From the NCBI GenBank assembly GCA_963796615.1, contig CAWCMJ010000019.1, positions 194,486 through 258,485 on the forward strand: a stretch of 64,000 nucleotides of DNA, in the 5' to 3' direction. This DNA is from an uncultured Acidobacteriaceae bacterium (GTDB lineage Bacteria; Acidobacteriota; Terriglobia; Terriglobales; Acidobacteriaceae). This document shows positions 1 to 64,000 of the stretch, piece by piece. Positions within the stretch are counted from its first letter, which is position 1, and each line of letters opens with the position of its first letter. The translations under genes were made by a program, and so were the position numbers. The notes under the pieces were generated by a model. It worked only from the letters and a program-made list of their open reading frames with translations, had not been told where the DNA came from and ran no database searches.

Positions 1-136
1 CGATGGCGGCCGCGAACGCAGCAGTCGCGAAGGCCAAGCCGCTCAGTCACAACAAGTACAAAGTCACGCTGGCCAAGGCGGCAGTGAAGCGTGCCATCCT
101 CAACGCTGCCGCCGGACGCGTGGGAGGTGTGGCATG
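1..136 (+). CDS. Partial CDS, 3' end only (unknown product)
   Basis: Frame 2 is open from the window edge to TGA at 134-136 (..AAVAKAKPLSHNKYKVTLAKAAVKRAILNAAAGRVGGVA*). The stop overlaps the next start (ATGA). Confidence 0.3.
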
Positions 137-373
137 ACGATGTGGCTCGATCAGGAACGCTTCGACACCACCAGCGAGACCCTCTGCACCTCGCTGCGCT
201 GGAAGCAGCAGTTCATTAGCGCCGAGCACGACCCCACGGTGCCGCCCTCGAACGACGGCCTGTTCTGGTGCATGCACACCCAGACCTGCATCGGCCCCGA
301 CGGCCAGTTGGCCGAACCGGGCAACTGCGCGTCGCCGGAGCGTAAGTGCCATGGGACCAGGAAGTGCGGGTGA
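134..373 (+). CDS. Small Cys-rich hypothetical protein (79 aa)
   Basis: ORF track. Six Cys including FWCMHTQTCIGPDG. ATGA overlap with the upstream ORF. The antisense ORF 47..394 has typical high-GC junk composition. Confidence 0.4.
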   Translation: MTMWLDQERFDTTSETLCTSLRWKQQFISAEHDPTVPPSNDGLFWCMHTQTCIGPDGQLAEPGNCASPERKCHGTRKCG

Positions 374-375
374 AC

Positions 376-1080
376 CTAGGGAAGCTGGCTGCATGAGCTC
401 CGGGTTGGGCCAGCGAGGGTCAATGTCTGTACTTTGTTCCGGTTGTGCCAGACCTTCAGAAACTCGTCTTTCGGAGCGATGTAGGCCTTTCCATCGACAC
501 AGACTAGCCCGAATGAACCTGCGTCGTTTAGGCCCGGCTCTCCCGGAATCTCTGCCAAACCTGTGACTGTGTGCAAATAGTAGATGTATGCGAAGGTAAC
601 GGGCCTAGGCGCAGGGCCAGAAATCGGCTCGACTGTTTCGACATAGGCGTTGCCATAGCGTCTTGTGCCATCGGCCCTTCCGCCATGGACGAACCACGCT
701 CGGGTCTCTTCCTCAAGTTCGCCTAACGGCTTTATCGAATTGATGTTTGCCACGAGTGTTTCAAACTCGGGTCGCGATAGTTGCGTCGAATGCAGGGGAT
801 CTAGTCCCGACTTTGGCTCAACCGCGAATTCAACAAGCGTGCCGTCGTCCGCAAAGGTTGGCGACAAGATGTAATCTTCGGGTAACGAGAACTTCGGCTT
901 GATCGTGTCCGTCGCCTGCCCATAAAGAACAATCAGAGAGGCGATAACGGTGCTTCGCTCGTCAGGCGACGGCTGCGGTCTTGGAGTCGCTTGAGCAGTC
1001 CCGGCAACACAGGAGATCAGGGCCCACAGAAGCCATGCCGATGCACACCGCCCAATTGTCGAGCCAACGGGAAATCTCAT
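376..1080 (-). CDS. Secreted hypothetical protein (234 aa)
   Basis: N-terminal signal peptide (SAWLLWALISCVAGTAQA) and balanced composition. Convergent with 134..373. Confidence 0.55.
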   Translation of the reverse strand: MRFPVGSTIGRCASAWLLWALISCVAGTAQATPRPQPSPDERSTVIASLIVLYGQATDTIKPKFSLPEDYILSPTFADDGTLVEFAVEPKSGLDPLHSTQLSRPEFETLVANINSIKPLGELEEETRAWFVHGGRADGTRRYGNAYVETVEPISGPAPRPVTFAYIYYLHTVTGLAEIPGEPGLNDAGSFGLVCVDGKAYIAPKDEFLKVWHNRNKVQTLTLAGPTRSSCSQLP

Positions 1081-1270
1081 GTGAGCAAGTTAGAGTGTGC
1101 TACAACCGAAATCAACAACAACCTGCTCGTGATGCGTTCTTGCCTGCCGTTTCCAAATGTGGGAGCCTACTGGACGCTCGCGTCCCGCGCCCCGGATGTG
1201 CCGCCACCCAGCCGCACAAGTTCAAAGCCAAACTCCTCGGATAGGAAGGCTCTTCCGTCGCCGCTCTGCC

Positions 1271-2185
1271 ATGCGCCGTATTACACTCCCAATGGGGTTT
1301 CCAGACTTGCGAACCATCTTTTTCAACTCGCGCGGTCTGCGTGCCGGATGGCGTCTTCTGGTTTTCGTCGCTATCTTTGTCGCTCTCAGTTTCCTGGTAG
1401 ATGAGGTCGCTACCAGGTTCGTCCACGTCACTGAGCGATCTTTCCTTGATCCGGTTTCGTTCATCTACGCTGAACTGCAGTCAGTGGTTCTCGTCTTGAT
1501 CGCTACGTGGACCATGTCGCGCATCGAGCGCCGCCGCTTCGCTCAGTACGGCATCCCCTCCGTTCGCCGATCGTTCGGCCCTGACTTTTGGGTCGGCATC
1601 GTCTGGGGCATCGCTTCTACGTCCGCCATCATCGGCCTGATCGCCGTGTTCGGAGGATACAGCGTTAAAGGACTCGCCATTCACGGTGCTACATTGTGGT
1701 ACTTCGTTGTGGTATGGCTTGTCGCCAATCTGCTCATCGGCTTTGCCGAGGAACTCCAGTTTCGCGCCTACCTGCTGGCTACCACCGCCGACGGCATCGG
1801 ATTCTGGGCCGCGGCAATCCTGCTCTCCGTGGGCTTCGGCGCGATGCATTACTTTCTCAAGCCGCACGAGCGCTGGGAAGACTTCGCCTCCACCGCACTG
1901 CTTGGCTTGTTCCTGTGCTTTACCCTAAGGCGCACCGGCTCGCTGGCCTTCGCCATCGGATTCCATGCCGCCTTCGACTTCGCGAATTTATTTGTCTTCT
2001 CAGGTCAGAACGCCGGCGAATTCGCCGTGGGCCATCTGCTCGACACAACCTGGCACGGCCCCGATTGGCTCACTGGTGGCCTGCTCGGTCCCGAAGCCAG
2101 TTGGATGGTCTTCCCGGTGATCGCCGTCATGTTCGTTGTGTTCGCAGGGCGGTATCGAACGAGCAAGTTCCCACTTCTGGACTGA
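1271..2185 (+). CDS. CPBP family intramembrane glutamic endopeptidase (CAAX protease/Abi family)
   Basis: Motifs FAEELQFRAYL, GFGAMHY and IGFHAAFDF in a multi-TM protein. ATG at 1271 (MRRITLPMG..) is preferred over the upstream ORF start at 1157. Confidence 0.8.
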   Translation: MRRITLPMGFPDLRTIFFNSRGLRAGWRLLVFVAIFVALSFLVDEVATRFVHVTERSFLDPVSFIYAELQSVVLVLIATWTMSRIERRRFAQYGIPSVRRSFGPDFWVGIVWGIASTSAIIGLIAVFGGYSVKGLAIHGATLWYFVVVWLVANLLIGFAEELQFRAYLLATTADGIGFWAAAILLSVGFGAMHYFLKPHERWEDFASTALLGLFLCFTLRRTGSLAFAIGFHAAFDFANLFVFSGQNAGEFAVGHLLDTTWHGPDWLTGGLLGPEASWMVFPVIAVMFVVFAGRYRTSKFPLLD

Positions 2186-2263
2186 CCAACCGTACCAACG
2201 CCCGCACGGCAGCATCCGTACCTTGACAGCCTCCCGGCGGCGGGCGTAAGAACATCTCAGCTT

Positions 2264-2330
2264 GAGGGTGAAGGAGTTCACCCCGAACCGCTGGCCTGCC
2301 TTCTTGCGGGTACAGATGATGACTCCTGAC
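2264..2330 (+). promoter_or_regulatory. Candidate fluoride riboswitch (crcB RNA motif-like)
   Basis: P1 hairpin GGGUGA/UCACCC (2266-2283) has loop AGGAGU, complementary to ACUCCU (2322-2327), giving a pseudoknot. AAC-CGC, a second hairpin at 2291-2315, then UGAUG-ACUCCU-GAC follow. This resembles the remembered consensus GGCGAUGGAGUUCGCC..AAACGC..hairpin..UAAUGACUCCUAC. Deviations: GAAGG for GAUGG and UGAC for UAC. Confidence 0.5.
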
Positions 2331-2499
2331 GAGCGGAACTCGTCGCGGAGGCGTCTCCCCGCCGGGTCTCGAAGCACAACCAAGAACCGTCAGCCGCTGG
2401 ACGGGTTCGCATCACGGGCGGACAAGCTTGCTTCAGCCGGCGCAAAGTGGCTGACTTAATGCTGGTCTGCGACAATAGAAAACGCTTGCGAGACGACCC

Positions 2500-2970
2500 T
2501 TGTCGGACAGCTACAGTACGTTGAATCCCAGCCAGCGGCAGCGCCTGTTGGTCACCTGCCGGCATATTGACAGACTGCTGCGTGATGTCGAAGACACGCT
2601 GCACGCGTCCGCGTCCAAGTCTCCTTTCCCTGATTACGTCAGCGACATCTCTCCCACTCAGCAGCAGGCGATTGAAGCTGACATTGCCCGCATCCGGGCC
2701 CAGCTCCTGCAGGTACTGGCCGGCCAGTCGCTGGCTCCGCTGCCGCCGCGTATCTCGGCGGCGCACTCCATTGACGTGAGCCTCACCTTCGCGGAGATTG
2801 CCATTGCCGAACTGGCGCCGAATTACATGCGCGGGTACGGACCGGTATCGCCCGAGGCGGCGACAGACCTCGGCGGGATTGCGGAAACGCTGCAGTCTGC
2901 CGTAAAACAACTGCATCGCTACCTTTTGCAGACGCACCCTGTCGAGGGAGAGACAGTCCATGACTCATAG
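2500..2970 (+). CDS. Hypothetical, predicted all-helical protein (156 aa), first gene of the DUF190/dynamin operon
   Basis: ORF with a TTG start (no in-frame ATG near the 5' end; an alternative TTG lies at 2521). Plausible composition (IEADIARIRAQLLQVL). The antisense ORF 2278..2961 is Arg-rich junk. Confidence 0.5.
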   Translation: MSDSYSTLNPSQRQRLLVTCRHIDRLLRDVEDTLHASASKSPFPDYVSDISPTQQQAIEADIARIRAQLLQVLAGQSLAPLPPRISAAHSIDVSLTFAEIAIAELAPNYMRGYGPVSPEAATDLGGIAETLQSAVKQLHRYLLQTHPVEGETVHDS

Positions 2971-3033
2971 GACGCCGGCGCTTCTGGACCACGACGGCGG
3001 AAGCTCGCCGCGGAGTAGAAATCGAGGAGGAGC

Positions 3034-4110
3034 ATGCTTACCACCGGACCAGCCAAGAAAGTGAGCGTCTACGTCATCGAGGGCCACACCTATCACGGCA
3101 CCGCTTGTTATGCGGCCATCCTCGATTACCTGTTCTTCCGGGGCATCTCCGATGCAACCGTTACCCGCGGCATGGCCGGCTTCGGGACTGACCACAAGCT
3201 GCACACCTCGCGACTAGTGCAGGTTTCTGACCAGATGCCGATCAAGATCGAGTTCATCGAGACCGCGGAGCGGGTCGAGCAAGTCTTGCCCAAGCTGACC
3301 GAGATCGCCGCGCATGGACTGATCGAGGTGCACGATACGACGGTGATCTGCCCGTCCACCGACAAAGACAAGCTGCAAGCGGAAGTGCCCGCCGTCAAAC
3401 TCGAGTCCAAAGCCAAGATGATGCGAATCCTGATTGGCGAGCACGACCGATGGCACGACCAACCTCTTTATCACGCGCTGGTGCAGGCCTTGCGGTCGAA
3501 CGACATCGCCGGAGTCACGGTGTACCGGGGAATCCTGGGGTACGGGGCGAACCGCCGCATTCACAAGGATTCGACGCTTAACCTGTCTCACGATGCGCCC
3601 ATCCTGCTGACGGCGGTCGATAGCGAGGAGAAGCTGCGGGCGGTCATTCCGGTTCTCGACCAGATGGTGCTGCAAGGGTTGGTGGTGCTCTCCGACGTCG
3701 ATGTCATCAAGTATTCGCACGCTCAACCTCTGGCCGGAGACACTGGGGGTGCAGAAATGAAGCTGGTTGGCCAAGCCAAGATGTTGCGCATTTACTTCGG
3801 TGAGGACGACCGGTGGCAGGGGCGTCCGCTGTACCAGGCCATCGTCGAGCGCTGCCGCGAGTTGGACATTGCCGGCGCCTCGGTGTATCGCGGTTTTGAA
3901 GGCTATGGGGCGAGCACCATGATCCGCAAGTCGCATCTGTTCCGGCGGTCGTCGGATGCGCCAATTCTGGTGCAGATCGTTGACACCGCGGAGAACATCC
4001 AGCGCCTGATACCGGCATTGGACGAAATGGTAGCGGAAGGACTAATCGCCACCTCCGACGTTGAGGTCATCAAGTACGTGCATCAGCAGGGAGAGCATCC
4101 ACAGTTGTGA
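3034..4110 (+). CDS. Triple DUF190 (UPF0166, PII/GlnB-like fold) domain protein
   Basis: Three tandem copies of about 100 aa of the DUF190 signature: KVSVYVIEGHT..VTRGMAGFG; KMMRILIGEHDRWHDQPLYHALV..VTVYRGILGYG; KMLRIYFGEDDRWQGRPLYQAIV..ASVYRGFEGYG. Each ends in (E/D)V.VIKY. Confidence 0.85.
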   Translation: MLTTGPAKKVSVYVIEGHTYHGTACYAAILDYLFFRGISDATVTRGMAGFGTDHKLHTSRLVQVSDQMPIKIEFIETAERVEQVLPKLTEIAAHGLIEVHDTTVICPSTDKDKLQAEVPAVKLESKAKMMRILIGEHDRWHDQPLYHALVQALRSNDIAGVTVYRGILGYGANRRIHKDSTLNLSHDAPILLTAVDSEEKLRAVIPVLDQMVLQGLVVLSDVDVIKYSHAQPLAGDTGGAEMKLVGQAKMLRIYFGEDDRWQGRPLYQAIVERCRELDIAGASVYRGFEGYGASTMIRKSHLFRRSSDAPILVQIVDTAENIQRLIPALDEMVAEGLIATSDVEVIKYVHQQGEHPQL

Positions 4111-4889
4111 CCACGGCAAACTCCGACTCGGGGAACTGCGGACCGCCGGCGACGCTGCCGAGCATCTTCGCGCGAGAGGCGGAGATCGAGGAACTGCGAG
4201 CGCGCTTCGGCCGGCGACGGTCGTTTCTGTTGCATGGGCCCGCAGGCGTCGGCAAGACCTTATTATTGTCGGCCGTATGTCCGGAATTCCGTGATGTGCT
4301 GTGCTGCGCGCTGAATCCGACCCCGCAGGCGCTGTACAGGAACCTGGCGGGAGCGCTGTTCGCGGCGCGAGACCAAAAGATCACGAAGGCGTGCCCGGGC
4401 GGATTCGCGGCCCTGCAAGAACAGAAGTCGGCGGTGGCGTTGAAAGGCATCGTACGCGAGGCGCTGCGAAATTCCGGATACCTGCTGGTGCTCGATCACC
4501 TCGCACGCCCCTCGCAGTCGCTGGCGGCATCGATCCGCGAGTTGATGGTGGAGTGTTCCCTGCCGGTGGTCGCGGTATCGCGGTCCGCTCACATGGAAGA
4601 CGCGGGTTTCGTCTTGCCGCTGTTTCCAGATAGGGCTGAGAAATTCGCGTTGCGGAATTTCGATTCCGAAACGGCGACACGTTTTGCCGCGTGGTGTGCG
4701 CACCGCGAAGGATTGACCGCCGAAAACCTGCAGCAGTTTCTGGACAAGGTCGCGGTTTACAGCGCAGGCAATCCCGGCGCCATCGAGCACATGATTCGGC
4801 TGGCGAAATCGCCCCAGTACTCCTGCGGCGGGCAGATCAAGACGGCCCCGCTGTACATCGACTTCAAGATGGCGATGGTCAGTCAATGA
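4107..4889 (+). CDS. AAA-type ATPase (P-loop NTPase, ORC/Cdc6-like)
   Basis: Walker A LLHGPAGVGKTLLL and Walker B-like LLVLDH. The GTG start overlaps the upstream stop (GTGA at 4107-4110). Confidence 0.7.
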   Translation: MTTANSDSGNCGPPATLPSIFAREAEIEELRARFGRRRSFLLHGPAGVGKTLLLSAVCPEFRDVLCCALNPTPQALYRNLAGALFAARDQKITKACPGGFAALQEQKSAVALKGIVREALRNSGYLLVLDHLARPSQSLAASIRELMVECSLPVVAVSRSAHMEDAGFVLPLFPDRAEKFALRNFDSETATRFAAWCAHREGLTAENLQQFLDKVAVYSAGNPGAIEHMIRLAKSPQYSCGGQIKTAPLYIDFKMAMVSQ

Positions 4890-6634
4890 GCTCCGATCCG
4901 GCCGCCAACCTGCCACGGGTGAATGACCCTGCAGTTTCCACCCCGGCTGCGACCGATGGGCAATCTCTCAACCGGCTGGCGGAAGTCGCCGATCAACTCG
5001 GCGAAAGCGCGATCGCCGCCAACATCCGGCAGCTCGCGACCAGGGTCCACGAAGGCCGCTTCTTCGTGGCTTGCGTCGGCCAGTTCAAGCGCGGCAAGTC
5101 AACCCTGCTCAACGCCCTCACCGGAGAAGCCATCCTGCCGACCGGCGTGGTGCCGGTGACGGCGGTGCCCACGGTGCTTCGCTACGGCAACGCGCGATCC
5201 GCGCGTGTCCTGATTGGCGGCGCATGGAGCCCGGTGCCGGCCGAAGACCTTGCGCAGTACGTTTCCGAGGAGTTGAATCCGGAAAACTCGAAGCAGCTTG
5301 AAGGCGTCGAGGTATTTCTTCCGTCGCCGCTGCTGGCCTCGGGCATGTGCCTGGTCGATACCCCGGGAATTGGTTCGGTCTTCGCCGGAAACACCGAGAC
5401 GGCGAAGGACTTCATCCCGCAGATTGACGCCGCCATCCTGGTGGTGGGCGCCGATCCGCCCATCTCGGGCGAAGAACTCGCGCTCATTGAGGCCGTGGCC
5501 GCCAACGTTTGTGAGATTGTGATCGTGCTGAACAAGATCGACCGCGTTTCCCTGGCGGATCGAAAAGAAGCGTCGGCATTCGCCCGCAAGATTCTGCGGA
5601 CGCGGCTGAAAAAGCCCGTGGTTCGCATCTATGAGGTCAGCGCGCTCAACCGCTTGAACAGCTCAAACACCGGCGACGACTGGAGCGCGCTGCTCTCGGA
5701 CCTCGCCGCCCTCGCCGCCGGCTTCGGCCAGGCCATGACGCGTTCGGCCGCCGAGCGCGGGCTTCGCCGCTTTTCGGCTTCCCTGCAGCGTTCCATCGCC
5801 GAACGCCGCCGCGCATTGCACGAGCCGATCGCGGCCTCCGAGCAGCGCATGGTAACGCTGCGGGCAACGCTGGACGAGGCCGAGCAATGGCTGCGCGATC
5901 TGGGCACGCTCTTTTCGGCGGAACAGTTGCGGCTCTCCAACGCACTGCTGGCGCGCCGCAAAGAGTTCTTACGAAGTGCGCTGCCGCAGGCGAGAAACGA
6001 ACTCACGCTCGAATGCAATGGAGTCACAACGGCGTTTGGCCCGGCACGACGACGCGAAATGCTGGCCCTGGCACAGGGCGTCGCGCGCCGCCACGTCATG
6101 CCCTGGCTAGACAACGAGGAGACACAGGCCGAAGAGCTCTACGGTGCGGTCACGCAGCGCTTCGTCAATCTGGTGAATGGTTTACTGCAGCGGATCGCCG
6201 AAGAGCAGTCCGATTGCTTCTGCAATTTGCCCAAGTCTCTGGAAACCGAACAGGGCTTCCGCATCCGCTCCCGCTTTTATTTCCAGGACATGATCGGCAT
6301 CGCGCAGCCGGCGTCGCCGCTCATCTATGTGTCGGACGTGCTGCTCGGGATTCTCGGCATACGCTATTTTTTCCGGAAGTCCGCCAACAACTTCCTCGAG
6401 CTCTTGATGGATACCAATGCCTCGCGCGTCCAGGGCGATGTGGAACAGCGGGTAGTCGAGAGCCGCCAGCGACTGGAGTTCGAAGTGCGCAAACTGCTTC
6501 GCGAGGTAAGCACCTCTGCCGAGCAGGCCCTAACCACGGCGCGGGCGCTCGTGGACGCAGGCAGTACTGCCGTAGAAACTGAGCTTGCGCGCCTTCGGGG
6601 CCTCAAACAACAGATCGCGGCCGCCGCCGCGTGA
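4886..6634 (+). CDS. Dynamin-like GTPase (bacterial dynamin-like protein)
   Basis: G1 GQFKRGKSTLLNAL, G3 LVDTPGIGS, G4 LNKID, and a long helical C-terminal stalk. The ATG at 4886 overlaps the ATPase stop (ATGA). The upstream part of ORF 4691..6634 is an out-of-context extension. Confidence 0.8.
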   Translation: MSSDPAANLPRVNDPAVSTPAATDGQSLNRLAEVADQLGESAIAANIRQLATRVHEGRFFVACVGQFKRGKSTLLNALTGEAILPTGVVPVTAVPTVLRYGNARSARVLIGGAWSPVPAEDLAQYVSEELNPENSKQLEGVEVFLPSPLLASGMCLVDTPGIGSVFAGNTETAKDFIPQIDAAILVVGADPPISGEELALIEAVAANVCEIVIVLNKIDRVSLADRKEASAFARKILRTRLKKPVVRIYEVSALNRLNSSNTGDDWSALLSDLAALAAGFGQAMTRSAAERGLRRFSASLQRSIAERRRALHEPIAASEQRMVTLRATLDEAEQWLRDLGTLFSAEQLRLSNALLARRKEFLRSALPQARNELTLECNGVTTAFGPARRREMLALAQGVARRHVMPWLDNEETQAEELYGAVTQRFVNLVNGLLQRIAEEQSDCFCNLPKSLETEQGFRIRSRFYFQDMIGIAQPASPLIYVSDVLLGILGIRYFFRKSANNFLELLMDTNASRVQGDVEQRVVESRQRLEFEVRKLLREVSTSAEQALTTARALVDAGSTAVETELARLRGLKQQIAAAAA

Positions 6635-6851
6635 TCCCTTTCCCGAAATCGCCAAAGCCATCGACCTTATGACGGACGAGACAATCTCCGTCAGCGACCA
6701 CCAGTTGAAAGAGCTTGGGTGTTCGAGTGTGCCTCCTGCGGCCGGGCAGGAGGCGTCACAGTACGGCAGGCACCCCCCACACGATAGCTCATTTTATTGA
6801 TAACTGTTTTATTTGTAATAGCTTACTGCGATTAACCTCTCGGCAGCAATG

Positions 6852-6892
6852 GTGGCCACTATATTGACATTTGGTGGCCACTTCGGTATATT
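6852..6892 (+). promoter_or_regulatory. Sigma70-like promoter (TTGACA-17 nt-TATATT) bracketed by two GTGGCCAC palindromes
   Basis: TTGACA at 6864-6869 and TATATT at 6887-6892 with a 17-nt spacer. The palindrome GTGGCCAC sits at 6852-6859 and 6874-6881. AGGAG at 6911-6915 precedes the ATG at 6923. Confidence 0.55.
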
Positions 6893-6922
6893 TGATTTGG
6901 AATTGCAGTCAGGAGATTTGTT

Positions 6923-7351
6923 ATGGATATCGACTTTCTATCGGCGGTTCGCTCCCTGTCATCCTTGCGGCAGGAACCAGAGCTTGAAAACCGCCTCTCC
7001 GAATTGCTCCAAAACACTTCAGGCAACGCTCCCTTGACCATCAAGGGCGCTCGGGATAAGTTCAGTGCGGTCAATAGTATGGCAAAACGCGGACGGATCA
7101 TGATTATAAAAGGGAGGCCGGGAGAGGAAACGGTCATTGTCTCTATCAAGTCCCTCGCTGCGTTGATCCGGGCGGCATCTGCCAACTTGAGCTTCGCCGA
7201 TGCGCTTGACGCTGCCGGATTTCAACCTGCGGGGCAGCGACTTATACAGAGCGAGGGCTTCAAGCGTGACGACAACCTCGTACTCAAGTCGCAACCGGAC
7301 GAGGCCGGCGAATTGAATACGGGAGAGCTTGCAGCGGGCGCCGAAAACTAG
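6923..7351 (+). CDS. Phd/YefM-like antitoxin-family protein with N- and C-terminal extensions (142 aa)
   Basis: The core LTIKGARDKFSAVNSMAKRGRIMIIKGRPGEETVIVSIKSLAALI resembles the Phd/YefM fold signature (..ITR.G.P.AVLVS.eeyeal). Good SD. First gene behind the promoter. Confidence 0.55.
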   Translation: MDIDFLSAVRSLSSLRQEPELENRLSELLQNTSGNAPLTIKGARDKFSAVNSMAKRGRIMIIKGRPGEETVIVSIKSLAALIRAASANLSFADALDAAGFQPAGQRLIQSEGFKRDDNLVLKSQPDEAGELNTGELAAGAEN

Positions 7352-7362
7352 GCAGTTGCCGT

Positions 7363-7794
7363 ATGATTTACTTGCTCTCAACCCAATCTCTGCTCGATTT
7401 AGTCACCGGGGAAGTCCTAATGACGACTTGGCTGCGAGGGATACCCTTGCAGCCGGTCGAAATCAGCACCGTGTCCATTGGCCGCGTTCTGGAAACGATC
7501 CGGAAGGTCGAGAACATCGCCGCCCGGAAGCACTATGAGCGGCAGCTTTCCATTATCGTGACCGCTGCCAACCACATTCAGGGCGTGGTACCGTTCGATG
7601 AGGATGCGGCTAAAATCTGGTCCGAGTTGCAGGGCCTGACGCTAAAATATACTCTGCCCGACGGAACCATGACCGACTTGAGCAGCGAGTCGCGCATGGT
7701 CGTTGCCACCGCGCTCGCTCGCGGCGCGACGCTGGTCGAGGCCCAGCAACCCTATCACCAGTCCATTGAGCGCTTGACCATCGAAAGCCCATGA
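7363..7794 (+). CDS. PIN-domain (VapC/FitB-like) protein, apparently lacking canonical acidic catalytic residues
   Basis: MIYLLSTQSLL (compare ..LLDTNV..), V..WL, VVPFDEDAAKIWSEL (compare ilpFD..aA..wa.L), and SRMVVATALARGATLVE (compare D..IAAtAl.hg..LvT.N). By eye the D/E/D/D positions read S/R/E-or-S/none. Confidence 0.6.
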   Translation: MIYLLSTQSLLDLVTGEVLMTTWLRGIPLQPVEISTVSIGRVLETIRKVENIAARKHYERQLSIIVTAANHIQGVVPFDEDAAKIWSELQGLTLKYTLPDGTMTDLSSESRMVVATALARGATLVEAQQPYHQSIERLTIESP

Positions 7795-8798
7795 CTTCTG
7801 ATCTCCAAATCACTGGTCCAGAGGTGCGCCCGGATCCCGCTCCTCCACCTTTCCAGATCTTGTGTCTTTCCGGCGGTGGTTATCGGGGCCTTTATACCGC
7901 TGCGCTTCTTGAGGAACTCGAAAAAGAGGAAAATGCGAACAAGTCGCTCTCCAAGGTTTTCGACCTTATCGCGGGCACTTCGATCGGCGGCATTCTCGCG
8001 ATTGGATTGGCTGCTGGGATCCCCGCAAAGACCCTACGCGAGTCGTTCGAAAAAAGCGGCAGCGCCATCTTCCCGCGTTCTCTTAAGGTTCTTGGCGTTC
8101 CAGTGTTTCCGCGTTTGGGTAGTGGGATGCTGTTCAGCAAGTATGGTGCAGATGGGCTCCGAGCGACAATTGAGGCGGTTCTCGGCAGCACCGTTTCCCT
8201 TCGTCCCTTAAAAGATCTGAAGGAGAAAGTACTCATCGCGAGTGTCGATGTTACCAACAGTGGTCCGAAGCTCTTTGGCATCGATGGGGCAGATTCTGCC
8301 ACTCCACTGCTTGACATCGCCCTCGCAACTTCCGCCGCTCCCACTTATTTTCCTGAACACCGGATTGACCAGAATATCTACGTTGACGGCGGACTGATTG
8401 CCAATGCACCCGATATCATCGCCTTGATGCATACTTTGCAGCGCGAACCTTCGGCGCAAATCCAAATGCTCAGCATTGGGACAGTCGGTGAATTGGGCGG
8501 AGAAGCCTCGCGTGCAGCGAACCGCCGTGGCTGGCTGCTACGGGGCAAGGGATTGGTGGATCTCACTCTGGCAGCGCAGGAGAAGCTCTCGATCAGCCTC
8601 ACTGCGAATTTCCTTGGCCAGAATTACATCCGTCTCGATGCCAACCCATCCCAGGACCAGCAGAAGGCGATCGGGCTGGACCGAACTGACCAGGAGGCTA
8701 CCGACACTCTCAAGGCGCTGGCCCGCAAGACTGCCGAAGACGGACTCAAGCAGCACCAGGCCAAACTCCGTGCAATGCTCAATCGCACGGCCAAGTAA
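7791..8798 (+). CDS. Patatin-like phospholipase
   Basis: Oxyanion hole LSGGGYRG, nucleophile elbow GTSIGG, and catalytic Asp in YVDGGLIANAP. The ATG overlaps the stop of the PIN-like gene (ATGA at 7791-7794). Confidence 0.85.
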   Translation: MTSDLQITGPEVRPDPAPPPFQILCLSGGGYRGLYTAALLEELEKEENANKSLSKVFDLIAGTSIGGILAIGLAAGIPAKTLRESFEKSGSAIFPRSLKVLGVPVFPRLGSGMLFSKYGADGLRATIEAVLGSTVSLRPLKDLKEKVLIASVDVTNSGPKLFGIDGADSATPLLDIALATSAAPTYFPEHRIDQNIYVDGGLIANAPDIIALMHTLQREPSAQIQMLSIGTVGELGGEASRAANRRGWLLRGKGLVDLTLAAQEKLSISLTANFLGQNYIRLDANPSQDQQKAIGLDRTDQEATDTLKALARKTAEDGLKQHQAKLRAMLNRTAK

Positions 8799-8899
8799 TC
8801 CCGGCTGGTGTTCCACTCCGCCCCCAAAATTTCCGAATCCTATTTAGTCGGCACTCCGTCCCGCCTTCAGTTAGCAGGGTGGAGGTTTCTTTTGGCTGA

Positions 8900-9193
8900 T
8901 TAGGCAGCCATTTCGGCTCCCCGCCGCCGGGTTAACTTGGAGCGTTTATGCACTCCTTCGTTCTCTACGCAATACACAATCACGACTTCGCCGATGGCCA
9001 AGCTGCGGTATCCAGGGCCGAAATCTCCATCTCGCCAACGGCCCAGACACGGAAAGGTAGCTTGCGCGAGAAAACGGTCAGTGAGGATATCAATCAGGCG
9101 GTCGGCCGTCTCGGGCATGCGGCGCGCAGCCAGACTTCTCCGATAGCGAAGCAAACCGGGCGCCCGCAATTGCCATTGGCAGTTGTGGGCCAA
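8900..9193 (-). pseudogene. ParE/RelE-family toxin-like remnant (no cognate antitoxin gene seen)
   Basis: PETADRLIDILTDRF..LGRWRDGDFGPGYRSLAIGEVVIVYCVENEGV resembles the ParE core. The N-terminus and C-terminal tail look non-canonical or truncated. Only about 50 nt lie upstream before iscX. Confidence 0.35.
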
Positions 9194-9246
9194 CTCGGCC
9201 TGTCGCGACTTGCGTTATAATCCCTCACACGTTCCGGAGGAAGCTC

Positions 9247-9474
9247 ATGGCACAGGAATTGACTTGGGAAGACATCAGCAGAATCGGGATCACGCTCTCC
9301 AACACGCATCCTGCGGTTGAGCCGGACAAGGTCGAGTTGAAACGCTTGCACGATTACGTGACCCAGCTCAATGAGTTCAAGGGTGACCCCGAGAAGTTCG
9401 ATGAGCAGAAGCTGGCGGCGATCCGCTCAGCGTGGATCACGGAGTTCCTGGAGCGCACCCGCAACTGGGCATAG
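9247..9474 (+). CDS. iscX: Fe-S cluster assembly protein IscX (YfhJ family)
   Basis: LTWEDISRIGITLSNTHPAVEPDKVELKRLHDYVTQLNEFKGDPEKFDEQKLAAIRSAW aligns along its length with E. coli IscX ([59 protein letters not shown]). Confidence 0.8.
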   Translation: MAQELTWEDISRIGITLSNTHPAVEPDKVELKRLHDYVTQLNEFKGDPEKFDEQKLAAIRSAWITEFLERTRNWA

Positions 9475-9583
9475 ACCCCTTGCCGTAGCTTTCCCTTCAC
9501 AGCACAAGCGTGTGCGGGTCACACCGCGATTCTTTGCCGCAGGCTTATACTGGCCGGTGGTTAAAAGCAGTGAGAGGAATGCC

Positions 9584-10168
9584 ATGCCGGAAATCAAGCC
9601 TCGTTACGAATTTCGTATCTGGGCCGAGTCTCTCGCGCCACTGCGCGCCAAGTTGGAAGCACTGGGCCGGGCGCGCGAGGCGAAGAGCGCGGAAACCTAC
9701 CTCATCTCCAAGGTCACCGAACGCTGCAACGCCAAGATCCGCGCCGAACTGATGGACATCAAGGTATTGGTCGCTGAAGACCGCGGCCTCGAACAGTGGA
9801 AGCCCATTCTAAAAGCCGGCTTCCCCTTGAGCCAGCTCGACATCGCCAGTCAAGTTTTCCCTAGCCTTCAGGTGATGGCTCCCACGCTGGTCAAATCGGC
9901 TTATACCTTTGACGAGTTTCTGAATTCAGTGGTGCGTCCGGAACCGAAAATCGCGGTGGTTGAGGTCACCAAGACGCGCTATCAGTTCACCATCGGAGCG
10001 TGCGCCGCCGAGTACTCGCAGATCACGATCAACGATGCGCCGCGAGATACCGTCGCCGTGGAATCCACCGATGCCGATGCCGTGCTGGAGTTGGTGGCCA
10101 AGCTCGGCATTCACGAACCAAACGTCAGCTACATTCGCGAAATCCGCCGCATTCTGGGCTGGGCATAA
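9584..10168 (+). CDS. Hypothetical protein, possibly a divergent CYTH-like domain
   Basis: ATG at 9584 preceded by GAGAGGA. The N-terminal YEFRIW resembles a degenerate ExExK CYTH motif. Sits directly upstream of a canonical CYTH gene. Confidence 0.5.
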   Translation: MPEIKPRYEFRIWAESLAPLRAKLEALGRAREAKSAETYLISKVTERCNAKIRAELMDIKVLVAEDRGLEQWKPILKAGFPLSQLDIASQVFPSLQVMAPTLVKSAYTFDEFLNSVVRPEPKIAVVEVTKTRYQFTIGACAAEYSQITINDAPRDTVAVESTDADAVLELVAKLGIHEPNVSYIREIRRILGWA

Positions 10169-10189
10169 GCGTCTTGGAGAGAAGACATC

Positions 10190-10654
10190 ATGGGCAAAGA
10201 GATTGAGCGCAAGTTCCTGGTGAAGGGCGATTCCTGGCGCGCCCAGGCGCACGGCAAGCGCTACCGGCAGGGTTATCTGAGTACCGTCAAGGAACGTACC
10301 GTTCGCGCGCGTGTTGCCGGAGACCAGGGCTTCCTCACCATCAAGGGCATTACCGTCGGCGCCAGCCGTTCGGAGTACGAATACGAGATTCCGCTTGCCG
10401 ACGCTAACGAGATGCTCGACAAACTCTGCGAGCGCCCGATCGTCGAGAAGACCCGCTATCGCCTTCCTCAGGACGACATCGTCTGGGAGATCGATGAGTT
10501 CGAGGGCGACAATCGCGGACTTATCGTGGCCGAGGTCGAACTCAAGGATGAGCACCAGAGCTACCCGAAGCCAGATTGGCTGGGCGAAGAAGTGACGGGC
10601 GATCCCCGCTACTTCAACGCAAACCTGGTGGCGAAGCCGTTTACGACCTGGTGA
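10190..10654 (+). CDS. CYTH domain protein (class IV adenylate cyclase / triphosphatase family)
   Basis: N-terminal EIERKFLV (ExExK), then RIR-type strands (VRARVAGDQGFLTIKG), EYEYEI, and WEIDEFEG..GLIVAEVEL. Confidence 0.8.
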   Translation: MGKEIERKFLVKGDSWRAQAHGKRYRQGYLSTVKERTVRARVAGDQGFLTIKGITVGASRSEYEYEIPLADANEMLDKLCERPIVEKTRYRLPQDDIVWEIDEFEGDNRGLIVAEVELKDEHQSYPKPDWLGEEVTGDPRYFNANLVAKPFTTW

Positions 10655-10663
10655 CGAACCGCT

Positions 10664-11704
10664 CTATTCTCCGGCGCGAGCGTAATAGCCCTGGCGCGCC
10701 TGAACCTTATAGTCGCCGTTCTTCGTCTTGATCTGGATCTTGCGATACGATCCGTCGAGCTTGCGGTTGGTGGGGGTGTAGCCCACGTTGTACTGGCTGC
10801 GGAGTTCCTGCTGGATCTGCTCGAATGCCGCCCGAAGTTTCTGCTGGTTGTTGCCGACTTCGATCACGCGCCCGCCGGTTTCCTCGGCCAGCTTCTTCAT
10901 GTCGCCCAGACCGAAGCCTTGATACCAGCCTCCACGGTCTGCGATCAGGATGACGTAGCACATGGTGTCGGACTTCTGCGCGGCTTCGATGGCGTCGCGA
11001 ATTTTGAGCTGGCTGCCTTCGTCTTCCCCATCGGTGAAGACGATCATGGCTTTGCGCCCAACCTCGTTCTTCAGCTTCTCGTCGGAGGCCAGATAAATCG
11101 CGTCATATAGCGCGGTGCTGCGCGGACGCGCCGTCGGCACCGGACCGCCGCCCAAGCCCACCGGTCCGCCGCCGGCCGAGCCGCCGCCGATCTGTAACTT
11201 GTCGAGCGAGCGCTTCAACGACGCGACATTGTTGGTGTAGTCCTGGTCGAGGTCGATGTCAGAGTCGAAGTTGATCAGGAAAGCCAGGTCCTTGGGCCGC
11301 AGCACACTGCGCAGGAACTCCACGCACGACTCCTGCTCGATGGTCAGCACGCGCGTCTGGCTGGGACTGGTATCGATCAGCAGCCCCAGCGTCAGGGGCT
11401 GGTCCGATTCCCCGGCAAAGTACTTGATGGTTTGCGGCTTGCCGTCTTCAAAGACCTCGAAGTCGTCTTTCTGCAGGCCCGGAATCAGCAGTCCATGCTT
11501 GTCTTTCACGTTAAAGAAGATGTTGACGACGTTCACCTGGGCCTTAAAAACCTCGCCCGACGCCTCGGCCTCCGGCTCCTGCGTCTTTTGTCGAGGCACC
11601 GTGGACTGGGGCGGTTCCTGGTCATGCACGGTGAATTGCGCCATCAGCGACGCCGCCGGCAATAGCAACATCACAACGAATAAAAAGTTACGGAGACGGA
11701 TCAA
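10664..11704 (-). CDS. VWA domain-containing protein (acidobacterial VWFA-related family, TIGR03436-like)
   Basis: Signal peptide LIRLRNFLFVVMLLLPAASLMAQ. VNVVNIFFNVKDKHGLLIPGLQKDDFEVFEDGKPQTIKYF followed by LIDTSPS (MIDAS-like). A TTG start near 11704 after GGAAAGAAGAAGG is preferred over the ORF start at 11836. Confidence 0.75.
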   Translation of the reverse strand: MIRLRNFLFVVMLLLPAASLMAQFTVHDQEPPQSTVPRQKTQEPEAEASGEVFKAQVNVVNIFFNVKDKHGLLIPGLQKDDFEVFEDGKPQTIKYFAGESDQPLTLGLLIDTSPSQTRVLTIEQESCVEFLRSVLRPKDLAFLINFDSDIDLDQDYTNNVASLKRSLDKLQIGGGSAGGGPVGLGGGPVPTARPRSTALYDAIYLASDEKLKNEVGRKAMIVFTDGEDEGSQLKIRDAIEAAQKSDTMCYVILIADRGGWYQGFGLGDMKKLAEETGGRVIEVGNNQQKLRAAFEQIQQELRSQYNVGYTPTNRKLDGSYRKIQIKTKNGDYKVQARQGYYARAGE

Positions 11705-11841
11705 CGAAATACCTTCTTCTTTCCGGATACTGTCATTGTATTGCAATCCCACTGGCTGTAACACCAGGCGGGATGTCGCGACTCGGCGCTTGCGGTTATA
11801 CTTAGGCTGAGTTCCGGCTTTTTGGAGACCAGCCACCGATC

Positions 11842-13227
11842 ATGCTGAAGCGTGCCTGCGCTACTTGGGTTTTCTTGCTGGCGGCAGTGTGTTTGTCCGC
11901 CCCGTTTGCGCTTGCACAGCAGCCTTTGCCGGATGCTCCGAGCCCGCAGAAAAACGCCCCTCCGCCGGCTCCTGAGCCCTTGCCCGACGTCACCGCCCCA
12001 GTCCCGGGCATGGACGACGACTCTTCTGGCACTTCCAAGACTAACCCGCCGGGCACCGGGAAGACTCGTCAGGACGCAAATACCCCGCCCAGCGGGAGCA
12101 ATCCGCAGGCCCCGCCCCCCGGATCGCAGGGCATCAAGACCGTGCCCGCCGGGCAGGCCTCCGGCGGCCCGGGCAACGCTTACGACGAGCTCTTCAAACT
12201 GGAAGTCAACGTCAACTTCATCAGCGTGCCAGTCACTGTCAAGGACAAAGACGGAAGAATGGTCGACGGCCTGCTGGCGCAGGACTTCAGCATCTACGAA
12301 GACAGCGTGAAGCAGGCGATCACGTACTTCACCAGCGACGCCTTCCCGCTCTCGGCAGCGGTTATCATCGATCTCGGCATCTCCGAAACCACGCTGAAGA
12401 AGGTGGCCTCGACCTATTCCGCGCTCGACGGCTCCTTCGGCCCCTTCGACAAGGTCGCGGTCTTCACCTATGGCAACACCGTGCACAAGCAGGCGGACTT
12501 CGGCGACACCCGGCGGCTGCAATTGGCGCTGCAACGCATCCGCGATTTGCAGGGACAGAATCCCGGCTCGCCCGTTGTCGGCGGGCCTTTTGGCTCCGGC
12601 CCCACCACCAACGGCAAGCCGGTCGATCCCGGACAACTTCCGCTCACCAACCAGGCCGGCACCCGCGAGTCGCACGTGCTCAACGACGCCATCCTGACCG
12701 CCGCCACCGAGCTGGCCCACCAGCCGCGCAGCACCCGCAAGATCATCTTCGTCATCAGCAGCGGCTATGAATACGGCAGCCGCGCCAGCTATGCCCAGGT
12801 CCTGAAAGTTCTTCTCACCAACAACGTCGCCATTTACGCCGTGGGCGTCGAGGGTTCGGCCATCCCCGGCATGAACAAGCTCGACAAACTCCACATCCCC
12901 GGACAGGGCTACACCGACATTCTTCCCAAGTACGCCAACGCCACTGGCGGAGACCTCATCGACTCCTACTCGCGCGAGGCGATTGAGAGCGCCTACCAGG
13001 CCATCACCTCGCAGGCCCGCAACCAGTACACCCTGGGCTACACCACGCCGCAGCGGGCATCGAGTTCGTATCGTGACATCGAAGTCCGCGTGAAACGCCC
13101 CGGCCTGCTGGTCACCGCCAAGCACGGCTACTACCCACTGCCTCCGCAGAAGGAAGCGCTGCCCGCAACTGCTCCCCCCGCCGACACGACTGCGAAGCCG
13201 TCAGCTCCATCCGGCGCCTCGCCATAG
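11842..13227 (+). CDS. VWA domain-containing protein (paralog, TIGR03436-like) with a Pro-rich linker
   Basis: Signal peptide MLKRACATWVFLLAAVCLSAPFALAQQ. VNVNFISVPVTVKDKDGRMVDGLLAQDFSIYEDSVKQAITYF. Divergent from its paralog 10664..11704. Confidence 0.8.
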   Translation: MLKRACATWVFLLAAVCLSAPFALAQQPLPDAPSPQKNAPPPAPEPLPDVTAPVPGMDDDSSGTSKTNPPGTGKTRQDANTPPSGSNPQAPPPGSQGIKTVPAGQASGGPGNAYDELFKLEVNVNFISVPVTVKDKDGRMVDGLLAQDFSIYEDSVKQAITYFTSDAFPLSAAVIIDLGISETTLKKVASTYSALDGSFGPFDKVAVFTYGNTVHKQADFGDTRRLQLALQRIRDLQGQNPGSPVVGGPFGSGPTTNGKPVDPGQLPLTNQAGTRESHVLNDAILTAATELAHQPRSTRKIIFVISSGYEYGSRASYAQVLKVLLTNNVAIYAVGVEGSAIPGMNKLDKLHIPGQGYTDILPKYANATGGDLIDSYSREAIESAYQAITSQARNQYTLGYTTPQRASSSYRDIEVRVKRPGLLVTAKHGYYPLPPQKEALPATAPPADTTAKPSAPSGASP

Positions 13228-13311
13228 CGGCCCGGCGGCAGCGCCGTCTATCTGCGCCTCCTGCCGAGTCCTTTGACCGCGCTCGACCGTGAGCTTATGC
13301 TGAAAGCCGCC

Positions 13312-13800
13312 ATGAGACAGCCAATGCGAACCTCTCTCTTAGCCGTCGTAGCGTTTGTCTTAGCGCTCGGCATTCTATGTCCACCCCGTTCCGCCCAGGC
13401 TCAGGAGATTAGTAAGACAGCCATGGCGGGCAATTACTCTGTCACCCTCAAAGTTTTGCCGGCCGAAGCCTTCTCCGGCCCAAAGGCAGAAATGGTGCGC
13501 GATGGAGGCGCTGCGGCCGATGAACTCGGTGGGCCGGGCCAACCCAACCATCACCTCGTCGTCTTTCTCAAGGAAAACGACAAGCCAGTCGAGAAGGCCG
13601 AGGTTTCCATCAAGTATCGCGAAAGTTCCTCCAAAACGGCGAAGTGGATGAACCTCCCCGTCGCGCGTATGCACGTGGCCGGCAAGGGTCCCGAGACCAC
13701 TCACTTCGGCAACAACGTGAAGCTGGCTCCGGGAAAGTACGAGGTTCACGTCACCGTAAACGGGAGCGAGCCGGCGAACTTCGACTTCACGCTGCCGTAG
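13312..13800 (+). CDS. Secreted hypothetical protein
   Basis: Signal peptide MRQPMRTSLLAVVAFVLALGILCPPRSAQA and a beta-rich mature part. The start is ambiguous (TTG 13273; ATG 13297, 13312 or 13324). Confidence 0.55.
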   Translation: MRQPMRTSLLAVVAFVLALGILCPPRSAQAQEISKTAMAGNYSVTLKVLPAEAFSGPKAEMVRDGGAAADELGGPGQPNHHLVVFLKENDKPVEKAEVSIKYRESSSKTAKWMNLPVARMHVAGKGPETTHFGNNVKLAPGKYEVHVTVNGSEPANFDFTLP

Positions 13801-13924
13801 CAACCGCCAACCTTGGCGCCCCAGAGCCTGTCCTGAGCCCGCCGAACGGTCCGCGTGCTTCTGCGGCACGCGGACTTCGGCTAGCCAACCTACCGCTCGA
13901 CCCCTCTTCCACCACCGACCGGCG

Positions 13925-14226
13925 ACACAGGCTTTGACACGACCGACTTCATCTCCGAGTGCCGCCACATGCAGGTCACACCGCATGTCGCAGAGAATGA
14001 CGGTCGGCGCGGCGGCAGCGGCATCGACCGGCGGACGACGCGACATGCCGGCTGCTGCACCAGACACAGAAAGCGAATCGAAGAATGTTTCTGCTGGCTC
14101 AAGACCATTGCCCTGCTGCGGAAGGTACGACATCGCGGCTTGTTCAAAGTGGATTGGGTGTTCACCTTCGCCTGTGCCGCGTATAACCTGGTGCGCCTGC
14201 GCAACCTGTCAATACAGGCGGCGTAA
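13925..14226 (+). mobile_element. IS5-family (DDE) transposase, C-terminal remnant only
   Basis: GFDTTDFISECRHMQVTPHVAENDG..IDRRTTRH..RKRIEECFCWLKTIALLRKVRHRGLFKVDWVFTFACAAYNLVRL matches the conserved C-terminus of IS5/IS1182-like transposases. The N-terminal roughly 3/4 of the gene is absent. Confidence 0.7.
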
Positions 14227-14903
14227 GTCAGGGCAGAAGTGTGTCTGCAGCATGCAAAAGGACCAGCAGCTAGGAAAAATACGCTGAACCGAACTCGCTC
14301 CCCTCTCACTCGCTGACCGAAGCGGGACACCGTTCGCGCCCATCAGAGGTCTTTCAGTAGCCCGCTAGATATTTGTGGAAAACCTGTCATCGCGGACCAA
14401 ATATGCGTGGAAAACTGTTCGGCTGCACACCGCCCTGTGGATCGGCGGAATGGGTAGTGGCCCAGTTTCCGGTCATCCGACCGGAGGACTGCTGAGATGT
14501 CGGAAAACTGTTGCAATGCCGATTTCTAAGTATCTATTCCGCCTTCGCGAGTGAGTTGGCGATTTACCACTCGTCGCGATCGCTGTAGCGAGTCAACTTG
14601 CAACGATCACTTGCCCAACAAGCCGGTGGTACATCGAGAACAGCCAATCAGCATTCCTCCGCCCTGATGCCAGCGCCTCAACCGTGACGGCTCGCGCTCC
14701 TGCCCAGGTTGTGGTGCGCACTGCCATCGTCAGGTTAATGCGTGATTGCTAGAGGAAGCCAATTTTAAGACCATGCACCCAGTTGCGATACGCGGCTCAT
14801 GGGGGCATGTAAATTAGCGCACGTGTCACGGTTCTGAGATCTGGGATTAGCAATCAGAGATCGCAAAATTCACACTTGACATCGGCCGAACATCCACTAC
14901 CAT

Positions 14904-15257
14904 ATGGTTGTGGATAAATTGAGTACCACATTTGCGGCTTTGTCTGATCCAACCCGGCGAGCAATGATCCAGCGACTCTCGCATGGGCCTGCCTCTGTGC
15001 ATGGATTGACGGAACCGTTTGCACTCTCGCAGCAGATGATTTCAAAACATATCGCCTACCTGGTGCGGGCGCGGATTGTAATCAAGACGAAGCGTGGACG
15101 AGAGAGTGTGTGCACGCTTAGGCCCGAGGCGATTAAAACAGTCAGCGACTGGGCGATCAGCTATCGCAGCTTCTGGGAAGAGAGTTTCGACAAACTGGAC
15201 GCAGTTGTAAATCGAATGAAGAAACAGGAGGTCAGAGATGACAAAAAACTCGGTTAG
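14904..15257 (+). CDS. ArsR/SmtB family transcriptional regulator
   Basis: FAALSDPTRRAMIQRLSHGPASVHGLTEPFALSQQMISKHIAYLVRARIV is a winged-HTH ArsR signature. Confidence 0.85.
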   Translation: MVVDKLSTTFAALSDPTRRAMIQRLSHGPASVHGLTEPFALSQQMISKHIAYLVRARIVIKTKRGRESVCTLRPEAIKTVSDWAISYRSFWEESFDKLDAVVNRMKKQEVRDDKKLG

Positions 15258-15747
15258 CGAAATTGAGCGAATGGTTATTACCAGAATTTTTGATGCCCCG
15301 CGAGAATTGGTTTGGAAAGCGTGGACAGACCCGAAGTACGTGATGCAGTGGTGGGGACCGAAAGGCTTTACTGCGCCAGTTTGTCAGATGGATTTTCGCG
15401 TTGGAGGAAAATTTCTCTGCTGCATGAAGACGCCGGATGGGCAGGAGTTCTGGAATGCGGGTGAATACCACGAGATTGTTCCCTACGAAAAGATCGTTTC
15501 CTCCATGTACTTCTCCGACTCGAAGGGAAACAAGGTTGAGCCCGCGCAATTAGGAATAGAACATGAGGCCATAGATGGTGCGTACGACGTGACCATCTTT
15601 GAGGATCTCGGAAACGGCCAGACGAAACTCACCTTCATTGGAAATGAACCCATGGAGAGCGCGAAAAATAGCGGTCAAGTGGAGGGCTGGAACCAGATAC
15701 TCGATAAAGTTGCTGCTGTTATTGCGGGGCTAGTGCAGGCGAAATAG
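15238..15747 (+). CDS. SRPBCC / Aha1-like (activator of Hsp90 ATPase homolog) domain protein
   Basis: ITRIFDAPRELVWKAWTDPKYVMQWWGPKGF..DFRVGGKF. AGGAGG lies 7 nt upstream. This is the classic ArsR-SRPBCC gene pair, with a 20-nt overlap. Confidence 0.85.
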   Translation: MTKNSVSEIERMVITRIFDAPRELVWKAWTDPKYVMQWWGPKGFTAPVCQMDFRVGGKFLCCMKTPDGQEFWNAGEYHEIVPYEKIVSSMYFSDSKGNKVEPAQLGIEHEAIDGAYDVTIFEDLGNGQTKLTFIGNEPMESAKNSGQVEGWNQILDKVAAVIAGLVQAK

Positions 15748-16243
15748 GAATTTGGAGTTTTGACGATCGTCATGCACGAGATACAGCTGAGGCTGGCGGC
15801 GAAGGCTTGGTTAGAACAGGCTGCTCGCCGCTCGGCCGAATAGTCGCCTCTCCGGACAAGTGGCTCGCGGCTCAACTGCTGGGAACCGGCTGGTAGCCCA
15901 CCCGGCGAATCTCCAAACAACAAACCATCTTGAGGCGGGTGCCCGATCCGGCCTGATTTTGGCCGGCTGGGTCTTTTGACCTTCACTGACTACCAGGCAC
16001 TGTCCACTCAGTCCCAAGCTGCGGAGCGGCGTCCTTCCCAAATCGGGAACTCCTCTCACAATTTCCCCACTTTCCTCTTGACACCCCAAACTCAAGTGGA
16101 GCATGGTAACCAAGTTGAGGTTACCCTGAACTGAACTTTGCTCCACCTTGCTTCGGGAATACCCGCAGCGTGCGTCAACTGGTTCTTCGCGAAAAGCAAA
16201 TAGCGATTAGCGAAGAGCGTTAGCCCGTTTTTAGGAGGCACCC

Positions 16244-16564
16244 ATGCCCTTCCGCATCTGCAACTTCCCCAAGCCTGACGGCACCCCCTGCAGCTCCCCC
16301 GCTCTCAAGAACAAGAAACTCTGTTACTTCCACCATCGCGATCAGCAGCGCCTCCAACACATCGGCAGCGCCATCCGCCGCGCCGACGTCCTCGGCCCCC
16401 GCCTCCCCCGCATGAAATCTCTCGCCGACATCCAGCTCGCGCTCTTGGAGGTTATGACCGCCATCGCCGGCCAATCCATCTCCAACCAACGTGCCGGCCG
16501 CATCCTATTCGACCTCCAGCAGGCCGCCATCCCTCTCCGGCGCCCAAAACCGTCCAGGGAGTAG
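16244..16564 (+). CDS. Hypothetical protein (106 aa) with an N-terminal Cys/His cluster
   Basis: The ATG is preceded by TAGGAGG. CNFPKPDGTPCSSPALKNKKLCYFHH suggests a small zinc-binding module. Confidence 0.55.
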   Translation: MPFRICNFPKPDGTPCSSPALKNKKLCYFHHRDQQRLQHIGSAIRRADVLGPRLPRMKSLADIQLALLEVMTAIAGQSISNQRAGRILFDLQQAAIPLRRPKPSRE

Positions 16565-16574
16565 CCATGCAACC

Positions 16575-16725
16575 CCTTACAATTCAATATTTTACCTATA
16601 ACTCGTTTGCCTGCACGAATTTGCACGGGAATCCGTGCATCTCCCTGAAAACGAGGAATTTACAGATAGGGGGGAGGGGGGTATTCGTGTCACAACATGA
16701 TTTTCCCAATATGGAAGGGACACCT
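16575..16725 (+). repeat. Dispersed noncoding repeat, copy A (G-rich core)
   Basis: About 65-70% identical by eye to the reverse complement of 61590-61775. Shared blocks: ACGAATTTGC(A/G)CGG, (C/A)TGAAAACGAGGAA(T/C)TT(A)CAG, G-rich GGGGGGAGGGGGGGTA / GGAGGGAGGGGGAGGGGGGTA, and TTCCCAA(T/A)ATGGAA. The indels are not multiples of 3. Confidence 0.65.
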
Positions 16726-16764
16726 TTCGGCGTCCCTTGGCTGAAGTTCAACTGCGTCTAAGCG

Positions 16765-17364
16765 CTACGGCACTTCGATGAGCTCGATTTTGCCGTCTTT
16801 GCGACGGTGGAGGACTTTGACGCGGCCCTTGCCGTCGCGGAACACGAAGACCTCGCGGTCGCGGAACTCGCACTCCTTCACCGCCTCTTCGATGGTCATG
16901 GGACGCATGGCGATGGAGTCGGACGACTTGACCAGGTGCGCCTCGGTGGTGCGGGCGATGGAAGGAAACTTGTGCACCATGACCGGTACCGCAGTGGCGG
17001 CGTTGGCGCCGACCGCGATCTGCACCTCGGGCTCGGCTTCGACCGGGGCCTTCCAGCTCTTGTCCTTGGCCTTGCGGGTGGTGGCGCGGCGGCGGCCGTT
17101 GCTCTTGAGCGCCTGTGTCTCAATGTGCTCAAGGGCCTGGCCGATCGCCACAACCATGTCGGTGGACTCAGCCAGGCCGACGATTTGGCCGCGGCGCCGC
17201 TTGACCGTGATTTCGGCAATGAAGCGGTGCTTCTCGTTGGTCAGGATGACCTTCGATTTGATGTTCTCGCCCAAAATCTTGGCGAGCTTGCCGAGGCCGT
17301 CCTCGACCTCGTCACGAACGGCGGGAGTGATTTCATACTGACGTGCCAGGTACTCTACGTTCAT
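16765..17364 (-). CDS. hpf: Ribosome hibernation promoting factor (long HPF, sigma-54 modulation protein family)
   Basis: N-terminal YfiA/HPF domain (ITPAVRDEVEDGLGKLAKI..KHRFIAEITV) plus a C-terminal dimerisation domain (PMTIEEAVKECEFRDREVFVFRD). Located downstream of rpoN. Confidence 0.9.
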   Translation of the reverse strand: MNVEYLARQYEITPAVRDEVEDGLGKLAKILGENIKSKVILTNEKHRFIAEITVKRRRGQIVGLAESTDMVVAIGQALEHIETQALKSNGRRRATTRKAKDKSWKAPVEAEPEVQIAVGANAATAVPVMVHKFPSIARTTEAHLVKSSDSIAMRPMTIEEAVKECEFRDREVFVFRDGKGRVKVLHRRKDGKIELIEVP

Positions 17365-17500
17365 TGAGCTCCCTTCCGACCACGGCCCGATTGGTTGATG
17401 ATGTTTGGGCCGCGGTGCATTTCACCTCGCCGGCTTCCCAACTGGACGCCATCGGCGCGTAGCAAAAAAGGCGCGCCGAACCGGTGGTCGCCGGATACAG

Positions 17501-19207
17501 CTAATCCTTTACCCTGCGCTGGTGGGTGCTGGGAATGCGCATGTCTTCCCTGTACTTCGCAACCGTGCGGCGAGTGACCTGGATGCCTTGCCTCTGGAGG
17601 ATGAGGGTGATCTGCTCGTCGGTCAACGGGTGGGCGGGATCTTCTTCCTCGATGAGCTTCTTCACGCGGCGCTTGAGGATGAGCAGCGAAGTGCCGCCGC
17701 CCTCGGGGCCGTTGACGCTCTCGGTGAAGAAGTAACGGAGTTCGAAGACGCCTTGCGGAGTGTGCGCGTACTTGTTGGCCACGGCGCGGCTGACGGTCGA
17801 GGGATGCACGCCAATCTCCTCGGCCACTTCCTTGATCATCATGGGCTTGAGATGGTCGATGCCGAGATCGAGGAATTCACGTTGGCGGGCGAGAATGACG
17901 TAGCACACGCGCTGGATGGTCTGCTTGCGCTGCTCGATGTTCTTGATGAGCTGGATGGCCGACTTGTAGCGCTCCTTGACGTAGTTGCGCACGTCTTTTT
18001 CGGCGGCGTCGCGATGCAGCAGGCGACGATAGGCTGGGTTGAGGCGCAATTGCGGGACCTGTTCGTCGTTCATGACGACGATGTAGCTGTCGCCATGCTT
18101 GACGAAAGCGACGTCAGGCTCGATGAGGCGAGTCTCGGCCTTGTTGTAGCGCAGGCCGGGCCGGGGATCGAGGGTGCGGATGAAATCCAGCGCACACGTC
18201 ACGGCTTCGAGCGGGCGTCCCATGGCCTTGGCGATTTCCTTGTAGTTCTTGTTCTGCAGGGCGTGGAGGTGCTGGTCCACCATGACGATGGCGTCGTCGA
18301 TGGCTTCCTGCTCGGCGAGATGATTGCCGTTGCCATTCTTGCGCTCGATGGTCTTGAGGTGGTTGAGCTGGGCCAGCAGACACTCGCGCAGGTCGCGAGC
18401 GCCGACGCCAATGGGGTCGAGCTGACGGACGAGGTCGATGGCCTCGCGCAGGGCGTCGCGGCTGAAGGGCACCCGGGACGGCTCGGTGCGCGGCGGCACC
18501 AGCGAGGGACGCGGGGTCATGGAGGCCGCGGCATCGGCGATGGGGCCGGCCGAGGGCGGAGCGGTTCCGGCAGCGGACGCGGCTACGTCCGCAACCACGG
18601 CGGAAGAATCAGGCGGCATGGGAGCGAGCTCTGCCGGGTGCGAATGAGCGTCGAGGACACTCTGGTCGTAGCCCATCAGTCCCAGGAGCTCGTTCTCGGT
18701 GGCGATGAGGTAGCCGTCGTCGTTGAGGTTTCCGATGACAAGTTCGGCGGCACGGTACACGTCGTCGTTCACATGGAGTGAGCCGAGCTGCCAGAGCAGG
18801 TGGTCGGACAGGGTGGTCGGCTTTGACAGGAAGTTTTCGAACGAAGGCTTTTCGCTGTCCTCCATTTCGATGGAGGTGCGCATGCCGGGGTCAAGGTAGT
18901 CGCGGAAGAAGGATCCGAAATCGATCTCCTCGAAGGGGTCCTTTTCTTCAGCGGTCTTGGGGGGTTCCTCGAGGACGGCGGCGGAGCTGTCGCGCTCCTT
19001 CTGCTCTTCGCGGGCGGAGACATCGTCGAGGAGGGGGACGATATTTTCGAGCTCTTCGAGGACAGGATTTTCGGTGAGTTCGGCGTTGATCATGTCGGCC
19101 AGCTCCAGCTTATTGAGAGCCAGAACGCTGACCATCTGCACCAGCCCAGGCGTCAGAATCTGCTTCTGCGAGAGGCGGATACTCAATTTGGGCTGCAATA
19201 AAACCAT
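17501..19207 (-). CDS. rpoN: RNA polymerase sigma-54 factor
   Basis: N-terminal region I MVLLQPKLSIRLSQKQILTPGLVQMVSVLAL, HTH, and RpoN box RRTVAKYRE. Conserved lptB-rpoN-hpf context. Confidence 0.95.
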   Translation of the reverse strand: MVLLQPKLSIRLSQKQILTPGLVQMVSVLALNKLELADMINAELTENPVLEELENIVPLLDDVSAREEQKERDSSAAVLEEPPKTAEEKDPFEEIDFGSFFRDYLDPGMRTSIEMEDSEKPSFENFLSKPTTLSDHLLWQLGSLHVNDDVYRAAELVIGNLNDDGYLIATENELLGLMGYDQSVLDAHSHPAELAPMPPDSSAVVADVAASAAGTAPPSAGPIADAAASMTPRPSLVPPRTEPSRVPFSRDALREAIDLVRQLDPIGVGARDLRECLLAQLNHLKTIERKNGNGNHLAEQEAIDDAIVMVDQHLHALQNKNYKEIAKAMGRPLEAVTCALDFIRTLDPRPGLRYNKAETRLIEPDVAFVKHGDSYIVVMNDEQVPQLRLNPAYRRLLHRDAAEKDVRNYVKERYKSAIQLIKNIEQRKQTIQRVCYVILARQREFLDLGIDHLKPMMIKEVAEEIGVHPSTVSRAVANKYAHTPQGVFELRYFFTESVNGPEGGGTSLLILKRRVKKLIEEEDPAHPLTDEQITLILQRQGIQVTRRTVAKYREDMRIPSTHQRRVKD

Positions 19208-19343
19208 GACTGCGGAAACCCCTAGGGCCCTGCTCCTCCTGCGAAAATTCTAAACCTAAATTCGGGCGGGCGGACTAAAGCCCGCGGCGGAGACATAAAA
19301 AGAGCGGCTCGCGGCGCGGATGAAGCCGTGCCCTATTAAAAAT

Positions 19344-20072
19344 CTAAATCAGCGAGAAGCTCTCGCCGAGATATACGCGCTTGACGTCCGGATCGTTGCC
19401 GAGCTGCTCGGGTGTGCCAGCGCGGAAAATTCTTCCTTCGTTAATGATGTAGGCGCGATCGGTAACCGAAAGCGTCTCTCGCACATTGTGATCGGTAACC
19501 AGCACTCCAATACCACTCGCTTTCAGCTCGGCGATGATCCGCTGCAGCTCCAGCACCGCGATGGGATCAATCCCAGAGAACGGCTCGTCGAGCAAAATGA
19601 ACGACGGCGAGATGCAGAGGCAACGCGCGATCTCGACGCGACGCCGTTCGCCTCCCGACAGGGCGTAACCCATGTTCTTGCGGATAACGCCCAGACTGAG
19701 CTGGTCGATCAGGCGCTCCTGACGTTCGCGACGCTCGTGCCAGGAGATCGGCTGAGCCTCGAGCACGGCCAGGATGTTGTCTTCCACCGTCAGCTTGCGG
19801 AAGATGGACGGCTCCTGCGGCAGGTAGCTGATACCGAAGTTCCGCGCGCGAAGGTACATAGGAACATCGGTAATGTCCTGGTCGTTGATTACCACTCGGC
19901 CAGTGTCGGTGGGTATAAGACCGACAATGATGTAAAAGCTGGTAGTTTTACCAGCGCCGTTGGGGCCGAGCAGGCCGACCACTTCACCTTGTTTTACGTG
20001 CAAACTGACGCCGTTGACGACTCTACGCCCGCGGTAACTTTTTCCGATCTCGTCAGCCGATAAAGTCTGCAT
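19344..20072 (-). CDS. lptB: LPS export ABC transporter ATP-binding protein LptB
   Basis: [54 protein letters not shown], and near full-length similarity to E. coli LptB. Confidence 0.95.
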
Positions 20073-22424
20073 TTACTTCGTGATACGAGCTTTCGTGACG
20101 GTAGGCAACGGAGCCTTACTTTCCACCAGCACCCTATCATCGTGACTATAGAAAGTCAACGAATCGCCCCACACCTGACCGTGTTCGGCATCAAAAATGC
20201 TAGCGTTTCTGCCGGTTAGGAAATACTTGCCGTCGTCGGCGGTGTAAAGGAGGCGGTCACCGACGGCACGACGGCTCGGTTCGGTGGCAACGACGTTGCC
20301 GATAACGATCATGTGATCAATGCGGCTGGGACCTTCCGAGCCGGGAATCAGGGACTTGGCCTGGGCTGAGGTTGTGCCTGGCGAAGGCGATTCGGCCTGC
20401 TTGAGATAAATGTCGATTTGGCGACCGCTGATGGTGCTGGTGGGACTCTTGGCTAATACGTTGCCTGTGTAACGGGCGCGGCGCTCGGAATCAACATAGG
20501 TCATTCTGTCGGCGGTGACATCGACGGGCGTGAGCTTGCCATCGGCGGACTGTTGCACGAAGAGGCTGGAGACGGACTGGGCCGTGTCAGCATGGGCGAC
20601 GATGGTGCGGTTCTGCTGATCGAAGTCGATGATGGGAGCGCGCAACACGTTGGCTCCCTGCCAGAGACGAACGTTACCGGTGTAATGAGCTACACCGGGC
20701 TGCTGCTTCGACGTCATGTGGAGAGCGGTCACGTGAATGGGATCGGAAGCGGCGAGCAAAGCGCCGTTGGACTGGGATTTGAGGTCGCTGTAGGTGGTTT
20801 TGACATTGCCATCGGCAAAGGCCTCGCCAGACTGCCGGTTGAGGCGGAGGACGTCGGCGGTGGTGGTCATGCCACCGTCGATGGCACGCGGCGAGCCGCT
20901 GAGCACGAGGACCTGGTCGGCGGGAGTGTAGGTGGCTTTTTCGGCGAAGATCGATCGACCCCCAGTGTCGGGTTTGCCGGAAGGCTCGTGATACTCAAAA
21001 TTGCCGGTTTGCACCACCTTCTCTGCGCCGCCGTCGGGGGCGAAAGAGATGTCGAGATTTTGCGAGGTGCTGGTCTTGTCGGGCTCGCCGGGAGTGGAGG
21101 AGACGATGTGGGCATCGGGAGAGCCGTGCAGGGCTTGCATGCGGTTATCCAAACCAAACGTCGCGTGGAACTTGCCGGCGGTGGCAACGGTGGTGGAGCT
21201 GGCAGAGCTGAAATCCTGCGCGGATTTCGGGTTTACCTTGGCCGACTTGGGCGCGGGGGGAGTGGGGAAAATGGTGATCTGGGCCTGGCCAACGGTATCG
21301 CCTGTCTTTAACTCGTTGCCGTTCTCGAGCACGAAATTGAGCTGGTCGGCGGCGATTTCCATGGGCTGACCGGGCGAGCCGGACTTGCCCGCCTGGGGTT
21401 CCTGGCGCATCCGGGCGTTCTTCACCATGTGGAAGTATTTGGGCTGGTTGTCGGCCTCGAAATCGAGGATGAAGGTATCGGCCGAGCCGTGACTGAGGTT
21501 GTCGCCACGGGTGGTGTACTTCGCGCCACCGGAGACGATGGCCTGCTGGACGGCGTTATCCGGCCCCATGTTCAGGTCGCCGCGCGGACCGGCGATATCG
21601 ACGATGGTAGGGCCGCGCACTTCGATGTTGACGTTGCCCTCAGCCTGAGCGTGCTGGATGGAGTTGTCGGGCTCGAAGAACATGGTGAGCTTGTCGGTGG
21701 TAAGGGTGCGGTCGGTCTGGTAGATGGCGGCGTCAAAAAGCACGGCCTGACGCGGGTCGTTTTGAATGGTGCCGCCGGAGCCGACAATGTCGGCGGCGTT
21801 GTCACCGGTAGTCACGATGTGAACATCGGACTTGAGCTGGAGCTGATTGGTCTGCGAATCGTAGTCGGCACCTTTGGCAGTGCCGGATGCCTGCAAGGTG
21901 CGAAATTCCACCGTATCGTCAGTGTGGGCCTTGCCGGTCTTCTGGTTGAAGGTGAGGGAACTGGTAACGACGTGAACGGGGTTCTTCAGTTCTTCGGGCG
22001 GAGCCTGATCGGGCTGGGAAGGTCCTTCAGCATAGCCTTGGAGATCGATGTGTACCTCGCCGAGTCCCGCGACATCGCCGCTCTCGGGATCGTAGGTGAA
22101 CTCCTTGCCATAAATCTGGTCGTAGCGGTCATGCGCCTTGCCATAAACCACGATGTGGACGTTCTTGAGGTCGGCCTTGCCTCCCTTCTTGAACTGCACG
22201 GCATTGGAGGCACGAATGGTGTAAATGGTTCGCCCGCCCTCGGATTTGGAGAGCGAGAAACCCTCGCTGGTCTGCTGGATGTCTACGCCCAAAGATTGGG
22301 GAAGGCTGTGGAATTGGGGCCTCACCCGGGACTTGGCAACGTAGTAGGAGATGGTAACGACGCCGACGAGGGCGACCGCCAACCATACCAGCCACTTGCG
22401 CATCTGTGCGACGGATTGGAGCAT
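20073..22424 (-). CDS. Large LptC/LptA (OstA-like) domain protein, membrane anchored (783 aa)
   Basis: N-terminal TM helix (WLVWLAVALVGVVTISYYV) followed by repeated OstA-like beta-jellyroll segments. Its stop abuts the lptB start with a 0-nt gap. Confidence 0.6.
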   Translation of the reverse strand: MLQSVAQMRKWLVWLAVALVGVVTISYYVAKSRVRPQFHSLPQSLGVDIQQTSEGFSLSKSEGGRTIYTIRASNAVQFKKGGKADLKNVHIVVYGKAHDRYDQIYGKEFTYDPESGDVAGLGEVHIDLQGYAEGPSQPDQAPPEELKNPVHVVTSSLTFNQKTGKAHTDDTVEFRTLQASGTAKGADYDSQTNQLQLKSDVHIVTTGDNAADIVGSGGTIQNDPRQAVLFDAAIYQTDRTLTTDKLTMFFEPDNSIQHAQAEGNVNIEVRGPTIVDIAGPRGDLNMGPDNAVQQAIVSGGAKYTTRGDNLSHGSADTFILDFEADNQPKYFHMVKNARMRQEPQAGKSGSPGQPMEIAADQLNFVLENGNELKTGDTVGQAQITIFPTPPAPKSAKVNPKSAQDFSSASSTTVATAGKFHATFGLDNRMQALHGSPDAHIVSSTPGEPDKTSTSQNLDISFAPDGGAEKVVQTGNFEYHEPSGKPDTGGRSIFAEKATYTPADQVLVLSGSPRAIDGGMTTTADVLRLNRQSGEAFADGNVKTTYSDLKSQSNGALLAASDPIHVTALHMTSKQQPGVAHYTGNVRLWQGANVLRAPIIDFDQQNRTIVAHADTAQSVSSLFVQQSADGKLTPVDVTADRMTYVDSERRARYTGNVLAKSPTSTISGRQIDIYLKQAESPSPGTTSAQAKSLIPGSEGPSRIDHMIVIGNVVATEPSRRAVGDRLLYTADDGKYFLTGRNASIFDAEHGQVWGDSLTFYSHDDRVLVESKAPLPTVTKARITK

Positions 22425-22597
22425 TTATGACCGTTTCAGGTTTAACAGGAACTGCGGAAGCGTTTCTTCAGCGGCTAAAGCTGCTTCGTCGCCGACACAC
22501 CGTGTGCACGCCCGCAGGCGTGCTCCAAGCGCGTTCGGTCCACGCTAGCCGTCTGGATTCGATATTACGCTGAGGTTTCGGGGGGGACAAACGAGTG

Positions 22598-23239
22598 CTA
22601 AGCGTGGATGCCGAAGAGGGAGAGGCTGGGCTCGGCGACGCGGACGACGATGGAATCCGAAGGCATGTCATGCAGCGCCTGTCGGCGTTTGGTCCATCCA
22701 GCCATCATGAAGCCGACTGCGGCAGTGAAGAGCGAAAGGAACTTCATAAAATGGCGCACCGTGGCCTGGCCGAAGGAGAGTTGGCCGCCGGAGGAGGTGA
22801 CGACTTGAAGTCCGACGATGCGCTTGCCGACGGTGGCGCGCCAGGAGGAGCTTTCGGCAAAGGCACAGTAGAGCCAGGCGCCAATGGCCAGAACAATGAT
22901 GAAAGCGATTCCAGTGACGTAGCGCGCAGTTATCGGACTCAAGCCGAATCGGGGACTGATGATCCGCATGGTGACATCCATAATGGCAATCACCAGCAAG
23001 GCGACGAGAGCCTCCAGGGCGACGTCAATCGAACCGGCCCAGACGCGCAGCCAAAACCCGGCATACTCAAGAGGACGAGGCTGGAGAACAACCGCGATGG
23101 ACTCGGTATGCGGCAGGACAGAAGACGAGGCCGTGGCTGGGGGGCCCTGAAGCACATCGCCGCAGAAAAGGCAGAACTGGCCGTCAGGCAACAGGGGGTT
23201 GCCACAACTCGGACAGACTGGGTGGACGGCGACCTTCAT
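22598..23239 (-). CDS. RDD family membrane protein with an N-terminal zinc ribbon
   Basis: CPSCGNPLLPDGQFCLFCG zinc ribbon, then YAGFWLRVWAGSIDVALE and TM helices typical of RDD proteins. Confidence 0.7.
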   Translation of the reverse strand: MKVAVHPVCPSCGNPLLPDGQFCLFCGDVLQGPPATASSSVLPHTESIAVVLQPRPLEYAGFWLRVWAGSIDVALEALVALLVIAIMDVTMRIISPRFGLSPITARYVTGIAFIIVLAIGAWLYCAFAESSSWRATVGKRIVGLQVVTSSGGQLSFGQATVRHFMKFLSLFTAAVGFMMAGWTKRRQALHDMPSDSIVVRVAEPSLSLFGIHA

Positions 23240-23300
23240 CGGGCGAATAGTATCGCCTCCTCCCTGTGATGTAAAGGTGGACGGTTTTCAACGACGATTG

Positions 23301-23342
23301 GCTAGTGGATAGTCGGTAGACATTGGTAACTGGTAGCTGGCA
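23301..23342 (+). repeat. Degenerate heptad array (GCTAGTG GATAGTC GGTAGAC ATTGGTA ACTGGTA GCTGGCA)
   Basis: 7-nt periodicity with TAG/GTA recurring. Intergenic, between the recJ stop and the RDD gene start. Confidence 0.5.
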
Positions 23343-23387
23343 GCGAGTTGCAGGAATCGTTAGTGCTTTGTCGAGCGAGGCGGCGAA

Positions 23388-25097
23388 CTATTCAGAGCGG
23401 GTAAAGTCGGCGAGGGTGAGCTGTACGCCACCGAAATCGGGGTGTGTGTTGTAGTCGACGGTGAAAGCGAGGTCGAGGCGGTCTCCGACGACGAGAGACT
23501 GCTGGGCCGCCTTCTCGGCCATGCGCCAGCCGACGACGTCCTGAGGGCGTCCGCCTTGGCCGTTGCTGACGCGGAGCTTGAGGTGGGTTTCCTTCATGAT
23601 GCGCGGCGGCTGCAACAGCTTCAGGCCGCGACAGACGAAGGTGGGCTTGGGATTGCCGGCGCCGAAGGGTTCAAGCTTGACCAGCGACTCCCAGAAGGAC
23701 TGGTTAACGTCGTCGAGGTCAATCTCGCAGTCGTAGTCCAGCACAGGAACAAAGTCCTCCGGCGTGAGGTGCTGGCGTGCATAGGCTTCCAGACGGGAGC
23801 GCAGCTCGGGGAGGCGTTCAACGGGCAACGCGCAGCCGACAGCGTGGGAGTGGCCTCCGTAGCGAGTGAAGAGTTCGCGGCAGGACTCCAGCGCGTCGAG
23901 CAAATGGAAGGCCTCGATGGAGCGGCCGGAGCCGTGGGCTTCGCCGTTCTCGCAGGAGAAGACCAGCGCGGGCCGGTGGTAGCGTTCGACCACACGGGTG
24001 GCGCAGATGCCGATGACGCCGCGATGCCAGCCTTCGCCGGCGACGACGAGAGAGTAGGCGTCTCTCCACTCGGGGGCGGAGTCTATCTGGCGGTAGATGG
24101 CTTCGAGAATTTTCTGCTCGGCAAGCTGGCGGTCGCCATTGAGTTCGCTGAGCTTCATCGCCATCTCGGCGGCGCGGGTGTCGTCTTTTTCGGTGAAGAG
24201 ATCGATGACACGCTCGGCGAGGTCCATGCGTCCGGCGGCATTCAGGCGGGGGGCGACACGAAACGCGATGTCGCCGGCGCTCAGTGGGCGGGAGCCGTCG
24301 AGCTGACAGACCGCCAGCAGGGCGCGCAGGCCGGGATTGCGGGGATCGCGAAGGCCTTGGAGCCCAAGCTTGGCGAAGACGCGGTTCTCGCCGATGAGGG
24401 GAACGGAGTCCGCAATGGTGGCGATGGCGACCATCTTGAGGAATGATGGCAGAAGGCGCTCGCGGCCAGTCGATTCGAGAAGAGCCTGGGCGATCTTGAA
24501 GGCGACGCCGGCTCCGCAGAGCGACTTGCAGGGATACTCGCAGCCGGCTTGATTGGGATTCACTACGGCGAGCGCGTTAGGTACGCCATCGGCGTGGGGC
24601 AGGTGATGGTCGGTAACGATGAGGTCCACACCGCAGTGGGCGGCGGCTTCAGCGGCGGCGAAGGCGCGGATACCGGTGTCCACGCTAATAATGAGGCGGA
24701 TGCCGGCGGCGGCGGCCTGCTCGATGATCTCCTCACGCATGCCGTAGCCTTCGCGGATGCGGTGGGGAACGTGGTACTCGACTTTGCCGCCGCAGAGTTC
24801 GAGCACGGTCTTGAGGATGACGATGGCAGTGGTGCCGTCGACGTCATAGTCGCCATAAATAAAGACGGCCTCGCCGCGCTCGATGGCGGCGCGAAGGCGA
24901 TCCACGGCGGCGCGCAATCCGGACATCAGATAGGGAGAGTGCAGGTAGGCCAGCGACGGGGAGAGAAACTCCTGGGCTTGCTCCGGGGTGGTGATCCCGC
25001 GAGCTGCGAGAAGACGGGCGATAACAGGGGCAAGTGAGGCCTCGCGGGTGAGGCGTTCGATGTCCTGGAGTTGTGAGTCGCGGAGACGCCAGCGCAC
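23388..25097 (-). CDS. recJ: Single-stranded-DNA-specific exonuclease RecJ
   Basis: VFIYGDYDVDGTTA and DLIVTDHH (DHH motifs), a DHHA1 region, and typical length of 569 aa. Confidence 0.95.
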   Translation of the reverse strand: MRWRLRDSQLQDIERLTREASLAPVIARLLAARGITTPEQAQEFLSPSLAYLHSPYLMSGLRAAVDRLRAAIERGEAVFIYGDYDVDGTTAIVILKTVLELCGGKVEYHVPHRIREGYGMREEIIEQAAAAGIRLIISVDTGIRAFAAAEAAAHCGVDLIVTDHHLPHADGVPNALAVVNPNQAGCEYPCKSLCGAGVAFKIAQALLESTGRERLLPSFLKMVAIATIADSVPLIGENRVFAKLGLQGLRDPRNPGLRALLAVCQLDGSRPLSAGDIAFRVAPRLNAAGRMDLAERVIDLFTEKDDTRAAEMAMKLSELNGDRQLAEQKILEAIYRQIDSAPEWRDAYSLVVAGEGWHRGVIGICATRVVERYHRPALVFSCENGEAHGSGRSIEAFHLLDALESCRELFTRYGGHSHAVGCALPVERLPELRSRLEAYARQHLTPEDFVPVLDYDCEIDLDDVNQSFWESLVKLEPFGAGNPKPTFVCRGLKLLQPPRIMKETHLKLRVSNGQGGRPQDVVGWRMAEKAAQQSLVVGDRLDLAFTVDYNTHPDFGGVQLTLADFTRSE

Positions 25098-25099
25098 GT

Positions 25100-25585
25100 T
25101 TAGTGTTCTTCGTCCTGATCTGGGCCGTCAATGGCCATGGTGCCGAAGTCTTCGACAAGGTCGAGCAGGCGCTGATAGCGCTCGTACCACTCGGTGGAGA
25201 CCTCGTAGAGGAACATGATGCCCTGGTGCGGCCAACCGAGCTGCAGGAAGCCGGTCTTGCCGACGAAGCTGCGCAGCCAGCGGGCCTCCTCAATGTCGTC
25301 GTCACTGGGGAACGAGGTCTGCTGCAAACGTTGGACGAGGTAATCCAGTTCGTCGCGCTGGAGAACTTCTTCATCCATGGAAAGGAAAGCGCAGCCGGCT
25401 TTCTTGGCCAGCTCAACAAAATCCTTCCAGCTCTCGGGATTGTCGCGAGGGTCCCACATCACACTGTGGACGTCTTCGGTGACGTAGCCCTGGAAACGGC
25501 TCATGCCGTGACCCAGAATGAAGGCCACCATATCGTCTTTCAGGCTGGAGAGGTCGTCGGTCATAGCGGTATCCGGCAGCGGCAC
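25100..25585 (-). CDS. Hypothetical acidic protein (161 aa)
   Basis: Clean ORF ending 2 nt before the recJ start. No recognisable motif. Confidence 0.55.
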   Translation of the reverse strand: MPLPDTAMTDDLSSLKDDMVAFILGHGMSRFQGYVTEDVHSVMWDPRDNPESWKDFVELAKKAGCAFLSMDEEVLQRDELDYLVQRLQQTSFPSDDDIEEARWLRSFVGKTGFLQLGWPHQGIMFLYEVSTEWYERYQRLLDLVEDFGTMAIDGPDQDEEH

Positions 25586-25776
25586 AGCGCAACCTGGCGC
25601 CGCAGCACCGCTACATCATACTCCGATGAGGACGAGGCGGCACGACCGCGCGGGCGCGGAGGAACGCACCAAATGGCGGCGGTAACGCCGGAGAATGCCG
25701 GGCGGCCTTGACGTAAGCGGCGGGGAGTGATTTCCTAAGGTGTTCGAGTCTCAGGAAAGGCAACGCCCAGTGCCTT

Positions 25777-26160
25777 ATGAGGGAGACACATCTAGCAGAA
25801 GCGGTCTATGAGCAGCTCCGCCACGCGATGGCGGCCGATCCTGCAGGCTTCACCGCGCTTTACCGGGACTACCTGGCTGACGCCCACCAATCACTGCGCC
25901 TGCTGCGGGAGAACGTACAAACCCGTCACATCGAGAACGTAAGGGCCAAGGCCCACTATCTGAGAAGCGGCAGCCTGGTACTGGGCGCTTCGGACGTGGC
26001 GCACGGCGCGGCAGCGTTGGAGGAAGCTGCGATAGCCGGAGATGCGGGCAACTTCGATGCCTTGCTGGAAAGAATAGACATGGCGGTTAGAACGACCCAG
26101 GCAGAGCTGTCGGAACGCCTGGGAAGCAGCGTGCTTCCGGCAGACGAGACGGCAGCGTAA
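25777..26160 (+). CDS. Hpt (histidine phosphotransfer) domain protein
   Basis: AKAHYLRSGSLVLGA matches the HxLKGSSxxxGA phospho-His motif. Sits upstream of a response regulator. Confidence 0.7.
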   Translation: MRETHLAEAVYEQLRHAMAADPAGFTALYRDYLADAHQSLRLLRENVQTRHIENVRAKAHYLRSGSLVLGASDVAHGAAALEEAAIAGDAGNFDALLERIDMAVRTTQAELSERLGSSVLPADETAA

Positions 26161-26191
26161 GCAGTTTGTTTCCGACAATCGAGAAAATAAA

Positions 26192-26866
26192 GTGGCTGCA
26201 ACTTCAATTCGCGTACTGATTGCTGACGACCATCCCGTGGTGCGCGTTGGCCTGCGCAATATGCTGCTGGTGGATCCGGTCATTCAGGTGGTGGGAGAGG
26301 CGCGTGATGGAGTGGAAGCGCTTGAGATGGCGCGCAGACTGTGTCCGGATGTGCTGCTGCTAGATCTGGCGATGCCCAACGTCGCCGGCATGGACGCGCT
26401 GCGCGAGATGACGGCGAGTTCTCTGCACACGCGCACTGTCGTGCTGACCGGTTTGATCGACAAGCGGCAGGTGCTGGAGGCGCTGCAACTGGGCGCGCGC
26501 GGCGTGGTGCTGAAAGACGCGATCGTAGAGCACCTGACGGCGTGCATTCGCGCGGTGATGGAGGGACAGTATTGGCTGGATGGGCATCCGGTGCAAAACC
26601 TGGTGCAGGTGCTGCGCGACCTTACAGCGCAGACCGCCCCGCCGCCGCGCAAGACTTTCGGGTTAACCGCGCGCGAGCTGGAGGTCGTGAACCTGATTAC
26701 CGAGGGCTGCACGAATAAGGACATCGCCAAGACGTTCGGCATCAGCGAAGAAACGGTGAAGCGGCACCTCACCAACATCTTTAATAAGCTTGGGGTGGGC
26801 AACCGGCTGGAGCTGGCACTGTTTGCGCTGAACCACAACCTGATGGCGGAGCCGGAAAGCAAGTAG
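26192..26866 (+). CDS. NarL/FixJ (LuxR-type HTH) response regulator
   Basis: Receiver domain IRVLIADDHPVVRVGL..DVLLLDLAMP. C-terminal LTARELEVVNLITEGCTNKDIAKTFGISEETVKRHLTNIFNKLGV. Confidence 0.9.
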   Translation: MAATSIRVLIADDHPVVRVGLRNMLLVDPVIQVVGEARDGVEALEMARRLCPDVLLLDLAMPNVAGMDALREMTASSLHTRTVVLTGLIDKRQVLEALQLGARGVVLKDAIVEHLTACIRAVMEGQYWLDGHPVQNLVQVLRDLTAQTAPPPRKTFGLTARELEVVNLITEGCTNKDIAKTFGISEETVKRHLTNIFNKLGVGNRLELALFALNHNLMAEPESK

Positions 26867-26974
26867 TCAGTTGTCAGGGGTAGGTTGTCAGAATCAACGT
26901 CTAGCGCTACGCCCCCGCTGCTGACTCAACTCCGAAACTCTGATAGTCTCTGGCCACAGGAAAGTCCCAGGACC

Positions 26975-27928
26975 ATGCGCCCAAAGAAATCTGAAGTTTC
27001 AATATCCGTCCGCAAGAAACCTGCGCCGAAAGCACACCAATCGCGTCCTGCCCTTCCCCGGGATCAGCGTGAACTGGTCATTATTACGGGCATCAGCGGC
27101 GCGGGAAAGCTGTCGGCCCTAAAGACATTTGAGGATATGGGCTTCTACGCCGTGGACAACCTACCGGCCGACCTGATCGCCAACTTCGCCGACCTGGTGC
27201 GGGACTCGACGGAGATTGAGCGGGCGGCCCTGGTTGTGGACATCCGGGAAGGCGCGCGGGTGGACAAGCTGCCGCAGTTGCTAGAGGCGCTGCGTGGCTC
27301 GCTGAAGACGACGGTGCTGTTTCTGGAGGCCGACGAGGATGCGTTGCTAAGGCGCTACAGCGAGACGCGACGGCCGCATCCGCTGGGACGGGCGACTTCG
27401 GTGAAAGCTTCGTTGCGCGACGAACGCAAACGTCTTCAACCGGTTAGGGCAGTGGCCGACTTGGTGGTCGATACCAGCAAGTTCAACGTGCATGAGCTGC
27501 GCAGCCTGCTGACGGAGCGCTTTCAGAGCACCGAACACAAGCAGAGCTTATTGATCTCGTGCGTGAGCTTCGGCTTCAGCAAGGGAGTACCGGAGGACGC
27601 CGACTTGATGTTCGATGTGCGCTTCCTGCCAAATCCGCACTTCATTCCGAAGTTCCGTCCGTTTACCGGTCGAGATCCGAAAGTGGCGCGCTACATCCTG
27701 TCGTTCCCGCAGACCAAGGAGTTCATCGGGCGCATCTCGGAGCTGCTGGTATATTTGATCCCGCACTACATTCGCGAGGGCAAGAGTTACCTGACGATCG
27801 CGTTCGGATGCACGGGCGGCAAGCACCGTTCGGTGCTGATCGCCGAAGAGGTTAAGAAGCGGTTGGGCAAAGCGGGCTTCAACGTGAAAGTCGTACATCG
27901 TGATTCGCCGGTTAGGGTTAGTGGTTAG
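26975..27928 (+). CDS. rapZ: RNase adapter protein RapZ (YvcJ/YhbJ family)
   Basis: LVIITGISGAGKLSALKTFEDMGFYAVDNLP, FGFSKGVP, and AFGCTGGKHRSV. An N-terminal extension is present, and the start could instead be TTG at 26885. Confidence 0.9.
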   Translation: MRPKKSEVSISVRKKPAPKAHQSRPALPRDQRELVIITGISGAGKLSALKTFEDMGFYAVDNLPADLIANFADLVRDSTEIERAALVVDIREGARVDKLPQLLEALRGSLKTTVLFLEADEDALLRRYSETRRPHPLGRATSVKASLRDERKRLQPVRAVADLVVDTSKFNVHELRSLLTERFQSTEHKQSLLISCVSFGFSKGVPEDADLMFDVRFLPNPHFIPKFRPFTGRDPKVARYILSFPQTKEFIGRISELLVYLIPHYIREGKSYLTIAFGCTGGKHRSVLIAEEVKKRLGKAGFNVKVVHRDSPVRVSG

Positions 27929-27949
27929 TGGTTAGTGGCTGGTGGATAG
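27911..27949 (+). repeat. Heptad array GTTAGGG (TTAGTGG)x3 CTGGTGG ATAGG overlapping the rapZ stop
   Basis: Three perfect TTAGTGG units at 27918-27938 flanked by degenerate units. The TAG of one unit serves as the rapZ stop codon. Confidence 0.6.
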
Positions 27950-28041
27950 GGAACGAAGGCCACTCTTTACCGTCTTGCACATGTTCCCACCTTATTGGCA
28001 TCTTAGCTTGTGAACTCTTTATTTCTCACGGGAGGCGAGCG

Positions 28042-28872
28042 ATGACTGCATGCCCGATTTGCACCCGACGCCAAATGCTGCGCACCAGCGCCTTCACGGC
28101 GGGTGCGTTGTTGCTTACACCTGCCGTCGCCGAGTCGCAACAGTCCGCAGTACAAAAACCCCATCCGATGACGGCGAATGGCGGGACCGATCCGTACCCG
28201 ATCCCCTGGCTCGACAAGAATGGAAGCCATAACCAGCCGGCGGGACCGAATCTGGAGCCGTCGCACATCTATCACTTCAAGGGACGCGTAGCGCGTTGCA
28301 GCACGTTTACCGGCATGGGAACCGACAATCGCGGGAACCGTATTGCCTTTGGCAGCCCCACGACCGACTACGGCGTGATGGATGGCGAGTACTGGGCGGC
28401 CAGGACTGCGCAACACGGCACCTTTACCCATATATGACTCACGCTGTTTCAGGGACCGGTGGCCCCTGCCAATCAGGTTCACGATTTTCATCCGCCCATT
28501 GCGCCCTCGGGACTGTATTGGGTGGCGCCAGTGCCGGAAGGCGGATTGGTCATCAACAGCGACGGCAAGACCTTTGCACTCGCAATGAAAGACGTTCCGG
28601 TTGTTGACCAACCGCACTGGCCAGCGCTGGATGCGATAGCCACGCCGGCACGCATGAGCTTCAAGATGGTGTGGAAGTCGACCGGCGAGCCTGTAACTTT
28701 CACGGACGCTGCGAAGCAATTCCGATTTACTGGAACCAAAGCATCGTGCCAGATGGAAGCACAGGTTGAGGTGCCTTCCATCGGGTTCTCGTGGAAGTCG
28801 GACCCGCTGGAGACCTCGCACGCGGAAGTGGCGGTGATGGGCAACGAAGTCAACGGGCGGTATTACGCCTAA
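28042..28872 (+). CDS. Tat-signal secreted protein interrupted by an in-frame TGA (28435-28437): selenoprotein candidate or nonsense pseudogene
   Basis: GGGAGG lies 8 nt before the ATG at 28042. Twin-arginine signal CTRRQMLRTSAFTAGALLLTPAVA. ORFs 27928..28437 and 28459..28872 are in the same frame and separated only by TGA (..HGTFTHI*LTLFQGPVAP..). Confidence 0.5.
28444..28476 (+). promoter_or_regulatory. SECIS-like extended hairpin downstream of the in-frame UGA
   Basis: Upper stem CAGGG-A-CC / GG-C-CCCUG (28450-28468) with a GGU loop, starting 12 nt after the UGA. Lower stem CUGUU/AA-U-CAG with a bulged U. Confidence 0.3.
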
Positions 28873-29044
28873 TGGGTGGCGGCTGAATCCGTGGCTAGCC
28901 GCCAGCGAACCGTACTCGTAGTACGCGGCAGGAGGCGCGGGAGAGATACCGCCAACCTCGCAACTTCCGCTAGAATCTCATCTTGCAGCACATTCTCTCC
29001 ATTGCGACGACTCCGGCCAGGGCCGGCCGTGGACCTCAGGGCCT

Positions 29045-30874
29045 ATGCGACGACTGAAGCGCCTATTGCACTACGTCAAACCGTACTGGTTCTATGTGGC
29101 GGCTTCCGTGGTGTCGATGGCGCTAGTCGGATTGCTTGACGCTTTCCGGCTGCTGCTGATTGGGCCGATTTTTGACTCGGTGCTCAATCCCAAATCGGGG
29201 CCGCAGGAGCTGCATTTGCTCCCGGCCACGCGCTTTACCCTGCAACTGAACTGGTTCGTCCCCGAGCACTTTCACAACGTGTGGACGATGGTCGCGTTCG
29301 CGCTGGTGGCGGCGACTGTGTTGAAGGGTGTGTTCGACTACCTCGGCACCTACCTGGTGAACTACGCCGGCTTCGGCATGATCACCGACCTGCGCAACGA
29401 GCTCTACACGGCGACGTTGCGGCGCTCGGTGGCGTTTTTTCAGAAACACACGACCGGCACACTTCTGTCGGCGCTGATCAACGACATGGAGCGGGTACAG
29501 TACGCCATGTCGACCGTACTGGCGGAGTTTCTGCAGCAGCTGTTCACCCTCATCTTTACCGCCGGCGTCGTGGTGCTGCTGGGCGGACGGCTGGCGTGGG
29601 TGCTGGTGCTGTTCATTCCCTTCGTGCTGGGCTCGGTGCGGCGCATTGGCAAACGAGTGCGCACGACCACGCGCAAGGGACAGGACAAGCTGGCGGAGAT
29701 CCAGAACATTCTGCACGAGACCATCACGGGCGTGCGCATTGTGAAAGCGTTCTCGATGGAGGCGTGGGAGACCCGGCGCTTCCGCGAGGCGGCGCGACGG
29801 CTCTTCCGGGCCAACCTGCGCTCGGTAAGCGCGGCCGCCATCAGCTCGCCCTTGATGGATATCTTCGGGGCCATCGCGATCGCGTTGCTGGTGCTGCTGG
29901 GCCGCGAACAGATCAAGCACCATGCCTTTACCGAGGGCATCTTCCTGGCCTTTATCGTGGCGGTATTTAAGCTGTATGAGCCGGTGCGGAAATTCGCTCA
30001 GTTCAACAACAACTTCCAGCAGGCGCTGGGAGCTTCGTCGGCGATCTTCGATTTTCTTGACGCACACGACGACGTGAAGGAGAAGCCGGACGCGATCACG
30101 ATGCCACCGTTTCACCAGGGCATCCGCTTTGAACACGTGTACTTCGGTTATAAGGATGAAGAGAACCATCGTGACGTGCTGCACGACATCAACCTGAACG
30201 TGGTGCCGGGTGAGGTGGTGGCGATTGTCGGCTCCAGCGGATCGGGCAAGACAACCCTCGTGCATCTGCTCCCGCGCTTCTTCGACGTGACCCACGGCAG
30301 GTTACTGGTAGACGGCCACGACGTGCGCGATTTGACGGTGGCGTCGCTGCGCTCGGAGATTGCCATCGTGACGCAGGACACCATCCTGTTCAACGACACA
30401 GTGCGCAATAACATCGCCTACGGCCAGCCGACGATTCCGTTCGAGAAGGTGGAAGAGGCGGCGCGCGCGGCCCTGGCGCATGACTTCATTCTGGCAATGC
30501 CCAACGGCTACGAAACCGTCATTGGCGAGCGCGGGCTGCGACTGAGCGGCGGCGAGCGCCAGCGTATTTCCATCGCGCGCGCCATCCTGAAGAACGCGCC
30601 CATCTTGATACTGGACGAGGCGACCTCGGCGCTGGACACGGAGAGCGAGTCGCTGGTGCAGACGGCCCTGCAGAACCTCATGACGGGGCGCACGGTGTTC
30701 GTGATCGCCCACCGGCTTTCAACCGTGCGGCGGGCCGACCGGATCCTGGTGCTGGAAAACGGCATGATCACCGACGAAGGCACGCACGAGCGCCTGATGG
30801 CGCGCACCGGCACGTATCGCCGGCTGTATGAGCTGCAGTTCATAGATGTCGAAATCGCCAACGGAAGCGAGTGA
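29045..30874 (+). CDS. ABC transporter permease/ATP-binding protein (MsbA-like lipid exporter family)
   Basis: Six-TM type I exporter domain plus NBD with GSSGSGKTT, LSGGERQRISIARA and ILILDEATSALD. Confidence 0.85.
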   Translation: MRRLKRLLHYVKPYWFYVAASVVSMALVGLLDAFRLLLIGPIFDSVLNPKSGPQELHLLPATRFTLQLNWFVPEHFHNVWTMVAFALVAATVLKGVFDYLGTYLVNYAGFGMITDLRNELYTATLRRSVAFFQKHTTGTLLSALINDMERVQYAMSTVLAEFLQQLFTLIFTAGVVVLLGGRLAWVLVLFIPFVLGSVRRIGKRVRTTTRKGQDKLAEIQNILHETITGVRIVKAFSMEAWETRRFREAARRLFRANLRSVSAAAISSPLMDIFGAIAIALLVLLGREQIKHHAFTEGIFLAFIVAVFKLYEPVRKFAQFNNNFQQALGASSAIFDFLDAHDDVKEKPDAITMPPFHQGIRFEHVYFGYKDEENHRDVLHDINLNVVPGEVVAIVGSSGSGKTTLVHLLPRFFDVTHGRLLVDGHDVRDLTVASLRSEIAIVTQDTILFNDTVRNNIAYGQPTIPFEKVEEAARAALAHDFILAMPNGYETVIGERGLRLSGGERQRISIARAILKNAPILILDEATSALDTESESLVQTALQNLMTGRTVFVIAHRLSTVRRADRILVLENGMITDEGTHERLMARTGTYRRLYELQFIDVEIANGSE

Positions 30875-30882
30875 CACACCGC

Positions 30883-31773
30883 ATGAATATCCGCTCGATG
30901 ACGGGTTACGCGCAGGTGAAGGAGCACGTGAGCGACCAGCTCACGATTACGCTCAGCCTGAAATCAGTGAACCACCGCTTCCTCGACCTGCACCTGCGCG
31001 TCCCGAATGAGCTGGACGCGGTCGAGATGAAGGTGCGCCGGGTTCTGAAGGAGCGGCTGCATCGCGGACATATCGAAGTCACGCTCAGCCTGGAGCGCGC
31101 GGGCGGCGCGGGGTTCGCTGTGAACCGCGAGTTGGTCGGCGGATACCTGAGCGCGTTTCGGCAAGCCGCGGAAGAGTTTGGCGTGAGCGCCGAGCCGGAC
31201 CTGAACGCAGTGCTGAAATTGCCAGGCGCGCTGAATGCCGCGGAATCGGCTGAGGGAGCCGACGAGCTGGAGAAGCACGTGACGGCGGCGCTGGAGCACG
31301 CCATCGCGCGGCTGAACCACATGCGCGAGGAGGAGGGCCGGGGCGCCGTGGTTGAATTGCGCGAGCGCATGCATCATCTTTCGAAGGCGACCGGCGAAGT
31401 GGAATCACTGCGCCACAAGGTGCTGAAGGCTTACCACGACAAGGTGCATGGACGTATGCAGGAGTTGATCGGAGCCCATGCCGATCCAGACCGCATCCTG
31501 CAAGAGGCAGCGATGCTGGCCGAGCGCAGCGACATCCAGGAAGAGCTGGTGCGGATGAAGAACCACATCCAGCACTTTTTGTCTCACTTGGACGCCGGTG
31601 GCGAAGTGGGCAAGAAGCTCGACTTTCTGCTGCAGGAGATGAACCGCGAATCGAACACGCTGCTGTCGAAGACCACCGGCGTGGCCGGCGAAGCACTGCG
31701 AATCACGGAGTTGGGGCTGGCGATGAAGTCGGAGATCGAGCAGGCCAAGGAACAGGTGCAGAACCTCGAATGA
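30883..31773 (+). CDS. yicC: YicC/YloC family stress-induced protein
   Basis: MNIRSMTGYA..LKSVNHRFLDL and a C-terminal EIEQAKEQVQNLE, typical of YicC. Precedes gmk as in many bacteria. Confidence 0.85.
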   Translation: MNIRSMTGYAQVKEHVSDQLTITLSLKSVNHRFLDLHLRVPNELDAVEMKVRRVLKERLHRGHIEVTLSLERAGGAGFAVNRELVGGYLSAFRQAAEEFGVSAEPDLNAVLKLPGALNAAESAEGADELEKHVTAALEHAIARLNHMREEEGRGAVVELRERMHHLSKATGEVESLRHKVLKAYHDKVHGRMQELIGAHADPDRILQEAAMLAERSDIQEELVRMKNHIQHFLSHLDAGGEVGKKLDFLLQEMNRESNTLLSKTTGVAGEALRITELGLAMKSEIEQAKEQVQNLE

Positions 31774-32527
31774 ACGGCATCGTGTTTATCATTTCCGCTC
31801 CCTCGGGCTCCGGGCAAGTCGACGCTCACTGCCGAGCTGCGCAAGAATGTGCCCAGCCTGGAGTTCTCCATCAGCTACACCACGCGCCAGCCGAGGGGCA
31901 GCGAGCAGAATGGCCGGGAATACTTCTTTGTCACGCGCGAGCAGTTCGAGCGGATGATCGGCGAAGAACAGTTTCTGGAGCACGCTGAGGTTTTCGGCAA
32001 TTATTACGGAACGGCGCGGAGTTTCTTGCGCGAGGCGTTTGCGCGAGGCAATGACCTCATCCTTGACATTGACGTTCAGGGAGCGGCACAAGTGAAAGAG
32101 AAACTGCCGGAGGCGGTCAGCATCTTTATCCTTCCGCCGTCGCGGGAAGAGCTGGAACGGCGGCTGCGGCGGCGCACGCTGGCGGAAAATGAGACGCGGC
32201 GCGAGCTAACCGGCGAAGGCAAATCTGAGCGAGGAGATCGAGGCGGTGTTGCAGCGGCGCCTGCAAGAGGCCTCGCGTGAGATTGAGAATTATTCGCAGT
32301 ATGACTATATTCTGGTAAACGAGAAAGTGGAGCCCGCCATCGACGTGCTGCAGTCGATTGTGAAGGCCGAGCGGGTGAAGCGGTCTCCGGAGCCGGCGCG
32401 GGCCGGGGACGACCAGGTGCTCGCAGCGGCCGAGTCGGCCGAGCGTCCCAACATGATGCAACAGGTGCAAACGATCCTGGCAACGTTTGATCTTTCCAGT
32501 TCGCACGCGACAGGGAGCAATGCATGA
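31770..32527 (+). pseudogene. gmk: Guanylate kinase, reading frame interrupted twice (near 31815 and near 32215)
   Basis: MNGIVFIISAPSGSG then a frame change. The next frame reads KSTLTAELRKNVPSLEFSISYTTRQPRGSEQNGREYFFV..DIDVQGA. A third frame gives LSEEIEAVLQRRLQEASREIENYSQYDYILVN. An extra G in TCCGGGCAAG breaks the P-loop GSGKST. Confidence 0.8.
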
Positions 32528-32769
32528 AGCCGGTTGATGGGTTTGACAGCAAGTACCGTTACATTCTGGTGGCCGCCCGCCGCGCCCGCCAACTGCAAAA
32601 TGGCGCTCAGCCGGTGGTGGAGCCGCACTCGCAGAAGGCCTGCCGCATCGCCGAAGAAGAAATCAATGCGGGCAAGGTGAAGTGGGTGGTGCCACCTCCC
32701 AACACGGAACCTGTAGCGGCGGCAGAAGAGCCTACGTCGGGATTGGTGGGCGGCGAGGCGGACGACTAG
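32524..32769 (+). CDS. rpoZ: DNA-directed RNA polymerase subunit omega
   Basis: SKYRYILVAARRARQL signature, and the gmk-rpoZ-coaBC synteny. Confidence 0.9.
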   Translation: MKPVDGFDSKYRYILVAARRARQLQNGAQPVVEPHSQKACRIAEEEINAGKVKWVVPPPNTEPVAAAEEPTSGLVGGEADD

Positions 32770-32796
32770 GGGCCCGCTCGGGTCTTGAGTAGTTCA

Positions 32797-34035
32797 ATGA
32801 AAATTGCATTGGGAGTAACGGGAGGGATTGCCGCCTACAAGGCCGCGGAGATCGTGCGCCTGCTGCAGGACCGCGGCCTGCGCGTGCAGGTGGTGATGAC
32901 GGAGTCAGCCCAGGAGTTTGTGCGGCCCCTGACCTTTGCGGCGCTGTCTGGCGAGAAGGTCATCACCGGAATGTTTGCGGCGGACGAACAGCCCAATCTC
33001 GACTCGGCGGTAGAACATATTGCGGTGGCGCAGTCGATTGACGCGCTGCTGGTAGCGCCTGCAACCGCCGACACATTGGCCAAGTTTGCGCAGGGGATCG
33101 CGAACGATTTTCTCTCCACGCTGTACCTCGCAACCAAGGCGCCGGTGCTTGTGGCTCCGGCAATGAACGTGAACATGTGGGAGCATCCGGCGACGCGCGC
33201 CAACCTGGAAGTGCTGCGGAAGCGCGGAGTGCAGATCGTCGAGCCCGGCAGCGGCTATCTTGCCTGCGGCATGGTTGGCGCGGGACGGCTGGCTGAGCCC
33301 GAGCAGATTGTTGCGGCGACCTTGGAGCGGCTGGGCGTTTCTCAGGACCTGGCGGGCGAGACGGTGCTGGTGACCGCCGGACCGACGCACGAGCCGATCG
33401 ATCCGGTACGGTATATCGGCAACCGGTCAAGCGGCAAGATGGGCTACGCGCTGGCGGAAGCGGCGCTGCGACGCGGGGCGAAGGTAATTCTGGTCAGCGG
33501 GCCGACGGCGATTGCACCTCTATCGGCGGCAGAAACAATCTTTGTCGAGACTGCCCAGCAGATGCGTACCGCAGTGCTGGACCGCTGGGAACATGCCAGC
33601 CTCATCATCATGGCGGCGGCGGTGGCGGATTACCACGTGAAACACGCCGCGCCCGAGAAGATCAAGCGCAAGGGGCCGCTGGGACTGGAACTGGAGCCCA
33701 ACCCCGACATTCTGGCCGACCTGGGCAGCTTGCGGGCGGCGACCGGCAAGAGCAGTCCGGTACTGATTGGCTTTGCCGCTGAAACCGATCACCTGCTCGA
33801 TAACGCGCGGGCCAAGCTGGCGAAGAAGCAGGTGGACGCGATCGTAGTCAACGACGTGTCGCGCGCGGACATCGGATTCAACGCTGAGCGCAATGAAGTC
33901 ACCATCGTGACCGCTGATGACGCCGTCGTCGTGCCGACTGCCGGCAAGCTCGAAATTGCACAGAAAATTCTGGACGCCGTGGTCCGCAAGCGGCAGGCAA
34001 AGGCTACACTGGTGACTTCACCGGTCCGTAGCTGA
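32797..34035 (+). CDS. coaBC: Bifunctional phosphopantothenoylcysteine decarboxylase / phosphopantothenate-cysteine ligase
   Basis: MKIALGVTGGIAAYKAAEIVRLL flavoprotein domain, and a C-terminal DFP domain (ITAGPT.EPIDPVRYIGNRSSGKMG). Confidence 0.95.
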   Translation: MKIALGVTGGIAAYKAAEIVRLLQDRGLRVQVVMTESAQEFVRPLTFAALSGEKVITGMFAADEQPNLDSAVEHIAVAQSIDALLVAPATADTLAKFAQGIANDFLSTLYLATKAPVLVAPAMNVNMWEHPATRANLEVLRKRGVQIVEPGSGYLACGMVGAGRLAEPEQIVAATLERLGVSQDLAGETVLVTAGPTHEPIDPVRYIGNRSSGKMGYALAEAALRRGAKVILVSGPTAIAPLSAAETIFVETAQQMRTAVLDRWEHASLIIMAAAVADYHVKHAAPEKIKRKGPLGLELEPNPDILADLGSLRAATGKSSPVLIGFAAETDHLLDNARAKLAKKQVDAIVVNDVSRADIGFNAERNEVTIVTADDAVVVPTAGKLEIAQKILDAVVRKRQAKATLVTSPVRS

Positions 34036-34883
34036 TGGCCTTCGATTCCACACAAAAATCCGCGATTCGCGAGCGTTTGAGCTTCTATCGCGAGCTCGGC
34101 ATTGGGCCGCTGTATCGGCGCGAGGTTGAGGGCGGCGAATCTTCCCATAATTTTGGCGAAGCGCTGGTCGAAGCGGCGGCCGACTTTGGCGACGAGGTTG
34201 CCGACACACAGGGACAAATTGCACAGGAGGCATATTTGCCTACAGGCGACGACCGCGCGGCATCGCTGAAAGTTATTCGCGACGATATCGGCCCGGACTG
34301 CCAGCGCTGCAAGCTGGCGCGGTTGGGGCGAAAGCAGATTGTCTTCGGCACCGGCGATCCGCATGCCGAGCTGATGTTTATCGGTGAAGGACCGGGCGCG
34401 GACGAAGACGAGCAGGGGCTTCCATTTGTGGGACGCGCGGGACAGTTGCTGAACAACATGATTTCCGCGATGGGTCTGAAACGCGAACAGGTGTACATCG
34501 CCAACATCGTAAAGTGCCGTCCGCCGGGCAACCGCACGCCCGAGCGCGACGAGTGCGAGACGTGCTCTCCCTTCCTGATGCGGCAGATTCGGGTGGTGCA
34601 GCCCAAGGTGATCGTGGCGCTGGGCGCAACCGCAGCGAAGAACTTGCTGGCAATGAACAATTCCATGGCGTCGCTGCGGGGCCGGTTCTACGATTTTTCG
34701 CCGCCACGATCTCTTGCCGACTCCGATGGGCCCTTCGACTGCAAGCTGGCAGTCACCTACCATCCGGCATTTTTGCTGCGCGATCCGCGGCAGAAAGGCG
34801 AGGCGTGGAAGGACCTCCAGATGGTGATGAAGTTCCTGGGGCTGCAACCGCCGGCGAAGACCCAGAGCACAGAAGGAAGCTAG
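34035..34883 (+). CDS. Uracil-DNA glycosylase, family 4
   Basis: CQRCKLA..IVFGTGDPHAELMFIGEGPGADEDEQGLPFVGRAGQLL..ANIVKCRPPGNRTP. The start overlaps the coaBC stop (TGATG). Confidence 0.9.
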   Translation: MAFDSTQKSAIRERLSFYRELGIGPLYRREVEGGESSHNFGEALVEAAADFGDEVADTQGQIAQEAYLPTGDDRAASLKVIRDDIGPDCQRCKLARLGRKQIVFGTGDPHAELMFIGEGPGADEDEQGLPFVGRAGQLLNNMISAMGLKREQVYIANIVKCRPPGNRTPERDECETCSPFLMRQIRVVQPKVIVALGATAAKNLLAMNNSMASLRGRFYDFSPPRSLADSDGPFDCKLAVTYHPAFLLRDPRQKGEAWKDLQMVMKFLGLQPPAKTQSTEGS

Positions 34884-34889
34884 CACGCC

Positions 34890-37329
34890 ATGCCCCGCTT
34901 CTGCGACGTGGCCGTGCCTGTCCCGCTCGACGCCGCGTTTACCTATTCCCTTCCCGATGACCTGCCCGAGCCGTGCGTCGGTGGGCGAGTGATTGTACCG
35001 TTCCGCGAGAAGAGGCTGTCCGGCATCGTCACCGAAGTGCACGATCGCGAGCCCAGCTTCAAGGCCAAGCCGGTGCAGCAGGTGCTCGACGCGACGCCCG
35101 CCCTCACGGCGGAGTTGATGCAACTGGGCCGCTGGATTGCCAGTTACTACATCGCGCCTCTCGGCGAGGTGCTGCGCACCATGCTGCCGCTCTCGGCGGA
35201 GTTTCGCCGCGCCACCGGGTATCGCATCACCGACAAGGGGCTGGAGGCGTTGCACGCGGCTTCGAGCGTCGGCTCGTCGCGGCGCGCCAAGGTGGAACCG
35301 GAACAACAGATGCGCGAGTATGCCGTACTCAACCGGCTGGCCGACGGTGAAGTGATGCGCGAGGCTTCGTTACGCGCCGCAGGCGGCGCATCTCGCGAGG
35401 TTCTTCTGGGGCTGTTGCGCAAGAAATGGATCGCACGAGAAGACTTGAGCGCGGTGCGCGACGCGAGTAGGAACATCCAGATTGCGACGCTAACGGCGAC
35501 TGAAGGCAAACTCAACGCCAACCAGCAGATGATTGTCGATTACTTGCAGGGGCAGACGGACCGGCGTGCGCATGTCTCGGCGATTCGCGAGCTGACGGTG
35601 CCACGATCGACGCTGCAAACGCTGGTGCGGCGCGGCATCGTCGAGATCAGCGAAGAACCCGCGAGTTTTCGCATGTCGGGGATGAAGCCGCGCAAGCTGG
35701 AGTTTCTCTTCAACCCGGCGCAAAAAGCGGCGCTGCAGCAGATCGGCGAGGCGGTGGACGCCGGCAAGTTCCTGCCCATGCTGCTGCACGGCGTCACCGG
35801 TTCGGGCAAGACTGCGGTGTACTTGTCGGCCATGCAAGCGATGCTATCCAAAGGGCGGTCGGCGATTTTGCTGGTGCCTGAGATCGGGCTGACACCGGCC
35901 ATGGCCGCCGACCTGCACCAGGTTTTTGGCGACGAGGTCGCGATCCTGCACTCCGGGCTGACCGACGACGAGCGGGCCGAGCAGTGGAAGCGCATCCGCA
36001 ACGGCGAGTGCCACATTGTGGTAGGGACTCGGTCGGCGGTATTTGCGCCCGTGGCCGACCTGGCGCTGATCGTGGTGGATGAGGAGCACGACCACTCCTA
36101 CAAGCAGGACGAAACGCCCCGCTACCACGCCCGCGACGTGGCCGTCATGCGCGCCAAGATGGCCAACGCTGTGGTGGTGCTGGGTTCGGCCACGCCATCG
36201 CTGGAGACCTATTACAACGCGCAACAGGGCAAGTACCGGCTGTTGGAGCTAGCCGAACGCATCGAGCAGCGCCCGCTGCCCGAGGTCGAGATCATCGACA
36301 TGCGGGCCGAGTTCCAGCGACGCCAAGAAGGGCGAGGTGCTTTCGCGCAAGCTGGTGGACGAGATCGGCGAGCGGCTGGAGCGCAACGAGCAGGTGATGG
36401 TGCTGCTGAACCGGCGCGGCTACTCGGCATTTGTACTCTGCCGCGAATGTGGTGAGACGGTGCAGTGCAAGAACTGCGCCATCTCCATGACGTACCACAA
36501 GCGCGAGCACGGCCTGGTTTGCCATTATTGCGGCTTCAGGCGTCCCGCGCCCAAGACCTGCCCAAAGTGCGGCAGCGAATACGTGCAATACCTCGGCACC
36601 GGCTCGGAGAAGCTGGAGCAGCTGCTGCACGGGATGTTTCCGCAGGCGCGCATCGGGCGGCTTGACCGCGATACCGTGCGCGGACGCGATGACCTGGAGC
36701 GAATGCTGATCGGCGCTGCAGGCCGGCGAGATTGATCTGCTGGTGGGCACGCAGATGATCGCCAAGGGACACGACATTCCCAACGTCACGCTGGTGGGCG
36801 TGGTGGGCTCGGACGCGGCCCTGGGCTTTGCCGACTTTCGCGCCGCCGAGCGCACGTTCCAGTTGCTGACGCAGGTCGCGGGGCGCGCGGGACGCGGCGA
36901 GACGCCGGGCAGGGTGGTGCTGCAGACTTTTTTCCCCGAGCACTACGCCATCCAATACGCGGCGGCGCATGACTACCAGCGGCTTTTATGAAAAAGAGGT
37001 GCGCTTCCGCAGTTGGATGCACTACCCGCCGTTCAATGCCGTGAGCAATGTACTGGTGCGCAGCCCCAAGCTCGACGAGGCGCTGACGTGGTCGGGCATC
37101 CTGGGCAAATGGTTTGCAGCCACTCGGCTCGGAGGGCGTGCGCGTGATGGGTCCGGCGGCCGCGCCGATTGTGCGCCTGAAGACCGAGTACCGCTATCAC
37201 TTCCTGCTGAAGTCGGCCAGCCGCGAGCGCATGAACAACGCCTTGCGCGCCATGATCGAGCACGCGGTGGAGCAGAAGATTCCGCGCACGAACCTGGTGG
37301 TGGATGTGGATGCGCTGTCGCTGACGTAG
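34890..37329 (+). pseudogene. priA: Primosomal protein N' (PriA helicase), about four apparent frameshifts in the 3' third
   Basis: Intact through LLHGVTGSGKT and DEEHD. Conserved segments then continue in different frames: LNRRGYSAFVLCRECG..CKNC (36337 frame), [31 protein letters not shown] (36743 frame), [17 protein letters not shown] (36969 frame), and VRVMGPAAAPIVRLKTEYRYHFLLK (37114 frame). Confidence 0.85.
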
Positions 37330-37431
37330 TTATCGGACGACAAACTTCCACAGAATGACTGCAACAACCGCGGCAATTCCGATCGCATAACCAATCATCC
37401 GAGCTTTACCGACTTGTTCCTGCTCCTGCAT
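37330..37431 (-). CDS. Possible 33-aa single-TM micro-protein
   Basis: ATG..TAA ORF, MQEQEQVGKARMIGYAIGIAAVVAVILWKFVVR. Not in the ORF track because it is shorter than 60 aa. No SD evaluated. Confidence 0.2.
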   Translation of the reverse strand: MQEQEQVGKARMIGYAIGIAAVVAVILWKFVVR

Positions 37432-37545
37432 GAGTGGCCTCATTCTGGCGAACAATTGTGCCTCACACGAAGGCGCAACAAGAATAGATTACGATTCCTT
37501 CGGGCAAGTCTTAGCAGCGTCTACCCGGAGCCTTCGGCCAGGCCT

Positions 37546-38007
37546 TCAGCGCCTTGCGAGTTGCACGATTTGTCCCAGGTGGTAGGCGTTGTGATCGATG
37601 GCCAGCAGCGCCTCGCGCATCAGGGTTTGCCCCTGGCTGCGCGGCAGCGGATCCAGCAGCGGACGCGAGCGGTCGAGTACAAGGCCGCGCATCTCTTCAA
37701 TCAAATCTACGATGGACTCCACGCACTGGTCCCAGGCTTCGTCTTGCGGCGGAGTGGGCACCGGGGGCCAGTAGCCGCTCGGCCACGGCGGTGACTTGTG
37801 ACGCGCGTCTTTGGTGAACTCCACGATGTCCCAAAGCGCGACGCGCAGGTGCTCGATCAATTCCCACGCCGAGTGGGAAAAGCCGGGTGGCCGCTCCCCG
37901 CGCAGGTCATCGGGAAAGTCGTCCACGGCAGTGCGAAAGTCGCTGTGCGCCTCGCCCCAGTCCAGCGCTTTGGCCAGTTGCTGACGGGTTTGCTGTTCGT
38001 GCGTCAT
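37546..38007 (-). CDS. DinB-family (DinB_2) four-helix-bundle protein
   Basis: SAWELIEHLRVALWDI and LLAIDHNAYHLGQIVQL are typical DinB His-triad segments. Confidence 0.75.
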   Translation of the reverse strand: MTHEQQTRQQLAKALDWGEAHSDFRTAVDDFPDDLRGERPPGFSHSAWELIEHLRVALWDIVEFTKDARHKSPPWPSGYWPPVPTPPQDEAWDQCVESIVDLIEEMRGLVLDRSRPLLDPLPRSQGQTLMREALLAIDHNAYHLGQIVQLARR

Positions 38008-38236
38008 GCACCCTCCTGAGCACGACGGTAGCTATCGTAGCAGGTTTGCTTTCGACACCGAGCGCACTGCCCAAGCCGAAGTTCCAAGCGATTTCCATTC
38101 TGGTGCAAGATTTTGCAATTCATAACCACCGGTCATATACAAGTGATTTATTTTCTTTGGTAGCTTTGGAGCTCAACGTGCTCTTAGACTGCGCAGGTGG
38201 GGTTTCCCAATCTTTCTTTTCAGGAGGAATCGCAAA

Positions 38237-38933
38237 ATGAAGAAGGTATGGTTAATTCTGTCAGTCGGTCTGATGGCGATGATGCTGTCGGCGAGCGCCT
38301 TCGCGGGTGCCAGTTCAGCAATCTTTGCATTCACCCCGGGCCTAGGGACTCCCGGTACCCTGATGCTTGACTCAACCTCAGTAACTGCAAATTTCACCGG
38401 GTGGTATGACGATACCGGGTCCCATGGCGCTGGCAATCCGAACTACATTGCTGGCGTCTGCGGCAGTAGCGACGCCTGCAATGGCGGTGACGAGAATCAG
38501 CACAATTTCTTTGTGTTTGCTATCCCGTCGGGTACGTATAGCAGCGCCGTACTGTGGATCTACAACCCGGGCGTCGGCGTCGGCAACCCGAGGACGGCTT
38601 CATCTGTGCCTGTGGCAGCCTGACCTAACGAATTGGGATGTTAACGACCGAATCGCGACCTGGAATTCGATAACAGCGGCCAGCTGCGGCATTACGAAGT
38701 GACTGAGCTCGGGGATTGGGTACGGTTCCGTCGTGGTCACCGCAGCGAGCGACGGCACCTACGTAAATATGACACTGAACGGGGCAGCCCTGGCGGCCAT
38801 TAATGCCGCGGCGGGCGGCGAGTTCGCCATCGGCGGAGCGGTCAACTCTCCGGTTCCAGAGCCGGGCACGCTGGCCTTGCTGGGCAGCGCCGCACTGGCG
38901 GGCGCGGGCTTCCTGCGCCGCAAGTTGAGCTAG
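38237..38933 (+). pseudogene. PEP-CTERM sorting-domain protein, frame interrupted (about two shifts near 38590-38700)
   Basis: Signal peptide MKKVWLILSVGLMAMMLSASAFA in one frame. The C-terminal VPEPGTLALLGSAALAGAGFLRRKLS anchor is in another frame (38733..38933). Confidence 0.7.
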
Positions 38934-39146
38934 TTGCAAATTCGCGTTCCGTGGCCATCGGCTGATGACCAGCAATCCCATCCCGCAACGGGATGGGATT
39001 CTTGCTGATGGGAGCAAACCGCAAACTCGCAAAGTTTGTTGCCAGGGCGCAGCCAACCCTCTTACATGCGAGTAAAATAGTTACATCCGCGAGGATGGCG
39101 AAGCCCGGTTGGTCTGGCTTCGAAGCCATGCGGGTATTGAATTCTC

Positions 39147-41179
39147 ATGCCTCAAATAGGTAGTTTCACGCTTCTGTTGGCCCTGGCACTGGCGGCCTAT
39201 TCCTTAGTCGCCGGAGCGCTGGCGCTATATCGCAAAGACGACCGGTTGACCGAGACCGCACGCCGCGCCGGCATCGCCTGCTGGGCCGCGGTAACGGTGG
39301 CGTCGAGTGGCGCTGGTGATGGCCGCTTTCGGCAACGACTTCTCGGTAGCCTACATCATGCATCACAGCAACCGCGACCTGCCGATGGCCTACAAGTTCG
39401 CGGCGCTGTGGTCCGGGCAGGAAGGCTCGCTGCTGCTGTGGGCGTGGCTGCTTTCGACCTACGGACTGGTGATGCGGCTGCGCTACAAGGTCGATCCGCA
39501 GCTCACGGCGTATGCGTCGGCGATTGTCGCGGCAGTGCAGGTGTTCTTCCTGCTGCTGGTGAATTTCGCGGCGCACCCGTTCGGGCTGGTGAAGGGCATG
39601 ATCCCGGCCGACGGCAACGGACTGAATCCGCTGCTGCAATATCCCGAGATGGTGATCCATCCGCCGATGCTGTATCTCGGCTACGTCGGCGTGACCGCGC
39701 CGTTCGCGTTTGCGCTGGGCGCGCTGATCATGAAGTATCCCGGCGAAAAGTGGATCCACATCACCCGCCGCTGGACCATGGTGGCGTGGCTGTTCCTGAC
39801 TTGCGGCATTTTTCTGGGCGCGCACTGGGCCTACGCAGTACTGGGCTGGGGCGGCTACTGGGGATGGGACCCGGTGGAGAACGCTTCCATCCTGCCGTGG
39901 CTGACGATGACTGCGTTTCTGCATTCGGTCATGATGCAGGAAAAGCGCGGCATGATGAAGATGTGGAACATGTGGCTGATCTTCATCACGTTTCTGCTGG
40001 CCATCTTCGGAACGTTCCTGACGCGCAGCGGCGTGGTCAGCTCGGTGCACGCGTTCGCGCAGTCGGGCATCGGGATCTGGTTCGTGTGGTTCCTGGCCAT
40101 CGCGTTCGCGACCTGCGTCTTCTTCTTCGTGCGCAATCGCGATACGCTGAAGAGCGAGCATCGGCTGGATTCGCTGATCTCGCGCGAGTCGAGCTTCCTG
40201 TTCAACAACCTGGTGCTGCTGGTGGCCTGCTTCGCGGTGCTGTGGGGCACGCTGTTCCCGGTGCTGTCGGAGTGGGTGACGGGCAGCAAGGTCACGGTGG
40301 GGCCGCCGTTCTTCAACCGTGTGAATGTGCCCATCGGACTGTTTCTGGTGTTCCTGACCGGCGTGGGCCCGCTGCTGGCGTGGCGGCAGACCTCGTGGGA
40401 CAGCCTGCGGCGCAATTTCCTGTGGCCGACCATTATGGGAGTGGTAACAGCCATCGCGCTGATCGTCGGCGGGATGCGGCCATGGCAGGACAGCGGTTAC
40501 TTCTATTCGCTGATGGCAATTTCGCTGGCGGCGCTGGTGACGGCGACGATAGTTGGCGAGTTCTGGCGCGGAGGAAGGGTCATCGCGCGGCAGCAACACA
40601 CCAACGTTCTCTCCGGCATGGTGCAGATCACGCGCCGCAACACCCGTCGCTACGGCGGATACCTGGTGCACTTCGGCGTGGTCCTGATCGTCATTGGCTT
40701 CGCCGGCCTGCCGTTCAACATGGATAAAGAGCAGGAGATGGGCTTCGGCGACAAGATGCAGATCGGCGGCTTCACGCTGGTGTGCCAGTCGTATACCCAG
40801 GACGACAAGCCGAACTACGGCAGCGAGTGGGCCGTCTCGACGTGTACAGGAATGGCAAGAAGATCGACACCATGTATCCCGAGCGGCGCTTTTACAAGGC
40901 CAGCGAGCAGACATCAACCATCGTGGCCAACCGCTCGCGGCCGAACGAAGACCTGTACCTGGTGTACACCGGAAAGAATCCCGACACCGGCAAGCCGATT
41001 ATCAAGGCGCACGTGAATCCGCTGGTGATGTGGATCTGGATTGGCGTGGTGGTGGTGGGATTCGGGACAGTATTGCGTTGGTTCCGAGCACGAAGCCGGC
41101 GAAGTACGCGGTCTCGGCGAAAGAGCGCGAGGCGGCGGAGGCGGCAAAGCAAGGCGCGGTGGAAGTGGGCGGAGATTGA
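39147..41179 (+). pseudogene. ccmF: Cytochrome c-type biogenesis heme lyase CcmF/NrfE family, about three apparent frameshifts (near 39300, 40830, 41075)
   Basis: ALWSGQEGSLLLW and the WGGYWGWDPVENAS (WWD) motif in the 39307 frame. The N-terminus (MPQIGSFTLLLALALAAYSL) and the C-terminal parts (LDVYRNGKKIDTMYPERRFY; ..IALVPSTKPAKY) lie in other frames. Confidence 0.85.
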
Positions 41180-41204
41180 GGAGTGAGTACAGTCGGGAGA
41201 GTTC

Positions 41205-41393
41205 TTGAAGGTACGTGATCTCATCAAACAGATCGAGGAGGACGGTTGGCAGCAGTCGGCGCAACGCGGGAGCCATCGCCGATACAAGCACCCGGCGAAG
41301 ACAGGAAAAGTAACGATCGCAGGAGCGCCCTCCGATGACGTGCATCCAAAGACGCTTTCCAGCATTTTGCGACAGGCAGGGCTTATGAAATGA
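41205..41393 (+). CDS. hicA: HicA-family mRNA interferase toxin
   Basis: KVRDLIKQIEEDGWQQSAQRGSHRRYKHPAKTGKVTIAG..DDVHPKTLSSILRQAGL. TTG start after GGGAGA. Confidence 0.85.
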   Translation: MKVRDLIKQIEEDGWQQSAQRGSHRRYKHPAKTGKVTIAGAPSDDVHPKTLSSILRQAGLMK

Positions 41394-41689
41394 CGACGGC
41401 CAGGAAAAAGTATCTCGCGGTTTTTGAAGTTGGCAGTAACAACCTGAGCGGTTTTCTACCAGACGTTCCGGGCGTGGTGTCGACTGCACCCAGCTTGGAA
41501 GCAATGCGCCGAACCATGCGGGAGGCCGTGGAGTTTCACCTCGAAGCGCTCGCCGCTGATGGCGACACTATTCCCCAACCGCGGACCACCAGCGTGGACT
41601 TTGCCCAGGAGGACCCGGAACATGGGGTGTTGTCGTGCATCGTCGAATGGCTTGAGATTGAGGTCCCACAAATGCAAAGTGTCGCTTAA
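41390..41689 (+). CDS. hicB: HicB-family antitoxin
   Basis: YLAVFEVGSNNLSGFLPDVPGVVSTAPSLEAMRRTMREAVEFHLE is the HicB N-terminal fold signature. ATGA overlap with hicA. Confidence 0.8.
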   Translation: MTTARKKYLAVFEVGSNNLSGFLPDVPGVVSTAPSLEAMRRTMREAVEFHLEALAADGDTIPQPRTTSVDFAQEDPEHGVLSCIVEWLEIEVPQMQSVA

Positions 41690-41752
41690 GTGAACGGACC
41701 GAGCGGAAAGCGGGGACCTTCGATTTCGCTCCGGGCAGTCGCTGTGCATTAG

Positions 41753-42275
41753 GTGCTGCGTAAGAAATATAGATCAGGAAATAACTTGAAACTCGAAACT
41801 CGAAACTCGAAACTCTCGCGTCGCAGGACAACTCCTGCTCATCGCGGTACTCGCCATCGGCTTCATGGGCGCCGACACGGATGCCCGCTTCAACAAGCTG
41901 GGCCACCAGCTGATGTGCATGTGCGGCTGCAACCAGATGCTGCTGGAGTGCAACCACGTGGGCTGCGCCTACTCCGACCGCATGCGCAACGAACTGACGG
42001 CGGCGCTGGAGCGCGGCGACAGCGATTCGCTCGTCCTGCAGAGCTTCGTGCAGAAGTACGGCAACACCGTGCTGGCGGCGCCGACTAACAGCGGCTTCAA
42101 CATCGTGGCCTGGATCATGCCGTTCGCGGTGTTCGCGCTGGCCACTGCGCTGGCGGTGTGGCTGGTGCGATTGTGGAAGTCGCGCCCGGTGGCGCAACCC
42201 GTGGCGAGCCCGAATTTGGCCGCCGGAGAATTGGACGCCCTGCGCAAGAAAGCGCGGGAGGAGACGGAATTTTGA
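41753..42275 (+). CDS. ccmH: Cytochrome c-type biogenesis protein CcmH/NrfF; the 5' end is out of frame with the body in this sequence
   Basis: Body frame: ..VAGQLLLIAVLAIGFMGADTDARFNKLGHQLMCMCGCNQMLLEC..VAWIMPFAVFALATALAVWLV. There is no ATG/GTG/TTG in that frame before M at 41865, which would lack the signal peptide. The candidate starts GTG 41753 and TTG 41786 (after AGGAA) are in the +1 shifted frame. Confidence 0.65.
41788..41815 (+). repeat. Perfect heptanucleotide tandem repeat (GAAACTC)x4
   Basis: Read directly: GAAACTC GAAACTC GAAACTC GAAACTC, beginning at the third base of the candidate TTG start of ccmH. Confidence 0.95.
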
Positions 42276-42619
42276 TGCACTTTTTTCTATTTGCCGCAGA
42301 GGCGGCCAGCGAGACGCCGTTCATTCTGTTTGGCTGCGCGCTGTTTGCCGCGGCCCTGTTCGTCTATGTGTTCTACGAGCCCGGCGACATCGACGCGGGC
42401 GAGGCCAAGACCCGCTACGGCTACCTTCAGGAGCGCAAGGACGCGACCTACGAAAATCTCCGCGACCTGAACTTCGAGTACAAGGCCGGCAAGCTGAGCG
42501 AGGAAGATTACGCCCTGCAGCGCGCCGCGCTGGAAGACGAGGCGGCGGCGATACTCGCCGAGATGGAGAGCATCGAGAAGGCGCGTGGCACGGCGATCGC
42601 CAAGGGGGGCCGCGCGTGA
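42275..42619 (+). CDS. Small membrane-anchored protein of the ccm cluster (CcmI-like N-terminal region?)
   Basis: The ATG overlaps the ccmH stop (TGATG). One TM helix (FILFGCALFAAALFVYVFY) followed by a charged helix (KLSEEDYALQRAALEDEAAAILAEME). Confidence 0.55.
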   Translation: MHFFLFAAEAASETPFILFGCALFAAALFVYVFYEPGDIDAGEAKTRYGYLQERKDATYENLRDLNFEYKAGKLSEEDYALQRAALEDEAAAILAEMESIEKARGTAIAKGGRA

Positions 42620-44043
42620 AAACCCGAGTTCGCTTTTGATTGCTCTGCTGCTCGTGGCGGCCAGCTTTGCCTCCGCCCAGAACATTACCGGCACGGTCAC
42701 CAACGGCACCACCGGCAAGCCGGCGGGCGGCGACGAAGTCACGTTGCTGTCGCTGTCACAGGGCATGCAGGAGGTCGGCTCGACCAAAACCGACGCGCAA
42801 GGCAAGTTCAGCTGCAGGCTCCCGCCGAAGCCAACGTTCCCCACATGGTCCGCGTCACCCACGGCGGCGTGAGCTACTTTCCCCAGCGGCGGCCCGCTCA
42901 TGCCCGGCAAAACCACCTCGGAAGTCACCGTGTATGACACCGCCAAGCAGGTGGACGGCCTCTCGCAGACGGTCGAGGTGGACCGCTTCCAGTCCGACGG
43001 CACGCAGTTGCAGGTGATCGCACTTTTCGCGCTGCAAAACCAGTCGAAGCCACCGCGCACCGTGGCCGACGAGCACACCTTTACGTTCGTGCTGCCCGAG
43101 GGTGCAACCATCGACTCCGGCCTCGCGCGCGGGCCCGGGTGGACAGCCCATCAATGACCAGCCGACAGCGTCGGGCGCCAAGAGCCAATATGCCTTCAGC
43201 TTCCCGCTGAAACCCGGCGAGACCCAGTTCCAGCTTTCCTACCACATGCCCTACAGCGGCAAGGCGAGCTTTTCGCCCAAGCCACTGGCCGACGTGCAGC
43301 ACTTCGTCGTCATGACGCCGCAAGGGCATGACGTTCACCGCCAAGGACCCGAAGCGTTTCCAGTCCATGCCCGACAACTCGGGCGCGGGCATTATGGTCG
43401 CGACCAACACCAAACCCGGCGAAGACCTGAGCTTCACCATTTCGGGTACCGGACAATTCCAGCCTGAGGGCCAGCAAGCGAAGCCGGTGGCCAAGCCGGC
43501 GGAGGTGACGCCATGGGAGGCGGTCAAGCTGCCGGCCGTGACAATCGTCCCGGAGGCGGGCTCGGCGCACCGATCGATTCCAACGATCCACTGTATGACT
43601 ATCGCGCCGTGATTCTGGGCATGTTCGCGCTGGTACTGGTGATGGGCGGCTTCTACGTCATCGGGAAGTCGAACAGCGCCGCCCCAGCTTTGGCAACCGC
43701 GGGCGCGGCGGTCCCCGCGCCGGCCAACGATGCGCCGGTTCCCACCGACCGCAGCAGCAAGCTACTCGACGCGATGAAGGACGAGCTGTTCCACCTGGAA
43801 CTCGACCGCCAGCAGGGCAAGATAAGCGCGGAAGAATACGCCAAGGCCAAGGCCGCGCTCGACGAAACCATCAAGCGCGCGCTGGCGAGGAAAGAGCTAG
43901 CTAGCCCTCTCGGAAGAAGCGCTGTCTCGTCGGTCCGAGCGCGTTGCCCCTCGATCCAACGTAGCGAAGTTTCCCGGACTGCCACGCCAGGCGTAGAATC
44001 GGCTGTTGCGGCCCGGCGCGATGGGTCGTCTGTAATATTTTAG
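42585..44043 (+). pseudogene. Carboxypeptidase-regulatory-like domain protein with a C-terminal TM segment, about 5-6 apparent frameshifts
   Basis: Signal peptide plus NITGTVTNGTTGKPAGGDEVTLLSLSQGMQEVGSTKTDAQGKFS. The sequence then continues sensibly through frames 42900..43157, 43102..43467, 43328..43612 and 43513..44043 (..VILGMFALVLVMGGFYVIG..ISAEEYAKAKAALDE). Confidence 0.6.
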
Positions 44044-44069
44044 CTGCATCTCCATCGAGGTTCTGATCC

Positions 44070-44513
44070 ATGGCACTCATGCAAAAGGGCGTAGCGCTGG
44101 CGGCCAGCCGCATGCCTAAAAAGATCTCCCCGCGCGTTCACTCGGCGCTGGACTACGCGGTGGCAGGTTCGTTTTTGCTCGCGGGCGCGCTGTTCTGGAA
44201 GCGCAACCGCCGCGCCGCCGTGGGCTCCATCCTCTGCGGAGGCGCAACCGCCGCGGTCAGCCTGCTCACCGATTACTCCGGCCGGAACGGCAAGCCAATT
44301 TCGTATGCCATGCATGGCCAGATCGACACCGGACTGATCGCCATGACCGCTGCCATGCCTAGGCTAATGAACATCGAAGACCAGCCGCAGGCTAGGTTTT
44401 TCTCTGGCCAGGCCATGGCCAAGACGGCCATCACGGCCATGACCAACTTCGATAGCTCGCGACGCAACAAGTCGCGCCCAAACGATGACGAGGACCGCCA
44501 ACTCGGCATCTAG
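44070..44513 (+). CDS. Hypothetical membrane protein (147 aa)
   Basis: Several hydrophobic helices (LDYAVAGSFLLAGALFW; GSILCGGATAAVSLL). Clean ORF. Confidence 0.5.
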   Translation: MALMQKGVALAASRMPKKISPRVHSALDYAVAGSFLLAGALFWKRNRRAAVGSILCGGATAAVSLLTDYSGRNGKPISYAMHGQIDTGLIAMTAAMPRLMNIEDQPQARFFSGQAMAKTAITAMTNFDSSRRNKSRPNDDEDRQLGI

Positions 44514-44572
44514 GCCCCTCGATTGCCGCGACCCTGCGCCGCTGGCTGCATCTAGATAGGCAAGGTTGATTT

Positions 44573-45433
44573 ATGGGAAATACGTTTAAGACTGCGTTGT
44601 TGCTGACCGCAATGACGCTTTTCCTTCTGTTCATCGGCCAGACATTCGGCGGCGAGCGCGGCATGGTGTTGGCGTTGGTCTTCGCCGTCATCCTGAACTT
44701 CACGTCGTACTTCTTCAGCGACAAGATCGCCCTGGCGGCCTACCGCGCCCAGCCGGTCACGCGCGAGCAGTTGCCTCGCGCTTACGAGATCGTCGAGCGC
44801 CTGACCCAGAAGATTGGCATCCCGATGCCGAAGATGTATGTCATCCCCTCCGACTCGCCCAACGCTTTTGCCACCGGACGCAACCCCGAGCATGCCTCGG
44901 TCGCGATGACCGAGGGCATCCTGAACCTGCTGAACGACGAAGAGATGGAAGGCGTGCTGGCGCATGAGTTGGGTCACGTCCGCAACCGCGACATCCTCAT
45001 CAGCTCGGTCGCTGCCACGCTGGCCGGCGCGATCACCATGATCGCCCGTATGGGCTACTGGGCTTCGCTGTTTGGCGGCGGGGGCGGTCGCGACGACCGT
45101 GACCGCGGCGGCGGGTTTGTGGCGCTCCTGATGCTGATCCTGGCGCCCATCGCCGCGACGTTGATTCAGCTCGCTGTCTCCCGCTCGCGGGAGTACGAAG
45201 CCGATGCCAGCGGCGCCCGCTACACCGGCAATCCCTACGCCTTGGCCAGTGCGCTACGAAAACTCGACGCCTACTCCAAGCGTGTCCCGATGACGGCAAC
45301 GCCCTCCACGGCCCACTTGTTTATCGTGGCGCCGCTGCTCGGCGTAAACTTCTCCAACCTCTTCTCCACCCATCCGCCGATGGACAAACGGATTGAACGG
45401 CTGACCGGACGCCCTGCCGACTTGCAACCCTGA
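44573..45433 (+). CDS. htpX: Zinc metalloprotease HtpX (peptidase M48)
   Basis: N-terminal TM helices, NAFATGRNP, and the HELGH zinc motif ([13 protein letters not shown]). Typical length of 286 aa. Confidence 0.95.
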
Positions 45434-45821
45434 CGGCAGATGCGCCGTGGAAGATCATGCTTCGGCATGAATCCGGCGCATCAGGGATGCCCGACGGAAA
45501 TTACTCGCAAGTAACCGCCACTTCCGCGCGAAGGTCACCTTTGTCTTGGTCTCTGGTCGCCCACCCAGTTGGCGAAAGAGTCATCTAGACGGCCGATCCC
45601 TCATTCTCAAATTCGCCAATAAGCCATTAATTATGATATAGTTAAAAAAGATATTGCCAGCCAATTCCAGTCATCTACGGCAATCGGCCTTACCTCGTTC
45701 ATCCCAGAAAATTTACCAATTTACCACTTTTGTTTCATTGTCCTGCCACGACTAACGTGTATAGTAACTATATTGAAGATTACGTTGATTGAGGATTACT
45801 GTGTCGTATAGTCGCACTTAC

Positions 45822-46217
45822 ATGCTGATTCTGGCTGCGGCCATCAACCTGCCTATGGTGCTGCCAAACTCTGCACACGCAACCAGTGGCTCACGGCCGC
45901 ACAGCAGCAGAACCTCGGCGGCGATTGGACACCGCGCGCCCCAGGCGGATGCCGACACCGAAAGCCAGGCCATCTCGGATCCTGACTGGACCGCCACTCC
46001 TCTCGATGAGGCCCAGGGATTTACTGACGCCGCCAGCGCATACGAGCCCGACCCGGTTGAGCAGACTGGTACCGATAGCCAAGCCCAGGCAGCTACCACC
46101 AAATCACCGGACAGCGCGTCTCACCGCTCCAAAATTCCCGAGCCTAGCACCTTGATGCTCTTCGGCAGCGTGCTGATTGGAATCGGTTACGCAGCTCGCA
46201 AACGCACCAAATCTTAA
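45822..46217 (+). CDS. Small PEP-CTERM sorting-domain protein
   Basis: Signal peptide MLILAAAINLPMVLPNSAHA and C-terminal IPEPSTLMLFGSVLIGIGYAARKRTKS. The ORF could start at TTG 45789. Confidence 0.7.
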   Translation: MLILAAAINLPMVLPNSAHATSGSRPHSSRTSAAIGHRAPQADADTESQAISDPDWTATPLDEAQGFTDAASAYEPDPVEQTGTDSQAQAATTKSPDSASHRSKIPEPSTLMLFGSVLIGIGYAARKRTKS

Positions 46218-46329
46218 ACAGCGTAGCTCCGGCTTCTGCCGATCCCAGCGCGAGTACATCCTCACCTGCGTTTCGGTTTGAGTAGGACGGCATGGCCGTT
46301 CTACTCCCACAACTCTTTTTCGGGAATCG

Positions 46330-47060
46330 ATTCAGCAGACAGCATGCTACGCACCACCCGAATGACCACGGCCACGTGTTCGCCGGGGACCAGCCTGCGT
46401 CGGGAGCTTAGAACTCACCTCCCATCCCAGAGTGGCAACTTGGAGACCTGCCAAGGCGGCGAGTCAATCGCCAACCGACTTCGTGCACCACTCTGCCACG
46501 AGATATCTTTGCGGACACGGCGACGTCCCCGGTGGCGCTCTAGTGGTTAAAGACGACAAACTGGCCAGGCAAGTTTACTTCCTGCAGAACGCCGAAGAGA
46601 ACGCGCTGGGTCCATTCGACGTGTTCCTGTTTTTGCACGGGCTGAAGACCTTGAGGCTGCGCCTCGATCGCCCGTAGAAGAACGCGCAAGCGAGTGCCAA
46701 GTCGCCGAGTAGCGCCCTCAAGCGACCGGCGTCAACGACCCACGGCTCACGACTTCAACCGACTGCCTTTTGCAGCGCAAGCAGGCGCGTGGAGCGGGAG
46801 TCGTGATCAGTCTTACCACCGGCGCGGCGGAAGCTTCGCTCCGCTTCGCGGAAGCGGCACGAATGTTCAGCATTTGCGTCCGCTTCGGCAGCATCAACTC
46901 CGCCATCAGCCCACCGGCATGCATGTCGCACTCCGGGTTTTCGCCGGAAGTCGGCGCGCTTCGCGACTCGCCGCCAGACCTGGTGCGGCTTTCGGTCGGC
47001 ATCGAGGATGCCGGAGACCTCATCGCAGATTTGGCACGGGACTTCACCCCGTCGCCGATT
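46330..47060 (+). pseudogene. Decayed Cys/Met-metabolism PLP-dependent enzyme (cystathionine gamma-synthase/beta-lyase family) remnant
   Basis: FVHHSATRYLCGHGDVPGGALVV..FLQNAEENALGPFDVFLFLHGLKTLRLR in one frame. QRKQARGAGVVISL..ISPPACMSHSG..LVRLSVGIEDAGDLIADL in another. An internal stop is present, and the N-terminal half is missing. Confidence 0.6.
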
Positions 47061-47675
47061 GCGCCCCATCGCATCGCCGAAGACAATGCGGACGGGATGG
47101 CATGATTCTCGATATACCACAATGTCAGATATTCTCTTACAGCAAGAGGCGCCGGAGGTCGCTTCGTCGGGCGCCGTTTACCGTTTCCGCTCAGCCTGCA
47201 ATCTTCCGCACCCGCACGGGTGCGACACCATTCATTCCTGGCTGCCGTGGCAATGAGAATCTTATGTCTGACATTGTGGTACTCTGGCGAACGTTGCCTG
47301 GCCGGCCACGAAGTTCGCGTCGTGTGCGTACACGCACGCATTACAGGTGCTCGCCGGGTCTGCCGTTCGGCTTCCAGAATTCGACTCCGCTCGATTTCAC
47401 GAAACCCTTTCCAAAGATTTCCACAGGACGCCGTTGAAAACTGTAGGACTACATTGTCGTCCTGCCTTTCAGTCATTCGCCAACTCACACAGCCGCTTGG
47501 AGTTGGCACCACTTTTCAGTTCGAGTCACATTCGCACACCTATCGTCCATAAAACGTCGATTTACTTTTGTCGGCAGACCGACGATAATGAGGTAGAAAG
47601 AAACATCAAGTATTCATCCAACAAACTCACCCGTCGGCCCCAAATCTGGGTATCTGACAGTGTGGGAGGAGTGAA

Positions 47676-47900
47676 ATGCAGGTCGAATCTGACTATTCTG
47701 CGGATGTTAATCAACGCGAACGCATTTGGTTTTTTCCCAATAAGTTCTGGGCCGCCACCAAGGGCATGGAGCCCGAGGCCGTAAGCCGGCTCATGGAAGA
47801 AGTCGAGAAGCTTGCCGAGGCGAAGAATGTGGATGCTCTGAAGAAGTATCCCTTCGTCTTCGTCGGCGACCCCTACAAAGACGAAGGCCACGCGGCGTAG
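47676..47900 (+). CDS. Small hypothetical protein (74 aa)
   Basis: GGGAGGAG lies 6 nt before the ATG. Balanced composition (..RLMEEVEKLAEAKNVDALKKYPFVFVGDPYK). Confidence 0.5.
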   Translation: MQVESDYSADVNQRERIWFFPNKFWAATKGMEPEAVSRLMEEVEKLAEAKNVDALKKYPFVFVGDPYKDEGHAA

Positions 47901-47954
47901 ACGGGCCGTTACCCGTCGTGTGGCAATGCAATGCAGGCGCCCTGAGCACCGGTG

Positions 47955-49448
47955 CTAAGCCGGTAACCGGCGCCGTTGCGCCAGCGGCTTGATCACGATC
48001 GGCATCCGAATACAGCTCTCGAGCAGATAGCGCGCCCGCGCCAATTGCTCGCCAAACGGACTGACCGCGTTCGTGAGTCCTGAGACGTGAATCACCAGCA
48101 TCCCGCCCCGTCGTTCCAGCACGACTGCGGAAACGCGCTGGTCATGAGCATCATCCAGGGCGTTGGCCAGGCGCAACACTCCCGCCAGCGGCATTAGTTC
48201 CACGCGGCGTTGCGCCGGCAGTCCAGCAAAAATCGGATGGTTCGACGGCGGCAGCGCTCCGCGATGATAGTGCGCCACGATGGCCACGCTCTGCAGATAG
48301 TCTTCGGTCCATCCCACCGGCGGATTCAGGCCGCGTATCATCTGGTACCCACGCTTGCGGTGTCCACCGTCCTTGCCGCGTCCCACATCGTGCATCACCG
48401 CAGCCGCCTCCAGGATGCGCCGTGCCGGCTCCGATTCCGGAAACAAGCCTTCACGCGCCAGTCCGTCGAAAATCTCCAGCGCCAGCCGGGTCACCAGTTC
48501 CGTGTGCCGGTCGTCGGGATCGTGAAACGCAGCCCACGTTCGCATCTTTTCCAGGGCAGCTTCCGCGAGCGCATCGCCTGACGGGAGTTCTGCCCGCCAC
48601 TGCTGCCACAACGAATCCCGCCCCATCATCTTCTTGCGATAGAGCGCAATCCGCTTCTGACGCTCACGCGTGAGTGTCTCTAGCCACAGAGCACGCTCCT
48701 CGGCGCCGACCTCCGGATGCGACTTTACCAGCGCCCACAGCACGTCGAAATCGTGGACCTCGCCGAGCGCATCTTGCAACTCCCGCAGATCGCGTGACCA
48801 GCGTTTGTGGCGCTCCGGCAGAAAGTTCTCCACCGTATAGCGAAACCGCTTAATGCCGATTCGCAGCTGGTGATAAGCCACCGCACTCCGGTTGCGCAGC
48901 GCCGTGCGGTGCAACTCATAGGCGTCGTGCCAGCGTTCCAGCGCGAGGTACTGAAACACCAATCCCTCCAGCGGCAGCCGCGTCGCACGCTCACTCAGCT
49001 TGCGGTTGAGCCCTATCCAGCGGTCCCCGTCGAAGCTGTTCACTGCCTCCCGCGCTACCTGCTTCAGCGCCCCTTCCTTCTCCCGCAACGACGCCAGCAG
49101 AATATGCCGCAGCGGGTCATCCTCGGCCGATAGTTTCTCGACCCACTCCATCATCACCTGCGTGTCGCGCAATTCGCCCAGGCGGGAGAACAGGCCCTTC
49201 CCCAGCTTTTTCATCTGCCGCCAGGCCGGATCAGGATCAACCGACAGGAATCCGTCGGCCAGGGAGCGGCAGCGGCGAATCGCTACCCGCAAATCATGCA
49301 CCGGATCGGCGGCAAAATCCTGGCTGGCCTTATCAGCCTCTTCCAGAACTCGCTCGGCCCAATAACCCAGCCCTGACTTTTTCTCGCCATTGGCCTGAGG
49401 CGGATCAGTTGTCGCTGGCACTGCTGGGCGATTGATATCTGAGGGCAT
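47955..49448 (-). CDS. CHAD domain protein with a C-terminal HD-type (Ppx/GppA C-terminal-like) domain
   Basis: CHAD signatures DPVHDLRVAIRRCRSLADGF and HQLRIGIKRFRYTVE. C-terminal AAAVMHDVGRG..HRKRGYQMI..VAIVAHYHRG. Confidence 0.75.
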   Translation of the reverse strand: MPSDINRPAVPATTDPPQANGEKKSGLGYWAERVLEEADKASQDFAADPVHDLRVAIRRCRSLADGFLSVDPDPAWRQMKKLGKGLFSRLGELRDTQVMMEWVEKLSAEDDPLRHILLASLREKEGALKQVAREAVNSFDGDRWIGLNRKLSERATRLPLEGLVFQYLALERWHDAYELHRTALRNRSAVAYHQLRIGIKRFRYTVENFLPERHKRWSRDLRELQDALGEVHDFDVLWALVKSHPEVGAEERALWLETLTRERQKRIALYRKKMMGRDSLWQQWRAELPSGDALAEAALEKMRTWAAFHDPDDRHTELVTRLALEIFDGLAREGLFPESEPARRILEAAAVMHDVGRGKDGGHRKRGYQMIRGLNPPVGWTEDYLQSVAIVAHYHRGALPPSNHPIFAGLPAQRRVELMPLAGVLRLANALDDAHDQRVSAVVLERRGGMLVIHVSGLTNAVSPFGEQLARARYLLESCIRMPIVIKPLAQRRRLPA

Positions 49449-49501
49449 GTCGGTACGTCGTCCGCTCCTATTTTCTCAGACTGCGCCGGGTGCACAGCAA
49501 A

Positions 49502-50908
49502 TCAGCGCGAAGAACTTGCCGCCGGACCCGGAATTTGTTCGATCCTGCCCAGCAGAAAAATGTACGAAGCAATCCCCGCAACCAGCACGCCTGCTGCCAC
49601 TAGAAACGGCCTGCGGAACGACTGCGAATTCCCCACCAGGTAGCCGGTGATTACCGGCGCCAGAACTCCGGGCAAATTGGCGACAAAGTTCATGATGCCC
49701 GCCACCCGACCCGTGCTGCCGGCAGGCGCAATCAGCCCCGGAATCGACCACCCGACCGGAGCCGACGCCGCCAGTCCGCACAGCGCAATTGAGATCCAGA
49801 AGATCGCTATCCGAGGATCGCTGGTGCGCGTGGCGCCCGCCACCGCCAGGCCCAGCACCAACCCGGCCACCAGAATAGTCTGCCGCACCCTCGTCGCCTC
49901 GCGGCCCGTCCGGATCAGGTAATCCACCAGCCATCCGCCGACCATCAAGTCGCTCACCGTCGCCGCCAGCCACGGAATCGCCGTGAACATTCCCGAGCGC
50001 AATACGTCGAGATGCAGCGACGTACTCAGGTATCCCGGCAGCCACGTAAGAAAAAGGTAGAAGTTGTAGTTGTACGCAGCCATGCCAAGGGCAAGGCCCC
50101 ACACCTTCTTCCGTCGCAACAGGAACCACAGCGACGCAGCCTGCCCGGGCTCGACCGAAGCCGCCTCGTGTCCTCCGGCGACGATATGTTCGCGCTCGGC
50201 TGCCGAAAGCTGTTGGTCTTCTGCAGGCTCGCGATACACCCGGCAGAACAGCACAAAGTAGCCGAGGCTGAGCAAGCCCGTAAATGCGAAGCTCGCGCGC
50301 CAGCCCCAGTAGTGCACTACCACCGCGACCAGCGGAACTCCGATGGCTGAAGCGAACTTGGCGCTGGCGTCGAAAATGGCCGTCGCCAGCCCGCGCTCAC
50401 CGCGCGGGAACCACACCCCGATGGCCTTAGCATTGCCGGGAAACGTCGGCGCCTCGGCCACGCCCAGTACCAGCCGGGCCGAGATCATGGCCATGAAACC
50501 CCGCGCCAGTCCGGTGGCAAACGACGCGACGCTCCACAGAAATGCGCTGATGCGAATGACCGGCTTCACCCCGAAGCGGTCCAGCACCGGCCCCGAGGGC
50601 AGCTGCAAAACGATATACGTCCAGCTATAGGCGCTGAGCAGGTAGCCGATGGCAATCGTGCTCAGTCCGAACTCTTCTCGCAGCGGCGTAACCGCGACCG
50701 ACAAATTGACGCGGTCAAAGAAGTTGATGATGACGCCAATGCCCAACAGCACGGCTATGCGCCATCGGCGGCTGGTCCACAAGCTCGGTAATGAAGAATC
50801 GCGTGTCACGCCGTGCACAGGCTTCGACACAGTAGAACACACCAGCCGTCCGGCCCCGCGTTGTCCCTCGCGGCGTGAAGACTCACATTCTCCCGTGACT
50901 GCAATCAC
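49502..50908 (-). CDS. MFS transporter (anion:cation symporter / hexuronate-like subfamily)
   Basis: 12-TM pattern. FFDRVNLSVAVTPLREEFGLS..GYLLSAYSWTYIVLQLPSGPVLDRFG. The start is uncertain because of the long N-terminal leader. Confidence 0.85.
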   Translation of the reverse strand: MIAVTGECESSRREGQRGAGRLVCSTVSKPVHGVTRDSSLPSLWTSRRWRIAVLLGIGVIINFFDRVNLSVAVTPLREEFGLSTIAIGYLLSAYSWTYIVLQLPSGPVLDRFGVKPVIRISAFLWSVASFATGLARGFMAMISARLVLGVAEAPTFPGNAKAIGVWFPRGERGLATAIFDASAKFASAIGVPLVAVVVHYWGWRASFAFTGLLSLGYFVLFCRVYREPAEDQQLSAAEREHIVAGGHEAASVEPGQAASLWFLLRRKKVWGLALGMAAYNYNFYLFLTWLPGYLSTSLHLDVLRSGMFTAIPWLAATVSDLMVGGWLVDYLIRTGREATRVRQTILVAGLVLGLAVAGATRTSDPRIAIFWISIALCGLAASAPVGWSIPGLIAPAGSTGRVAGIMNFVANLPGVLAPVITGYLVGNSQSFRRPFLVAAGVLVAGIASYIFLLGRIEQIPGPAASSSR

Positions 50909-50976
50909 TGCGCCGCTTTCGCTGCGGGAGTATAAAAAGACCAGGCTCGATCCCAGCTCGCCCGTGGAGGTGTCCC

Positions 50977-51882
50977 ATGGCAGCCAGCGTAGTCACTCGT
51001 GTGGCCTTCAAGAACATCCTGTTCGCAACCGACTTCTCCGACGGATCGCAGCGTGCGCTGCTGCAGGCCCTCGCCATGGCGAAGCGCTATGACGCCAAGC
51101 TCACCGTCGTACATGTCGCGCCGTCTGCCATGCAGGTCCCCATTCCCATGGAGCCTGTGCCGCTGGAAGCGGACTGGCAAGTCAATCTCGCGAGAGAGTC
51201 GATGCGGCATCTGGAGGACTTCGAGCCGCTCCACATCTACCCGCACGAAACCGTGCTGAAACAAGGCAACGCCTGGCCCGAAATGGCGGGCGTCATCGCC
51301 GACCGCAACATTGACCTCATCGTGCTGGGCACCCACGGACGCGGCCTGGTGGGCACGCTTCTGCTTGGCTCCGTAGCTGAGCAGGTACTCCGTCACGCCA
51401 CTTGTCCCGTGCTGACCGTGGGCCCTGACGTGTTGCCAACGCTGGTTGACCACCAGCGCTTGTCGCACATACTGTTCGCCACCGACTTTTCCGATGGCTC
51501 CATGCACGCGCTGCCCTATGCCCTGTCGCTCGCCGAGGAAAACAACGCCGAACTCACACTGATGCACATTCTCGAGCAGCTGGAGCCCATGCCCATACAG
51601 TACTCGAAGGAGTTGCTGGCGGACTATCGTAAGCGCCTGTGGGCCATGGTTCCCGACGACGCCAGTCTGTGGTGCAAGCCGCAAGTCACCGTTGCCGTGG
51701 GAGCGGCTGCCGACGAAATCGTCCGCCTCGCCCATGATCGCCATGCGGATTTGATCGTCATGGGTGCTCACGGCGGCGGGGCCGTGGCCAGCCACTTGCC
51801 TTGGACGGTGGTGCATTCCGTGGTGCGCCACGCCCGCTGCCCTGTGCTAACGGTGCGGAGCGCCCGAGCGGCTGTGGAGTAG
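50977..51882 (+). CDS. Tandem universal stress protein (2 x UspA domain)
   Basis: Two copies of ILFATDFSDGS..HV...DLIV(L/M)G(T/A)HG..G....GSV and HA.CPVLTV. Confidence 0.9.
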   Translation: MAASVVTRVAFKNILFATDFSDGSQRALLQALAMAKRYDAKLTVVHVAPSAMQVPIPMEPVPLEADWQVNLARESMRHLEDFEPLHIYPHETVLKQGNAWPEMAGVIADRNIDLIVLGTHGRGLVGTLLLGSVAEQVLRHATCPVLTVGPDVLPTLVDHQRLSHILFATDFSDGSMHALPYALSLAEENNAELTLMHILEQLEPMPIQYSKELLADYRKRLWAMVPDDASLWCKPQVTVAVGAAADEIVRLAHDRHADLIVMGAHGGGAVASHLPWTVVHSVVRHARCPVLTVRSARAAVE

Positions 51883-51945
51883 AGTATCGCTCCAACCGAT
51901 TTCTTCGAATTTGCGAGTACTGGTCCTCCCGTTTCACATCGACCC

Positions 51946-51991
51946 GAAGCCCCACCCTTGTCGCAGAAGCTTGGCGACAGGGTGGGGCTTC
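51946..51991. terminator. Long GC-rich hairpin between convergent genes (possible bidirectional terminator)
   Basis: GAAGCCCCACCCT (51946-51958) pairs with AGGGTGGGGCTTC (51979-51991), with an inner GTCGC/GCGAC stem. Only a weak T-tract (CTGTT) follows. Confidence 0.45.
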
Positions 51992-52028
51992 TGTTCGGGG
52001 GGAGGCCAGAGACTAGGCCGGGGCGTCG

Positions 52029-52817
52029 CTATCCGATCAGCTTCCGGCGCAGAATTCCTGCGAGACCCGCAACTCCGCTACCCAGCAATAACAGGCTCGA
52101 TGGTTCCGGCGTGGTACCCAGCGGATTATTGCCGATTCCGTCGCTCACCACGATGCTGTATTGGGAAGCGTTCGGAGTGTTGGGGTCGATGTAGATATAG
52201 GGATCGGCATAGGCAACGGCCGATCCTGAGGCACCCGCGGCACCTTCCCACAACGACACCAGAGTGCTCATATCAATTGTTGCCACATCGCCTACCTGCA
52301 TCGGCACCGCAAAGGTGCCAACCCAGGTATTGGAATACCAGCACTGTCCCACGCAGTCGTTAGCAAGAGTATGGCTGAAAGCGTTGCCGTTCACGCTCAC
52401 CGCAATCGACGTGGACGTTTGAACCAGCGACGAAGAGCCCACGTCACTGGAGGAGGTTGCCGCCTGCAGCGCGGCGTCGACGTCGACCGTGACGAAATCG
52501 CCGACATTGCCGCCCGTGACCGTGAAGTAGTAGACGACGTCTAGCGAACCACCAGGCGAGCAGACGTTCGGGCCCTGGAAAGAACAGCCCGCGCTCAAAT
52601 ACGAACCCGCATTGGGCATAGCTGTCGCCGCAGCCGATATGGGACCATTCAGGTAAGTCCCCGGCCCGCTGATCGTCACAGTTGTGTCGGTGACGTTGTA
52701 ATAGATAGATCCATTGAAGAACGGGTCGGGAACGGTTGCCGCCCCGGCTGCACTCGAGATCACGCACAGGCACAAAATGGTGACTACCGCTGCGAAATAC
52801 GTGTGGCGATGGTTCAT
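52029..52817 (-). CDS. PEP-CTERM sorting-domain protein (paralog 1)
   Basis: Signal peptide, and a C-terminal TPEPSSLLLLGSGVAGLAGILRRKLIG. Shares ADPYIYIDPNTPNA..YSIVVSDGIGNNPL with its neighbour. Confidence 0.85.
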   Translation of the reverse strand: MNHRHTYFAAVVTILCLCVISSAAGAATVPDPFFNGSIYYNVTDTTVTISGPGTYLNGPISAAATAMPNAGSYLSAGCSFQGPNVCSPGGSLDVVYYFTVTGGNVGDFVTVDVDAALQAATSSSDVGSSSLVQTSTSIAVSVNGNAFSHTLANDCVGQCWYSNTWVGTFAVPMQVGDVATIDMSTLVSLWEGAAGASGSAVAYADPYIYIDPNTPNASQYSIVVSDGIGNNPLGTTPEPSSLLLLGSGVAGLAGILRRKLIG

Positions 52818-52859
52818 TGGGTTCCTCGTTCCAGTAGGTTTGTAAGTCCCGTGTAACCG

Positions 52860-53666
52860 CTATGTGGACAATCTCCGGCGCAGAATTCCTGCGAGACCCG
52901 CAACTCCGCTGCCCAGCAGCAACACGCTGGACGGTTCGGGCGTGGGTTGCAGCGGATTGTTGCCGATGCCATCGCTCACAACAATGCTGTATTCCCAGGC
53001 ATTGGGAGTATTGGGATCGATGTAAATGTAGGGATCAGCTAACGCCGACGCTGTTGCCAGGCCCAGTACGCAATTTGGGCCGGGACAATCACTAATGCCG
53101 GCCTCGGTATCGATGTCCGTTTCGACCATCACCGTTGCGATATCGCCCACGGCCATCTCCATGGACAACGTGCCCGCCCAGTTATGCTGAAAGCTGCAAT
53201 CACCAGGCCCACAGCCGTACTGCAAGTCGTGCCCAACGGTATTGCCGTTCACTGAGAGCGAAACCTGGGCGTTTGTCCAAGCGTAGGACTCAAAGTTTGC
53301 CCCCGTTCCCAACGACCTTAGGATGCTGTCCATGAGTACGTTCACCTGGTCACCGGAATTCCCGCCCGTCACTTCGAAGTAGTAGGTAATCGACAATGAC
53401 GCTCCCAGCGAGCAGGCATCCGGGTAGGTGGAACCTGCCGAACATGTGCTGTTCAACGACACTGCCGCGTTGGGCATGGCCGACACCAAACCCGACCCAG
53501 GACCAACCGAATAGCTCCCCGGCCCATCCTCCAGGACCGTCTGCTGCTGCTGGTAGGTCATGTATCCGTAGTAGAACGGGTCTGGAACAACCCCGGCCGC
53601 GCTCGATATTACGAATACGCACAAAAAGGTGACAACCGCTGCGAAAAACTTGTAACGTGTGTTCAT
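52860..53666 (-). CDS. PEP-CTERM sorting-domain protein (paralog 2)
   Basis: C-terminal TPEPSSVLLLGSGVAGLAGILRRRLST. The 3' end of about 150 nt is nearly identical at DNA level to 52029-52200. Confidence 0.85.
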   Translation of the reverse strand: MNTRYKFFAAVVTFLCVFVISSAAGVVPDPFYYGYMTYQQQQTVLEDGPGSYSVGPGSGLVSAMPNAAVSLNSTCSAGSTYPDACSLGASLSITYYFEVTGGNSGDQVNVLMDSILRSLGTGANFESYAWTNAQVSLSVNGNTVGHDLQYGCGPGDCSFQHNWAGTLSMEMAVGDIATVMVETDIDTEAGISDCPGPNCVLGLATASALADPYIYIDPNTPNAWEYSIVVSDGIGNNPLQPTPEPSSVLLLGSGVAGLAGILRRRLST

Positions 53667-53888
53667 TTGGTGCCTCTCCCCCTATAGCGTTGTAGTTGTC
53701 GACAATCGTCGTTAGTGCGACCAATCCGGCCACGCCGGGGCGTGTGCTAAAATCGCGCCATTCTTTGCAGGCTTTCCCACATTGCGCCTGGCGACGTATA
53801 CGTCGGGGCAAAATTTGCGTTCTGATCTACAAGCGGAAACGGTGCGGAAAACCCGCCACGTTAGACAAGAAAATCTGGGGCCCGGGCC

Positions 53889-54482
53889 ATGCGAGACCAA
53901 AGCGCAGCGTCGAATATTACGTCGTTACTACTGCGCTGGAGTAATGGCGACGAAGCTGCCCTGCCGTACATCACTGATGCCGTGTACCAGGAACTCCGCC
54001 GCTTGGCGGGGTCGATATTCCGGCAGGAGTCGGAAGGCCATACCCTGCAACCCACCGCCCTGGTGCATGAGCTTTATCTTCAGTTACCTGACATGCAGAG
54101 CTTCGACTGGAAGAGCCGGGCGCAGTTCTTTTCCGTCGCGGCCCGCATGATGCGCCATATCCTGGTAGACCACGCTCGCCGCCGGAACGCCGCCAAGCGC
54201 GGCGGAGGCGAAAAGCCGATCACGCTGCCCGATATCGGCAAGGCGCCGAACCTGGATGTGCTGCTGGTGAACGACGCGCTCGACCGCTTTGCCGCCGAAC
54301 ATGCCCGCCAGGCGCAGGTGGTGGAGTTGCGCTTCTTTGGCGGGTTGACCGCCGACGAGACGGCGGAAGTGCTGCGCCAGCAGGGCATCGATTGCTCGCT
54401 GCGCACGGTGGAGCGCGACTGGCGCTTTGCCCGCGCCTGGTTGCAAGATGCCATCGGCGCACCAGACGTCGCGCGAGGTTAG
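53889..54482 (+). CDS. ECF-type RNA polymerase sigma factor (Sigma70_ECF / TIGR02999-like, kinase-associated group)
   Basis: ITSLLLRWSNGDEAAL..VYQELRRLAG..LQPTALVHELYLQL..FFSVAARMMRHILVDHARRR, and a region 4 ETAEVLRQQGIDCSLRTVERDWRFARAWL. Confidence 0.85.
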   Translation: MRDQSAASNITSLLLRWSNGDEAALPYITDAVYQELRRLAGSIFRQESEGHTLQPTALVHELYLQLPDMQSFDWKSRAQFFSVAARMMRHILVDHARRRNAAKRGGGEKPITLPDIGKAPNLDVLLVNDALDRFAAEHARQAQVVELRFFGGLTADETAEVLRQQGIDCSLRTVERDWRFARAWLQDAIGAPDVARG

Positions 54483-54499
54483 CTGCCCCATCGATCGCC

Positions 54500-57250
54500 A
54501 TGAAAACGATTGAGGAACTCTTTCAGCATGCTTTGGACCTCCCGGCGTCGGAGCGAGAGGTCTTTCTGGCACGGGAATGTGCCGGAGACGAGCCTCTGAA
54601 GGGGGCGGTGCTGCGACTGCTGGCCAGCGACGAACTGGCGGAGCAGCAGCCGTTTTGGCAGGGCTCCGCCCTGAAGGCGGAGGCAATGTTCGATTCGCCC
54701 GGTGGGGCCTTGCGCGTCGGGCAGGTGCTGGGCGACTACCGCATCGTCGGTGTGATCGGCGAGGGCGGCATGGGCACCGTGTACCGGGCGGTTCGGGCCG
54801 ACGCGGAGTACGAGCAGGCAGTCGCCATCAAGATCGTACGCGGCGGCTTCGATTCGGCGGCGCTGGCGGAGCGCTTCCGTCAGGAACGCCAGATCCTCGC
54901 CAACCTGAGCCATCCCAACATCGCGCGCCTGCTCGACGGCGGCTCCACCGCCGATGGACTTCCCTACCTGGTCATGGAGTTCATCGCGGGACAGCCGCTC
55001 ACGGCCTACTGCAACCAGCACCAACTGGGCATCGCGGATCGCTTGCGTCTGTTCCGCCAGGCGTGCGGCGCGGTCGAGTACGCCCACCAGCGGCTGGTGA
55101 TTCACCGCGACCTGAAGCCGGGGAACATCCTGGTGAACGAAGCCGGCGCGGTCAAGCTGCTCGACTTCGGCGTGGCCAAACTGGTGGCGCCAAACGCAGA
55201 GTCCCAGCAGACGATCGGGATGCACTGGCTGACGCCCGCCTATGCCAGCCCCGAACAGTTAAACGGCGAAGCGATGACCACGGCGTCGGATGTCTATTCG
55301 CTGGGCGTGATTTTGTACGAGTTGCTGTGCGGACATTCGCCGTACCGGGAGAAACTGGCGACCCTCGCCGAGGCAATGCGCACGGTACGGGAGGAAGTAC
55401 CGCTTCCGCCAAGTGAAACAGCGCAGCGCGAGGGCGCCGGGAAAGCGTTGGCCCGGAAATTGAAGGGCGACCTGGACCGGATTGTCCTGAAGGCTCTGCG
55501 CAAGGAGCCCTCCCGGCGCTACGGCTCAGTGGAGCAGCTCTCGGATGACCTCCGCTGCTACCTCGATGGCCTGCCGGTCAGCGCGCAGGGCGATGCGCTC
55601 AGCTACCGCACTGGCAAATTCGTACGGCGCAACGCCATACCGGTCGCCGCAGTAGCAGCGGTGTTCGTAACGCTGGTGGTTGGCATCGTGATGACGATGC
55701 GGGCGGAAGCACGGGCGCGAAGGCAGTTCAACGACGTGCGGCGGTTGGCGCACACCGTGCTGTTCGACTACCACGACGCCATTGCGGACTTGCCGGGTTC
55801 GACGCCGGTGCGGCAGAAGCTGGTGAATGACGCCTTGACGTACCTGAACCGCCTGTCGGAACAGCAGCAGGATGAGGACCTGGAACGCGAAATCGCATTG
55901 GCGTACGTGAAGGTCGCCGATGTGCAGGGCAACACCTACAACTCAGATCTCGGCGACACCGCGGGAGCGATGGTCAGCGCACGCAAGGCCGTGGCCCACG
56001 CCGAGCCGCTTTACAAGAAAACCACCAGCGCAGAGAACGCCTACGTGCTGGGCCGCGCCTACCTGGTGCTGGCCATCGTGATCCATACCTCGGACCAGAT
56101 CGCCGGCGCCGAGCCCTACTACCAGCGCGCGGCGGAGATGTTCCGCAAGGCGGTGCGGACGCAGCCATCGAACGTCGAATGGCAAATGCGGCTGAGTGAG
56201 ACATACGACCATCTCGGCGATCTATATGGAGCGGAGGGCTTCAGCAACCTGGGGCGCTCGAAGGACGCACTGGCCGCTTACCAGCAGACGCTCGCAATCG
56301 ACAACCAATTGCTGAAGCAAAACCCTGGCTCGCACGATATCCGGCAGGAGCAGGCGGCCGCGGTCATGGACATTGGCGAGGCAGAACACCGGTTGGGTCA
56401 CGCGGCTGCGGCTGAGGCGCAATATCGCAACTCGATTGCGCGTTTTGAGGACCTGCTAGCGGGGCCTTCCGCCACCCCCAGCGACCGGCAGGATCTCGCT
56501 GTGGCCAATTACAATCTGGCCAACCAACTGCGGGATAACGACAATCCGCAGGAAGCGCTGGTGTACATGCTACAGGCGCGCGACCTGGTGCACACGATCT
56601 CGGCGGCCGATCCGAAAAATACGCTCTACCAGCGGAGCCTGGCAGCTCGGGAGTTGGGCCTGTGTGACCTGTATCGCCGCACGGGTGACGTGGCTGCGGC
56701 CATGCCCCTGTGTCGCAAAGCGCTGGCCGCGTTCGAGAAGCTCAGTGCTGGTGATCCCAAGAGCGGAGAACTGCGCGCCGACGTTGCCAACGCCAACCGC
56801 CTGCTCGGCGACGCGCAACTGGCTGCGGCAGATCCCTCGGCTGCTCTGGCTCAACAGCGGCGCGCGCTTTCCCTGTTGGACGCTATGCCGGAGATGGACC
56901 GGGATGAGAATTTGCAGTTGTATGCGCTTCAGGCGAGCGTTACGGCGGGCGAGGCGGAGCTGAAGCTTGGCCACCGGCAGGAGGCCATCGCCGACTTTCA
57001 AACGGCCGCGTCACTCGGCGACACGCTGGTCAGCCACGATCCCGATGAGGCTTACGACCGACTCGAACGAGTGCGGGCAAAAACGCTAGTCGCTCAGACG
57101 CTGGCCGCCAACGGACAATGCCGCGAGGCGAAGCCAATGCTGCAGCCCGCTATTGCCGAGTGGGACGCGCTGCACGAAATGGGGATTGTGCCTCCAAAGG
57201 ACATCGGAGAAGCGGAAAAGCTGAAGACCATCGACAGCAAGTGCCGGTAG
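54500..57250 (+). CDS. Ser/Thr protein kinase with a TM segment and C-terminal TPR-like repeats (916 aa)
   Basis: GEGGMGTVYRA, AIKIV, HRDLKPGNILV, DFG, and the APE-like ASPEQ. TM helix AIPVAAVAAVFVTLVVGIVM, then a long helical repeat region. ATG at 54500, 18 nt after the sigma factor stop. Confidence 0.9.
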   Translation: MKTIEELFQHALDLPASEREVFLARECAGDEPLKGAVLRLLASDELAEQQPFWQGSALKAEAMFDSPGGALRVGQVLGDYRIVGVIGEGGMGTVYRAVRADAEYEQAVAIKIVRGGFDSAALAERFRQERQILANLSHPNIARLLDGGSTADGLPYLVMEFIAGQPLTAYCNQHQLGIADRLRLFRQACGAVEYAHQRLVIHRDLKPGNILVNEAGAVKLLDFGVAKLVAPNAESQQTIGMHWLTPAYASPEQLNGEAMTTASDVYSLGVILYELLCGHSPYREKLATLAEAMRTVREEVPLPPSETAQREGAGKALARKLKGDLDRIVLKALRKEPSRRYGSVEQLSDDLRCYLDGLPVSAQGDALSYRTGKFVRRNAIPVAAVAAVFVTLVVGIVMTMRAEARARRQFNDVRRLAHTVLFDYHDAIADLPGSTPVRQKLVNDALTYLNRLSEQQQDEDLEREIALAYVKVADVQGNTYNSDLGDTAGAMVSARKAVAHAEPLYKKTTSAENAYVLGRAYLVLAIVIHTSDQIAGAEPYYQRAAEMFRKAVRTQPSNVEWQMRLSETYDHLGDLYGAEGFSNLGRSKDALAAYQQTLAIDNQLLKQNPGSHDIRQEQAAAVMDIGEAEHRLGHAAAAEAQYRNSIARFEDLLAGPSATPSDRQDLAVANYNLANQLRDNDNPQEALVYMLQARDLVHTISAADPKNTLYQRSLAARELGLCDLYRRTGDVAAAMPLCRKALAAFEKLSAGDPKSGELRADVANANRLLGDAQLAAADPSAALAQQRRALSLLDAMPEMDRDENLQLYALQASVTAGEAELKLGHRQEAIADFQTAASLGDTLVSHDPDEAYDRLERVRAKTLVAQTLAANGQCREAKPMLQPAIAEWDALHEMGIVPPKDIGEAEKLKTIDSKCR

Positions 57251-57362
57251 AACACTCCTCGGGCGAAATACTTGAAGTCCGCTGCGGCGAGACAGCAGGT
57301 GTGGCGACGAGGATGGAATTCGGGGCCCGGTCCTCTCTCGCAGAGACAATTCTCGCTGCGCG

Positions 57363-59000
57363 CTACTGCTTCGCTGCCGGCGCCGGCTTTGGCAGCGGCT
57401 TGCGTGGAAGCATATTGTCGCGCATCGCGGCGTCGTACACATAGGCGGCAAGAATCACCGCTGCCTGCATCATGTCGTCGCGCTGGATGCGCTCGTACAC
57501 GTCCTGGTTGGAGTGGTGCGTGCGCGTCATGTATTCCACCGGGTCCTGGATGAACTGGAAGCCCGGGATTCCGACCGCGTCAAACGACTCGTGGTCGGTG
57601 CCGCCCGTGTTGCGGTCGGTGATGGTGCTCATGCCGAGGTCGCCGAAGGGCTGCATCCACGCGCTGAAGACGGGCGCCACGGCCTCGTTCTCCTGCAGGT
57701 AGATGCCGCGAATCTTGCCCGTGCCGTTATCGATATTGAAATACGCAGACACCTTCGCCTGCTCGGGCTTCAATTCGACCGGCGTGTCGTTCTTGCGCAG
57801 CCACTCTGGCAACGCAAGCTCCTTGGCATCGGTGGGCGGCTGGTGCGAGCCGAAGTGCGCCTTCACGTAAGCTGCCGAGCCCAGCAGTCCTTCCTCTTCG
57901 CCGCTCCACAGGCCGACGCGAATCGTGCGCCGCGGCTTCACGCCAATTGCTTTGAGGATGCGAACTGCCTCCATCACGATGGCGCTGCCGGCTCCGTTGT
58001 CGGTCGCACCGGTCCCCGCGTGCCACGAGTCCAGGTGCGCCCCCAGCATCACGATTTCGTCCTTCTTATCGCTGCCGGGAATTTCCGCAATGGTGTCGTA
58101 CGCATTTGGATCGGAATCGTAAAACGTGTTGCGGACCTCAACCTCCATCTCAACCGGAATGTTCTTCTCCAGCAGCCGCGTGATGCGTCCGTAGTTCTCG
58201 ATCGCCATCACCAGCGACGGCACCCCCGCCGGATTCCCCGGCTCATAGCTGGCTCCGCTCTGCACGAAAACCAGGCCGTTGTCGCCGGCGCGGCTGGGAT
58301 CGATGATGGCCGCAACCTTCTCGTCCATCAGGTACTGGTTGAGCGTCTTCTGGAACGCAATCCGCTGGGCGATTTCCTGCGGGCTGTAGCGCGGCTTCTC
58401 GCTGGGGATCGGGTACTGTGCGAGGTCGGCCAGGTCTTTGTCGTCATAGCGCCTCAGCGCGGGCTTGTCGCCCGGCTTGATCTCACGCATCTCGCCGTTC
58501 AGCACGATCTTGCCGGCCAGCTGTCCTTTGTATTTGTCGAGGTCGGCCTGGGTGGCGAGCTTGGCCTTGACCACCGGCGCGCGCAGCACGCCGTTCGTGC
58601 TCACGGTCCACGCCTTGGGATAGGCCAGCATCGGCGAGGCTTGCGGCTCCACCATCCGCACTTCGGTATATTCGTTCGTCCAGCCGCGCCCGAACGGGAA
58701 GCTCTCCAGGTGCGAGTTCACCAGGCCCCACTCCGTGAACTTGTCGCGCGTCCAATCGTTGGCGGCCTTCATGTTGGGCGACCCGGTCAGGCGCGGCCCG
58801 ATGACGTCGGTGAGCTGCTCCTCGATCTCCATCACCTTGGAATTGTGGAACCCCTCATTGCGGATCTCCGACATCACCTCCCAGTTCACGGTTTCGGTGT
58901 TCGGCACGGCCGGGGTGGCGGCCAGCAAGTCGGCTGGAACGGCGATGGCCAAAGCGAGAACGAACGCGGCGGAACGCAACAAGACTGACGGACGTGTCAT
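57363..59000 (-). CDS. M28 family metallopeptidase (aminopeptidase) with a PA domain
   Basis: LGAHLDSWHAGTGATDNGAGSAIVME, GLWSGEEEGLLGS, and GGTDHESF. Signal peptide MTRPSVLLRSAAFVLALAIAVPA. The ORF extends to 59066. Confidence 0.85.
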   Translation of the reverse strand: MTRPSVLLRSAAFVLALAIAVPADLLAATPAVPNTETVNWEVMSEIRNEGFHNSKVMEIEEQLTDVIGPRLTGSPNMKAANDWTRDKFTEWGLVNSHLESFPFGRGWTNEYTEVRMVEPQASPMLAYPKAWTVSTNGVLRAPVVKAKLATQADLDKYKGQLAGKIVLNGEMREIKPGDKPALRRYDDKDLADLAQYPIPSEKPRYSPQEIAQRIAFQKTLNQYLMDEKVAAIIDPSRAGDNGLVFVQSGASYEPGNPAGVPSLVMAIENYGRITRLLEKNIPVEMEVEVRNTFYDSDPNAYDTIAEIPGSDKKDEIVMLGAHLDSWHAGTGATDNGAGSAIVMEAVRILKAIGVKPRRTIRVGLWSGEEEGLLGSAAYVKAHFGSHQPPTDAKELALPEWLRKNDTPVELKPEQAKVSAYFNIDNGTGKIRGIYLQENEAVAPVFSAWMQPFGDLGMSTITDRNTGGTDHESFDAVGIPGFQFIQDPVEYMTRTHHSNQDVYERIQRDDMMQAAVILAAYVYDAAMRDNMLPRKPLPKPAPAAKQ

Positions 59001-59359
59001 GGTCGGTGCAAATCCTTCGGATCCGCGACAGTGCGCGCGGAGAGAGTTAATGAACGAGGATAACACTGCCGAAGTAAGTAGCTAGTAGCTGCTCGTGACA
59101 GTTCGAGCGCGAGCACTTTGGGACAGCGACGGCCTGCCCGATCAGCACGGCAATGCTCCGTTCCCAATATGGGCGTACCAGAATGGAACACAGTTCCAGG
59201 TTGGGAGCGACCAGCAAGAACCGAATTTCGCTTTTTATTCGTAGCGCATTGATTCCTTTGGATTAGCGCCTTGCGCGTCGGAATACCCGTAAATGGTTAG
59301 CGGCGTGCAACTAAGGAAATCGTAAGCGCAAACAAAAAGCGAAGCGGAGACGCCAAACC

Positions 59360-59839
59360 ATGAACGGGATATCGCAGAACGGCGGAATGCGAAACGGTAC
59401 CCACGGATTTCCCTGCACCCAGGCAATGCCCGCGACCATCCTGCTGGTGGAAGACGAGCCCGCGGTGCGCATGGTGACGCGCGAAGCGCTGGAGCTCGGC
59501 GGCTACCGCGTGCTCGAGGCCGACGGACCGGCTGCCGCGATGCACCTCGCTGCCGACCCCGCGATCGCCATCGATCTCCTCCTCACCGACATGATCATGC
59601 CCGGCATGAATGGGGCGGATCTGGCCCGCCGGGTGCGCGAAGTACGTCCCGGCTTGGTCACGCTGTTCATGTCCGGCTACGCCGAGAGTGATGCTTTGCG
59701 GCTGGCGACGTTGGAGGTCAAGCACAAACACATTCAGAAGCCGTTCTCCGTCGCCGGGCTGCTGGCGCGCGTGGCCGATGCCCTGGCGGCGCACTGGAAC
59801 GGCGAAGATCGGCAGGCTCCGCAGTACCCCGCTCCTTAA
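59360..59839 (+). CDS. Stand-alone response regulator receiver protein
   Basis: ILLVEDEPAVR..DLLLTDMIMPGMNG..FMSGY..KPF. The start may instead be ATG 59426. Confidence 0.85.
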   Translation: MNGISQNGGMRNGTHGFPCTQAMPATILLVEDEPAVRMVTREALELGGYRVLEADGPAAAMHLAADPAIAIDLLLTDMIMPGMNGADLARRVREVRPGLVTLFMSGYAESDALRLATLEVKHKHIQKPFSVAGLLARVADALAAHWNGEDRQAPQYPAP

Positions 59840-60057
59840 TCTCACCTCTGCGAGGCCTCGGAGTTTCAAACCGCCGTGATGGCAGCTGGAAACTCCGGGG
59901 CCGCCCGTCCCAATTGAGTGGACAGGCGTTCCTGGAAAGTCGGCCGATACCGTTAGCCACCCGTTGCCACCGTGCCACATTCGGCCTGCACTTTACCGCG
60001 TTCCGCCCATTGCAAGCCTCACGCTCTCCACGAACCCGCGACGCCTATAATGGAGGT

Positions 60058-60306
60058 ATGGCGAGAGGCTGGGAAAGTAAGTCGGTCGAAGCGCAGATGG
60101 AAGAGTCGGGTGCGGCCATGCCTGCGAAGAAAGAGTCCACCACCACACCCGAACAATTGCACCAACGACAAAAGCAGGCAGAGCTGAAGCTGTCGCGCAG
60201 CCGCGTAGCGCAAGAGTTGGAGGCCAGCACAAACGACCGCTATTCGCAGATGCTGCGGCGGGCGCTCGCGGAACTGGAAACGCAGATCACCAAACTGCCC
60301 GATTGA
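60058..60306 (+). CDS. Small conserved-looking hypothetical protein (82 aa, MARGWESKSVE.. N-terminus)
   Basis: GGAGG lies 2-6 nt upstream. Charged coiled-coil-like sequence. The longer ORF from 59914 has an implausible N-terminus. Confidence 0.55.
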   Translation: MARGWESKSVEAQMEESGAAMPAKKESTTTPEQLHQRQKQAELKLSRSRVAQELEASTNDRYSQMLRRALAELETQITKLPD

Positions 60307-60446
60307 CCTCGTGGCAATCCGGGCTGGCGCCGGCGCCTTTGGCGCAGGCTGCTTCGCCACGCGCGGGTTCGTCCCTCACATCGCGCGGTGATTGCAGTCA
60401 CAGCGTGGCGGGCAGCGCCGTTCCAGAATGGGCGCAGAGGTGAGGT

Positions 60447-60593
60447 ATGCCGGTTCTCATCATTGCCGTAGTTTTCTTCCTGATCTTCATCGTCATGGGC
60501 GTGATCCTGTTCCGCGCCATGGCCACCGAGCACAAGGGACACCTGTTCAGCTGGCGTTGGTCTGACCGCCCGAAAGCAGCGAAGGCCAAGTAA
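60447..60593 (+). CDS. Possible 48-aa single-TM micro-protein
   Basis: AGAGGTGAGG precedes the ATG. MPVLIIAVVFFLIFIVMGVILFRAMATEHKGHLFSWRWSDRPKAAKAK. Below the ORF-track size cutoff. Confidence 0.35.
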   Translation: MPVLIIAVVFFLIFIVMGVILFRAMATEHKGHLFSWRWSDRPKAAKAK

Positions 60594-60627
60594 AGTCCCG
60601 TCGCCTTCCCCACGCGCACGTTCATAG

Positions 60628-61564
60628 TCATTCCGAACCACCTCTCTGCTCCGAGGTGCTGCGACGGCGCTCGAGAAACGACTCGAGCGCGTCGGGCGTG
60701 CGCGGCCAATCCTCGCGCAAAAGCCGCGACAGCGCCCGGTCCGCGAGCAGCTTCCCGCCGGTCTGGCAGTGCGGACAGTAGTTGGCTTCGTTGCTGGCAT
60801 AACGGATCCGCTGCACCGCATGGCCGCAACGCGGGCAGGGTTGCTTGTACCTTCCATGCACCGCCATCGACTCACGAAAGGCCGTGACCTTCTCCGGAAA
60901 CTTCCCGGCGGCTTCTGCGCGCAGGCGTTCCGTCCACCGTGTCAGCGTCTCGCGTACGGCTTGATAGAGGCGCTCGGCCTCCTCGTCCGACAGCTTCTGG
61001 CTCAACTGCATCGGAGAAAGCCTGGCCGCGAAAAGTATCTCGTCCGAGTAGGCGTTTCCGATGCCGCTAAATAGGCGGGGATCGGTGAGTGCCCGCTTCA
61101 GCGTATGGTTCTCCGCCCGCAGCGCAAGTTGGAATTGCCCAAGGTCCGATTCCAGCACTTCGATGCCTCCAGGATCCAGAGCGCGCAAGTTATCGCGGCC
61201 GGCGACAACATGCAGCGAAGCCCGTTTCTGCGAACTCGCTTCGGTCAAGAGCAGCGAGCCGTGGTGGAAATCGAAGGCGGCCAGACCGCGAGGACGAGCG
61301 ACTTTCACGCCGCGCTCGCGCCAATGCAGCCGTCCGGCGATCATCAGTTGCAGCACCAGCCACAGATCGCCTTCGACGCCGATGCAGATCCGCTTGCCCA
61401 TGCGGCGAAGCTCAACCACTTTCTTGCCCTCAACCTCCGCCAGCGGCGGGACAGCCGTTCGTAGCAGCGACGGACCGACAATGCGAACCCGCTCCAGCTC
61501 TGAAGCCCACGATGCGCGTCTGCAACGCCTCGATATAAACCACGATGTCGGGCAATTCGGGCAT
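60628..61564 (-). pseudogene. Fpg/Nei family DNA glycosylase (formamidopyrimidine/endonuclease VIII-like), one apparent frameshift near 61505
   Basis: The ATG at 61564 gives MPELPDIVVYIEALQTRIVG. The frame then changes and continues LERVRIVGPSLLRTAVPPLAEVEGKKVVELRRMGKRI..H2TH..C-terminal zinc finger CPRCGHAVQRIRYASNEANYCPHCQTGGK. Confidence 0.8.
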
Positions 61565-61589
61565 TGAACTGAGAGTAGTACAGACAGTG

Positions 61590-61775
61590 GCGACACGCAC
61601 AAGTTCCATTTTGGGAATTGGCCGTGGTTGGTACCCCCCTCCCCCTCCCTCCTGAAGTTCCTCGTTTTCATGGAGTTACGAAAAATTTCCGCGCAAATTC
61701 GTCTGCGCGTGGGACTTAGAGGCAAAGTCGTCTTAATAAAGGACTTAACTGGGGTCGAATATGCGTGGAAGAGGA
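61590..61775 (-). repeat. Dispersed noncoding repeat, copy B (inverted relative to copy A)
   Basis: The reverse complement aligns with 16575-16725 (see copy A). The C-rich tract CCCCCCTCCCCCTCCCTCC lies on the plus strand. Located immediately upstream of the Fpg/Nei start. Confidence 0.65.
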
Positions 61776-61954
61776 TGCCGACGGGGAGAGAGGCGAAAAA
61801 TGGAGAACCTGCAGAACCCGGCATGGGTCGAAGCTCCTGTTGAGGTGCGGGCTCGGCAGGCTGGCGACTCGTCGGGCGACAGCTCTCCCGCATCCTTCGA
61901 GGCCCAGAATAGGGCGGCCGGGGAGGGTTGCATAGGACGTGGATCACGGAGGAG

Positions 61955-61996
61955 TGTGATAAGGAAGTGGATAGTGGGTAGTGGATAGTGGATAGA
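61955..61996 (+). repeat. Heptad array GTGATAA GGAAGTG GATAGTG GGTAGTG GATAGTG GATAGAA
   Basis: Six consecutive 7-nt units with consensus GATAGTG. Intergenic. Confidence 0.7.
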
Positions 61997-62087
61997 AGCG
62001 CACCCTGAGTTGGCGAGCCGGGCGACGATTGGGCCGCCTTTTCGGATGCGGTACTAGTCGGAGAACCTGGATTGGGTTCCTCGACGC

Positions 62088-62116
62088 AAAACGCCGCTCC
62101 GCGGCTGGCGTTTTTT
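62088..62116 (+). terminator. Intrinsic terminator (GC stem plus T6), A-tract upstream so possibly bidirectional
   Basis: AAAA-CGCCGC-TCCGCG-GC(T)GGCG-TTTTTT. Confidence 0.7.
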
Positions 62117-62200
62117 CTGGCCGAGCTGCGCGGGCTCACGCCGACGCCTAAAAGCTCGTCGCGGCTGCCGCCGCTGAAGGCGGGAAGCGCAGTCGATCAT

Positions 62201-62234
62201 GAAAAGAGCCATCCGAAAAAATCAGCCCGGATGG
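62201..62234 (-). terminator. Intrinsic terminator downstream of the large PEP-CTERM gene
   Basis: On the minus strand: CCATCCG-GGCTGATTTTTT-CGGATGG followed by CTCTTTTC, 18 nt after the stop codon at 62252-62254. Confidence 0.6.
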
Positions 62235-62251
62235 ATACTCTTCCTCGATTC

Positions 62252-64000
62252 TTACAGCCGCGTTCTGTTGCGCAGCAGGCCGAGGCTGGCGAGCAGGCCG
62301 GAGCCGAGCAGCAGAAGGCTGGAGGGTTCAGGAACGGTGTTCGGCTGGGCTTCCAGTTCGACATAGCCTCCGGCGTCGTTATAGACCACCACCCACTTCT
62401 CCGTGCCGCCGTTAAACACGTCATTGAGAATACCTTGCGAACAACGACCCGTCATAGCTGCCGGGCGCGAACGTAATGAAGTCGTAGGTTGAGCCGACCT
62501 TTGGATTGAATCCCTGCCCAAGCTGAACGTCCAGCGGGCCAGGCCGACGTGTACGGGGCCGCTGACAACGATCACGCCAGACCGTTCATGTCGATGTACT
62601 CGCCGAGCGTGCCGTTGGCCAACTGGTAAAAACCGGTGTTCCCGGCGGTTCCCGTACCAACCAGCAGGGTCGCCAGCGGGTCGACCATAGTATGGCCGCT
62701 GCTAAGGTAGTACGGAGTTTGAATGGTCGCTCCGCCTGGAATGGCGGAAAGGACCAGTTTGCTCACGATGTTGCCCGCCCGCAAGACGTCTCCGGCCATG
62801 AGGTTAAACGTGCTGCCAAGTTCGTTGGTCAGCGTGCCCATCACGATGAATGTGCTCGGGTCCTGACCGATGTAGCCGTAGTTGTCGGTGTTGCCGATGA
62901 CCGTAAACGTGGAACCGTTGTCGATATGAATGGCGCCCGTCGTGCTGACGGTCAGTGTCCCACCGATGGGCGTGGTTGACGTGGCCAGGCCGCTAGAATC
63001 AGGGTCCCCTCGACGCTGGTGAGTTGGTAGAAGCCATTGTTCGGCCCCGCATTGAAGGCTCCGGCGAGGTCGAAGGTAGAGCCGGCAACCACGTCTAAGA
63101 TGCCCGTAGGCTGATTGGTCAGATTCACGGTCGTTCCTGGTCCGACAAGGAAATACCCATTGTTGGCCAGCGCGCCAATATTCGCAATATCACCTGCCCC
63201 CTCTACATCAATTTCGGCGTTTGGCTTCATTCGTAAATGCACCAGTTGTTGTCAGCTGAATTGCGCCGCTGCCAACGTGGCAATGTAACCCAGGTTGTCT
63301 ACGTTGCCTGCACAAACAGCGAGCTGCCATTCTGAACATAGATGCTTTGCCAGTTGGTGAGAGCAGCGCCGGGTGTCATGGCGCCACTGCCGTTTTGCAT
63401 GACACCCCGTTCTGTCTCGTCAGTGTTCCCGTGCCCATTGCCCCCTATAAACGTGAAATCACCTGAGTTGATCAATGCAGAACCGGGATCCGTACGGTTA
63501 CCGTTCCGGTCCCGACTCCGTATAACCCGATAACCAAGCCGTCACCGCTGAGTACGCCTCCATTAGCGATCGTAAGTGTCCCTTGCCCGCCTTGCCCAAC
63601 TGAGAGTTCTTGCGTGTAACTCCAGCGCGACCCGGGATCCGTGATGGTCACGTTTCCGTTACTCCCGTTGAGCACGCCAATCTGCGAACTAGCGGCGCTC
63701 GACACTGAACCACCATTTGAGATGAGGAGAGTCCCCTGCCCCACCCAGCCCACATACAAGCTTGACGTATGAATCCAACTCGGAACCGCTTCCAGAAACG
63801 GTGGCGGTCGCCCACCCCCCCGGAGTTCAAACCAAGGAATGCGGAGTTGGTCACCGCGAGGCCCGAGCATCCGACATTCAGAGTGCCGGAACCAGAGACG
63901 CCGAGTAAGAGTGCGCCGGAATTTATCCATTGTGAGCCTGTACCCGTGACAGTCACCGCACCTACCGCCCGGCTGGCGTAGCCCAGCTGACCTCCGTCGC
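62252..64000 (-). pseudogene. Large repeat-rich PEP-CTERM protein (T5SS/PEP-CTERM-associated repeat-like), 5' end beyond the window, several frame changes
   Basis: C-terminal VPEPSSLLLLGSGLLASLGLLRNRTRL. Upstream pieces in different frames carry repeats such as VGQGGQGTLTIANGGVLS, GQGTLLISNGGSVS and NGFYQL(T/A). ORFs 62252..62575, 62572..62844, 62952..63242 and 63472..63930 are all on the minus strand. Confidence 0.65.

Follow-up and report, generated by a model that had tools for sequence, protein, structure and literature searches.

The window, by which we mean the whole 64,000-nt stretch of DNA analysed here, carries near its left end four genes on the forward strand that are preceded by an RNA element assigned to the fluoride riboswitch class. 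The genes encode a 156-aa all-helical protein (w156), a triple-DUF190 protein, an AAA ATPase and a dynamin-like GTPase (DLP-B), and they most likely constitute the unit that is regulated here, the last three overlapping from start to stop codon. A separate promoter-like site at 6864-6892 opens the next unit. The features of the locus are as follows:

2223-2228, + strand: -35-like hexamer TTGACA, with TTGAC(T/A) at the equivalent place in nearly all 45 orthologous loci
2247-2252, + strand: putative -10-like hexamer TAAGAA, after an 18-nt spacer, with 3/6 consensus positions
2266-2327, + strand: fluoride riboswitch aptamer, as assigned from sequence; the RF01734 match spans 2258-2335
2266-2283, + strand: P1 hairpin, stem 2266-2270 with 2279-2283, from the sequence and the cmscan alignment
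2291-2315, + strand: second helix (P3), CUG/CAG, an internal loop and CCUGC/GCGGG
2322-2326, + strand: pseudoknot 3' strand ACUCC, pairing with 2273-2277 (5/5 Watson-Crick)
2319-2354, + strand: hairpin A (anti-aptamer), 14 pairs, MFE -16.6 kcal/mol, RNAalifold consensus
2330-2371, + strand: hairpin B, 2330-2350 pairing with 2355-2371, MFE -17.2 kcal/mol, excludes hairpin A
2372-2499, + strand: remainder of the leader, in which the start of a former Na+/H+ antiporter gene persists in decayed form
2500-2970, + strand: first gene, w156, with 162 unnamed homologues (Terriglobales/Korobacteraceae)
3034-4110, + strand: triple DUF190 (PII-like) protein, 358 aa, Pfam PF02641 (E 1e-97) in three stretches
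4107-4889, + strand: AAA_16/STAND-like ATPase, Pfam PF13191 (E 6.5e-10), GTG start overlapping the DUF190 stop (GTGA)
4886-6634, + strand: dynamin-like GTPase (DLP-B), Pfam Dynamin_N (E 3.5e-26), ATG overlapping the AAA stop (ATGA)

The first start codon behind the element is the TTG at 2500. It opens w156, a genuine gene whose protein has no Pfam, NCBIfam or PADLOC family match and no PDB sequence match, and its AlphaFold model of four helices (pLDDT 76.7) found no PDB match with Foldseek at E ≤ 0.001. DLP-B additionally gives a weak match to LeoA in PADLOC (E 1.4e-11).

Across the clade, a promoter composed of TTGAC(T/A), 17-18 nt and a TATCAA/TATGAA-like hexamer lies just upstream of the aptamer. 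The TAAGAA of the window corresponds in its spacing from the -35 element and from P1 to TATCAC in L003, the closest relative among the compared loci (numbered L001 onwards), and to TATCAA or TATGAA in other orthologues. We infer from this conservation that 2223-2252 serves as a sigma-70-type promoter of the operon, with a transcription start predicted at ~2259-2261. A consensus promoter scan made no call in 2100-3100 because the -10 element is weak, and the promoter emerged solely from the comparison of loci. The initial annotation had described a 314-nt leader; that figure is the length of the intergenic gap, inside which the conserved promoter lies, and since the promoter places the start near 2260, the transcribed leader is probably ~240 nt long. 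Where the window has its remnant, the orthologues carry AGGAGC-N8-ATGGAGAACGTGTGGGT, which opens either a complete antiporter of 406 aa or a stub of 8-104 aa.

The aptamer and its fit to the fluoride family

Judged from its sequence, the aptamer at 2266-2327 belongs to the crcB-motif class of fluoride riboswitches (RF01734). Rfam cmscan aligned the RF01734 model over its full length to 2258-2335 on the + strand, with E = 8.8e-6 when the whole window was searched against 4227 families and E = 1.4e-7 when the search was limited to the leader. The initial annotation had proposed the covariance model as a check on its reading of the leader, and the element passes it narrowly, its 34.4 bits exceeding the gathering score of 34.0 by 0.4 bit. 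This is the single fluoride match and the single credible Rfam match across the 64 kb, permissive filters included, and a 93-nt stretch folds with z = -3.95 relative to shuffles. The riboswitch class is already known, and the identification is a correct annotation, not a discovery.

P1 reads GGGUGA (2266-2271), AGGAGU (2272-2277) and UCACCC (2278-2283). These letters allow the 6-bp hairpin that had been described at the outset, but the functional P1 of the family model has 4-5 bp (2266/7-2270 with 2279-2282/3): 2267-2270 pairs with 2279-2282, plus 2266/2283, and closes an 8-nt loop, while A2271 and U2278 are assigned by the model to the loop and to tertiary contacts. The loop holds A2271 (A6), A2272 (U7 changed to A) and G2273 (G8) together with the 5' strand of the pseudoknot, 2273-2277. 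The joiner CGAACCGC at 2284-2291 leads into P3, which is preceded by the model pair G2290·A2316, non-standard and marked as such by cmscan. Beyond P3 follow A-UGAUG at 2316-2321 and ACUCCU at 2322-2327, the latter complementary to the P1 loop; here U2317, A2319, U2320, G2321 and U2327, which flank the pseudoknot strand, are the equivalents of U38, A40, U41, G42 and U48.

The numbering of pocket and linchpin positions is that of Thermotoga petrophila, in which A6, U7, G8, U41 and G42 make up the pocket and A40/U48 and A6/U38 the linchpins, the fluoride pocket itself being formed by backbone phosphates and not by bases (bioRxiv 10.1101/2022.05.19.492696). The pocket nucleotides A2271, G2273, U2320 and G2321 are conserved, and at the U7 position the window (A2272) and all 45 orthologues carry A. 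On the evidence of the sequence, both linchpin equivalents, A2319/U2327 and A2271/U2317, are present and invariant. Mutation of U41 abolishes the response in Bacillus cereus (PMC11077080); its equivalent is kept in the window. Since the pocket is built from phosphates, the U7-to-A change is probably tolerated.

Three deviations stand out in the cmscan alignment, namely GAAGG for GAUGG, UGAC for UAC and a G·A in place of a standard first pair in P3. The initial annotation had already pointed to the first two; UGAC reappears in the alignment as described, and GAAGG is real in the sequence but not private to the window, since the variant is clade-wide. Set against the crcB RNA motif (RF01734; T. 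petrophila structure 4ENC), the element shares P1, the loop GA.GGAGU, the AACCGC joiner, a variable helix and the UGAUGACUCCU tail, the 5-bp pseudoknot with the pocket and linchpin nucleotides A6, G8, U38, A40, U41, G42 and U48, the position in a 5'-UTR and, in the operons of relatives, the association with crcB, Na+/H+ antiporter and Usp genes. It differs in that U7 is A and the equivalent of G24-C37 is G·A, and in having one extra joiner base, UGAC for UAC after the pseudoknot and a long, interrupted second helix.

Relatives of the element and the genes behind it

Searching representative genomes with the DUF190 protein yielded 55 loci of 53-86% protein identity, nearly all from metagenome-assembled genomes of Acidobacteriaceae or 'Candidatus Korobacteraceae'. 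A same-strand homologue of the aptamer was found upstream of the DUF190 genes in 46 of the 55, at a distance of 0.6-4.7 kb (nhmmer, window 2258-2351), and most of the remaining loci probably carry the element beyond the fetched flank, as in L008 and L012, which start inside antiporter/Usp genes. The alignment used below (A1) comprises 45 sequences, and gene content was counted over 47 aptamer-bearing sequences, the window included.

The alignment shows no variation in the aptamer core, in contrast to the flanks and the P3 loop, and the window keeps all clade-invariant positions. The P1 pairs are invariant and standard in 99% of cells; the orthologous P3, CUGUCC/GGACAG with a variable loop, is paired in 98.9%. 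The five pseudoknot pairs are fully paired and invariant in 45/45 orthologues, while slid partners reach 42-50%. The complementarity between the loop and the 3' strand, which the initial annotation expected orthologous leaders to share, is thus conserved throughout. The covariation that it proposed to look for in P1 and the pseudoknot does not appear within the clade, because these pairs never vary. Relative to the T. petrophila sequence, which agrees with the published numbering, three of the pseudoknot pairs are exchanged in both strands. The orthologous aptamers score 36.2-37.0 bits with Rfam; the distant copies in L053 and L054 fall below threshold.

Gene content behind the aptamer is variable. 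CrcB is present in 44 of the 47 sequences, DLP-B in 34, the w156 domain in 33, the AAA ATPase in 22 and a full-length DLP-A in 19. In the relatives, the gene for CrcB (124-145 aa, PF02537, E 7e-30) separates the riboswitch from DUF190, and in L041 it is the gene immediately downstream of the riboswitch. A Na+/H+ exchanger of 406 aa from its real start takes a place in the same interval in L014 and L015, and a universal stress protein (Usp), a HEAT-like protein and a metallophosphoesterase are found there in other relatives. The protein w156 either stands alone or makes up the N-terminal domain of a larger dynamin-like protein (~690 aa), in which the first 145 aa correspond to the window's w156; it is fused to Dynamin_N in 19 loci. 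The orthologues encode DUF190 in two genes (241 and 117 aa) that overlap by ATGA, and in the window one extra base near 3733-3740 fuses both.

The commonest genes under fluoride riboswitches encode exporters and Na+/H+ antiporters (PMC11139923). Because crcB and antiporter genes follow the GAAGG variant in relatives, fluoride as its ligand is strongly and independently supported. The fluoride-linked gene context is therefore stronger than the initial annotation had claimed, with CrcB standing between riboswitch and DUF190 in 44/47 sequences, and together with the Rfam threshold and the conserved pseudoknot it upholds the original fluoride-riboswitch interpretation. The operon lacks crcB in the window, L003 and L055 (3/47). 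A tblastn search found no crcB in the whole 64 kb, and a crude motif scan, short of a rigorous exclusion, turned up no ORF in which the signatures of a CLC-type exporter lie together.

The two-hairpin platform and its possible read-out

At the 3' end of the aptamer, two predicted hairpins compete for the same RNA. Hairpin A pairs AUG.CUCCUGACGAG with CUCGUCG.GGAG.CGU in the window, following the conserved layout AUGACUCC-U-GACGAG … CUYGUC-GC-GGAGUCAU, and sequesters the pseudoknot 3' strand together with the U41 and G42 equivalents. The GACGAG/CUCGUC hairpin noticed originally is real (2328-2333 with 2339-2344) and forms the core of this longer conserved structure, itself part of a two-hairpin platform; its end had been set one base too far, at 2345, and all other letters described in the initial annotation are found where it placed them. 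Across the 45 orthologues, 97% of hairpin A cells are paired, with one position occurring as GU (22), AU (15) or GC (8), and the window's version is the second weakest among the 45.

Hairpin B is formed with element 3 (2355-2371), CUCCCCGCCGGGUCUCG in the window, whose conserved block is CUCC-CGGCGAG-UUUCC. Over 44 distinct sequences, 90% of its cells are paired, compared with 29-60% in slid controls, and one of its pairs occurs as UA (20), UG (16) or CG (7). Sequence comparison shows hairpins A and B to be conserved and, as predicted structures, mutually exclusive. The median energies in the family are -20.2 kcal/mol for A and -19.7 kcal/mol for B, and near-equality in such modelled values is as expected of a bistable switch.

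Neither hairpin is followed by a U tract, and no terminator-like site was found on the + strand in 2100-3100, in agreement with the initial annotation, which had seen no obvious U-tract terminator. Hairpin A runs into GCGUCUCCCC in the window and GUCUCCCGG in the orthologues, so no intrinsic (Rho-independent) terminator, in the sense of a G+C-rich hairpin with a U tract, was found here.

Taken jointly, the data are best explained, and we think very probably so, by a fluoride aptamer with its own promoter that is likely to act as an ON switch through hairpins A and B and to regulate the w156-DUF190-AAA-dynamin unit. A transcript from the promoter at 2223-2252 would start ~6 nt before the aptamer, and the switch is most likely of the ON type. 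With Mg2+ and fluoride, the loop GGAGU (2273-2277) would pair with ACUCC (2322-2326), the A2319/U2327 and A2271/U2317 contacts would close the pocket, and the closed pseudoknot would withhold its 3' strand from hairpin A; the freed 2330-2350 would then pair with element 3 to give hairpin B. Without fluoride, hairpin A would form and element 3 would stay free. As to the read-out, free element 3 may occlude the translation-initiation region (TIR) of the first gene and hairpin B would relieve the occlusion; in the window this would take the form of pairing between 2364-2371 and 2489-2499. Occlusion of the TIR by element 3 is the version that we prefer on the strength of the models, at somewhat less than even confidence. 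A considerable but smaller share of our expectation goes to premature transcription termination upon hairpin A, either Rho-dependent or hairpin-driven without a U tract. Confidence is divided in this way because the test for complementarity gave a null result, the TIR stays closed in the models of the ON state, and the module is conserved whatever gene follows.

Several features are in keeping with occlusion. Immediately ahead of the TTG at 2500, the segment 2489-2499 (CGAGACGACCC) has complementarity to 2364-2371 of element 3; the duplex of element 3 with the TIR of the window has -16.1 kcal/mol, against -9.9 kcal/mol for non-cognate pairs, and a summed pair probability of 9.4 in the OFF model. 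Modelling of 18 loci gave a more accessible RBS in the ON state in 14 of them, an effect that is modest (mean 0.42 to 0.53). In ancestral-looking loci, the antiporter SD and start lie 25-30 nt past element 3, which pairs with them in the modelled OFF state, and many loci keep the antiporter SD and ATG as a stub of 8-104 codons. In five of these (L002, L018, L019, L024 and L055) the stub or vestigial uORF ends between -24 and +15 nt from the next start, which suggests coupling to the next gene; L050 is identical to L002, where the uORF ends at -24. On the other side, a permutation test gave cognate pairs of element 3 and TIR no advantage in complementarity over non-cognate ones (p = 0.70, n=18; p = 1.0, n=10), and whole-leader two-state thermodynamic folding of the window does not free the TIR in the ON state, long-range pairings being dominant. 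The same folding was noisy for L015.

An output at the level of transcription would leave the aptamer genuine and the flip between A and B under the control of fluoride; hairpin A would cause an early stop, through Rho acting on exposed, C-rich element 3 and the leader or through the hairpin itself without a U tract, and B would be the antiterminator. This would sit well with the observation that the aptamer and both hairpins are kept as a unit while the first gene varies (antiporter, w156/DLP-A, CrcB, HEAT-like protein or phosphoesterase) and its start lies anywhere from 90 to 570 nt away among loci, with the lack of cognate-specific complementarity to the TIR, and with the loss of SD and start after the platform in about half of the loci, the window included. 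The C>G bias after hairpin A is slight (29% vs 23%), a weakly rut-like composition, and both the smallness of the bias and the shortness of element 3 (only ~20 nt) also speak against Rho. The missing U tract is a further point against termination, but a weak one, because canonical sites of hairpin and U tract are not enriched in the window (58 found vs ~51 expected). Finally, a simple terminator needs no hairpin B, yet B is conserved.

Both versions can be placed beside known systems. The B. cereus crcB riboswitch, a transcriptional switch with an intrinsic terminator, is similar in that its platform overlaps the pseudoknot 3' strand, employs a competing hairpin and is expected to be ON with ligand; the window differs in that its competing hairpin has no U tract and is accompanied by a second conserved alternative, hairpin B. 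The fluoride riboswitches of Pseudomonas syringae eriC and Burkholderia pseudomallei have been used as translational controls (PMC12667848). The window resembles these two in having no terminator, and a platform with a sequestering hairpin is plausible, but its RBS lies outside the hairpin that adjoins the aptamer. Unlike them, it would need a relay from A through B to a TIR 25-130 nt away, and this relay has no statistical support across loci. To our knowledge, expression platforms of riboswitches in this phylum are unstudied.

Retention, ligand and function of the switch

In the window the switch stands before an operon without crcB, and it could conceivably be a relic that outlived the loss of antiporter and crcB and regulates nothing useful in this genome. 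The crcB-less state is shared with few sequences (3/47), the start region of the antiporter has decayed, hairpins A and B lie at the weak end of the family range and the -10 element is poor, all of which would be expected of a relic. Selection tells a different story, as can be seen from the nucleotide identities to L003:

Aptamer: 88.7%
Platform (hairpins A/B): 88.6%
Upstream flanking non-coding DNA: 59%
Rest of the leader (2372-2499): 56%
w156 coding region: 69.5%
DUF190 coding region: 78.4%

Since aptamer and platform exceed both the flanks and the coding regions, the riboswitch is under purifying selection in the lineage of the window. Every clade-invariant position is kept, and the two hairpins are still balanced (-16.6 vs -17.2 kcal/mol). 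We therefore regard a relic as unlikely.

Less probable still is that the same fold binds a different or altered ligand by virtue of the U7-to-A change and the G·A closing pair. The pocket comprises five nucleotides, among them U7, whose replacement by A is found in all 45 orthologues, and an A2272-U2327 pair could replace the A40/U48 linchpin. A further GAAGG copy exists in L049 (8626-8704), but the gene behind it is MutS-related, a kind of gene that has been reported alongside fluoride riboswitches. The use of backbone phosphates by the pocket also argues for fluoride, as does the presence of the GAAGG form ahead of crcB in 44/47 operons, and canonical GAUGA copies occur in the same genomes (L004, L039).

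That the element is a chance resemblance, or that the conserved block is coding, can practically be set aside: GGAGTCATG directly 3' of hairpin A in most orthologues and the overlapping ORFs 2262-2459 (+) and 2278-2961 (-) would point that way, against which stands the RF01734 E-value of 8.8e-6. A leader peptide 'MSPASF…' starting from the ATG after hairpin A was considered and rejected; the ORFs have 8-54 codons in differing frames (length variants TCTCCC vs TCCCC). As a leader-peptide or uORF attenuator it fails too, the ATG being absent in 9/45 sequences including the window and the GGAG lying only 2 nt from the ATG. Pairing with AUGAC inside hairpin A accounts for the GUCAU.

Under the fluoride reading, the riboswitch serves as a functional label that places a conserved Acidobacteriaceae cluster in the fluoride response, a cluster that encodes functionally uncharacterised DUF190 proteins, a pair of dynamin-like GTPases, an AAA ATPase and a helical domain without known relatives. 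In the window, the cluster is retained under the switch even without the CrcB channel gene, an uncommon regulon. Because riboswitch control persists although the exporter gene has left the operon, we propose, tentatively and as a rather doubtful extrapolation, that the dynamin-like GTPase pair, the AAA/STAND-like ATPase and the PII-like DUF190 pseudo-trimer form an undescribed fluoride-response module that acts in its own right in fluoride tolerance. If true, the module might repair or remodel membranes, or control a channel encoded elsewhere. A literature search found no paper tying dynamin-like proteins to fluoride riboswitches or crcB.

The points of interest at this locus are the terminator-less two-hairpin platform, the clade-wide U7A variant and an operon that has neither exporter nor antiporter and keeps the switch before DUF190, AAA and dynamin-like genes. 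The platform without a U tract is a small and tractable case for riboswitch action in Acidobacteriota, and the cluster offers a testable handle on DUF190 and bacterial dynamin-like proteins. The DUF190 pseudo-trimer is made of 2+1 domains in the clade and of three fused domains in the window, and its relatives in the PDB, 2DCL and 1O51, are hypothetical proteins. In fluorinase gene clusters, DUF190 is encoded as flJ (PMC9173684).

Antiporter remnants in the leader and the start region of the first gene

The long leader that separates the fluoride riboswitch from the first gene in the window (2372-2499) consists of the decayed remains of a Na+/H+ antiporter gene. Two related loci (L014 and L015) retain an intact copy that encodes 406 aa, and in many others it has been cut down to 104, 93 or 85 aa, or to stubs of 8-30 codons. 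In about half of the loci, including the window, no Shine-Dalgarno sequence with a start codon is recognisable at the antiporter position.

Na+/H+ antiporter gene or remnant in related loci and the window
L014 and L015, 2242-3468
L018, 1645-1959
L055, 3432-3713
Window, 2372-2499

At the end of this leader, the sequence around the start codon of the first gene (CUUGUCGG, 2499-2506) is similar to the 3′ strand of hairpin A (CUCGUCGCGG) in the expression platform. Thermodynamic models accordingly allow GACGAG (2328-2333) to pair with this start region in place of the hairpin strand. The start region is not the same in the orthologues, and the likeness is probably a coincidence.

DUF190 fusion and the long form of the operon

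In all orthologues examined, the DUF190 region consists of two genes linked via an ATGA stop/start overlap, one encoding a two-domain protein of 241 aa and the other a single-domain protein of 117 aa. The window carries one additional base about 30 nt ahead of the stop codon (CTGGCCGG versus CTGCCGG or TTGCCGG in the orthologues), which fuses both genes into one encoding a 358-aa three-domain protein.

Window, 3709-3760: DUF190 fusion site, from comparison with orthologues; junction near 3733-3757

The product may be a genuine single-chain pseudo-trimer; alternatively, it may stem from a sequencing or assembly error.

The long form of the operon encodes a Cys-rich protein of about 205 aa (CPIC…CDWC) between the fluoride-channel gene crcB and DUF190 (L007, 4374-4991, with counterparts in 14 loci). 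This protein, which is absent from the window, has no match in Pfam, NCBIfam or PADLOC.

Cluster copies and additional fluoride riboswitches

The MAG MFD05377.bin.1.126 harbours the whole cluster twice, on separate contigs (L004 and L007), with dynamin-like DLP-A proteins that are 99-100% identical. The loci L034 and L049 carry the labels Verrucomicrobiia and Acidimicrobiaceae, respectively, despite genes 76-79% identical to those of Acidobacteriaceae, which suggests mis-binning or transfer. Three loci carry additional, independent fluoride riboswitches, situated a few kb away from the cluster.

L004, 10455-10525 (-): ahead of an ABC-transporter ATPase and a 308-aa unknown protein
L039, 10204-10274 (-): extra fluoride riboswitch
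L049, 8626-8704 (+): GAAGG-type, ahead of a 189-aa membrane protein and a MutS-related protein

The next transcription unit and other promoter-like sites

The next transcription unit downstream occupies window positions 6864-8798.

6864-6892: promoter-like site, near-consensus TTGACA-17-TATATT, at the start of the unit
6923-7351 and 7363-7794: two small ORFs without family matches
7791-8798: patatin-like phospholipase

The phospholipase strongly matches the PADLOC 'Effector Phospholipase' models (E 1e-78), and on the basis of this match the unit may represent a defence module. Elsewhere, three sigma-70-like promoter matches fall within 200 nt (45613-45812, +) and have the -10 hexamer TATAGT in common; the 40-60 kb segment of the window contains 10 promoter-like sites versus 3.9±2.1 expected.

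Follow-up and report, generated by a model that had tools for sequence, protein, structure and literature searches.

A fluoride-riboswitch-linked operon encoding a helical protein, DUF190 domains, an AAA+ ATPase and a dynamin-like protein in a Terriglobia (Acidobacteriota) bacterium

Among the described systems closest to the operon considered here, the Mycobacterium iniBAC operon is a stress-induced one that encodes dynamin-like proteins (IniA and IniC) together with a small non-GTPase partner, and it responds to cell-wall inhibitors via a protein regulator. Its presumed role is the upkeep of the plasma membrane during chemical stress. Bacterial dynamin-like proteins (DLPs) in general tether, fuse or repair membranes and respond to envelope stress; usually two of them are encoded in one operon and work as a pair, helped by accessory assembly domains (PMC6104087, PMC8844932, PMC12998192). 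In the C. jejuni pair DLP1/DLP2 (5owv), a 119-aa assembly domain of DLP1 grips helix 1 of DLP2 (PMC6104087), and B. subtilis DynA clusters on the membrane upon membrane insults (PMC8844932, PMC12998192). The crcB motif RNA (RF01734), on the other side, heads a fluoride riboswitch 'super-regulon' (Baker et al. 2012, as summarised in PMC7266159 and PMC11139923), in which exporters, antiporters and enolase are the fluoride genes classically found with the riboswitch (PMC11139923). Through the accumulation of the weak acid HF, fluoride stress is linked to low pH (PMC4144673), and in several bacteria envelope genes show a response to fluoride (PMC11139923).

The operon studied here lies in a 64-kb stretch of DNA (the window) and has the following features.

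2258-2335, + strand: fluoride riboswitch aptamer (crcB motif, RF01734), found with Infernal
2319-2354, + strand: expression platform, a conserved alternative pairing in related leaders
2500-2970, + strand: helical protein, 156 aa, TTG start, four helices, without Pfam family
3034-4110, + strand: triple DUF190 open reading frame, 358 aa, Pfam PF02641 three times
4107-4889, + strand: AAA+ ATPase, 260 aa, GTG start, Pfam AAA_16
4886-6634, + strand: bacterial dynamin-like protein 'DLP-B', 582 aa, Pfam Dynamin_N

The four same-strand genes, the 63-nt gap after the first one (2971-3033) and the two 4-nt overlaps (GTGA at 4107-4110 and ATGA at 4886-4889), which had been described in an earlier sequence-only reading, are all real when the coordinates are rechecked. 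The closest relative, locus L089, has the same gene order, the same 63-nt gap and a 4-nt overlap at every junction. No transmembrane segment is found in any part of the module in the window proteins. For comparison we used about ninety related soil-bacterial loci, which come from one bacterial class save one MAG labelled Verrucomicrobiia.

The same reading had guessed, conditionally, that the leader holds a fluoride riboswitch, and this is borne out: a search of the entire 64-kb window with Infernal gives a full-length match to the RF01734 model (E 8.8e-6), placed 165 nt 5' of the first gene. The window score is only at threshold (34.4 bits vs the gathering score of 34). In the related loci, the gathering score is passed at homologous positions in 15 cases (14 with the match upstream on the same strand and one, L001, with a minus-strand copy only), with scores reaching 59 bits, and the invariant aptamer core GGUGAAGGAGUUCA...GAUGAUGACUCCUGA is common to the window and 48 related leaders. 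When the count is restricted to the 72 related Terriglobia loci with enough 5' sequence (>300 nt), 60 have the switch motif 5' of the genes and on their strand, while 10 of the 12 motif-less loci have more operon genes (HEAT, enolase, USP, phosphoesterase) upstream, up to the contig end. We thus regard the fluoride regulation of the operon as well supported.

Following the aptamer, an expression platform of roughly 45 nt is conserved among the related leaders, where the 3' pseudoknot strand of the aptamer, AUGACUCC (2319-2326), can alternatively pair with GGAGGCGU (2347-2354), enclosing an inner hairpin (GACGAG 2328-2333 / CUCGUC 2339-2344). Across 49 distinct related leaders the 14 pairs of this alternative helix are 97.8% paired, as compared with only 32-45% when the partner is shifted by 1-3 columns, and the base changes in the helix are mostly one-sided. 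The 165-nt spacer ahead of the start codon is unconserved. The polarity of the switch is presumed to be ON. There is no canonical terminator in the window leader, and because no U-tract follows the platform, its read-out may be Rho-dependent, translational or other.

In the 358-aa open reading frame Pfam finds DUF190 (PF02641) three times (E 1.2e-97) together with a P-II co-match, which places it in the PII-like superfamily; its solved relatives are PH1503 (2dcl) and TM0021 (1o51). It had been taken for a single triple-DUF190 gene, but no other DLP-cluster locus shows this: where both parts are on the contig, in about 35 related loci, there are two open reading frames in different frames, of 241 aa (two domains) and 117 aa (one domain), with an ATGA/GTGA overlap. 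Compared with the relatives, a single base is inserted in the window near 3732-3733, and taking it out restores both the ending ...QPLPETLGVQK-stop and an ATGA overlap at 3757-3760, giving the ancestral form of 3034-~3759 (two domains) and 3757-4110 (one domain). The fusion is therefore a recent mutation or an assembly indel, and an assembly error is likely because the two parts are separate in the other cluster loci; with the frameshift taken into account, the operon really has five genes. DUF190 shares the PII-like fold family of channel-paired regulators such as GlnK (with AmtB); in relatives its gene stands directly after that of a channel, crcB, and with three domains in each unit it agrees with the trimeric build of PII proteins. 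By contrast to those regulators, the domains are encoded 2+1 (3-in-1 in the window assembly) rather than as a homotrimer, and the partner channel gene is missing from the operon in the window lineage. The suggestion that DUF190 was co-opted as a sensor is not upheld, for DUF190 is an optional partner travelling with crcB and not the core sensor, the sensor being the RNA.

The 582-aa protein DLP-B matches Dynamin_N at 93 bits (E 2.8e-26) and has the motifs G1 GQFKRGKS (65-72), G3 DTPG (158-161) and G4 NKID (216-219). Its hydropathy gives no transmembrane helix; a patch at residues ~457-497, conserved and moderately hydrophobic in a 39-sequence family alignment, is on these two properties a candidate membrane paddle. 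Among solved sequences it comes nearest to C. jejuni DLP2 (5owv_C), IniA (6j72), which is the second-best match, and Nostoc BDLP (2j68). The 260-aa protein matches AAA_16 (E 6.5e-10) and is an AAA+ ATPase of the clamp-loader / initiator / STAND-like type, the best Foldseek matches of its model (pLDDT 82.6) being RuvB, RFC subunits, Cdc6/Orc1, TnsC and NB-ARC, all with probability 1.0. Its Walker A is GPAGVGKT, while its Walker B (LVLDH) keeps the Asp and has His in place of the catalytic Glu, so that it may be no motor; an SRS motif and a C-terminal PLYIDxK tail are invariant in the alignment of its homologues, which number 563.

For the 156-aa protein, the TTG start at 2500 agrees with the N-termini of homologues, and the AlphaFold model (pLDDT 82) has four long helices, with no significant match and no structural relative in a PDB fold search. 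It has 162 close homologues, and with the domain as profile 1127 cluster representatives are found at E <= 1e-3. Of the 150 best-scoring among them, about 40% are proteins of roughly 670-710 aa, and in all nine long family members scanned Dynamin_N begins near residue 200. The window protein is a free-standing version of this domain, which many relatives carry at the N-terminus of a second dynamin-like protein. The situation resembles that of C. jejuni in that the relatives encode two operon DLPs, one with an extra N-terminal domain, and in that Cj-DLP2 is the closest to DLP-B in sequence. It differs in that the four-helix domain has no fold similarity to the Cj-DLP1 assembly domain detectable with Foldseek, that the window encodes the helical domain by a gene of its own and lacks the second DLP, and that here an AAA+ partner is present and the inducing signal (fluoride) is defined.

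The conserved core of the operon is the helical protein, the AAA+ ATPase and the dynamin-like protein. The related loci were fetched with the helical or the AAA+ protein as bait, and, conditional on those baits, the three occur together in 17 of the 18 helical-seeded loci with >=7 kb downstream. The association is strongly conserved, and the lack of conservation in related genomes that would have refuted the earlier reading is not seen. The trio is retained despite a shuffled gene order in distant clades, the order being riboswitch-CrcB-DUF190-DLP-AAA-helical in L004 and riboswitch-AAA-helical-CrcB-...-DLP in L005. In 12 of the 18 loci crcB, there inside the operon, and DUF190 are present as optional members. 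Long versions of the operon also have a Na+/H+ antiporter, USP, enolase and another dynamin, to which the helical domain is joined in one protein, and a metallophosphoesterase is also among the genes. In the metagenome contigs L077 and L053 a second fluoride riboswitch precedes a pyrophosphatase and a third dynamin paralogue (DLP-C), up to three DLP paralogues being gathered in one island, and a MutS-like ATPase stands under a separate fluoride riboswitch in related loci.

The absence of an ion channel noted earlier holds for the window, where tblastn with CrcB finds nothing and no clustered set of CLC motifs is present in the 64 kb, and for its two nearest relatives, but not for the 12 loci just mentioned. 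Likewise, a mode of action other than export can be maintained for the window locus, whereas most relatives add CrcB and the Na+/H+ antiporter to the same genes, for which reason the module is considered to supplement export and not to replace it.

Compared with the fluoride super-regulon, the operon likewise has an RNA of this class in its 5' leader, on the strand of its genes, and its relatives carry CrcB, the Na+/H+ antiporter, enolase, pyrophosphatase and the MutS-like ATPase, and also USP. On the other hand, the literature searched does not count the helical protein, the AAA+ ATPase or the dynamin-like GTPases among the regulon members, and the window switch governs only the trio and DUF190, without an exporter. 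Our literature search gave no paper that joins the fluoride riboswitch with dynamin or DUF190, the matches to crcB plus dynamin being irrelevant; the gene combination, which the sequence-only reading did not recognise, appears undescribed.

We propose the following model, which taken as a whole we hold tentatively, at somewhat less than an even chance: the operon is a fluoride-riboswitch-controlled, trimmed form of a larger fluoride-stress operon common in Terriglobia. In the model, the binding of fluoride to the aptamer would free the leader from the alternative helix, so that five genes coupled in translation (for the helical protein, DUF190 with two domains, DUF190 with one, the AAA+ ATPase and the dynamin-like protein) would be switched on at the level of transcription or translation. 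The core trio, with DLP-B as its dynamin, would form a nucleotide-driven remodelling or repair machine, peripheral on the membrane. Since many relatives have the helical domain joined to a paralogous dynamin, the helical protein would serve the dynamin as adaptor or assembly domain, and the AAA+ ATPase would be a switch for assembly or disassembly. This machine may shield or reseal the cytoplasmic membrane during HF/F- stress, while the three DUF190 domains may form a PII-like pseudo-trimer, a regulator usually accompanying the CrcB (Fluc) channel. The conserved co-occurrence despite shuffled order, the fusion of the helical domain to dynamin and the 4-nt overlaps in the window and L089 suggest a functional link among the proteins, and the trio may form a physical complex. 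The membrane-repair role is suggested by analogy, with DynA as the functional model; DynA, however, is a two-headed fusion with no fluoride link and no riboswitch reported in PMC8844932 and PMC12998192, and a phage role like that of DynA is not supported for the window operon. With respect to iniBAC, the inducer and the regulation differ, there being here an RNA switch for an ion, and the window has no IniB-like protein and has an added AAA+ ATPase and PII-like protein.

It is less probable that the DLP and the AAA+ ATPase are not a repair machine but induced replacement or fluoride-tolerant P-loop copies. The premise is that fluoride or MgF3-/AlF4- poisons phosphoryl-transfer sites and that the regulon overproduces such enzymes, as with enolase and pyrophosphatase, known fluoride targets that bacteria simply overproduce (PMC11139923). 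Enolase and the metallophosphoesterase in the same operons, pyrophosphatase and the MutS-like ATPase under separate riboswitches, the pyrophosphatase-DLP-C pair under its own switch, which fits the 'target' logic, and the crystal form of a bacterial DLP G domain with GDP.AlF4- bound (PMC6104087) are all in line with it. Yet little would be gained from such compensation because bacterial DLPs are generally non-essential, the cohesion of the trio through the shuffling of order and the gathering of up to three DLP paralogues would be left unexplained, and no housekeeping paralogue was identified.

Rather unlikely is the explanation that CrcB/Fluc and/or the Na+/H+ antiporter depend on the module for regulation, clustering or quality control, with DUF190 as a PII-like channel plug or regulator, as GlnK is for AmtB, and the DLP, AAA+ and helical proteins organising either a patch of membrane or the way in which the dual-topology channel is inserted. 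This would account for the perfect co-variation of crcB and DUF190 (12/12 together in the helical-seeded sample), for DUF190 directly 3' of crcB in L091 and L092, loci without any DLP, and for the DUF190 gene flJ in actinomycete fluorination gene clusters, S. cattleya included; others have likewise suggested that DUF190 modulates a channel (PMC3543383). But in six of the 18 loci the trio stands without crcB and without DUF190, and the window lineage has DUF190 and the trio with no crcB in the operon, so that the trio is not strictly dependent on a cis-encoded channel.

Improbable, in turn, is that the DLP machine sheds damaged envelope or fluoride/aluminium-fluoride deposits in vesicles, like LeoABC: sequestration has been discussed as a fluoride resistance strategy (PMC11139923) and both PADLOC and sequence similarity relate the GTPase to LeoA/LeoBC-type DLPs, but this similarity is generic to all bacterial DLPs, and the operon has no conserved envelope, lipoprotein or secretion genes. 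The alternative put forward earlier, a phage-defence or general stress module unrelated to fluoride with a chance riboswitch match, for which the role of B. subtilis DynA in phage resistance (PMC8844932), the threshold score and a CBASS-type CapV phospholipase gene 1.2 kb downstream might speak, is very improbable and largely refuted by the comparative data, since dozens of loci keep the riboswitch at the homologous position, the genes sharing the operon are fluoride genes, PADLOC gives only generic homology with no system match, and the CapV-like gene is a separate, non-conserved unit with its own promoter-like site, absent in L089.

The operons in which the switch precedes the trio in about ninety related loci, often with crcB close by, point to an undescribed branch of bacterial fluoride defence, perhaps one acting by means other than export.

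Four open reading frames of the + strand make up the operon, as the sequence-only reading had claimed, and the 63-nt gap and the two 4-nt start/stop overlaps, GTGA at 4107-4110 and ATGA at 4886-4889, are seen in the sequence.

Genes of the window operon
2500-2970, + strand: helical protein, 156 aa, TTG start, without a Pfam family
3034-4110, + strand: triple DUF190 ORF, 358 aa, three DUF190 stretches (E 1.2e-97), P-II co-hit
4107-4889, + strand: AAA+ ATPase, 260 aa, GTG start, AAA_16 at E 6.5e-10 plus weak STAND-type hits (Pfam)
4886-6634, + strand: dynamin-like protein DLP-B, 582 aa, Dynamin_N at E 2.8e-26 (Pfam)

The N-termini of the homologues agree with the TTG start at 2500. It is noted that a gene for a CAAX/Rce1-like membrane protease is located on the same strand at 1157-2185, ending 73 nt before the riboswitch described below; in L089 and L090, the two nearest relatives of the window locus, no such gene was called upstream of the riboswitch, and the protease gene is probably unrelated to the operon.

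The fluoride interpretation had been made conditional on the leader being a fluoride riboswitch, and the presence of the switch is now borne out. A full-length match to RF01734, the Rfam fluoride riboswitch (crcB motif), occupies 2258-2335 of the + strand; the first operon gene follows 165 nt downstream on the same strand, and RF01734 is the sole Rfam family matched in the whole 64-kb window. Since its score of 34.4 bits (E 8.8e-6) is at the threshold, the gathering score being 34, the match was tested comparatively. In a motif search of the 72 related loci that have more than 300 nt of 5' sequence, the aptamer motif is present upstream of the cluster and on the same strand in 60, and for 14 of the loci submitted to Rfam a same-strand upstream copy is confirmed at the gathering score, with up to 59 bits; the motif match of L016 is below the gathering score. 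In 10 of the 12 motif-negative loci further operon genes run to the contig end, so that the 5' ends of these operons are missing from the contigs, and only L001, which has a minus-strand copy only, and L078 remain as unexplained negatives. The homologous leaders score 35-59 bits against RF01734. In the Infernal alignment the window aptamer has both the pseudoknot strands, GGAGU in the P1 loop and ACUCC in the 3' tail, and the AACCGC / GAUGA core, all of which are invariant in 49 related leaders.

About 45 nt on the 3' side of the aptamer are also conserved. There the 3' pseudoknot strand of the aptamer, AUGACUCC, can pair with the downstream GGAGUCAU, with an inner hairpin between them, and across 49 distinct leaders 97.8% of this alternative helix is paired, whereas sliding the partner by 1-3 columns leaves 32-45%. 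Since the sequences are closely similar, this expression-platform helix shows only weak covariation, and the support for the helix comes mainly from the pairing relative to the slid controls. A canonical terminator in the leader is rejected, as a consensus scan of the + strand over 2335-2500 gives none and the z-score of the minimum-free-energy fold is only −1.4. In the window leader no U-tract follows the alternative helix. These data support well, and make very probable, the regulation of the operon by fluoride and its membership in the fluoride regulon. Note also that in L089 an Acido-Lenti-1 sRNA (RF01687, 46 bits) is matched at 502-566, some 280 nt before the fluoride riboswitch of that locus, and that the window has no match to this sRNA family.

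The related loci were collected with two scans, one of genomes with the AAA+ protein alignment, which gave at least 6 loci, and one of metagenomes with the helical protein, which gave the usable sample (303 relatives, 80 kept); L089, L090 and L007 were added via look-ups of exact products. The architectures of 90 loci, derived by tblastn and ORF maps and with the long-form gene identities determined by Pfam checks, are nested. The shortest form is riboswitch-helical-AAA-DLP, and in the common form CrcB and DUF190 are inserted into it. The longest form begins with the riboswitch, a Na+/H+ exchanger, USP (a gene of the long operons), a metallophosphoesterase, enolase and a HEAT-repeat protein, and continues with a fusion of the helical domain to a second dynamin (about 690 aa), CrcB, a Cys-rich protein, DUF190 (2+1), AAA+ and DLP-B. 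In relatives, the known fluoride genes crcB, Na+/H+ exchanger and enolase share the operon. Among the 18 helical-seeded loci with at least 7 kb downstream, AAA+ is present in 17 and a full-length DLP-B also in 17. In the distant clades L004, L005 and L006 the gene order is shuffled and the helical, AAA+ and DLP-B genes are still together; the switch is kept in L004 and L005, and the contig of L006 ends too early upstream. It is noted that the Cys-rich and HEAT-repeat proteins are uncharacterised members of the same fluoride operons: a Cys-rich family with CxxC pairs (about 204 aa) is located between crcB and DUF190 in L001 (6260-6874) and L005 (9634-10248), a longer Cys-rich protein in L029 (4315-5256) matches DUF6062, and the HEAT-repeat protein is directly upstream of the helical-dynamin fusion in the long operons.

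In some short operons, truncated remnants of the Na+/H+ antiporter or of USP are present between the riboswitch and the helical gene.

Antiporter/USP remnants
L019, 5490-5744
L021, 798-1058
L035, 368-487
L036, 500-619

Their presence at this position suggests that the short operons were derived from the long form by deletion, which would also explain the unconserved 165-nt spacer of the window.

The claim that the operon has no ion channel is true for the 64-kb window, in which neither a CrcB homologue nor clustered CLC motifs are found anywhere, and for L089 and L090, but not for the family, since crcB, together with DUF190, is present in 12 of the other 18 helical-seeded loci. The usual DUF190-crcB adjacency is thus not found in the window, and the window, L089 and L090 form a sub-lineage that has DUF190 and no crcB. 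Simple crcB-DUF190 pairs with neither dynamin nor AAA+ are seen in L091 (8576-10080) and L092 (8601-10080).

The triple DUF190 stands in part only. Three matched stretches of DUF190 (PF02641; 320.8 bits in total, above the Pfam cut-off; solved relatives 2dcl and 1o51) are indeed contained in one ORF of the window, but the fusion is the result of a one-base insertion. The 90% identity cluster of the window protein consists otherwise of 241-aa and 117-aa proteins and one 89-aa fragment, in about 35 loci with both parts on the contig DUF190 is split over two ORFs that lie in different frames and overlap by ATGA or GTGA, and the window is the sole single-ORF case among the compared cluster loci. 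Aligned with L089 and L090, the window sequence carries a single surplus base shortly before the DUF190 junction; with one base fewer in the G/C bases of CTGGCCGG (3725-3760) the gene pair of 241 + 117 aa is restored, and the +1 frame of the window, ending in ...PETLGVQK(stop), matches the C-terminus ...QPLPETQETQK(stop) of the relatives. Because of the extra base and the hidden +1-frame stop, the fusion would have arisen recently by mutation or, with greater likelihood, as an indel of the assembly, and a designed single-chain trimer is rejected as native to the lineage. Two other triples, of 359 aa, are present in the protein database, both from long-read MAG contigs (L091, L092), of which one is visibly riddled with frameshifts and both have the hidden ancestral stop in the +1 frame; these calls warn against trusting single-ORF fusions in long-read MAG assemblies. 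The biological unit is probably three PII-like domains encoded 2+1, an arrangement that fits a pseudo-trimer.

The helical protein is modelled as four long helices (pLDDT 82). Its fold could not be identified by Foldseek against the PDB, where nothing is below E = 1 and the top-ranking rows, for CdvB/ESCRT-III, CopM and 14-3-3, are noise. A profile search of 1.84 billion cluster representatives gave 1127 relatives (E <= 1e-3). Of the 150 best of these, about 40% have roughly 670-710 aa, and in all nine of the long relatives scanned Dynamin_N begins near residue 200. Because the long relatives carry Dynamin_N, the free-standing helical protein is, as judged from its homologues, a split-off N-terminal domain of a dynamin. 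It represents a new family of four-helix adaptor domains, absent from Pfam and counting more than 1000 cluster representatives. In Campylobacter jejuni, the N-terminal assembly domain of DLP1 binds helix 1 of DLP2 (PMC6104087); the helical domain recalls this assembly domain by analogy, not by homology.

The model of the AAA+ protein (pLDDT 82.6), an ATPase of the clamp-loader / initiator / STAND-like type, has the AAA+ alpha/beta core plus lid and resembles RuvB, RFC, Cdc6/Orc1 and TnsC (Foldseek probability 1.0, TM-score up to 0.65). In the family alignment its Walker A motif, GPAGVGKT, is invariant, and its Walker B motif, hhhhDH (D130 invariant, H131 nearly invariant), has no catalytic Glu, so that the protein may act as a nucleotide switch and not as a motor. 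Its SRS motif at residues 158-160 (R159 and S160 invariant, S158 nearly invariant) presumably resembles the SRC motif of RFC, a candidate arginine finger. In DLP-B, Dynamin_N (PF00350) scores 93 bits versus a cut-off of 27, and the motifs G1 GQFKRGKS, G3 DTPG and G4 NKID are intact, and their conservation extends over 39 family members. The chain continues for about 330 residues beyond the G domain; it has no transmembrane helix, and around 457-497 there is a moderately hydrophobic, conserved patch, a candidate for the membrane-binding paddle. Among proteins of solved structure, DLP-B is nearest to C. jejuni DLP, IniA and Nostoc BDLP. The pairing of DLP genes, usual though not obligatory for bacterial dynamins, is not seen in the window, which has one DLP only, while a second DLP, fused to the helical domain, is present in 9 of 18 relatives and a third in two loci.

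Dynamins are also found in other fluoride-switched units. A second, divergent fluoride riboswitch is present in L077 (47.7 bits) and in L053 (43.3 bits), where it precedes an inorganic pyrophosphatase gene and then the gene of the third dynamin paralogue, DLP-C; in L077 the two genes overlap by 4 nt.

Pyrophosphatase-dynamin and MutS-like fluoride units
L077, 496-2879 and 14508-17253
L053, 3221-5616

As gene arrangements, the riboswitch-pyrophosphatase-dynamin units lend independent support to the proposed link between dynamin and fluoride. A third switch in L077, directly after DLP-B, precedes the genes of a 189-aa membrane protein and a MutS-like ATPase; L077 is a fluoride island with three riboswitches. 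On the minus strand of L001 (10564-12408), a fluoride riboswitch precedes the genes of an ABC-transporter ATPase and a 308-aa protein for which Pfam gives no hit. The unit runs towards the end of the dynamin gene, convergent with it, and may encode another transporter under fluoride control. Similar ABC/permease matches, seen as genes only, are present after DLP-B in L009, L010, L013, L030, L053 and L062.

We propose, tentatively and at somewhat less than even confidence, that the operon encodes a membrane maintenance machine built around the dynamin, with the helical protein as adaptor and AAA+ as switch, which would be induced during HF/F− stress and in which DUF190, whose usual partner is CrcB, would serve as the PII-like regulator; this is the mechanism that we favour. 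It is unlikely, though the next best account, that the module compensates for phosphoryl-transfer enzymes poisoned by fluoride. Support of a channel or antiporter by the module is clearly more doubtful.

Slightly less probable again is that the DLP, with the helical adaptor and AAA+, is a dedicated fluoride-defence effector that also senses fluoride directly and gives export-independent resistance. Here cytoplasmic F− with Mg2+ or Al3+, the latter assumed to be abundant in acid peat and soil, would form GDP.MgF3−/AlF4− in the G domain, this transition-state mimic would lock the G-domain dimers and thus lead to membrane tethering or sealing as fluoride accumulates, and AAA+ would reset the trapped DLP assemblies. 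If this is true, the operon would provide a protein-level fluoride sensor and a resistance mechanism not reliant on export. A role in vesiculation is improbable.

The least probable role, phage defence, had been raised in the sequence-only reading as a stress or defence module. DLP-B matches the LeoA/LeoBC models of PADLOC-DB 2.0 weakly (E 1e-11 and 7e-9), and the helical, DUF190 and AAA+ proteins have no match there. Downstream of the operon, a strong sigma-70-like site, TTGACA-17-TATATT, is present at 6864-6892 before three coupled genes (unit 6864-8798).

Genes of the CapV unit
6923-7351 and 7363-7794: genes 1 and 2, no family hit
7791-8798: CapV-like gene, ATGA overlap with the preceding gene; CBASS-type cGAMP-activated phospholipase (NF041079, 271.6 bits versus a cut-off of 200)

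No CD-NTase is present among the ORFs scanned up to 10.7 kb of the window. The unit is absent from L089, the closest relative, and for this reason looks like an inserted orphan-effector islet. Downstream of the operon in L089, at 6649-9703, are an IscX-like Fe-S assembly gene, a gene of a 195-aa unknown protein and a CYTH-domain gene (PF01928); in the window, ORFs matched to these by eye follow in the same order at 9247-9474 (75 aa), 9371-10168 (up to 265 aa) and 10190-10654 (154 aa), neither of the two that were scanned matching NCBIfam or PADLOC. Should these ORFs correspond to the L089 genes, the CapV unit would be located between the operon and conserved flanking genes. The defence reading fails, and a phage-defence role is very improbable, because the switch is conserved across loci, the genes that share the operon belong to fluoride resistance, no PADLOC system is matched, and the CapV-like gene belongs to a separate, non-conserved unit with its own promoter-like site.

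The riboswitch regulon itself is known; its conserved effector module and the domain family are new. In the searchable library no paper joining 'fluoride riboswitch' with dynamin or DUF190 was found, the matches for crcB plus dynamin being irrelevant, and the word 'GTPase' does not occur in a 2024 review on fluoride resistance.

The function of bacterial dynamins and the coping with fluoride beyond export are both poorly understood, and the operon connects the two. It supplies a conserved partner set, the four-helix adaptor family and the AAA+ ATPase, a defined and cheap inducer for a bacterial dynamin system, namely NaF at low pH, and naturally occurring variants that differ in the presence of CrcB, in the number of dynamins (one to three) and in whether the adaptor is a separate gene or part of a fusion. 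The dynamin-fluoride link can be directly tested in culturable Terriglobia. Moreover, it may help to explain the way in which Acidobacteria withstand acidic soils and peat, where weak-acid HF accumulation would concentrate intracellular fluoride.

Follow-up and report, generated by a model that had tools for sequence, protein, structure and literature searches.

An operon of three genes lies on the + strand at positions 6923–8798 of the window, that is, the whole 64-kb stretch of Acidobacteriaceae DNA that was analysed. Its genes and signals are the following.

6850–6860, + strand: putative operator O1, an 11-nt repeat TGGTGGCCACT with the palindrome GTGGCCAC at 6852–6859, immediately 5′ of the −35 box
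6864–6892, + strand: sigma-70-type promoter, TTGACA at 6864–6869, a 17-nt spacer and TATATT at 6887–6892 (11 of 12 consensus positions)
6872–6882, + strand: putative operator O2, the second copy of TGGTGGCCACT, palindrome at 6874–6881, within the promoter spacer
6911–6915, + strand: Shine–Dalgarno-like AGGAG, 7 nt ahead of the gene 1 ATG, as read from the sequence
6923–7351, + strand: gene 1, 142 aa, Phd/YefM-like protein of antitoxin type, presumed repressor acting at the operators, and presumed gene 2 partner
7363–7794, + strand: gene 2, 143 aa, PIN fold of VapC/FitB type, predicted pseudo-nuclease
7791–8798, + strand: gene 3, 335 aa, patatin phospholipase of CapV type, presumed killing effector
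8861–8882, + strand: terminator-like hairpin (consensus match) with a T-rich tail to 8892, 63 nt past the gene 3 stop

The operon and its putative operators

The limits of the three open reading frames are identical to those of the first-pass annotation, and the spacing described there is recovered as well: 11 nt separate genes 1 and 2, and genes 2 and 3 overlap by ATGA. A single promoter had been proposed; one strong sigma-70-like site is present upstream of gene 1, the sole candidate on the + strand between 6600 and 9300. The hairpin beyond gene 3 is to be read with the fact that such hairpins are no more numerous in the region than in shuffled sequence.

The repeat TGGTGGCCACT is present in two exact 11-nt copies, 22 nt apart. 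The window contains a single instance of this pairing, 100 shuffles contain none, and the only GTGGCCAC sites in the whole 64 kb are those of O1 and O2. In 27 fetched loci, gene 1 is likewise preceded by the paired palindromes and, in orthologous loci too, TTGACA sits between the two. Different phyla share the twin palindromes around the −35 box but not the DNA on either side of them. Because of this conservation, they indicate a TA-style (toxin–antitoxin) autoregulation of the operon, as read from the DNA. VapBC and FitAB hetero-octamers bind paired operators and repress; the palindromes described here, about two helical turns apart and overlapping the promoter, are placed as would be expected for such a hetero-octameric repressor. 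An upstream coupled gene of antitoxin type and a promoter with palindromic putative operators together form the architecture of a type II TA operon.

The genes had been placed in an AT-richer islet that also holds a ParE remnant. The drop in GC does exist (0.51–0.55 near 6500–7250, with 0.60–0.66 in the upstream DNA) but it is modest. The ParE-like ORF (8900–9193, − strand) reaches 26 bits against Pfam ParE_toxin (cut-off 23); since the match spans only positions 13–74 of the 89 of the profile and no antitoxin-like partner was found, its description as a remnant is plausible. Neither the compositional islet nor the ParE remnant belongs to the conserved unit; both are accidents of this locus. 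Among the neighbours of the triad in the window, there are no defence genes, and no obvious defence island surrounds the locus.

The three proteins and their relatives

In gene 3, the patatin motifs are GGGYRG at residues 28–33, GTSIG at residues 62–66 (with S64 as nucleophile), and DGG at residues 199–201. The catalytic residues R32, S64, and D199 are intact, in line with the first reading of this gene as a patatin with all its catalytic elements, and the catalytic motifs are present in all 118 aligned homologues. The Pfam Patatin profile (PF01734) is matched at 8.9e-28 (98.2 bits, cut-off 27.7), the NCBIfam CBASS_lipase equivalog NF041079 with 271.6 bits (cut-off 200), the PADLOC CBASS phospholipase effector at 1.2e-78, and the solved CapV structures at 2e-39. 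As in CBASS type I (CD-NTase and CapV), the lipase is thus a CapV homologue of the same length and with the same catalytic R, S, and D. In CBASS, a system of defence against phages, such membrane-destroying lipases are turned on by a cyclic-nucleotide alarm.

The cGAMP site of AbCapV has been defined experimentally, with F147, K149, D159, E207, and R279 among the pocket residues (PMC12480259). In the alignment, the corresponding residues of gene 3 are L161, G163, D168, H214, and A272, and a loop is shortened by a deletion of five residues. In 32 cyclase-linked lipases, N139, K149, H152, and H206 show no variation and the conservation of H/R279 reaches 97%, whereas in 36 PIN-linked lipases all of these positions are unconserved. 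Gene 3 appears, on this comparison, to be without the cyclic-dinucleotide pocket of CapV, and it would differ in this respect from the lipases of CBASS type I. The derivation of the lipase from a CapV with a dismantled cGAMP pocket was absent from the first-pass annotation, as were the twin operators. A tail of the type LRxMLNR in the lipase was considered as a triad-specific peptide for binding the PIN protein and was rejected, a similar tail being present in cyclase-linked CapVs.

Gene 2 had been described as a degenerate PIN protein of VapC/FitB-like architecture, and both parts of that description hold. The AF2 model (pLDDT 96.4) matches in Foldseek more than 25 VapC/FitB structures with probability 1.00 and TM scores of 0.6–0.73; the top 25 or more matches are all VapC or FitB, with TM about 0.7, and they include VapC2, FitB, and the VapC of Shigella and of the F plasmid, with E-values down to 5e-7 against the PDB. 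At the four catalytic acidic positions, gene 2 has S6, R41, S110, and Y131, and the core family has S/A, Q/R, S/T/G, and Y/F, the fourth position being the least certain of the alignment, with a conserved E/D126 nearby. The alignment with the FitB profile gives the same picture (E42 of FitB corresponds to Q/R41, and D104 to S110, of the gene 2 family). Because all four acidic catalytic residues are lost in the core family, gene 2 is, judged from its sequence, a pseudo-nuclease that cannot be a conventional ribonuclease toxin. The mean column identity of the family is 62%, with 21 invariant positions, and the gene seems clearly to be under purifying selection. The Pfam PIN profile (PF01850) does not match gene 2 of the window, and it matches weakly 5 of the 20 members of the core family (best E 0.0041). 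The PIN proteins of four remote triads (L079, L051, L058, and L069), which are homologous to gene 2 according to its own HMM, reach 28–37 bits (cut-off 23.6). Beyond these, the superfamily of dead PINs contains about 150 further outer clusters; a search on plasmids for three distant relatives (P0073, P0095, and P0060) gave nothing informative.

In gene 1, an N-terminal extension of about 35 aa and a C-terminal tail are conserved. Against Pfam PhdYeFM (PF02604), gene 1 of the window remains below the cut-off of 29.8 (13.1 bits, E 0.084). The same profile is the sole recurrent family among gene 1 homologues, matched by 10 of 18 members, always sub-threshold (best E 0.0025), and it is passed by the positional orthologues of the remote triads L079 and L051 (33.4 and 38.2 bits). 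The hhalign comparison of gene 1 with these passing orthologues yields E 1.4e-4 and a probability of 53%. The gene 1 family profile has no match among the PDB sequences, and the AF2 model of gene 1 (pLDDT 43) is unusable. The Phd/YefM-like character claimed at first sight for gene 1 is supported by the remote orthologues; it is weak in the window, and in the core family it is suggested by sub-threshold matches. With Pfam cut-offs exceeded for both proteins in remote triads, genes 1 and 2 probably descend from true Phd/YefM–VapC pairs.

Like VapBC or FitAB pairs with a Phd/YefM-type antitoxin, the triad has a tightly coupled, presumed antitoxin-type gene ahead of the PIN gene, with the PIN fold and the probable Phd/YefM likeness just described. 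Unlike them, its PIN (in the core family) is without the acidic tetrad, and a third, translationally coupled gene encodes a lipase, the only intact enzyme of the triad. We also considered genes 1 and 2 as a split or degraded cyclase; this was rejected, since the PIN fold is assigned to gene 2 with confidence and conservation extends over the full length of both genes.

Partners of the lipase and spread of the triad

The first-pass annotation had noted no cyclase near the lipase. An HMM built from 38 cyclases adjoining CapV-type lipases, which could miss other signal synthases, found none at E ≤ 1 among all ORFs of at least 60 aa in the 64-kb window and none in any of the PIN-linked loci, and that statement stands. 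The partners of CapV-type lipases were counted in 80 patatin-anchored metagenome loci, restricted to unique loci flanked on each side by 1.4 kb or more. Among lipases of the K149 type, 16 have a cyclase, none a PIN, and 2 neither; among the others, 11 have a PIN, none a cyclase, and 1 neither (Fisher p = 2.2e-7). The pocket-retaining lipases adjoin a DncV-like cyclase, and the pocket-less, PIN-linked ones directly follow the degenerate PIN. Two controls agree with this division: in P0297, the KTPH loop is kept and a DncV-like NTase is adjacent; in P0289, the loop is missing and the lipase is located in a triad. A small clade of lipases (L077, L085, and L086) has neither pocket nor PIN, so that loss of the pocket is not strictly tied to the PIN partner.

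These data bear on the reading in which genes 1 and 2 are regulators only, a VapBC-derived repressor pair comparable to CapH/CapP or to the BrxR type, with the lipase still switched on by a small diffusible molecule from another source, such as the product of a trans-encoded cyclase or a different ligand. The twin operators would suit a repressor, the top structural matches 3zvk and 2bsq show PIN dimers bridging antitoxin dimers on DNA, and K149 lipases do occur as orphans with no adjacent cyclase (L101 and L103). However, the pocket residues are lost specifically in the PIN-linked lipases, no cyclase is within reach in their loci or in the window, the module travels self-contained on plasmids, and a mere repressor would need no translational coupling between genes 2 and 3. 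We regard this reading as improbable.

The triad is found in Acidobacteria, in Sphingomonadales and Rhizobiales (Alphaproteobacteria), and in Stenotrophomonas (Gammaproteobacteria), a taxonomic census that is a lower bound, with four species-representative genomes in the genome scan of the core gene 2 alignment. Eight plasmids carry it, of which seven are conjugative or mobilizable, and it is present in cultured strains (Rhizorhabdus wittichii RW1 on pSWIT01, Aurantiacibacter zhengii V18, and Stenotrophomonas sp. SXG-1). On pSWIT01, it comprises Swit_5143, Swit_5144, and a gene 1 that has no annotation. No phage genome was found to carry the gene 2 PIN. The flanking genes differ from locus to locus: in Stenotrophomonas, a Gabija-like pair adjoins the triad (L022); on one plasmid, parAB-repA immediately precedes it; in L009, a NERD-kinase-helicase, IS66, and an integrase are nearby. 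As signs of a defence setting, such neighbours are anecdotal. Genes 2 and 3 overlap (junction −4 nt) at 11 of the 14 unique loci, and comparison of the pairwise-identity matrices for the three proteins gives r = 0.83–0.92; the three proteins co-evolve. Failure of the triad to recur elsewhere had been named at the outset as grounds for abandoning the idea of a system; the triad is in fact conserved as a unit across phyla and on plasmids. An arrangement beyond chance is confirmed: dozens of unrelated loci share the triad together with its junction overlaps.

With such a distribution, the juxtaposition of an ordinary, decaying VapBC pair and an unrelated housekeeping or orphan patatin is effectively refuted. 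It is true that TA pairs, like patatins, are common as well as mobile, and the nearby ParE remnant speaks for local decay of TA genes; but all the gene-2-anchored loci that were examined, from different phyla and from plasmids, keep the overlapping stop/start adjacency, gene 2 shows the signs of purifying selection and the three proteins those of co-evolution, and each lipase type has its own partner, PIN or cyclase, to the exclusion of the other.

The triad lipases are mislabelled as CBASS. In RefSeq, they are named "CBASS cGAMP-activated phospholipase", with UniRef and the NCBIfam equivalog following the same usage, and the cut-off of NF041079 captures also the cyclase-less triad lipases, since gene 3 passes it with cyclase and pocket residues both missing. 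Censuses of CBASS that count effectors will take in cyclase-less systems. Residues K149, H152, H206, and H279 (AbCapV numbering) offer a simple signature separating cyclase-linked from triad lipases. Genes 1 and 2 are not modelled in PADLOC v2, and no description of the three-gene system was found in the searchable literature, the coverage of which is incomplete; both are consistent with the initial impression of an undescribed system. The nearest item, CBASS-DAC or Liu-DS2 (PMC13069673), was set aside as a prior description since it is a different system: it is one of the cyclase variants that feed a patatin effector, and it shares with the triad an effector of this kind whose upstream input was exchanged in evolution, but the triad has no nucleotide synthase and its lipase has lost the ligand-pocket residues.

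A proposed working of the module

In what follows, the contacts of the proteins with one another and with DNA, the sign of the control, the triggering event, and the role in biology are those that we infer for the triad. The reading we prefer, with a probability of roughly 55%, is that of a self-contained, autoregulated, three-gene TA-like killing module in which a CapV effector has exchanged control by a nucleotide signal for control by a VapBC-derived protein switch. The effector would be the CBASS CapV phospholipase, stripped of its cyclic-dinucleotide pocket and of its cyclase, and its new input would be the pair formed by the Phd/YefM-like gene 1 and the nuclease-dead PIN of gene 2. By analogy with the VapBC and FitAB hetero-octamers, a complex of the gene 1 and gene 2 proteins would bind the twin GTGGCCAC operators and repress the operon, with gene 1 sequestering gene 2 through its C-terminal tail. 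Once gene 1 is lost or titrated, by plasmid loss, phage-induced shut-off, or proteolysis, the freed dead PIN could act on the co-translated lipase. The outcome would be degradation of the membrane and cell death, as abortive infection and/or post-segregational killing.

The sign of the action of the PIN on the lipase can be argued both ways. In the version we favour, the dead PIN would replace cGAMP and activate a CapV-like lipase that otherwise inhibits itself. In the apo form, CapV is auto-inhibited, and a ligand is required to glue its protomers into filaments (PMC12480259), which favours a role of activator for the new partner. Activation is the more parsimonious reading, and the tight coupling of genes 2 and 3 would equally fit a neutraliser. 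More specifically, the freed dead PIN may be a surrogate of the second messenger, docking on the remodelled former cGAMP interface and nucleating an active, filamentous lipase; this we propose tentatively, as a possible rather than a probable mechanism.

In the opposite version, the triad would be a three-component TA system comparable to omega-epsilon-zeta, with its order of repressor, antitoxin, and toxin: loss of the pocket would have unlocked the lipase into a constitutively active toxin, the dead PIN (with or without gene 1) would be its stoichiometric antitoxin, gene 1 would be mainly a repressor, and killing would follow decay of the neutraliser. The gene order and the −4 nt overlap of genes 2 and 3 resemble the antitoxin–toxin coupling of type II TA, one plasmid copy adjoins repA-parAB, the operators are conserved, and the catalytic residues of the lipase are universally intact. 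However, a folded PIN domain would be an unusual labile antitoxin, the strong conservation of the gene 1 tail and the ancestral relationship between genes 1 and 2 would be left without explanation, and, as CapV homologues are auto-inhibited in the apo form (PMC12480259), constitutive activity would call for an extra change. We hold this version to be rather unlikely.

The triad, with three co-transcribed genes and in part plasmid-borne, has likenesses to known three-component systems. Omega-epsilon-zeta, PaaR-PaaA-ParE, and TAC HigBA-SecB are such systems, in which regulatory, neutralising or adaptor, and killing roles are separated and which are found on plasmids and mobile elements. To our knowledge, none of them has a phospholipase toxin or an inactivated toxin domain as middle component, and we know of no sequence relationship between them and the triad beyond Phd and PIN ancestry. 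From CBASS type I, the triad is set apart by the lack of a cyclase, by its TA-derived partner pair, and by its own palindromic operators.

The triad looks like an apparently undescribed way of arming a suicide lipase. If the preferred reading of a VapBC-derived protein switch is true, an effector of CBASS has been rewired from a nucleotide alarm to a TA-type protein trigger and, seen from the other side, a TA toxin has outsourced its toxicity to a lipase. A single effector family would then exist in two mutually exclusive wirings, with a cyclase and a small-molecule signal in one and with a TA-derived protein pair in the other. Such a natural partner swap gives a handle on the switching of CapV-type lipases and on the exchange of sensors among defence modules, and the module, carried by cultured strains and natural plasmids, is testable now. 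It would also offer a clear example, in bacteria, of selection maintaining an inactivated toxin domain (here the PIN) in the role of regulator or adaptor.

Operon layout and surroundings

The three ORFs lie exactly at the coordinates of the first-pass annotation, with the 11-nt spacing between genes 1 and 2 and the ATGA overlap of the gene 2 stop and gene 3 start that it described. The single promoter it proposed is the sole + strand promoter-like site in 6600-9300 and precedes gene 1.

Features of the operon (window coordinates)
6850-6860: repeat TGGTGGCCACT with palindrome GTGGCCAC, exact copy 1, just upstream of the -35 box
6864-6869 (TTGACA) and 6887-6892 (TATATT), + strand: near-consensus sigma-70 promoter with a 17-nt spacer, upstream of gene 1
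6872-6882: repeat TGGTGGCCACT with palindrome GTGGCCAC, exact copy 2, inside the promoter spacer
6923-7351, + strand: gene 1, ORF of 142 aa
7363-7794, + strand: gene 2, ORF of 143 aa
7791-8798, + strand: gene 3, ORF of 335 aa
8861-8882: terminator-like hairpin, 3' of gene 3
8900-9193, - strand: ParE-like ORF with a TTG start (Pfam ParE_toxin, 26 bits vs. cut-off 23)

The AT-richer islet claimed for this region is present (GC 0.51-0.55 over the promoter and gene 1 vs. 0.60-0.66 upstream), but the dip is modest. The reading of the ParE-like ORF as a remnant is plausible, because the N-terminal part of the Pfam profile is missing and no antitoxin partner is recognisable nearby; a ParDE module has probably decayed here. 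The ORF lies outside the conserved unit and is not kept beside triads elsewhere. No defence genes were found among the window's own triad neighbours.

Further upstream, on the + strand, a fluoride riboswitch (2258-2335; Rfam RF01734, 34.4 bits vs. a gathering score of 34) is followed by a protein with three DUF190/P-II-like repeats (3034-4110), an AAA_16/STAND-like (nSTAND-like) ATPase (4107-4889) and a dynamin-like GTPase ending at 6634. No CrcB was recognised between riboswitch and GTPase, and the possible fluoride control of a dynamin-like GTPase is unusual. The ATPase overlaps the start of the 647-aa dynamin-family GTPase (weak PADLOC matches to LeoA, 1.5e-11, and LeoBC, 7e-9), and the two (4107-6634) could form a separate, uncharacterised module directly upstream of the triad.

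The three proteins

Gene 2 has no match in curated families (Pfam, PADLOC, NCBIfam). Its AlphaFold2 model, built from the family alignment, has a mean pLDDT of 96.4, and the best matches of this model in the PDB (Foldseek, at least 25) are PIN toxins without exception, either VapC or FitB (Rickettsia VapC2, FitB, Shigella, Salmonella and F-plasmid VapC; E to 5e-7, TM up to 0.73), which bears out the VapC/FitB-like PIN architecture first read from the sequence. FitB is also the best PDB sequence match of the family profile (E 0.015). In 20/20 core members, LLST or LLAT stands in place of the N-terminal LLDT motif. In the FitB profile alignment, E42 of FitB falls on Q/R41 and D104 on S110; with Shigella VapC serving only as a guide, the acidic-tetrad positions are S6, R41, S110 and Y131. 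As aligned, all four acidic residues defining an active PIN are replaced, in line with the earlier description of gene 2 as degenerate. Strong conservation across the family (62% mean column identity, 21 invariant positions) marks gene 2 as a predicted pseudo-nuclease that selection maintains, rather than a gene in decay. An exhaustive profile search places this PIN in a wider superfamily (about 213 clusters at 50% identity) whose members almost all lack the first catalytic Asp; the PIN-patatin pairing was confirmed down to a profile E of about 1e-13.

Judged by sequence, gene 1 has the least secure identity among the three proteins. The protein scores 13 bits against Pfam PhdYeFM (cut-off 29.8), the sole recurrent match in its family (10/18 members, all below threshold); its AF2 model has a pLDDT of 43, and the family profile has no match among PDB sequences. 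The assignment is rescued by positional orthology with remote triads. Those of loci L079 and L051 have gene 1-position proteins above the PhdYeFM cut-off (33.4 and 38.2 bits) and PINs above the Pfam PIN cut-off, and a profile-profile comparison aligns a 71-residue Phd core between them and the core gene 1 family (E 1.4e-4, probability 53%). The Phd/YefM-like core claimed for gene 1 thus stands for these orthologues, whereas the window protein itself stays below threshold. Since both remote partners pass their Pfam cut-offs, true Phd/YefM-VapC modules are evidently the ancestors of the gene 1-gene 2 pair.

Gene 3 is a CapV-type patatin (Pfam Patatin, 8.9e-28; PADLOC CBASS phospholipase effector, 1.2e-78; NCBIfam equivalog "CBASS cGAMP-activated phospholipase", 271.6 bits with a cut-off of 200; solved CapV structures, 2e-39). 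The catalytic elements listed for it are all present: GGGYRG at residue 28, GTSIG at 62 (nucleophile S64) and DGG at 199. Catalytic Arg, Ser and Asp are retained in every lipase sequence aligned. In AbCapV, mutation of K149, E207 or R279 abolishes cGAMP-induced filament formation and activity (PMC12480259). Gene 3 has G163, H214 and A272 at these positions, and the HNPMF loop is deleted.

Two partners of one lipase family

Homologues are rare (13 clusters for gene 1 and 20 for gene 2 at 90% identity). All inspectable gene-2-anchored loci hold the complete triad, its gene order unchanged, within unrelated flanks, so that the module first noticed in the window is conserved as a unit wherever inspected, and coincidental adjacency of pair and lipase is effectively excluded. 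The triad occurs on metagenome contigs (L001-L012), in an Allosphingosinicella MAG, an Acidobacteriaceae MAG and two cultured Aurantiacibacter strains (these four being the only matches among about 185,000 species-representative genomes), in remote relatives (L013, L014) and on eight plasmids (Qipengyuania, Erythrobacteraceae, Sphingobium, Rhizorhabdus wittichii RW1 pSWIT01, Rhizobium leguminosarum), 7/8 of them conjugative or mobilizable. No phage genomes with the module were found. The three proteins have correlated matrices of pairwise identity (r = 0.83-0.92), which argues that the genes are inherited together.

Several loci deserve mention. Two different sphingomonads (Allosphingosinicella MAG, L003/L015, 2909-5483; Novosphingobium sp. 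G106, L019, 1650-4107) have a same-strand pair of genes for a PP2C phosphatase and a Ser/Thr protein kinase directly before the triad; this could reflect shared island ancestry or a functional link, e.g., phosphorylation control. On plasmid plsm_A of Qipengyuania sp. HL-TH1 (L104, 1348-12453), the triad directly follows parA/parB and repA; after it come a toprim-domain gene and then a strawberry-notch helicase, and a HEPN gene of the Swt1 family lies close by. The same toprim gene follows the triad in Aurantiacibacter chromosomal contigs (L017/L018), which suggests an integrated copy of the plasmid element. In pSWIT01 (L105, CP000700.1), gene 1 is unannotated in GenBank (a gap at about 5590-6003, before Swit_5144/Swit_5143); its ORF is present, with the twin GTGGCCAC operator at 5522-5552. 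In L007 and L012 (ENA ERZ250396xx assemblies), the lipase is frameshifted, as are housekeeping neighbours, among them PPK2 and a short-chain dehydrogenase; these look like long-read assembly indels, not pseudogenisation.

A metagenome scan with the triad-lipase alignment gave at least 314 hits, of which the best 80 loci (35-72% identity) were kept and classed with local HMMs for the dead PIN, gene 1 and a DncV-like cyclase (a home-made HMM seeded from the cyclase adjoining lipase P0297).

Partners of the lipases (AbCapV numbering; unique loci flanked by at least 1.4 kb on either side)
Lys149 lipases: adjacent cyclase 16; PIN directly upstream 0; neither 2
Non-Lys149 lipases: adjacent cyclase 0; PIN directly upstream 11; neither 1

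Lipase type and partner are associated (Fisher's exact p = 2.2e-7, which overstates the number of independent events since the loci are related by descent), and among the classified loci the HMM-assigned PIN and cyclase partners are strictly exclusive. Column by column, N139, K149, H152 and H206 are invariant in 32 unique cyclase-linked lipases (H/R279 97%, F216 94%), whereas all six are unconserved in 36 PIN-linked ones, with H152 mostly deleted. As asserted earlier, no cyclase is present: the HMM has no match in the full 64-kb window. With catalytic residues intact, pocket residues lost and a PIN in place of the cyclase, the triad lipase has, by comparison, kept its chemistry, lost the nucleotide sensor and gained a different upstream partner. 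That genes 1 and 2 merely regulate, without acting on the lipase, is improbable given the pocket loss and the absence of a cyclase from PIN-linked loci and window alike.

L051 and L079 are intermediate forms, combining an FR[TS]PHH loop with a PIN keeping two to three acidic residues, and give a hint of the evolutionary path. At positions 149 and 207, formerly adenine-contacting, charges swap jointly in non-K149 PIN-linked lipases: when both are charged, signs are opposite in 71/71 sequences (30 +/-, 41 -/+), a count likewise inflated by common descent, and of the 20 testable columns, 207 pairs best with 149. The pattern suggests that the ligand contact has given way to a salt bridge; the swap may reflect only a few clade-level switches. 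The window's own lipase clade has G/H there (G163, H214 in gene 3). A small metagenome clade (L077, L085, L086) has the loop RPH[IL]FRGPxCAQ without the CapV Lys, and neither PIN nor cyclase was detected near its lipases; in L086, the start of the lipase is overlapped by an ORF of 115 aa, and the opposite strand carries a helicase-like gene upstream. This clade may be a third wiring of the effector. Metagenome loci L101 and L103 have a CapV-type pocket (K149, D159, E207) and no cyclase detected by the HMM within about 4 kb per side; they are either true orphan CapVs or have a cyclase too divergent for the HMM.

Operators, proposed mechanism and relation to known systems

The two TGGTGGCCACT copies are 22 nt apart; GTGGCCAC occurs at just these two sites in the window, and the paired pattern is absent from all shuffles. 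Upstream of gene 1, 27 fetched loci of Acidobacteria and Alphaproteobacteria, the remote Stenotrophomonas triad and pSWIT01 among them, have the same order (palindrome, TTGACA, palindrome, -10 box) at 22-23 nt spacing within otherwise unrelated DNA. The pattern is absent from the CBASS loci compared and from the R. leguminosarum triad. VapBC/FitAB hetero-octamers bind two promoter-overlapping palindromes two helical turns apart, with PIN dimers bridging two antitoxin dimers. The palindromes of the triad have the same spacing and overlap, and such complexes are the top structural matches of gene 2 (3zvk, 2bsq). By analogy, we infer that a gene 1-gene 2 complex autoregulates the operon via the predicted operators. 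The triad is a self-contained operon with a single promoter and conserved putative operators.

All functional statements here draw on sequence data, comparative genomics and a single predicted structure. The gene 1-gene 2 pair appears to have replaced cyclase and cGAMP as the lipase input. Our tentative preference, with a probability of about one in three, is the version that keeps most ancestral properties: the lipase would be auto-inhibited, as apo-CapV, and the PIN sequestered by gene 1, as VapC by VapB; loss of gene 1 through proteolysis, transcription shut-off or plasmid loss would free the PIN, which, in place of cGAMP, would activate the lipase. The main rival, which we regard as only slightly less probable, is an omega-epsilon-zeta-like arrangement in which the lipase would be constitutively active and neutralised stoichiometrically by the PIN. 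The tight gene 2-gene 3 junction (-4 nt in 11/14 unique triads, -1 nt in 2/14, +1 nt in 1/14) fits a neutraliser and equally an activator. The role could be abortive infection, toward which we count a Gabija-like neighbour of the Stenotrophomonas triad and the integrase, IS66 and NERD-helicase beside metagenome triad L009. Plasmid addiction is an equally good candidate, supported by the triad directly after parAB-repA on the Qipengyuania plasmid, and the two roles could be combined.

The triad shares with CBASS a CapV homologue as effector, gene 3 passing the NCBIfam cut-off, but differs in the two defining features, with neither operon cyclase nor nucleotide-sensing pocket. The PIN of gene 2 differs from VapC in its lost catalytic site. 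In its working, the triad would resemble type II or three-component TA or abortive-infection systems. [quoted passage not shown] Neither gene 1 nor gene 2 is covered by a model in PADLOC v2 (2023), not even in the Pfam-recognisable remote versions, and a full-text search over part of the literature found no description of the triad, which upholds, within that coverage, the suggestion that it is not a described system. We rate it as a TA-like module joined to an effector of the CBASS kind. The nearest lipases named "CBASS cGAMP-activated phospholipase" in databases also belong to cyclase-less triads (Novosphingobium sp. G106, Mesorhizobium kowhaii, Stenotrophomonas sp. SXG-1), and for these the name is an annotation error.
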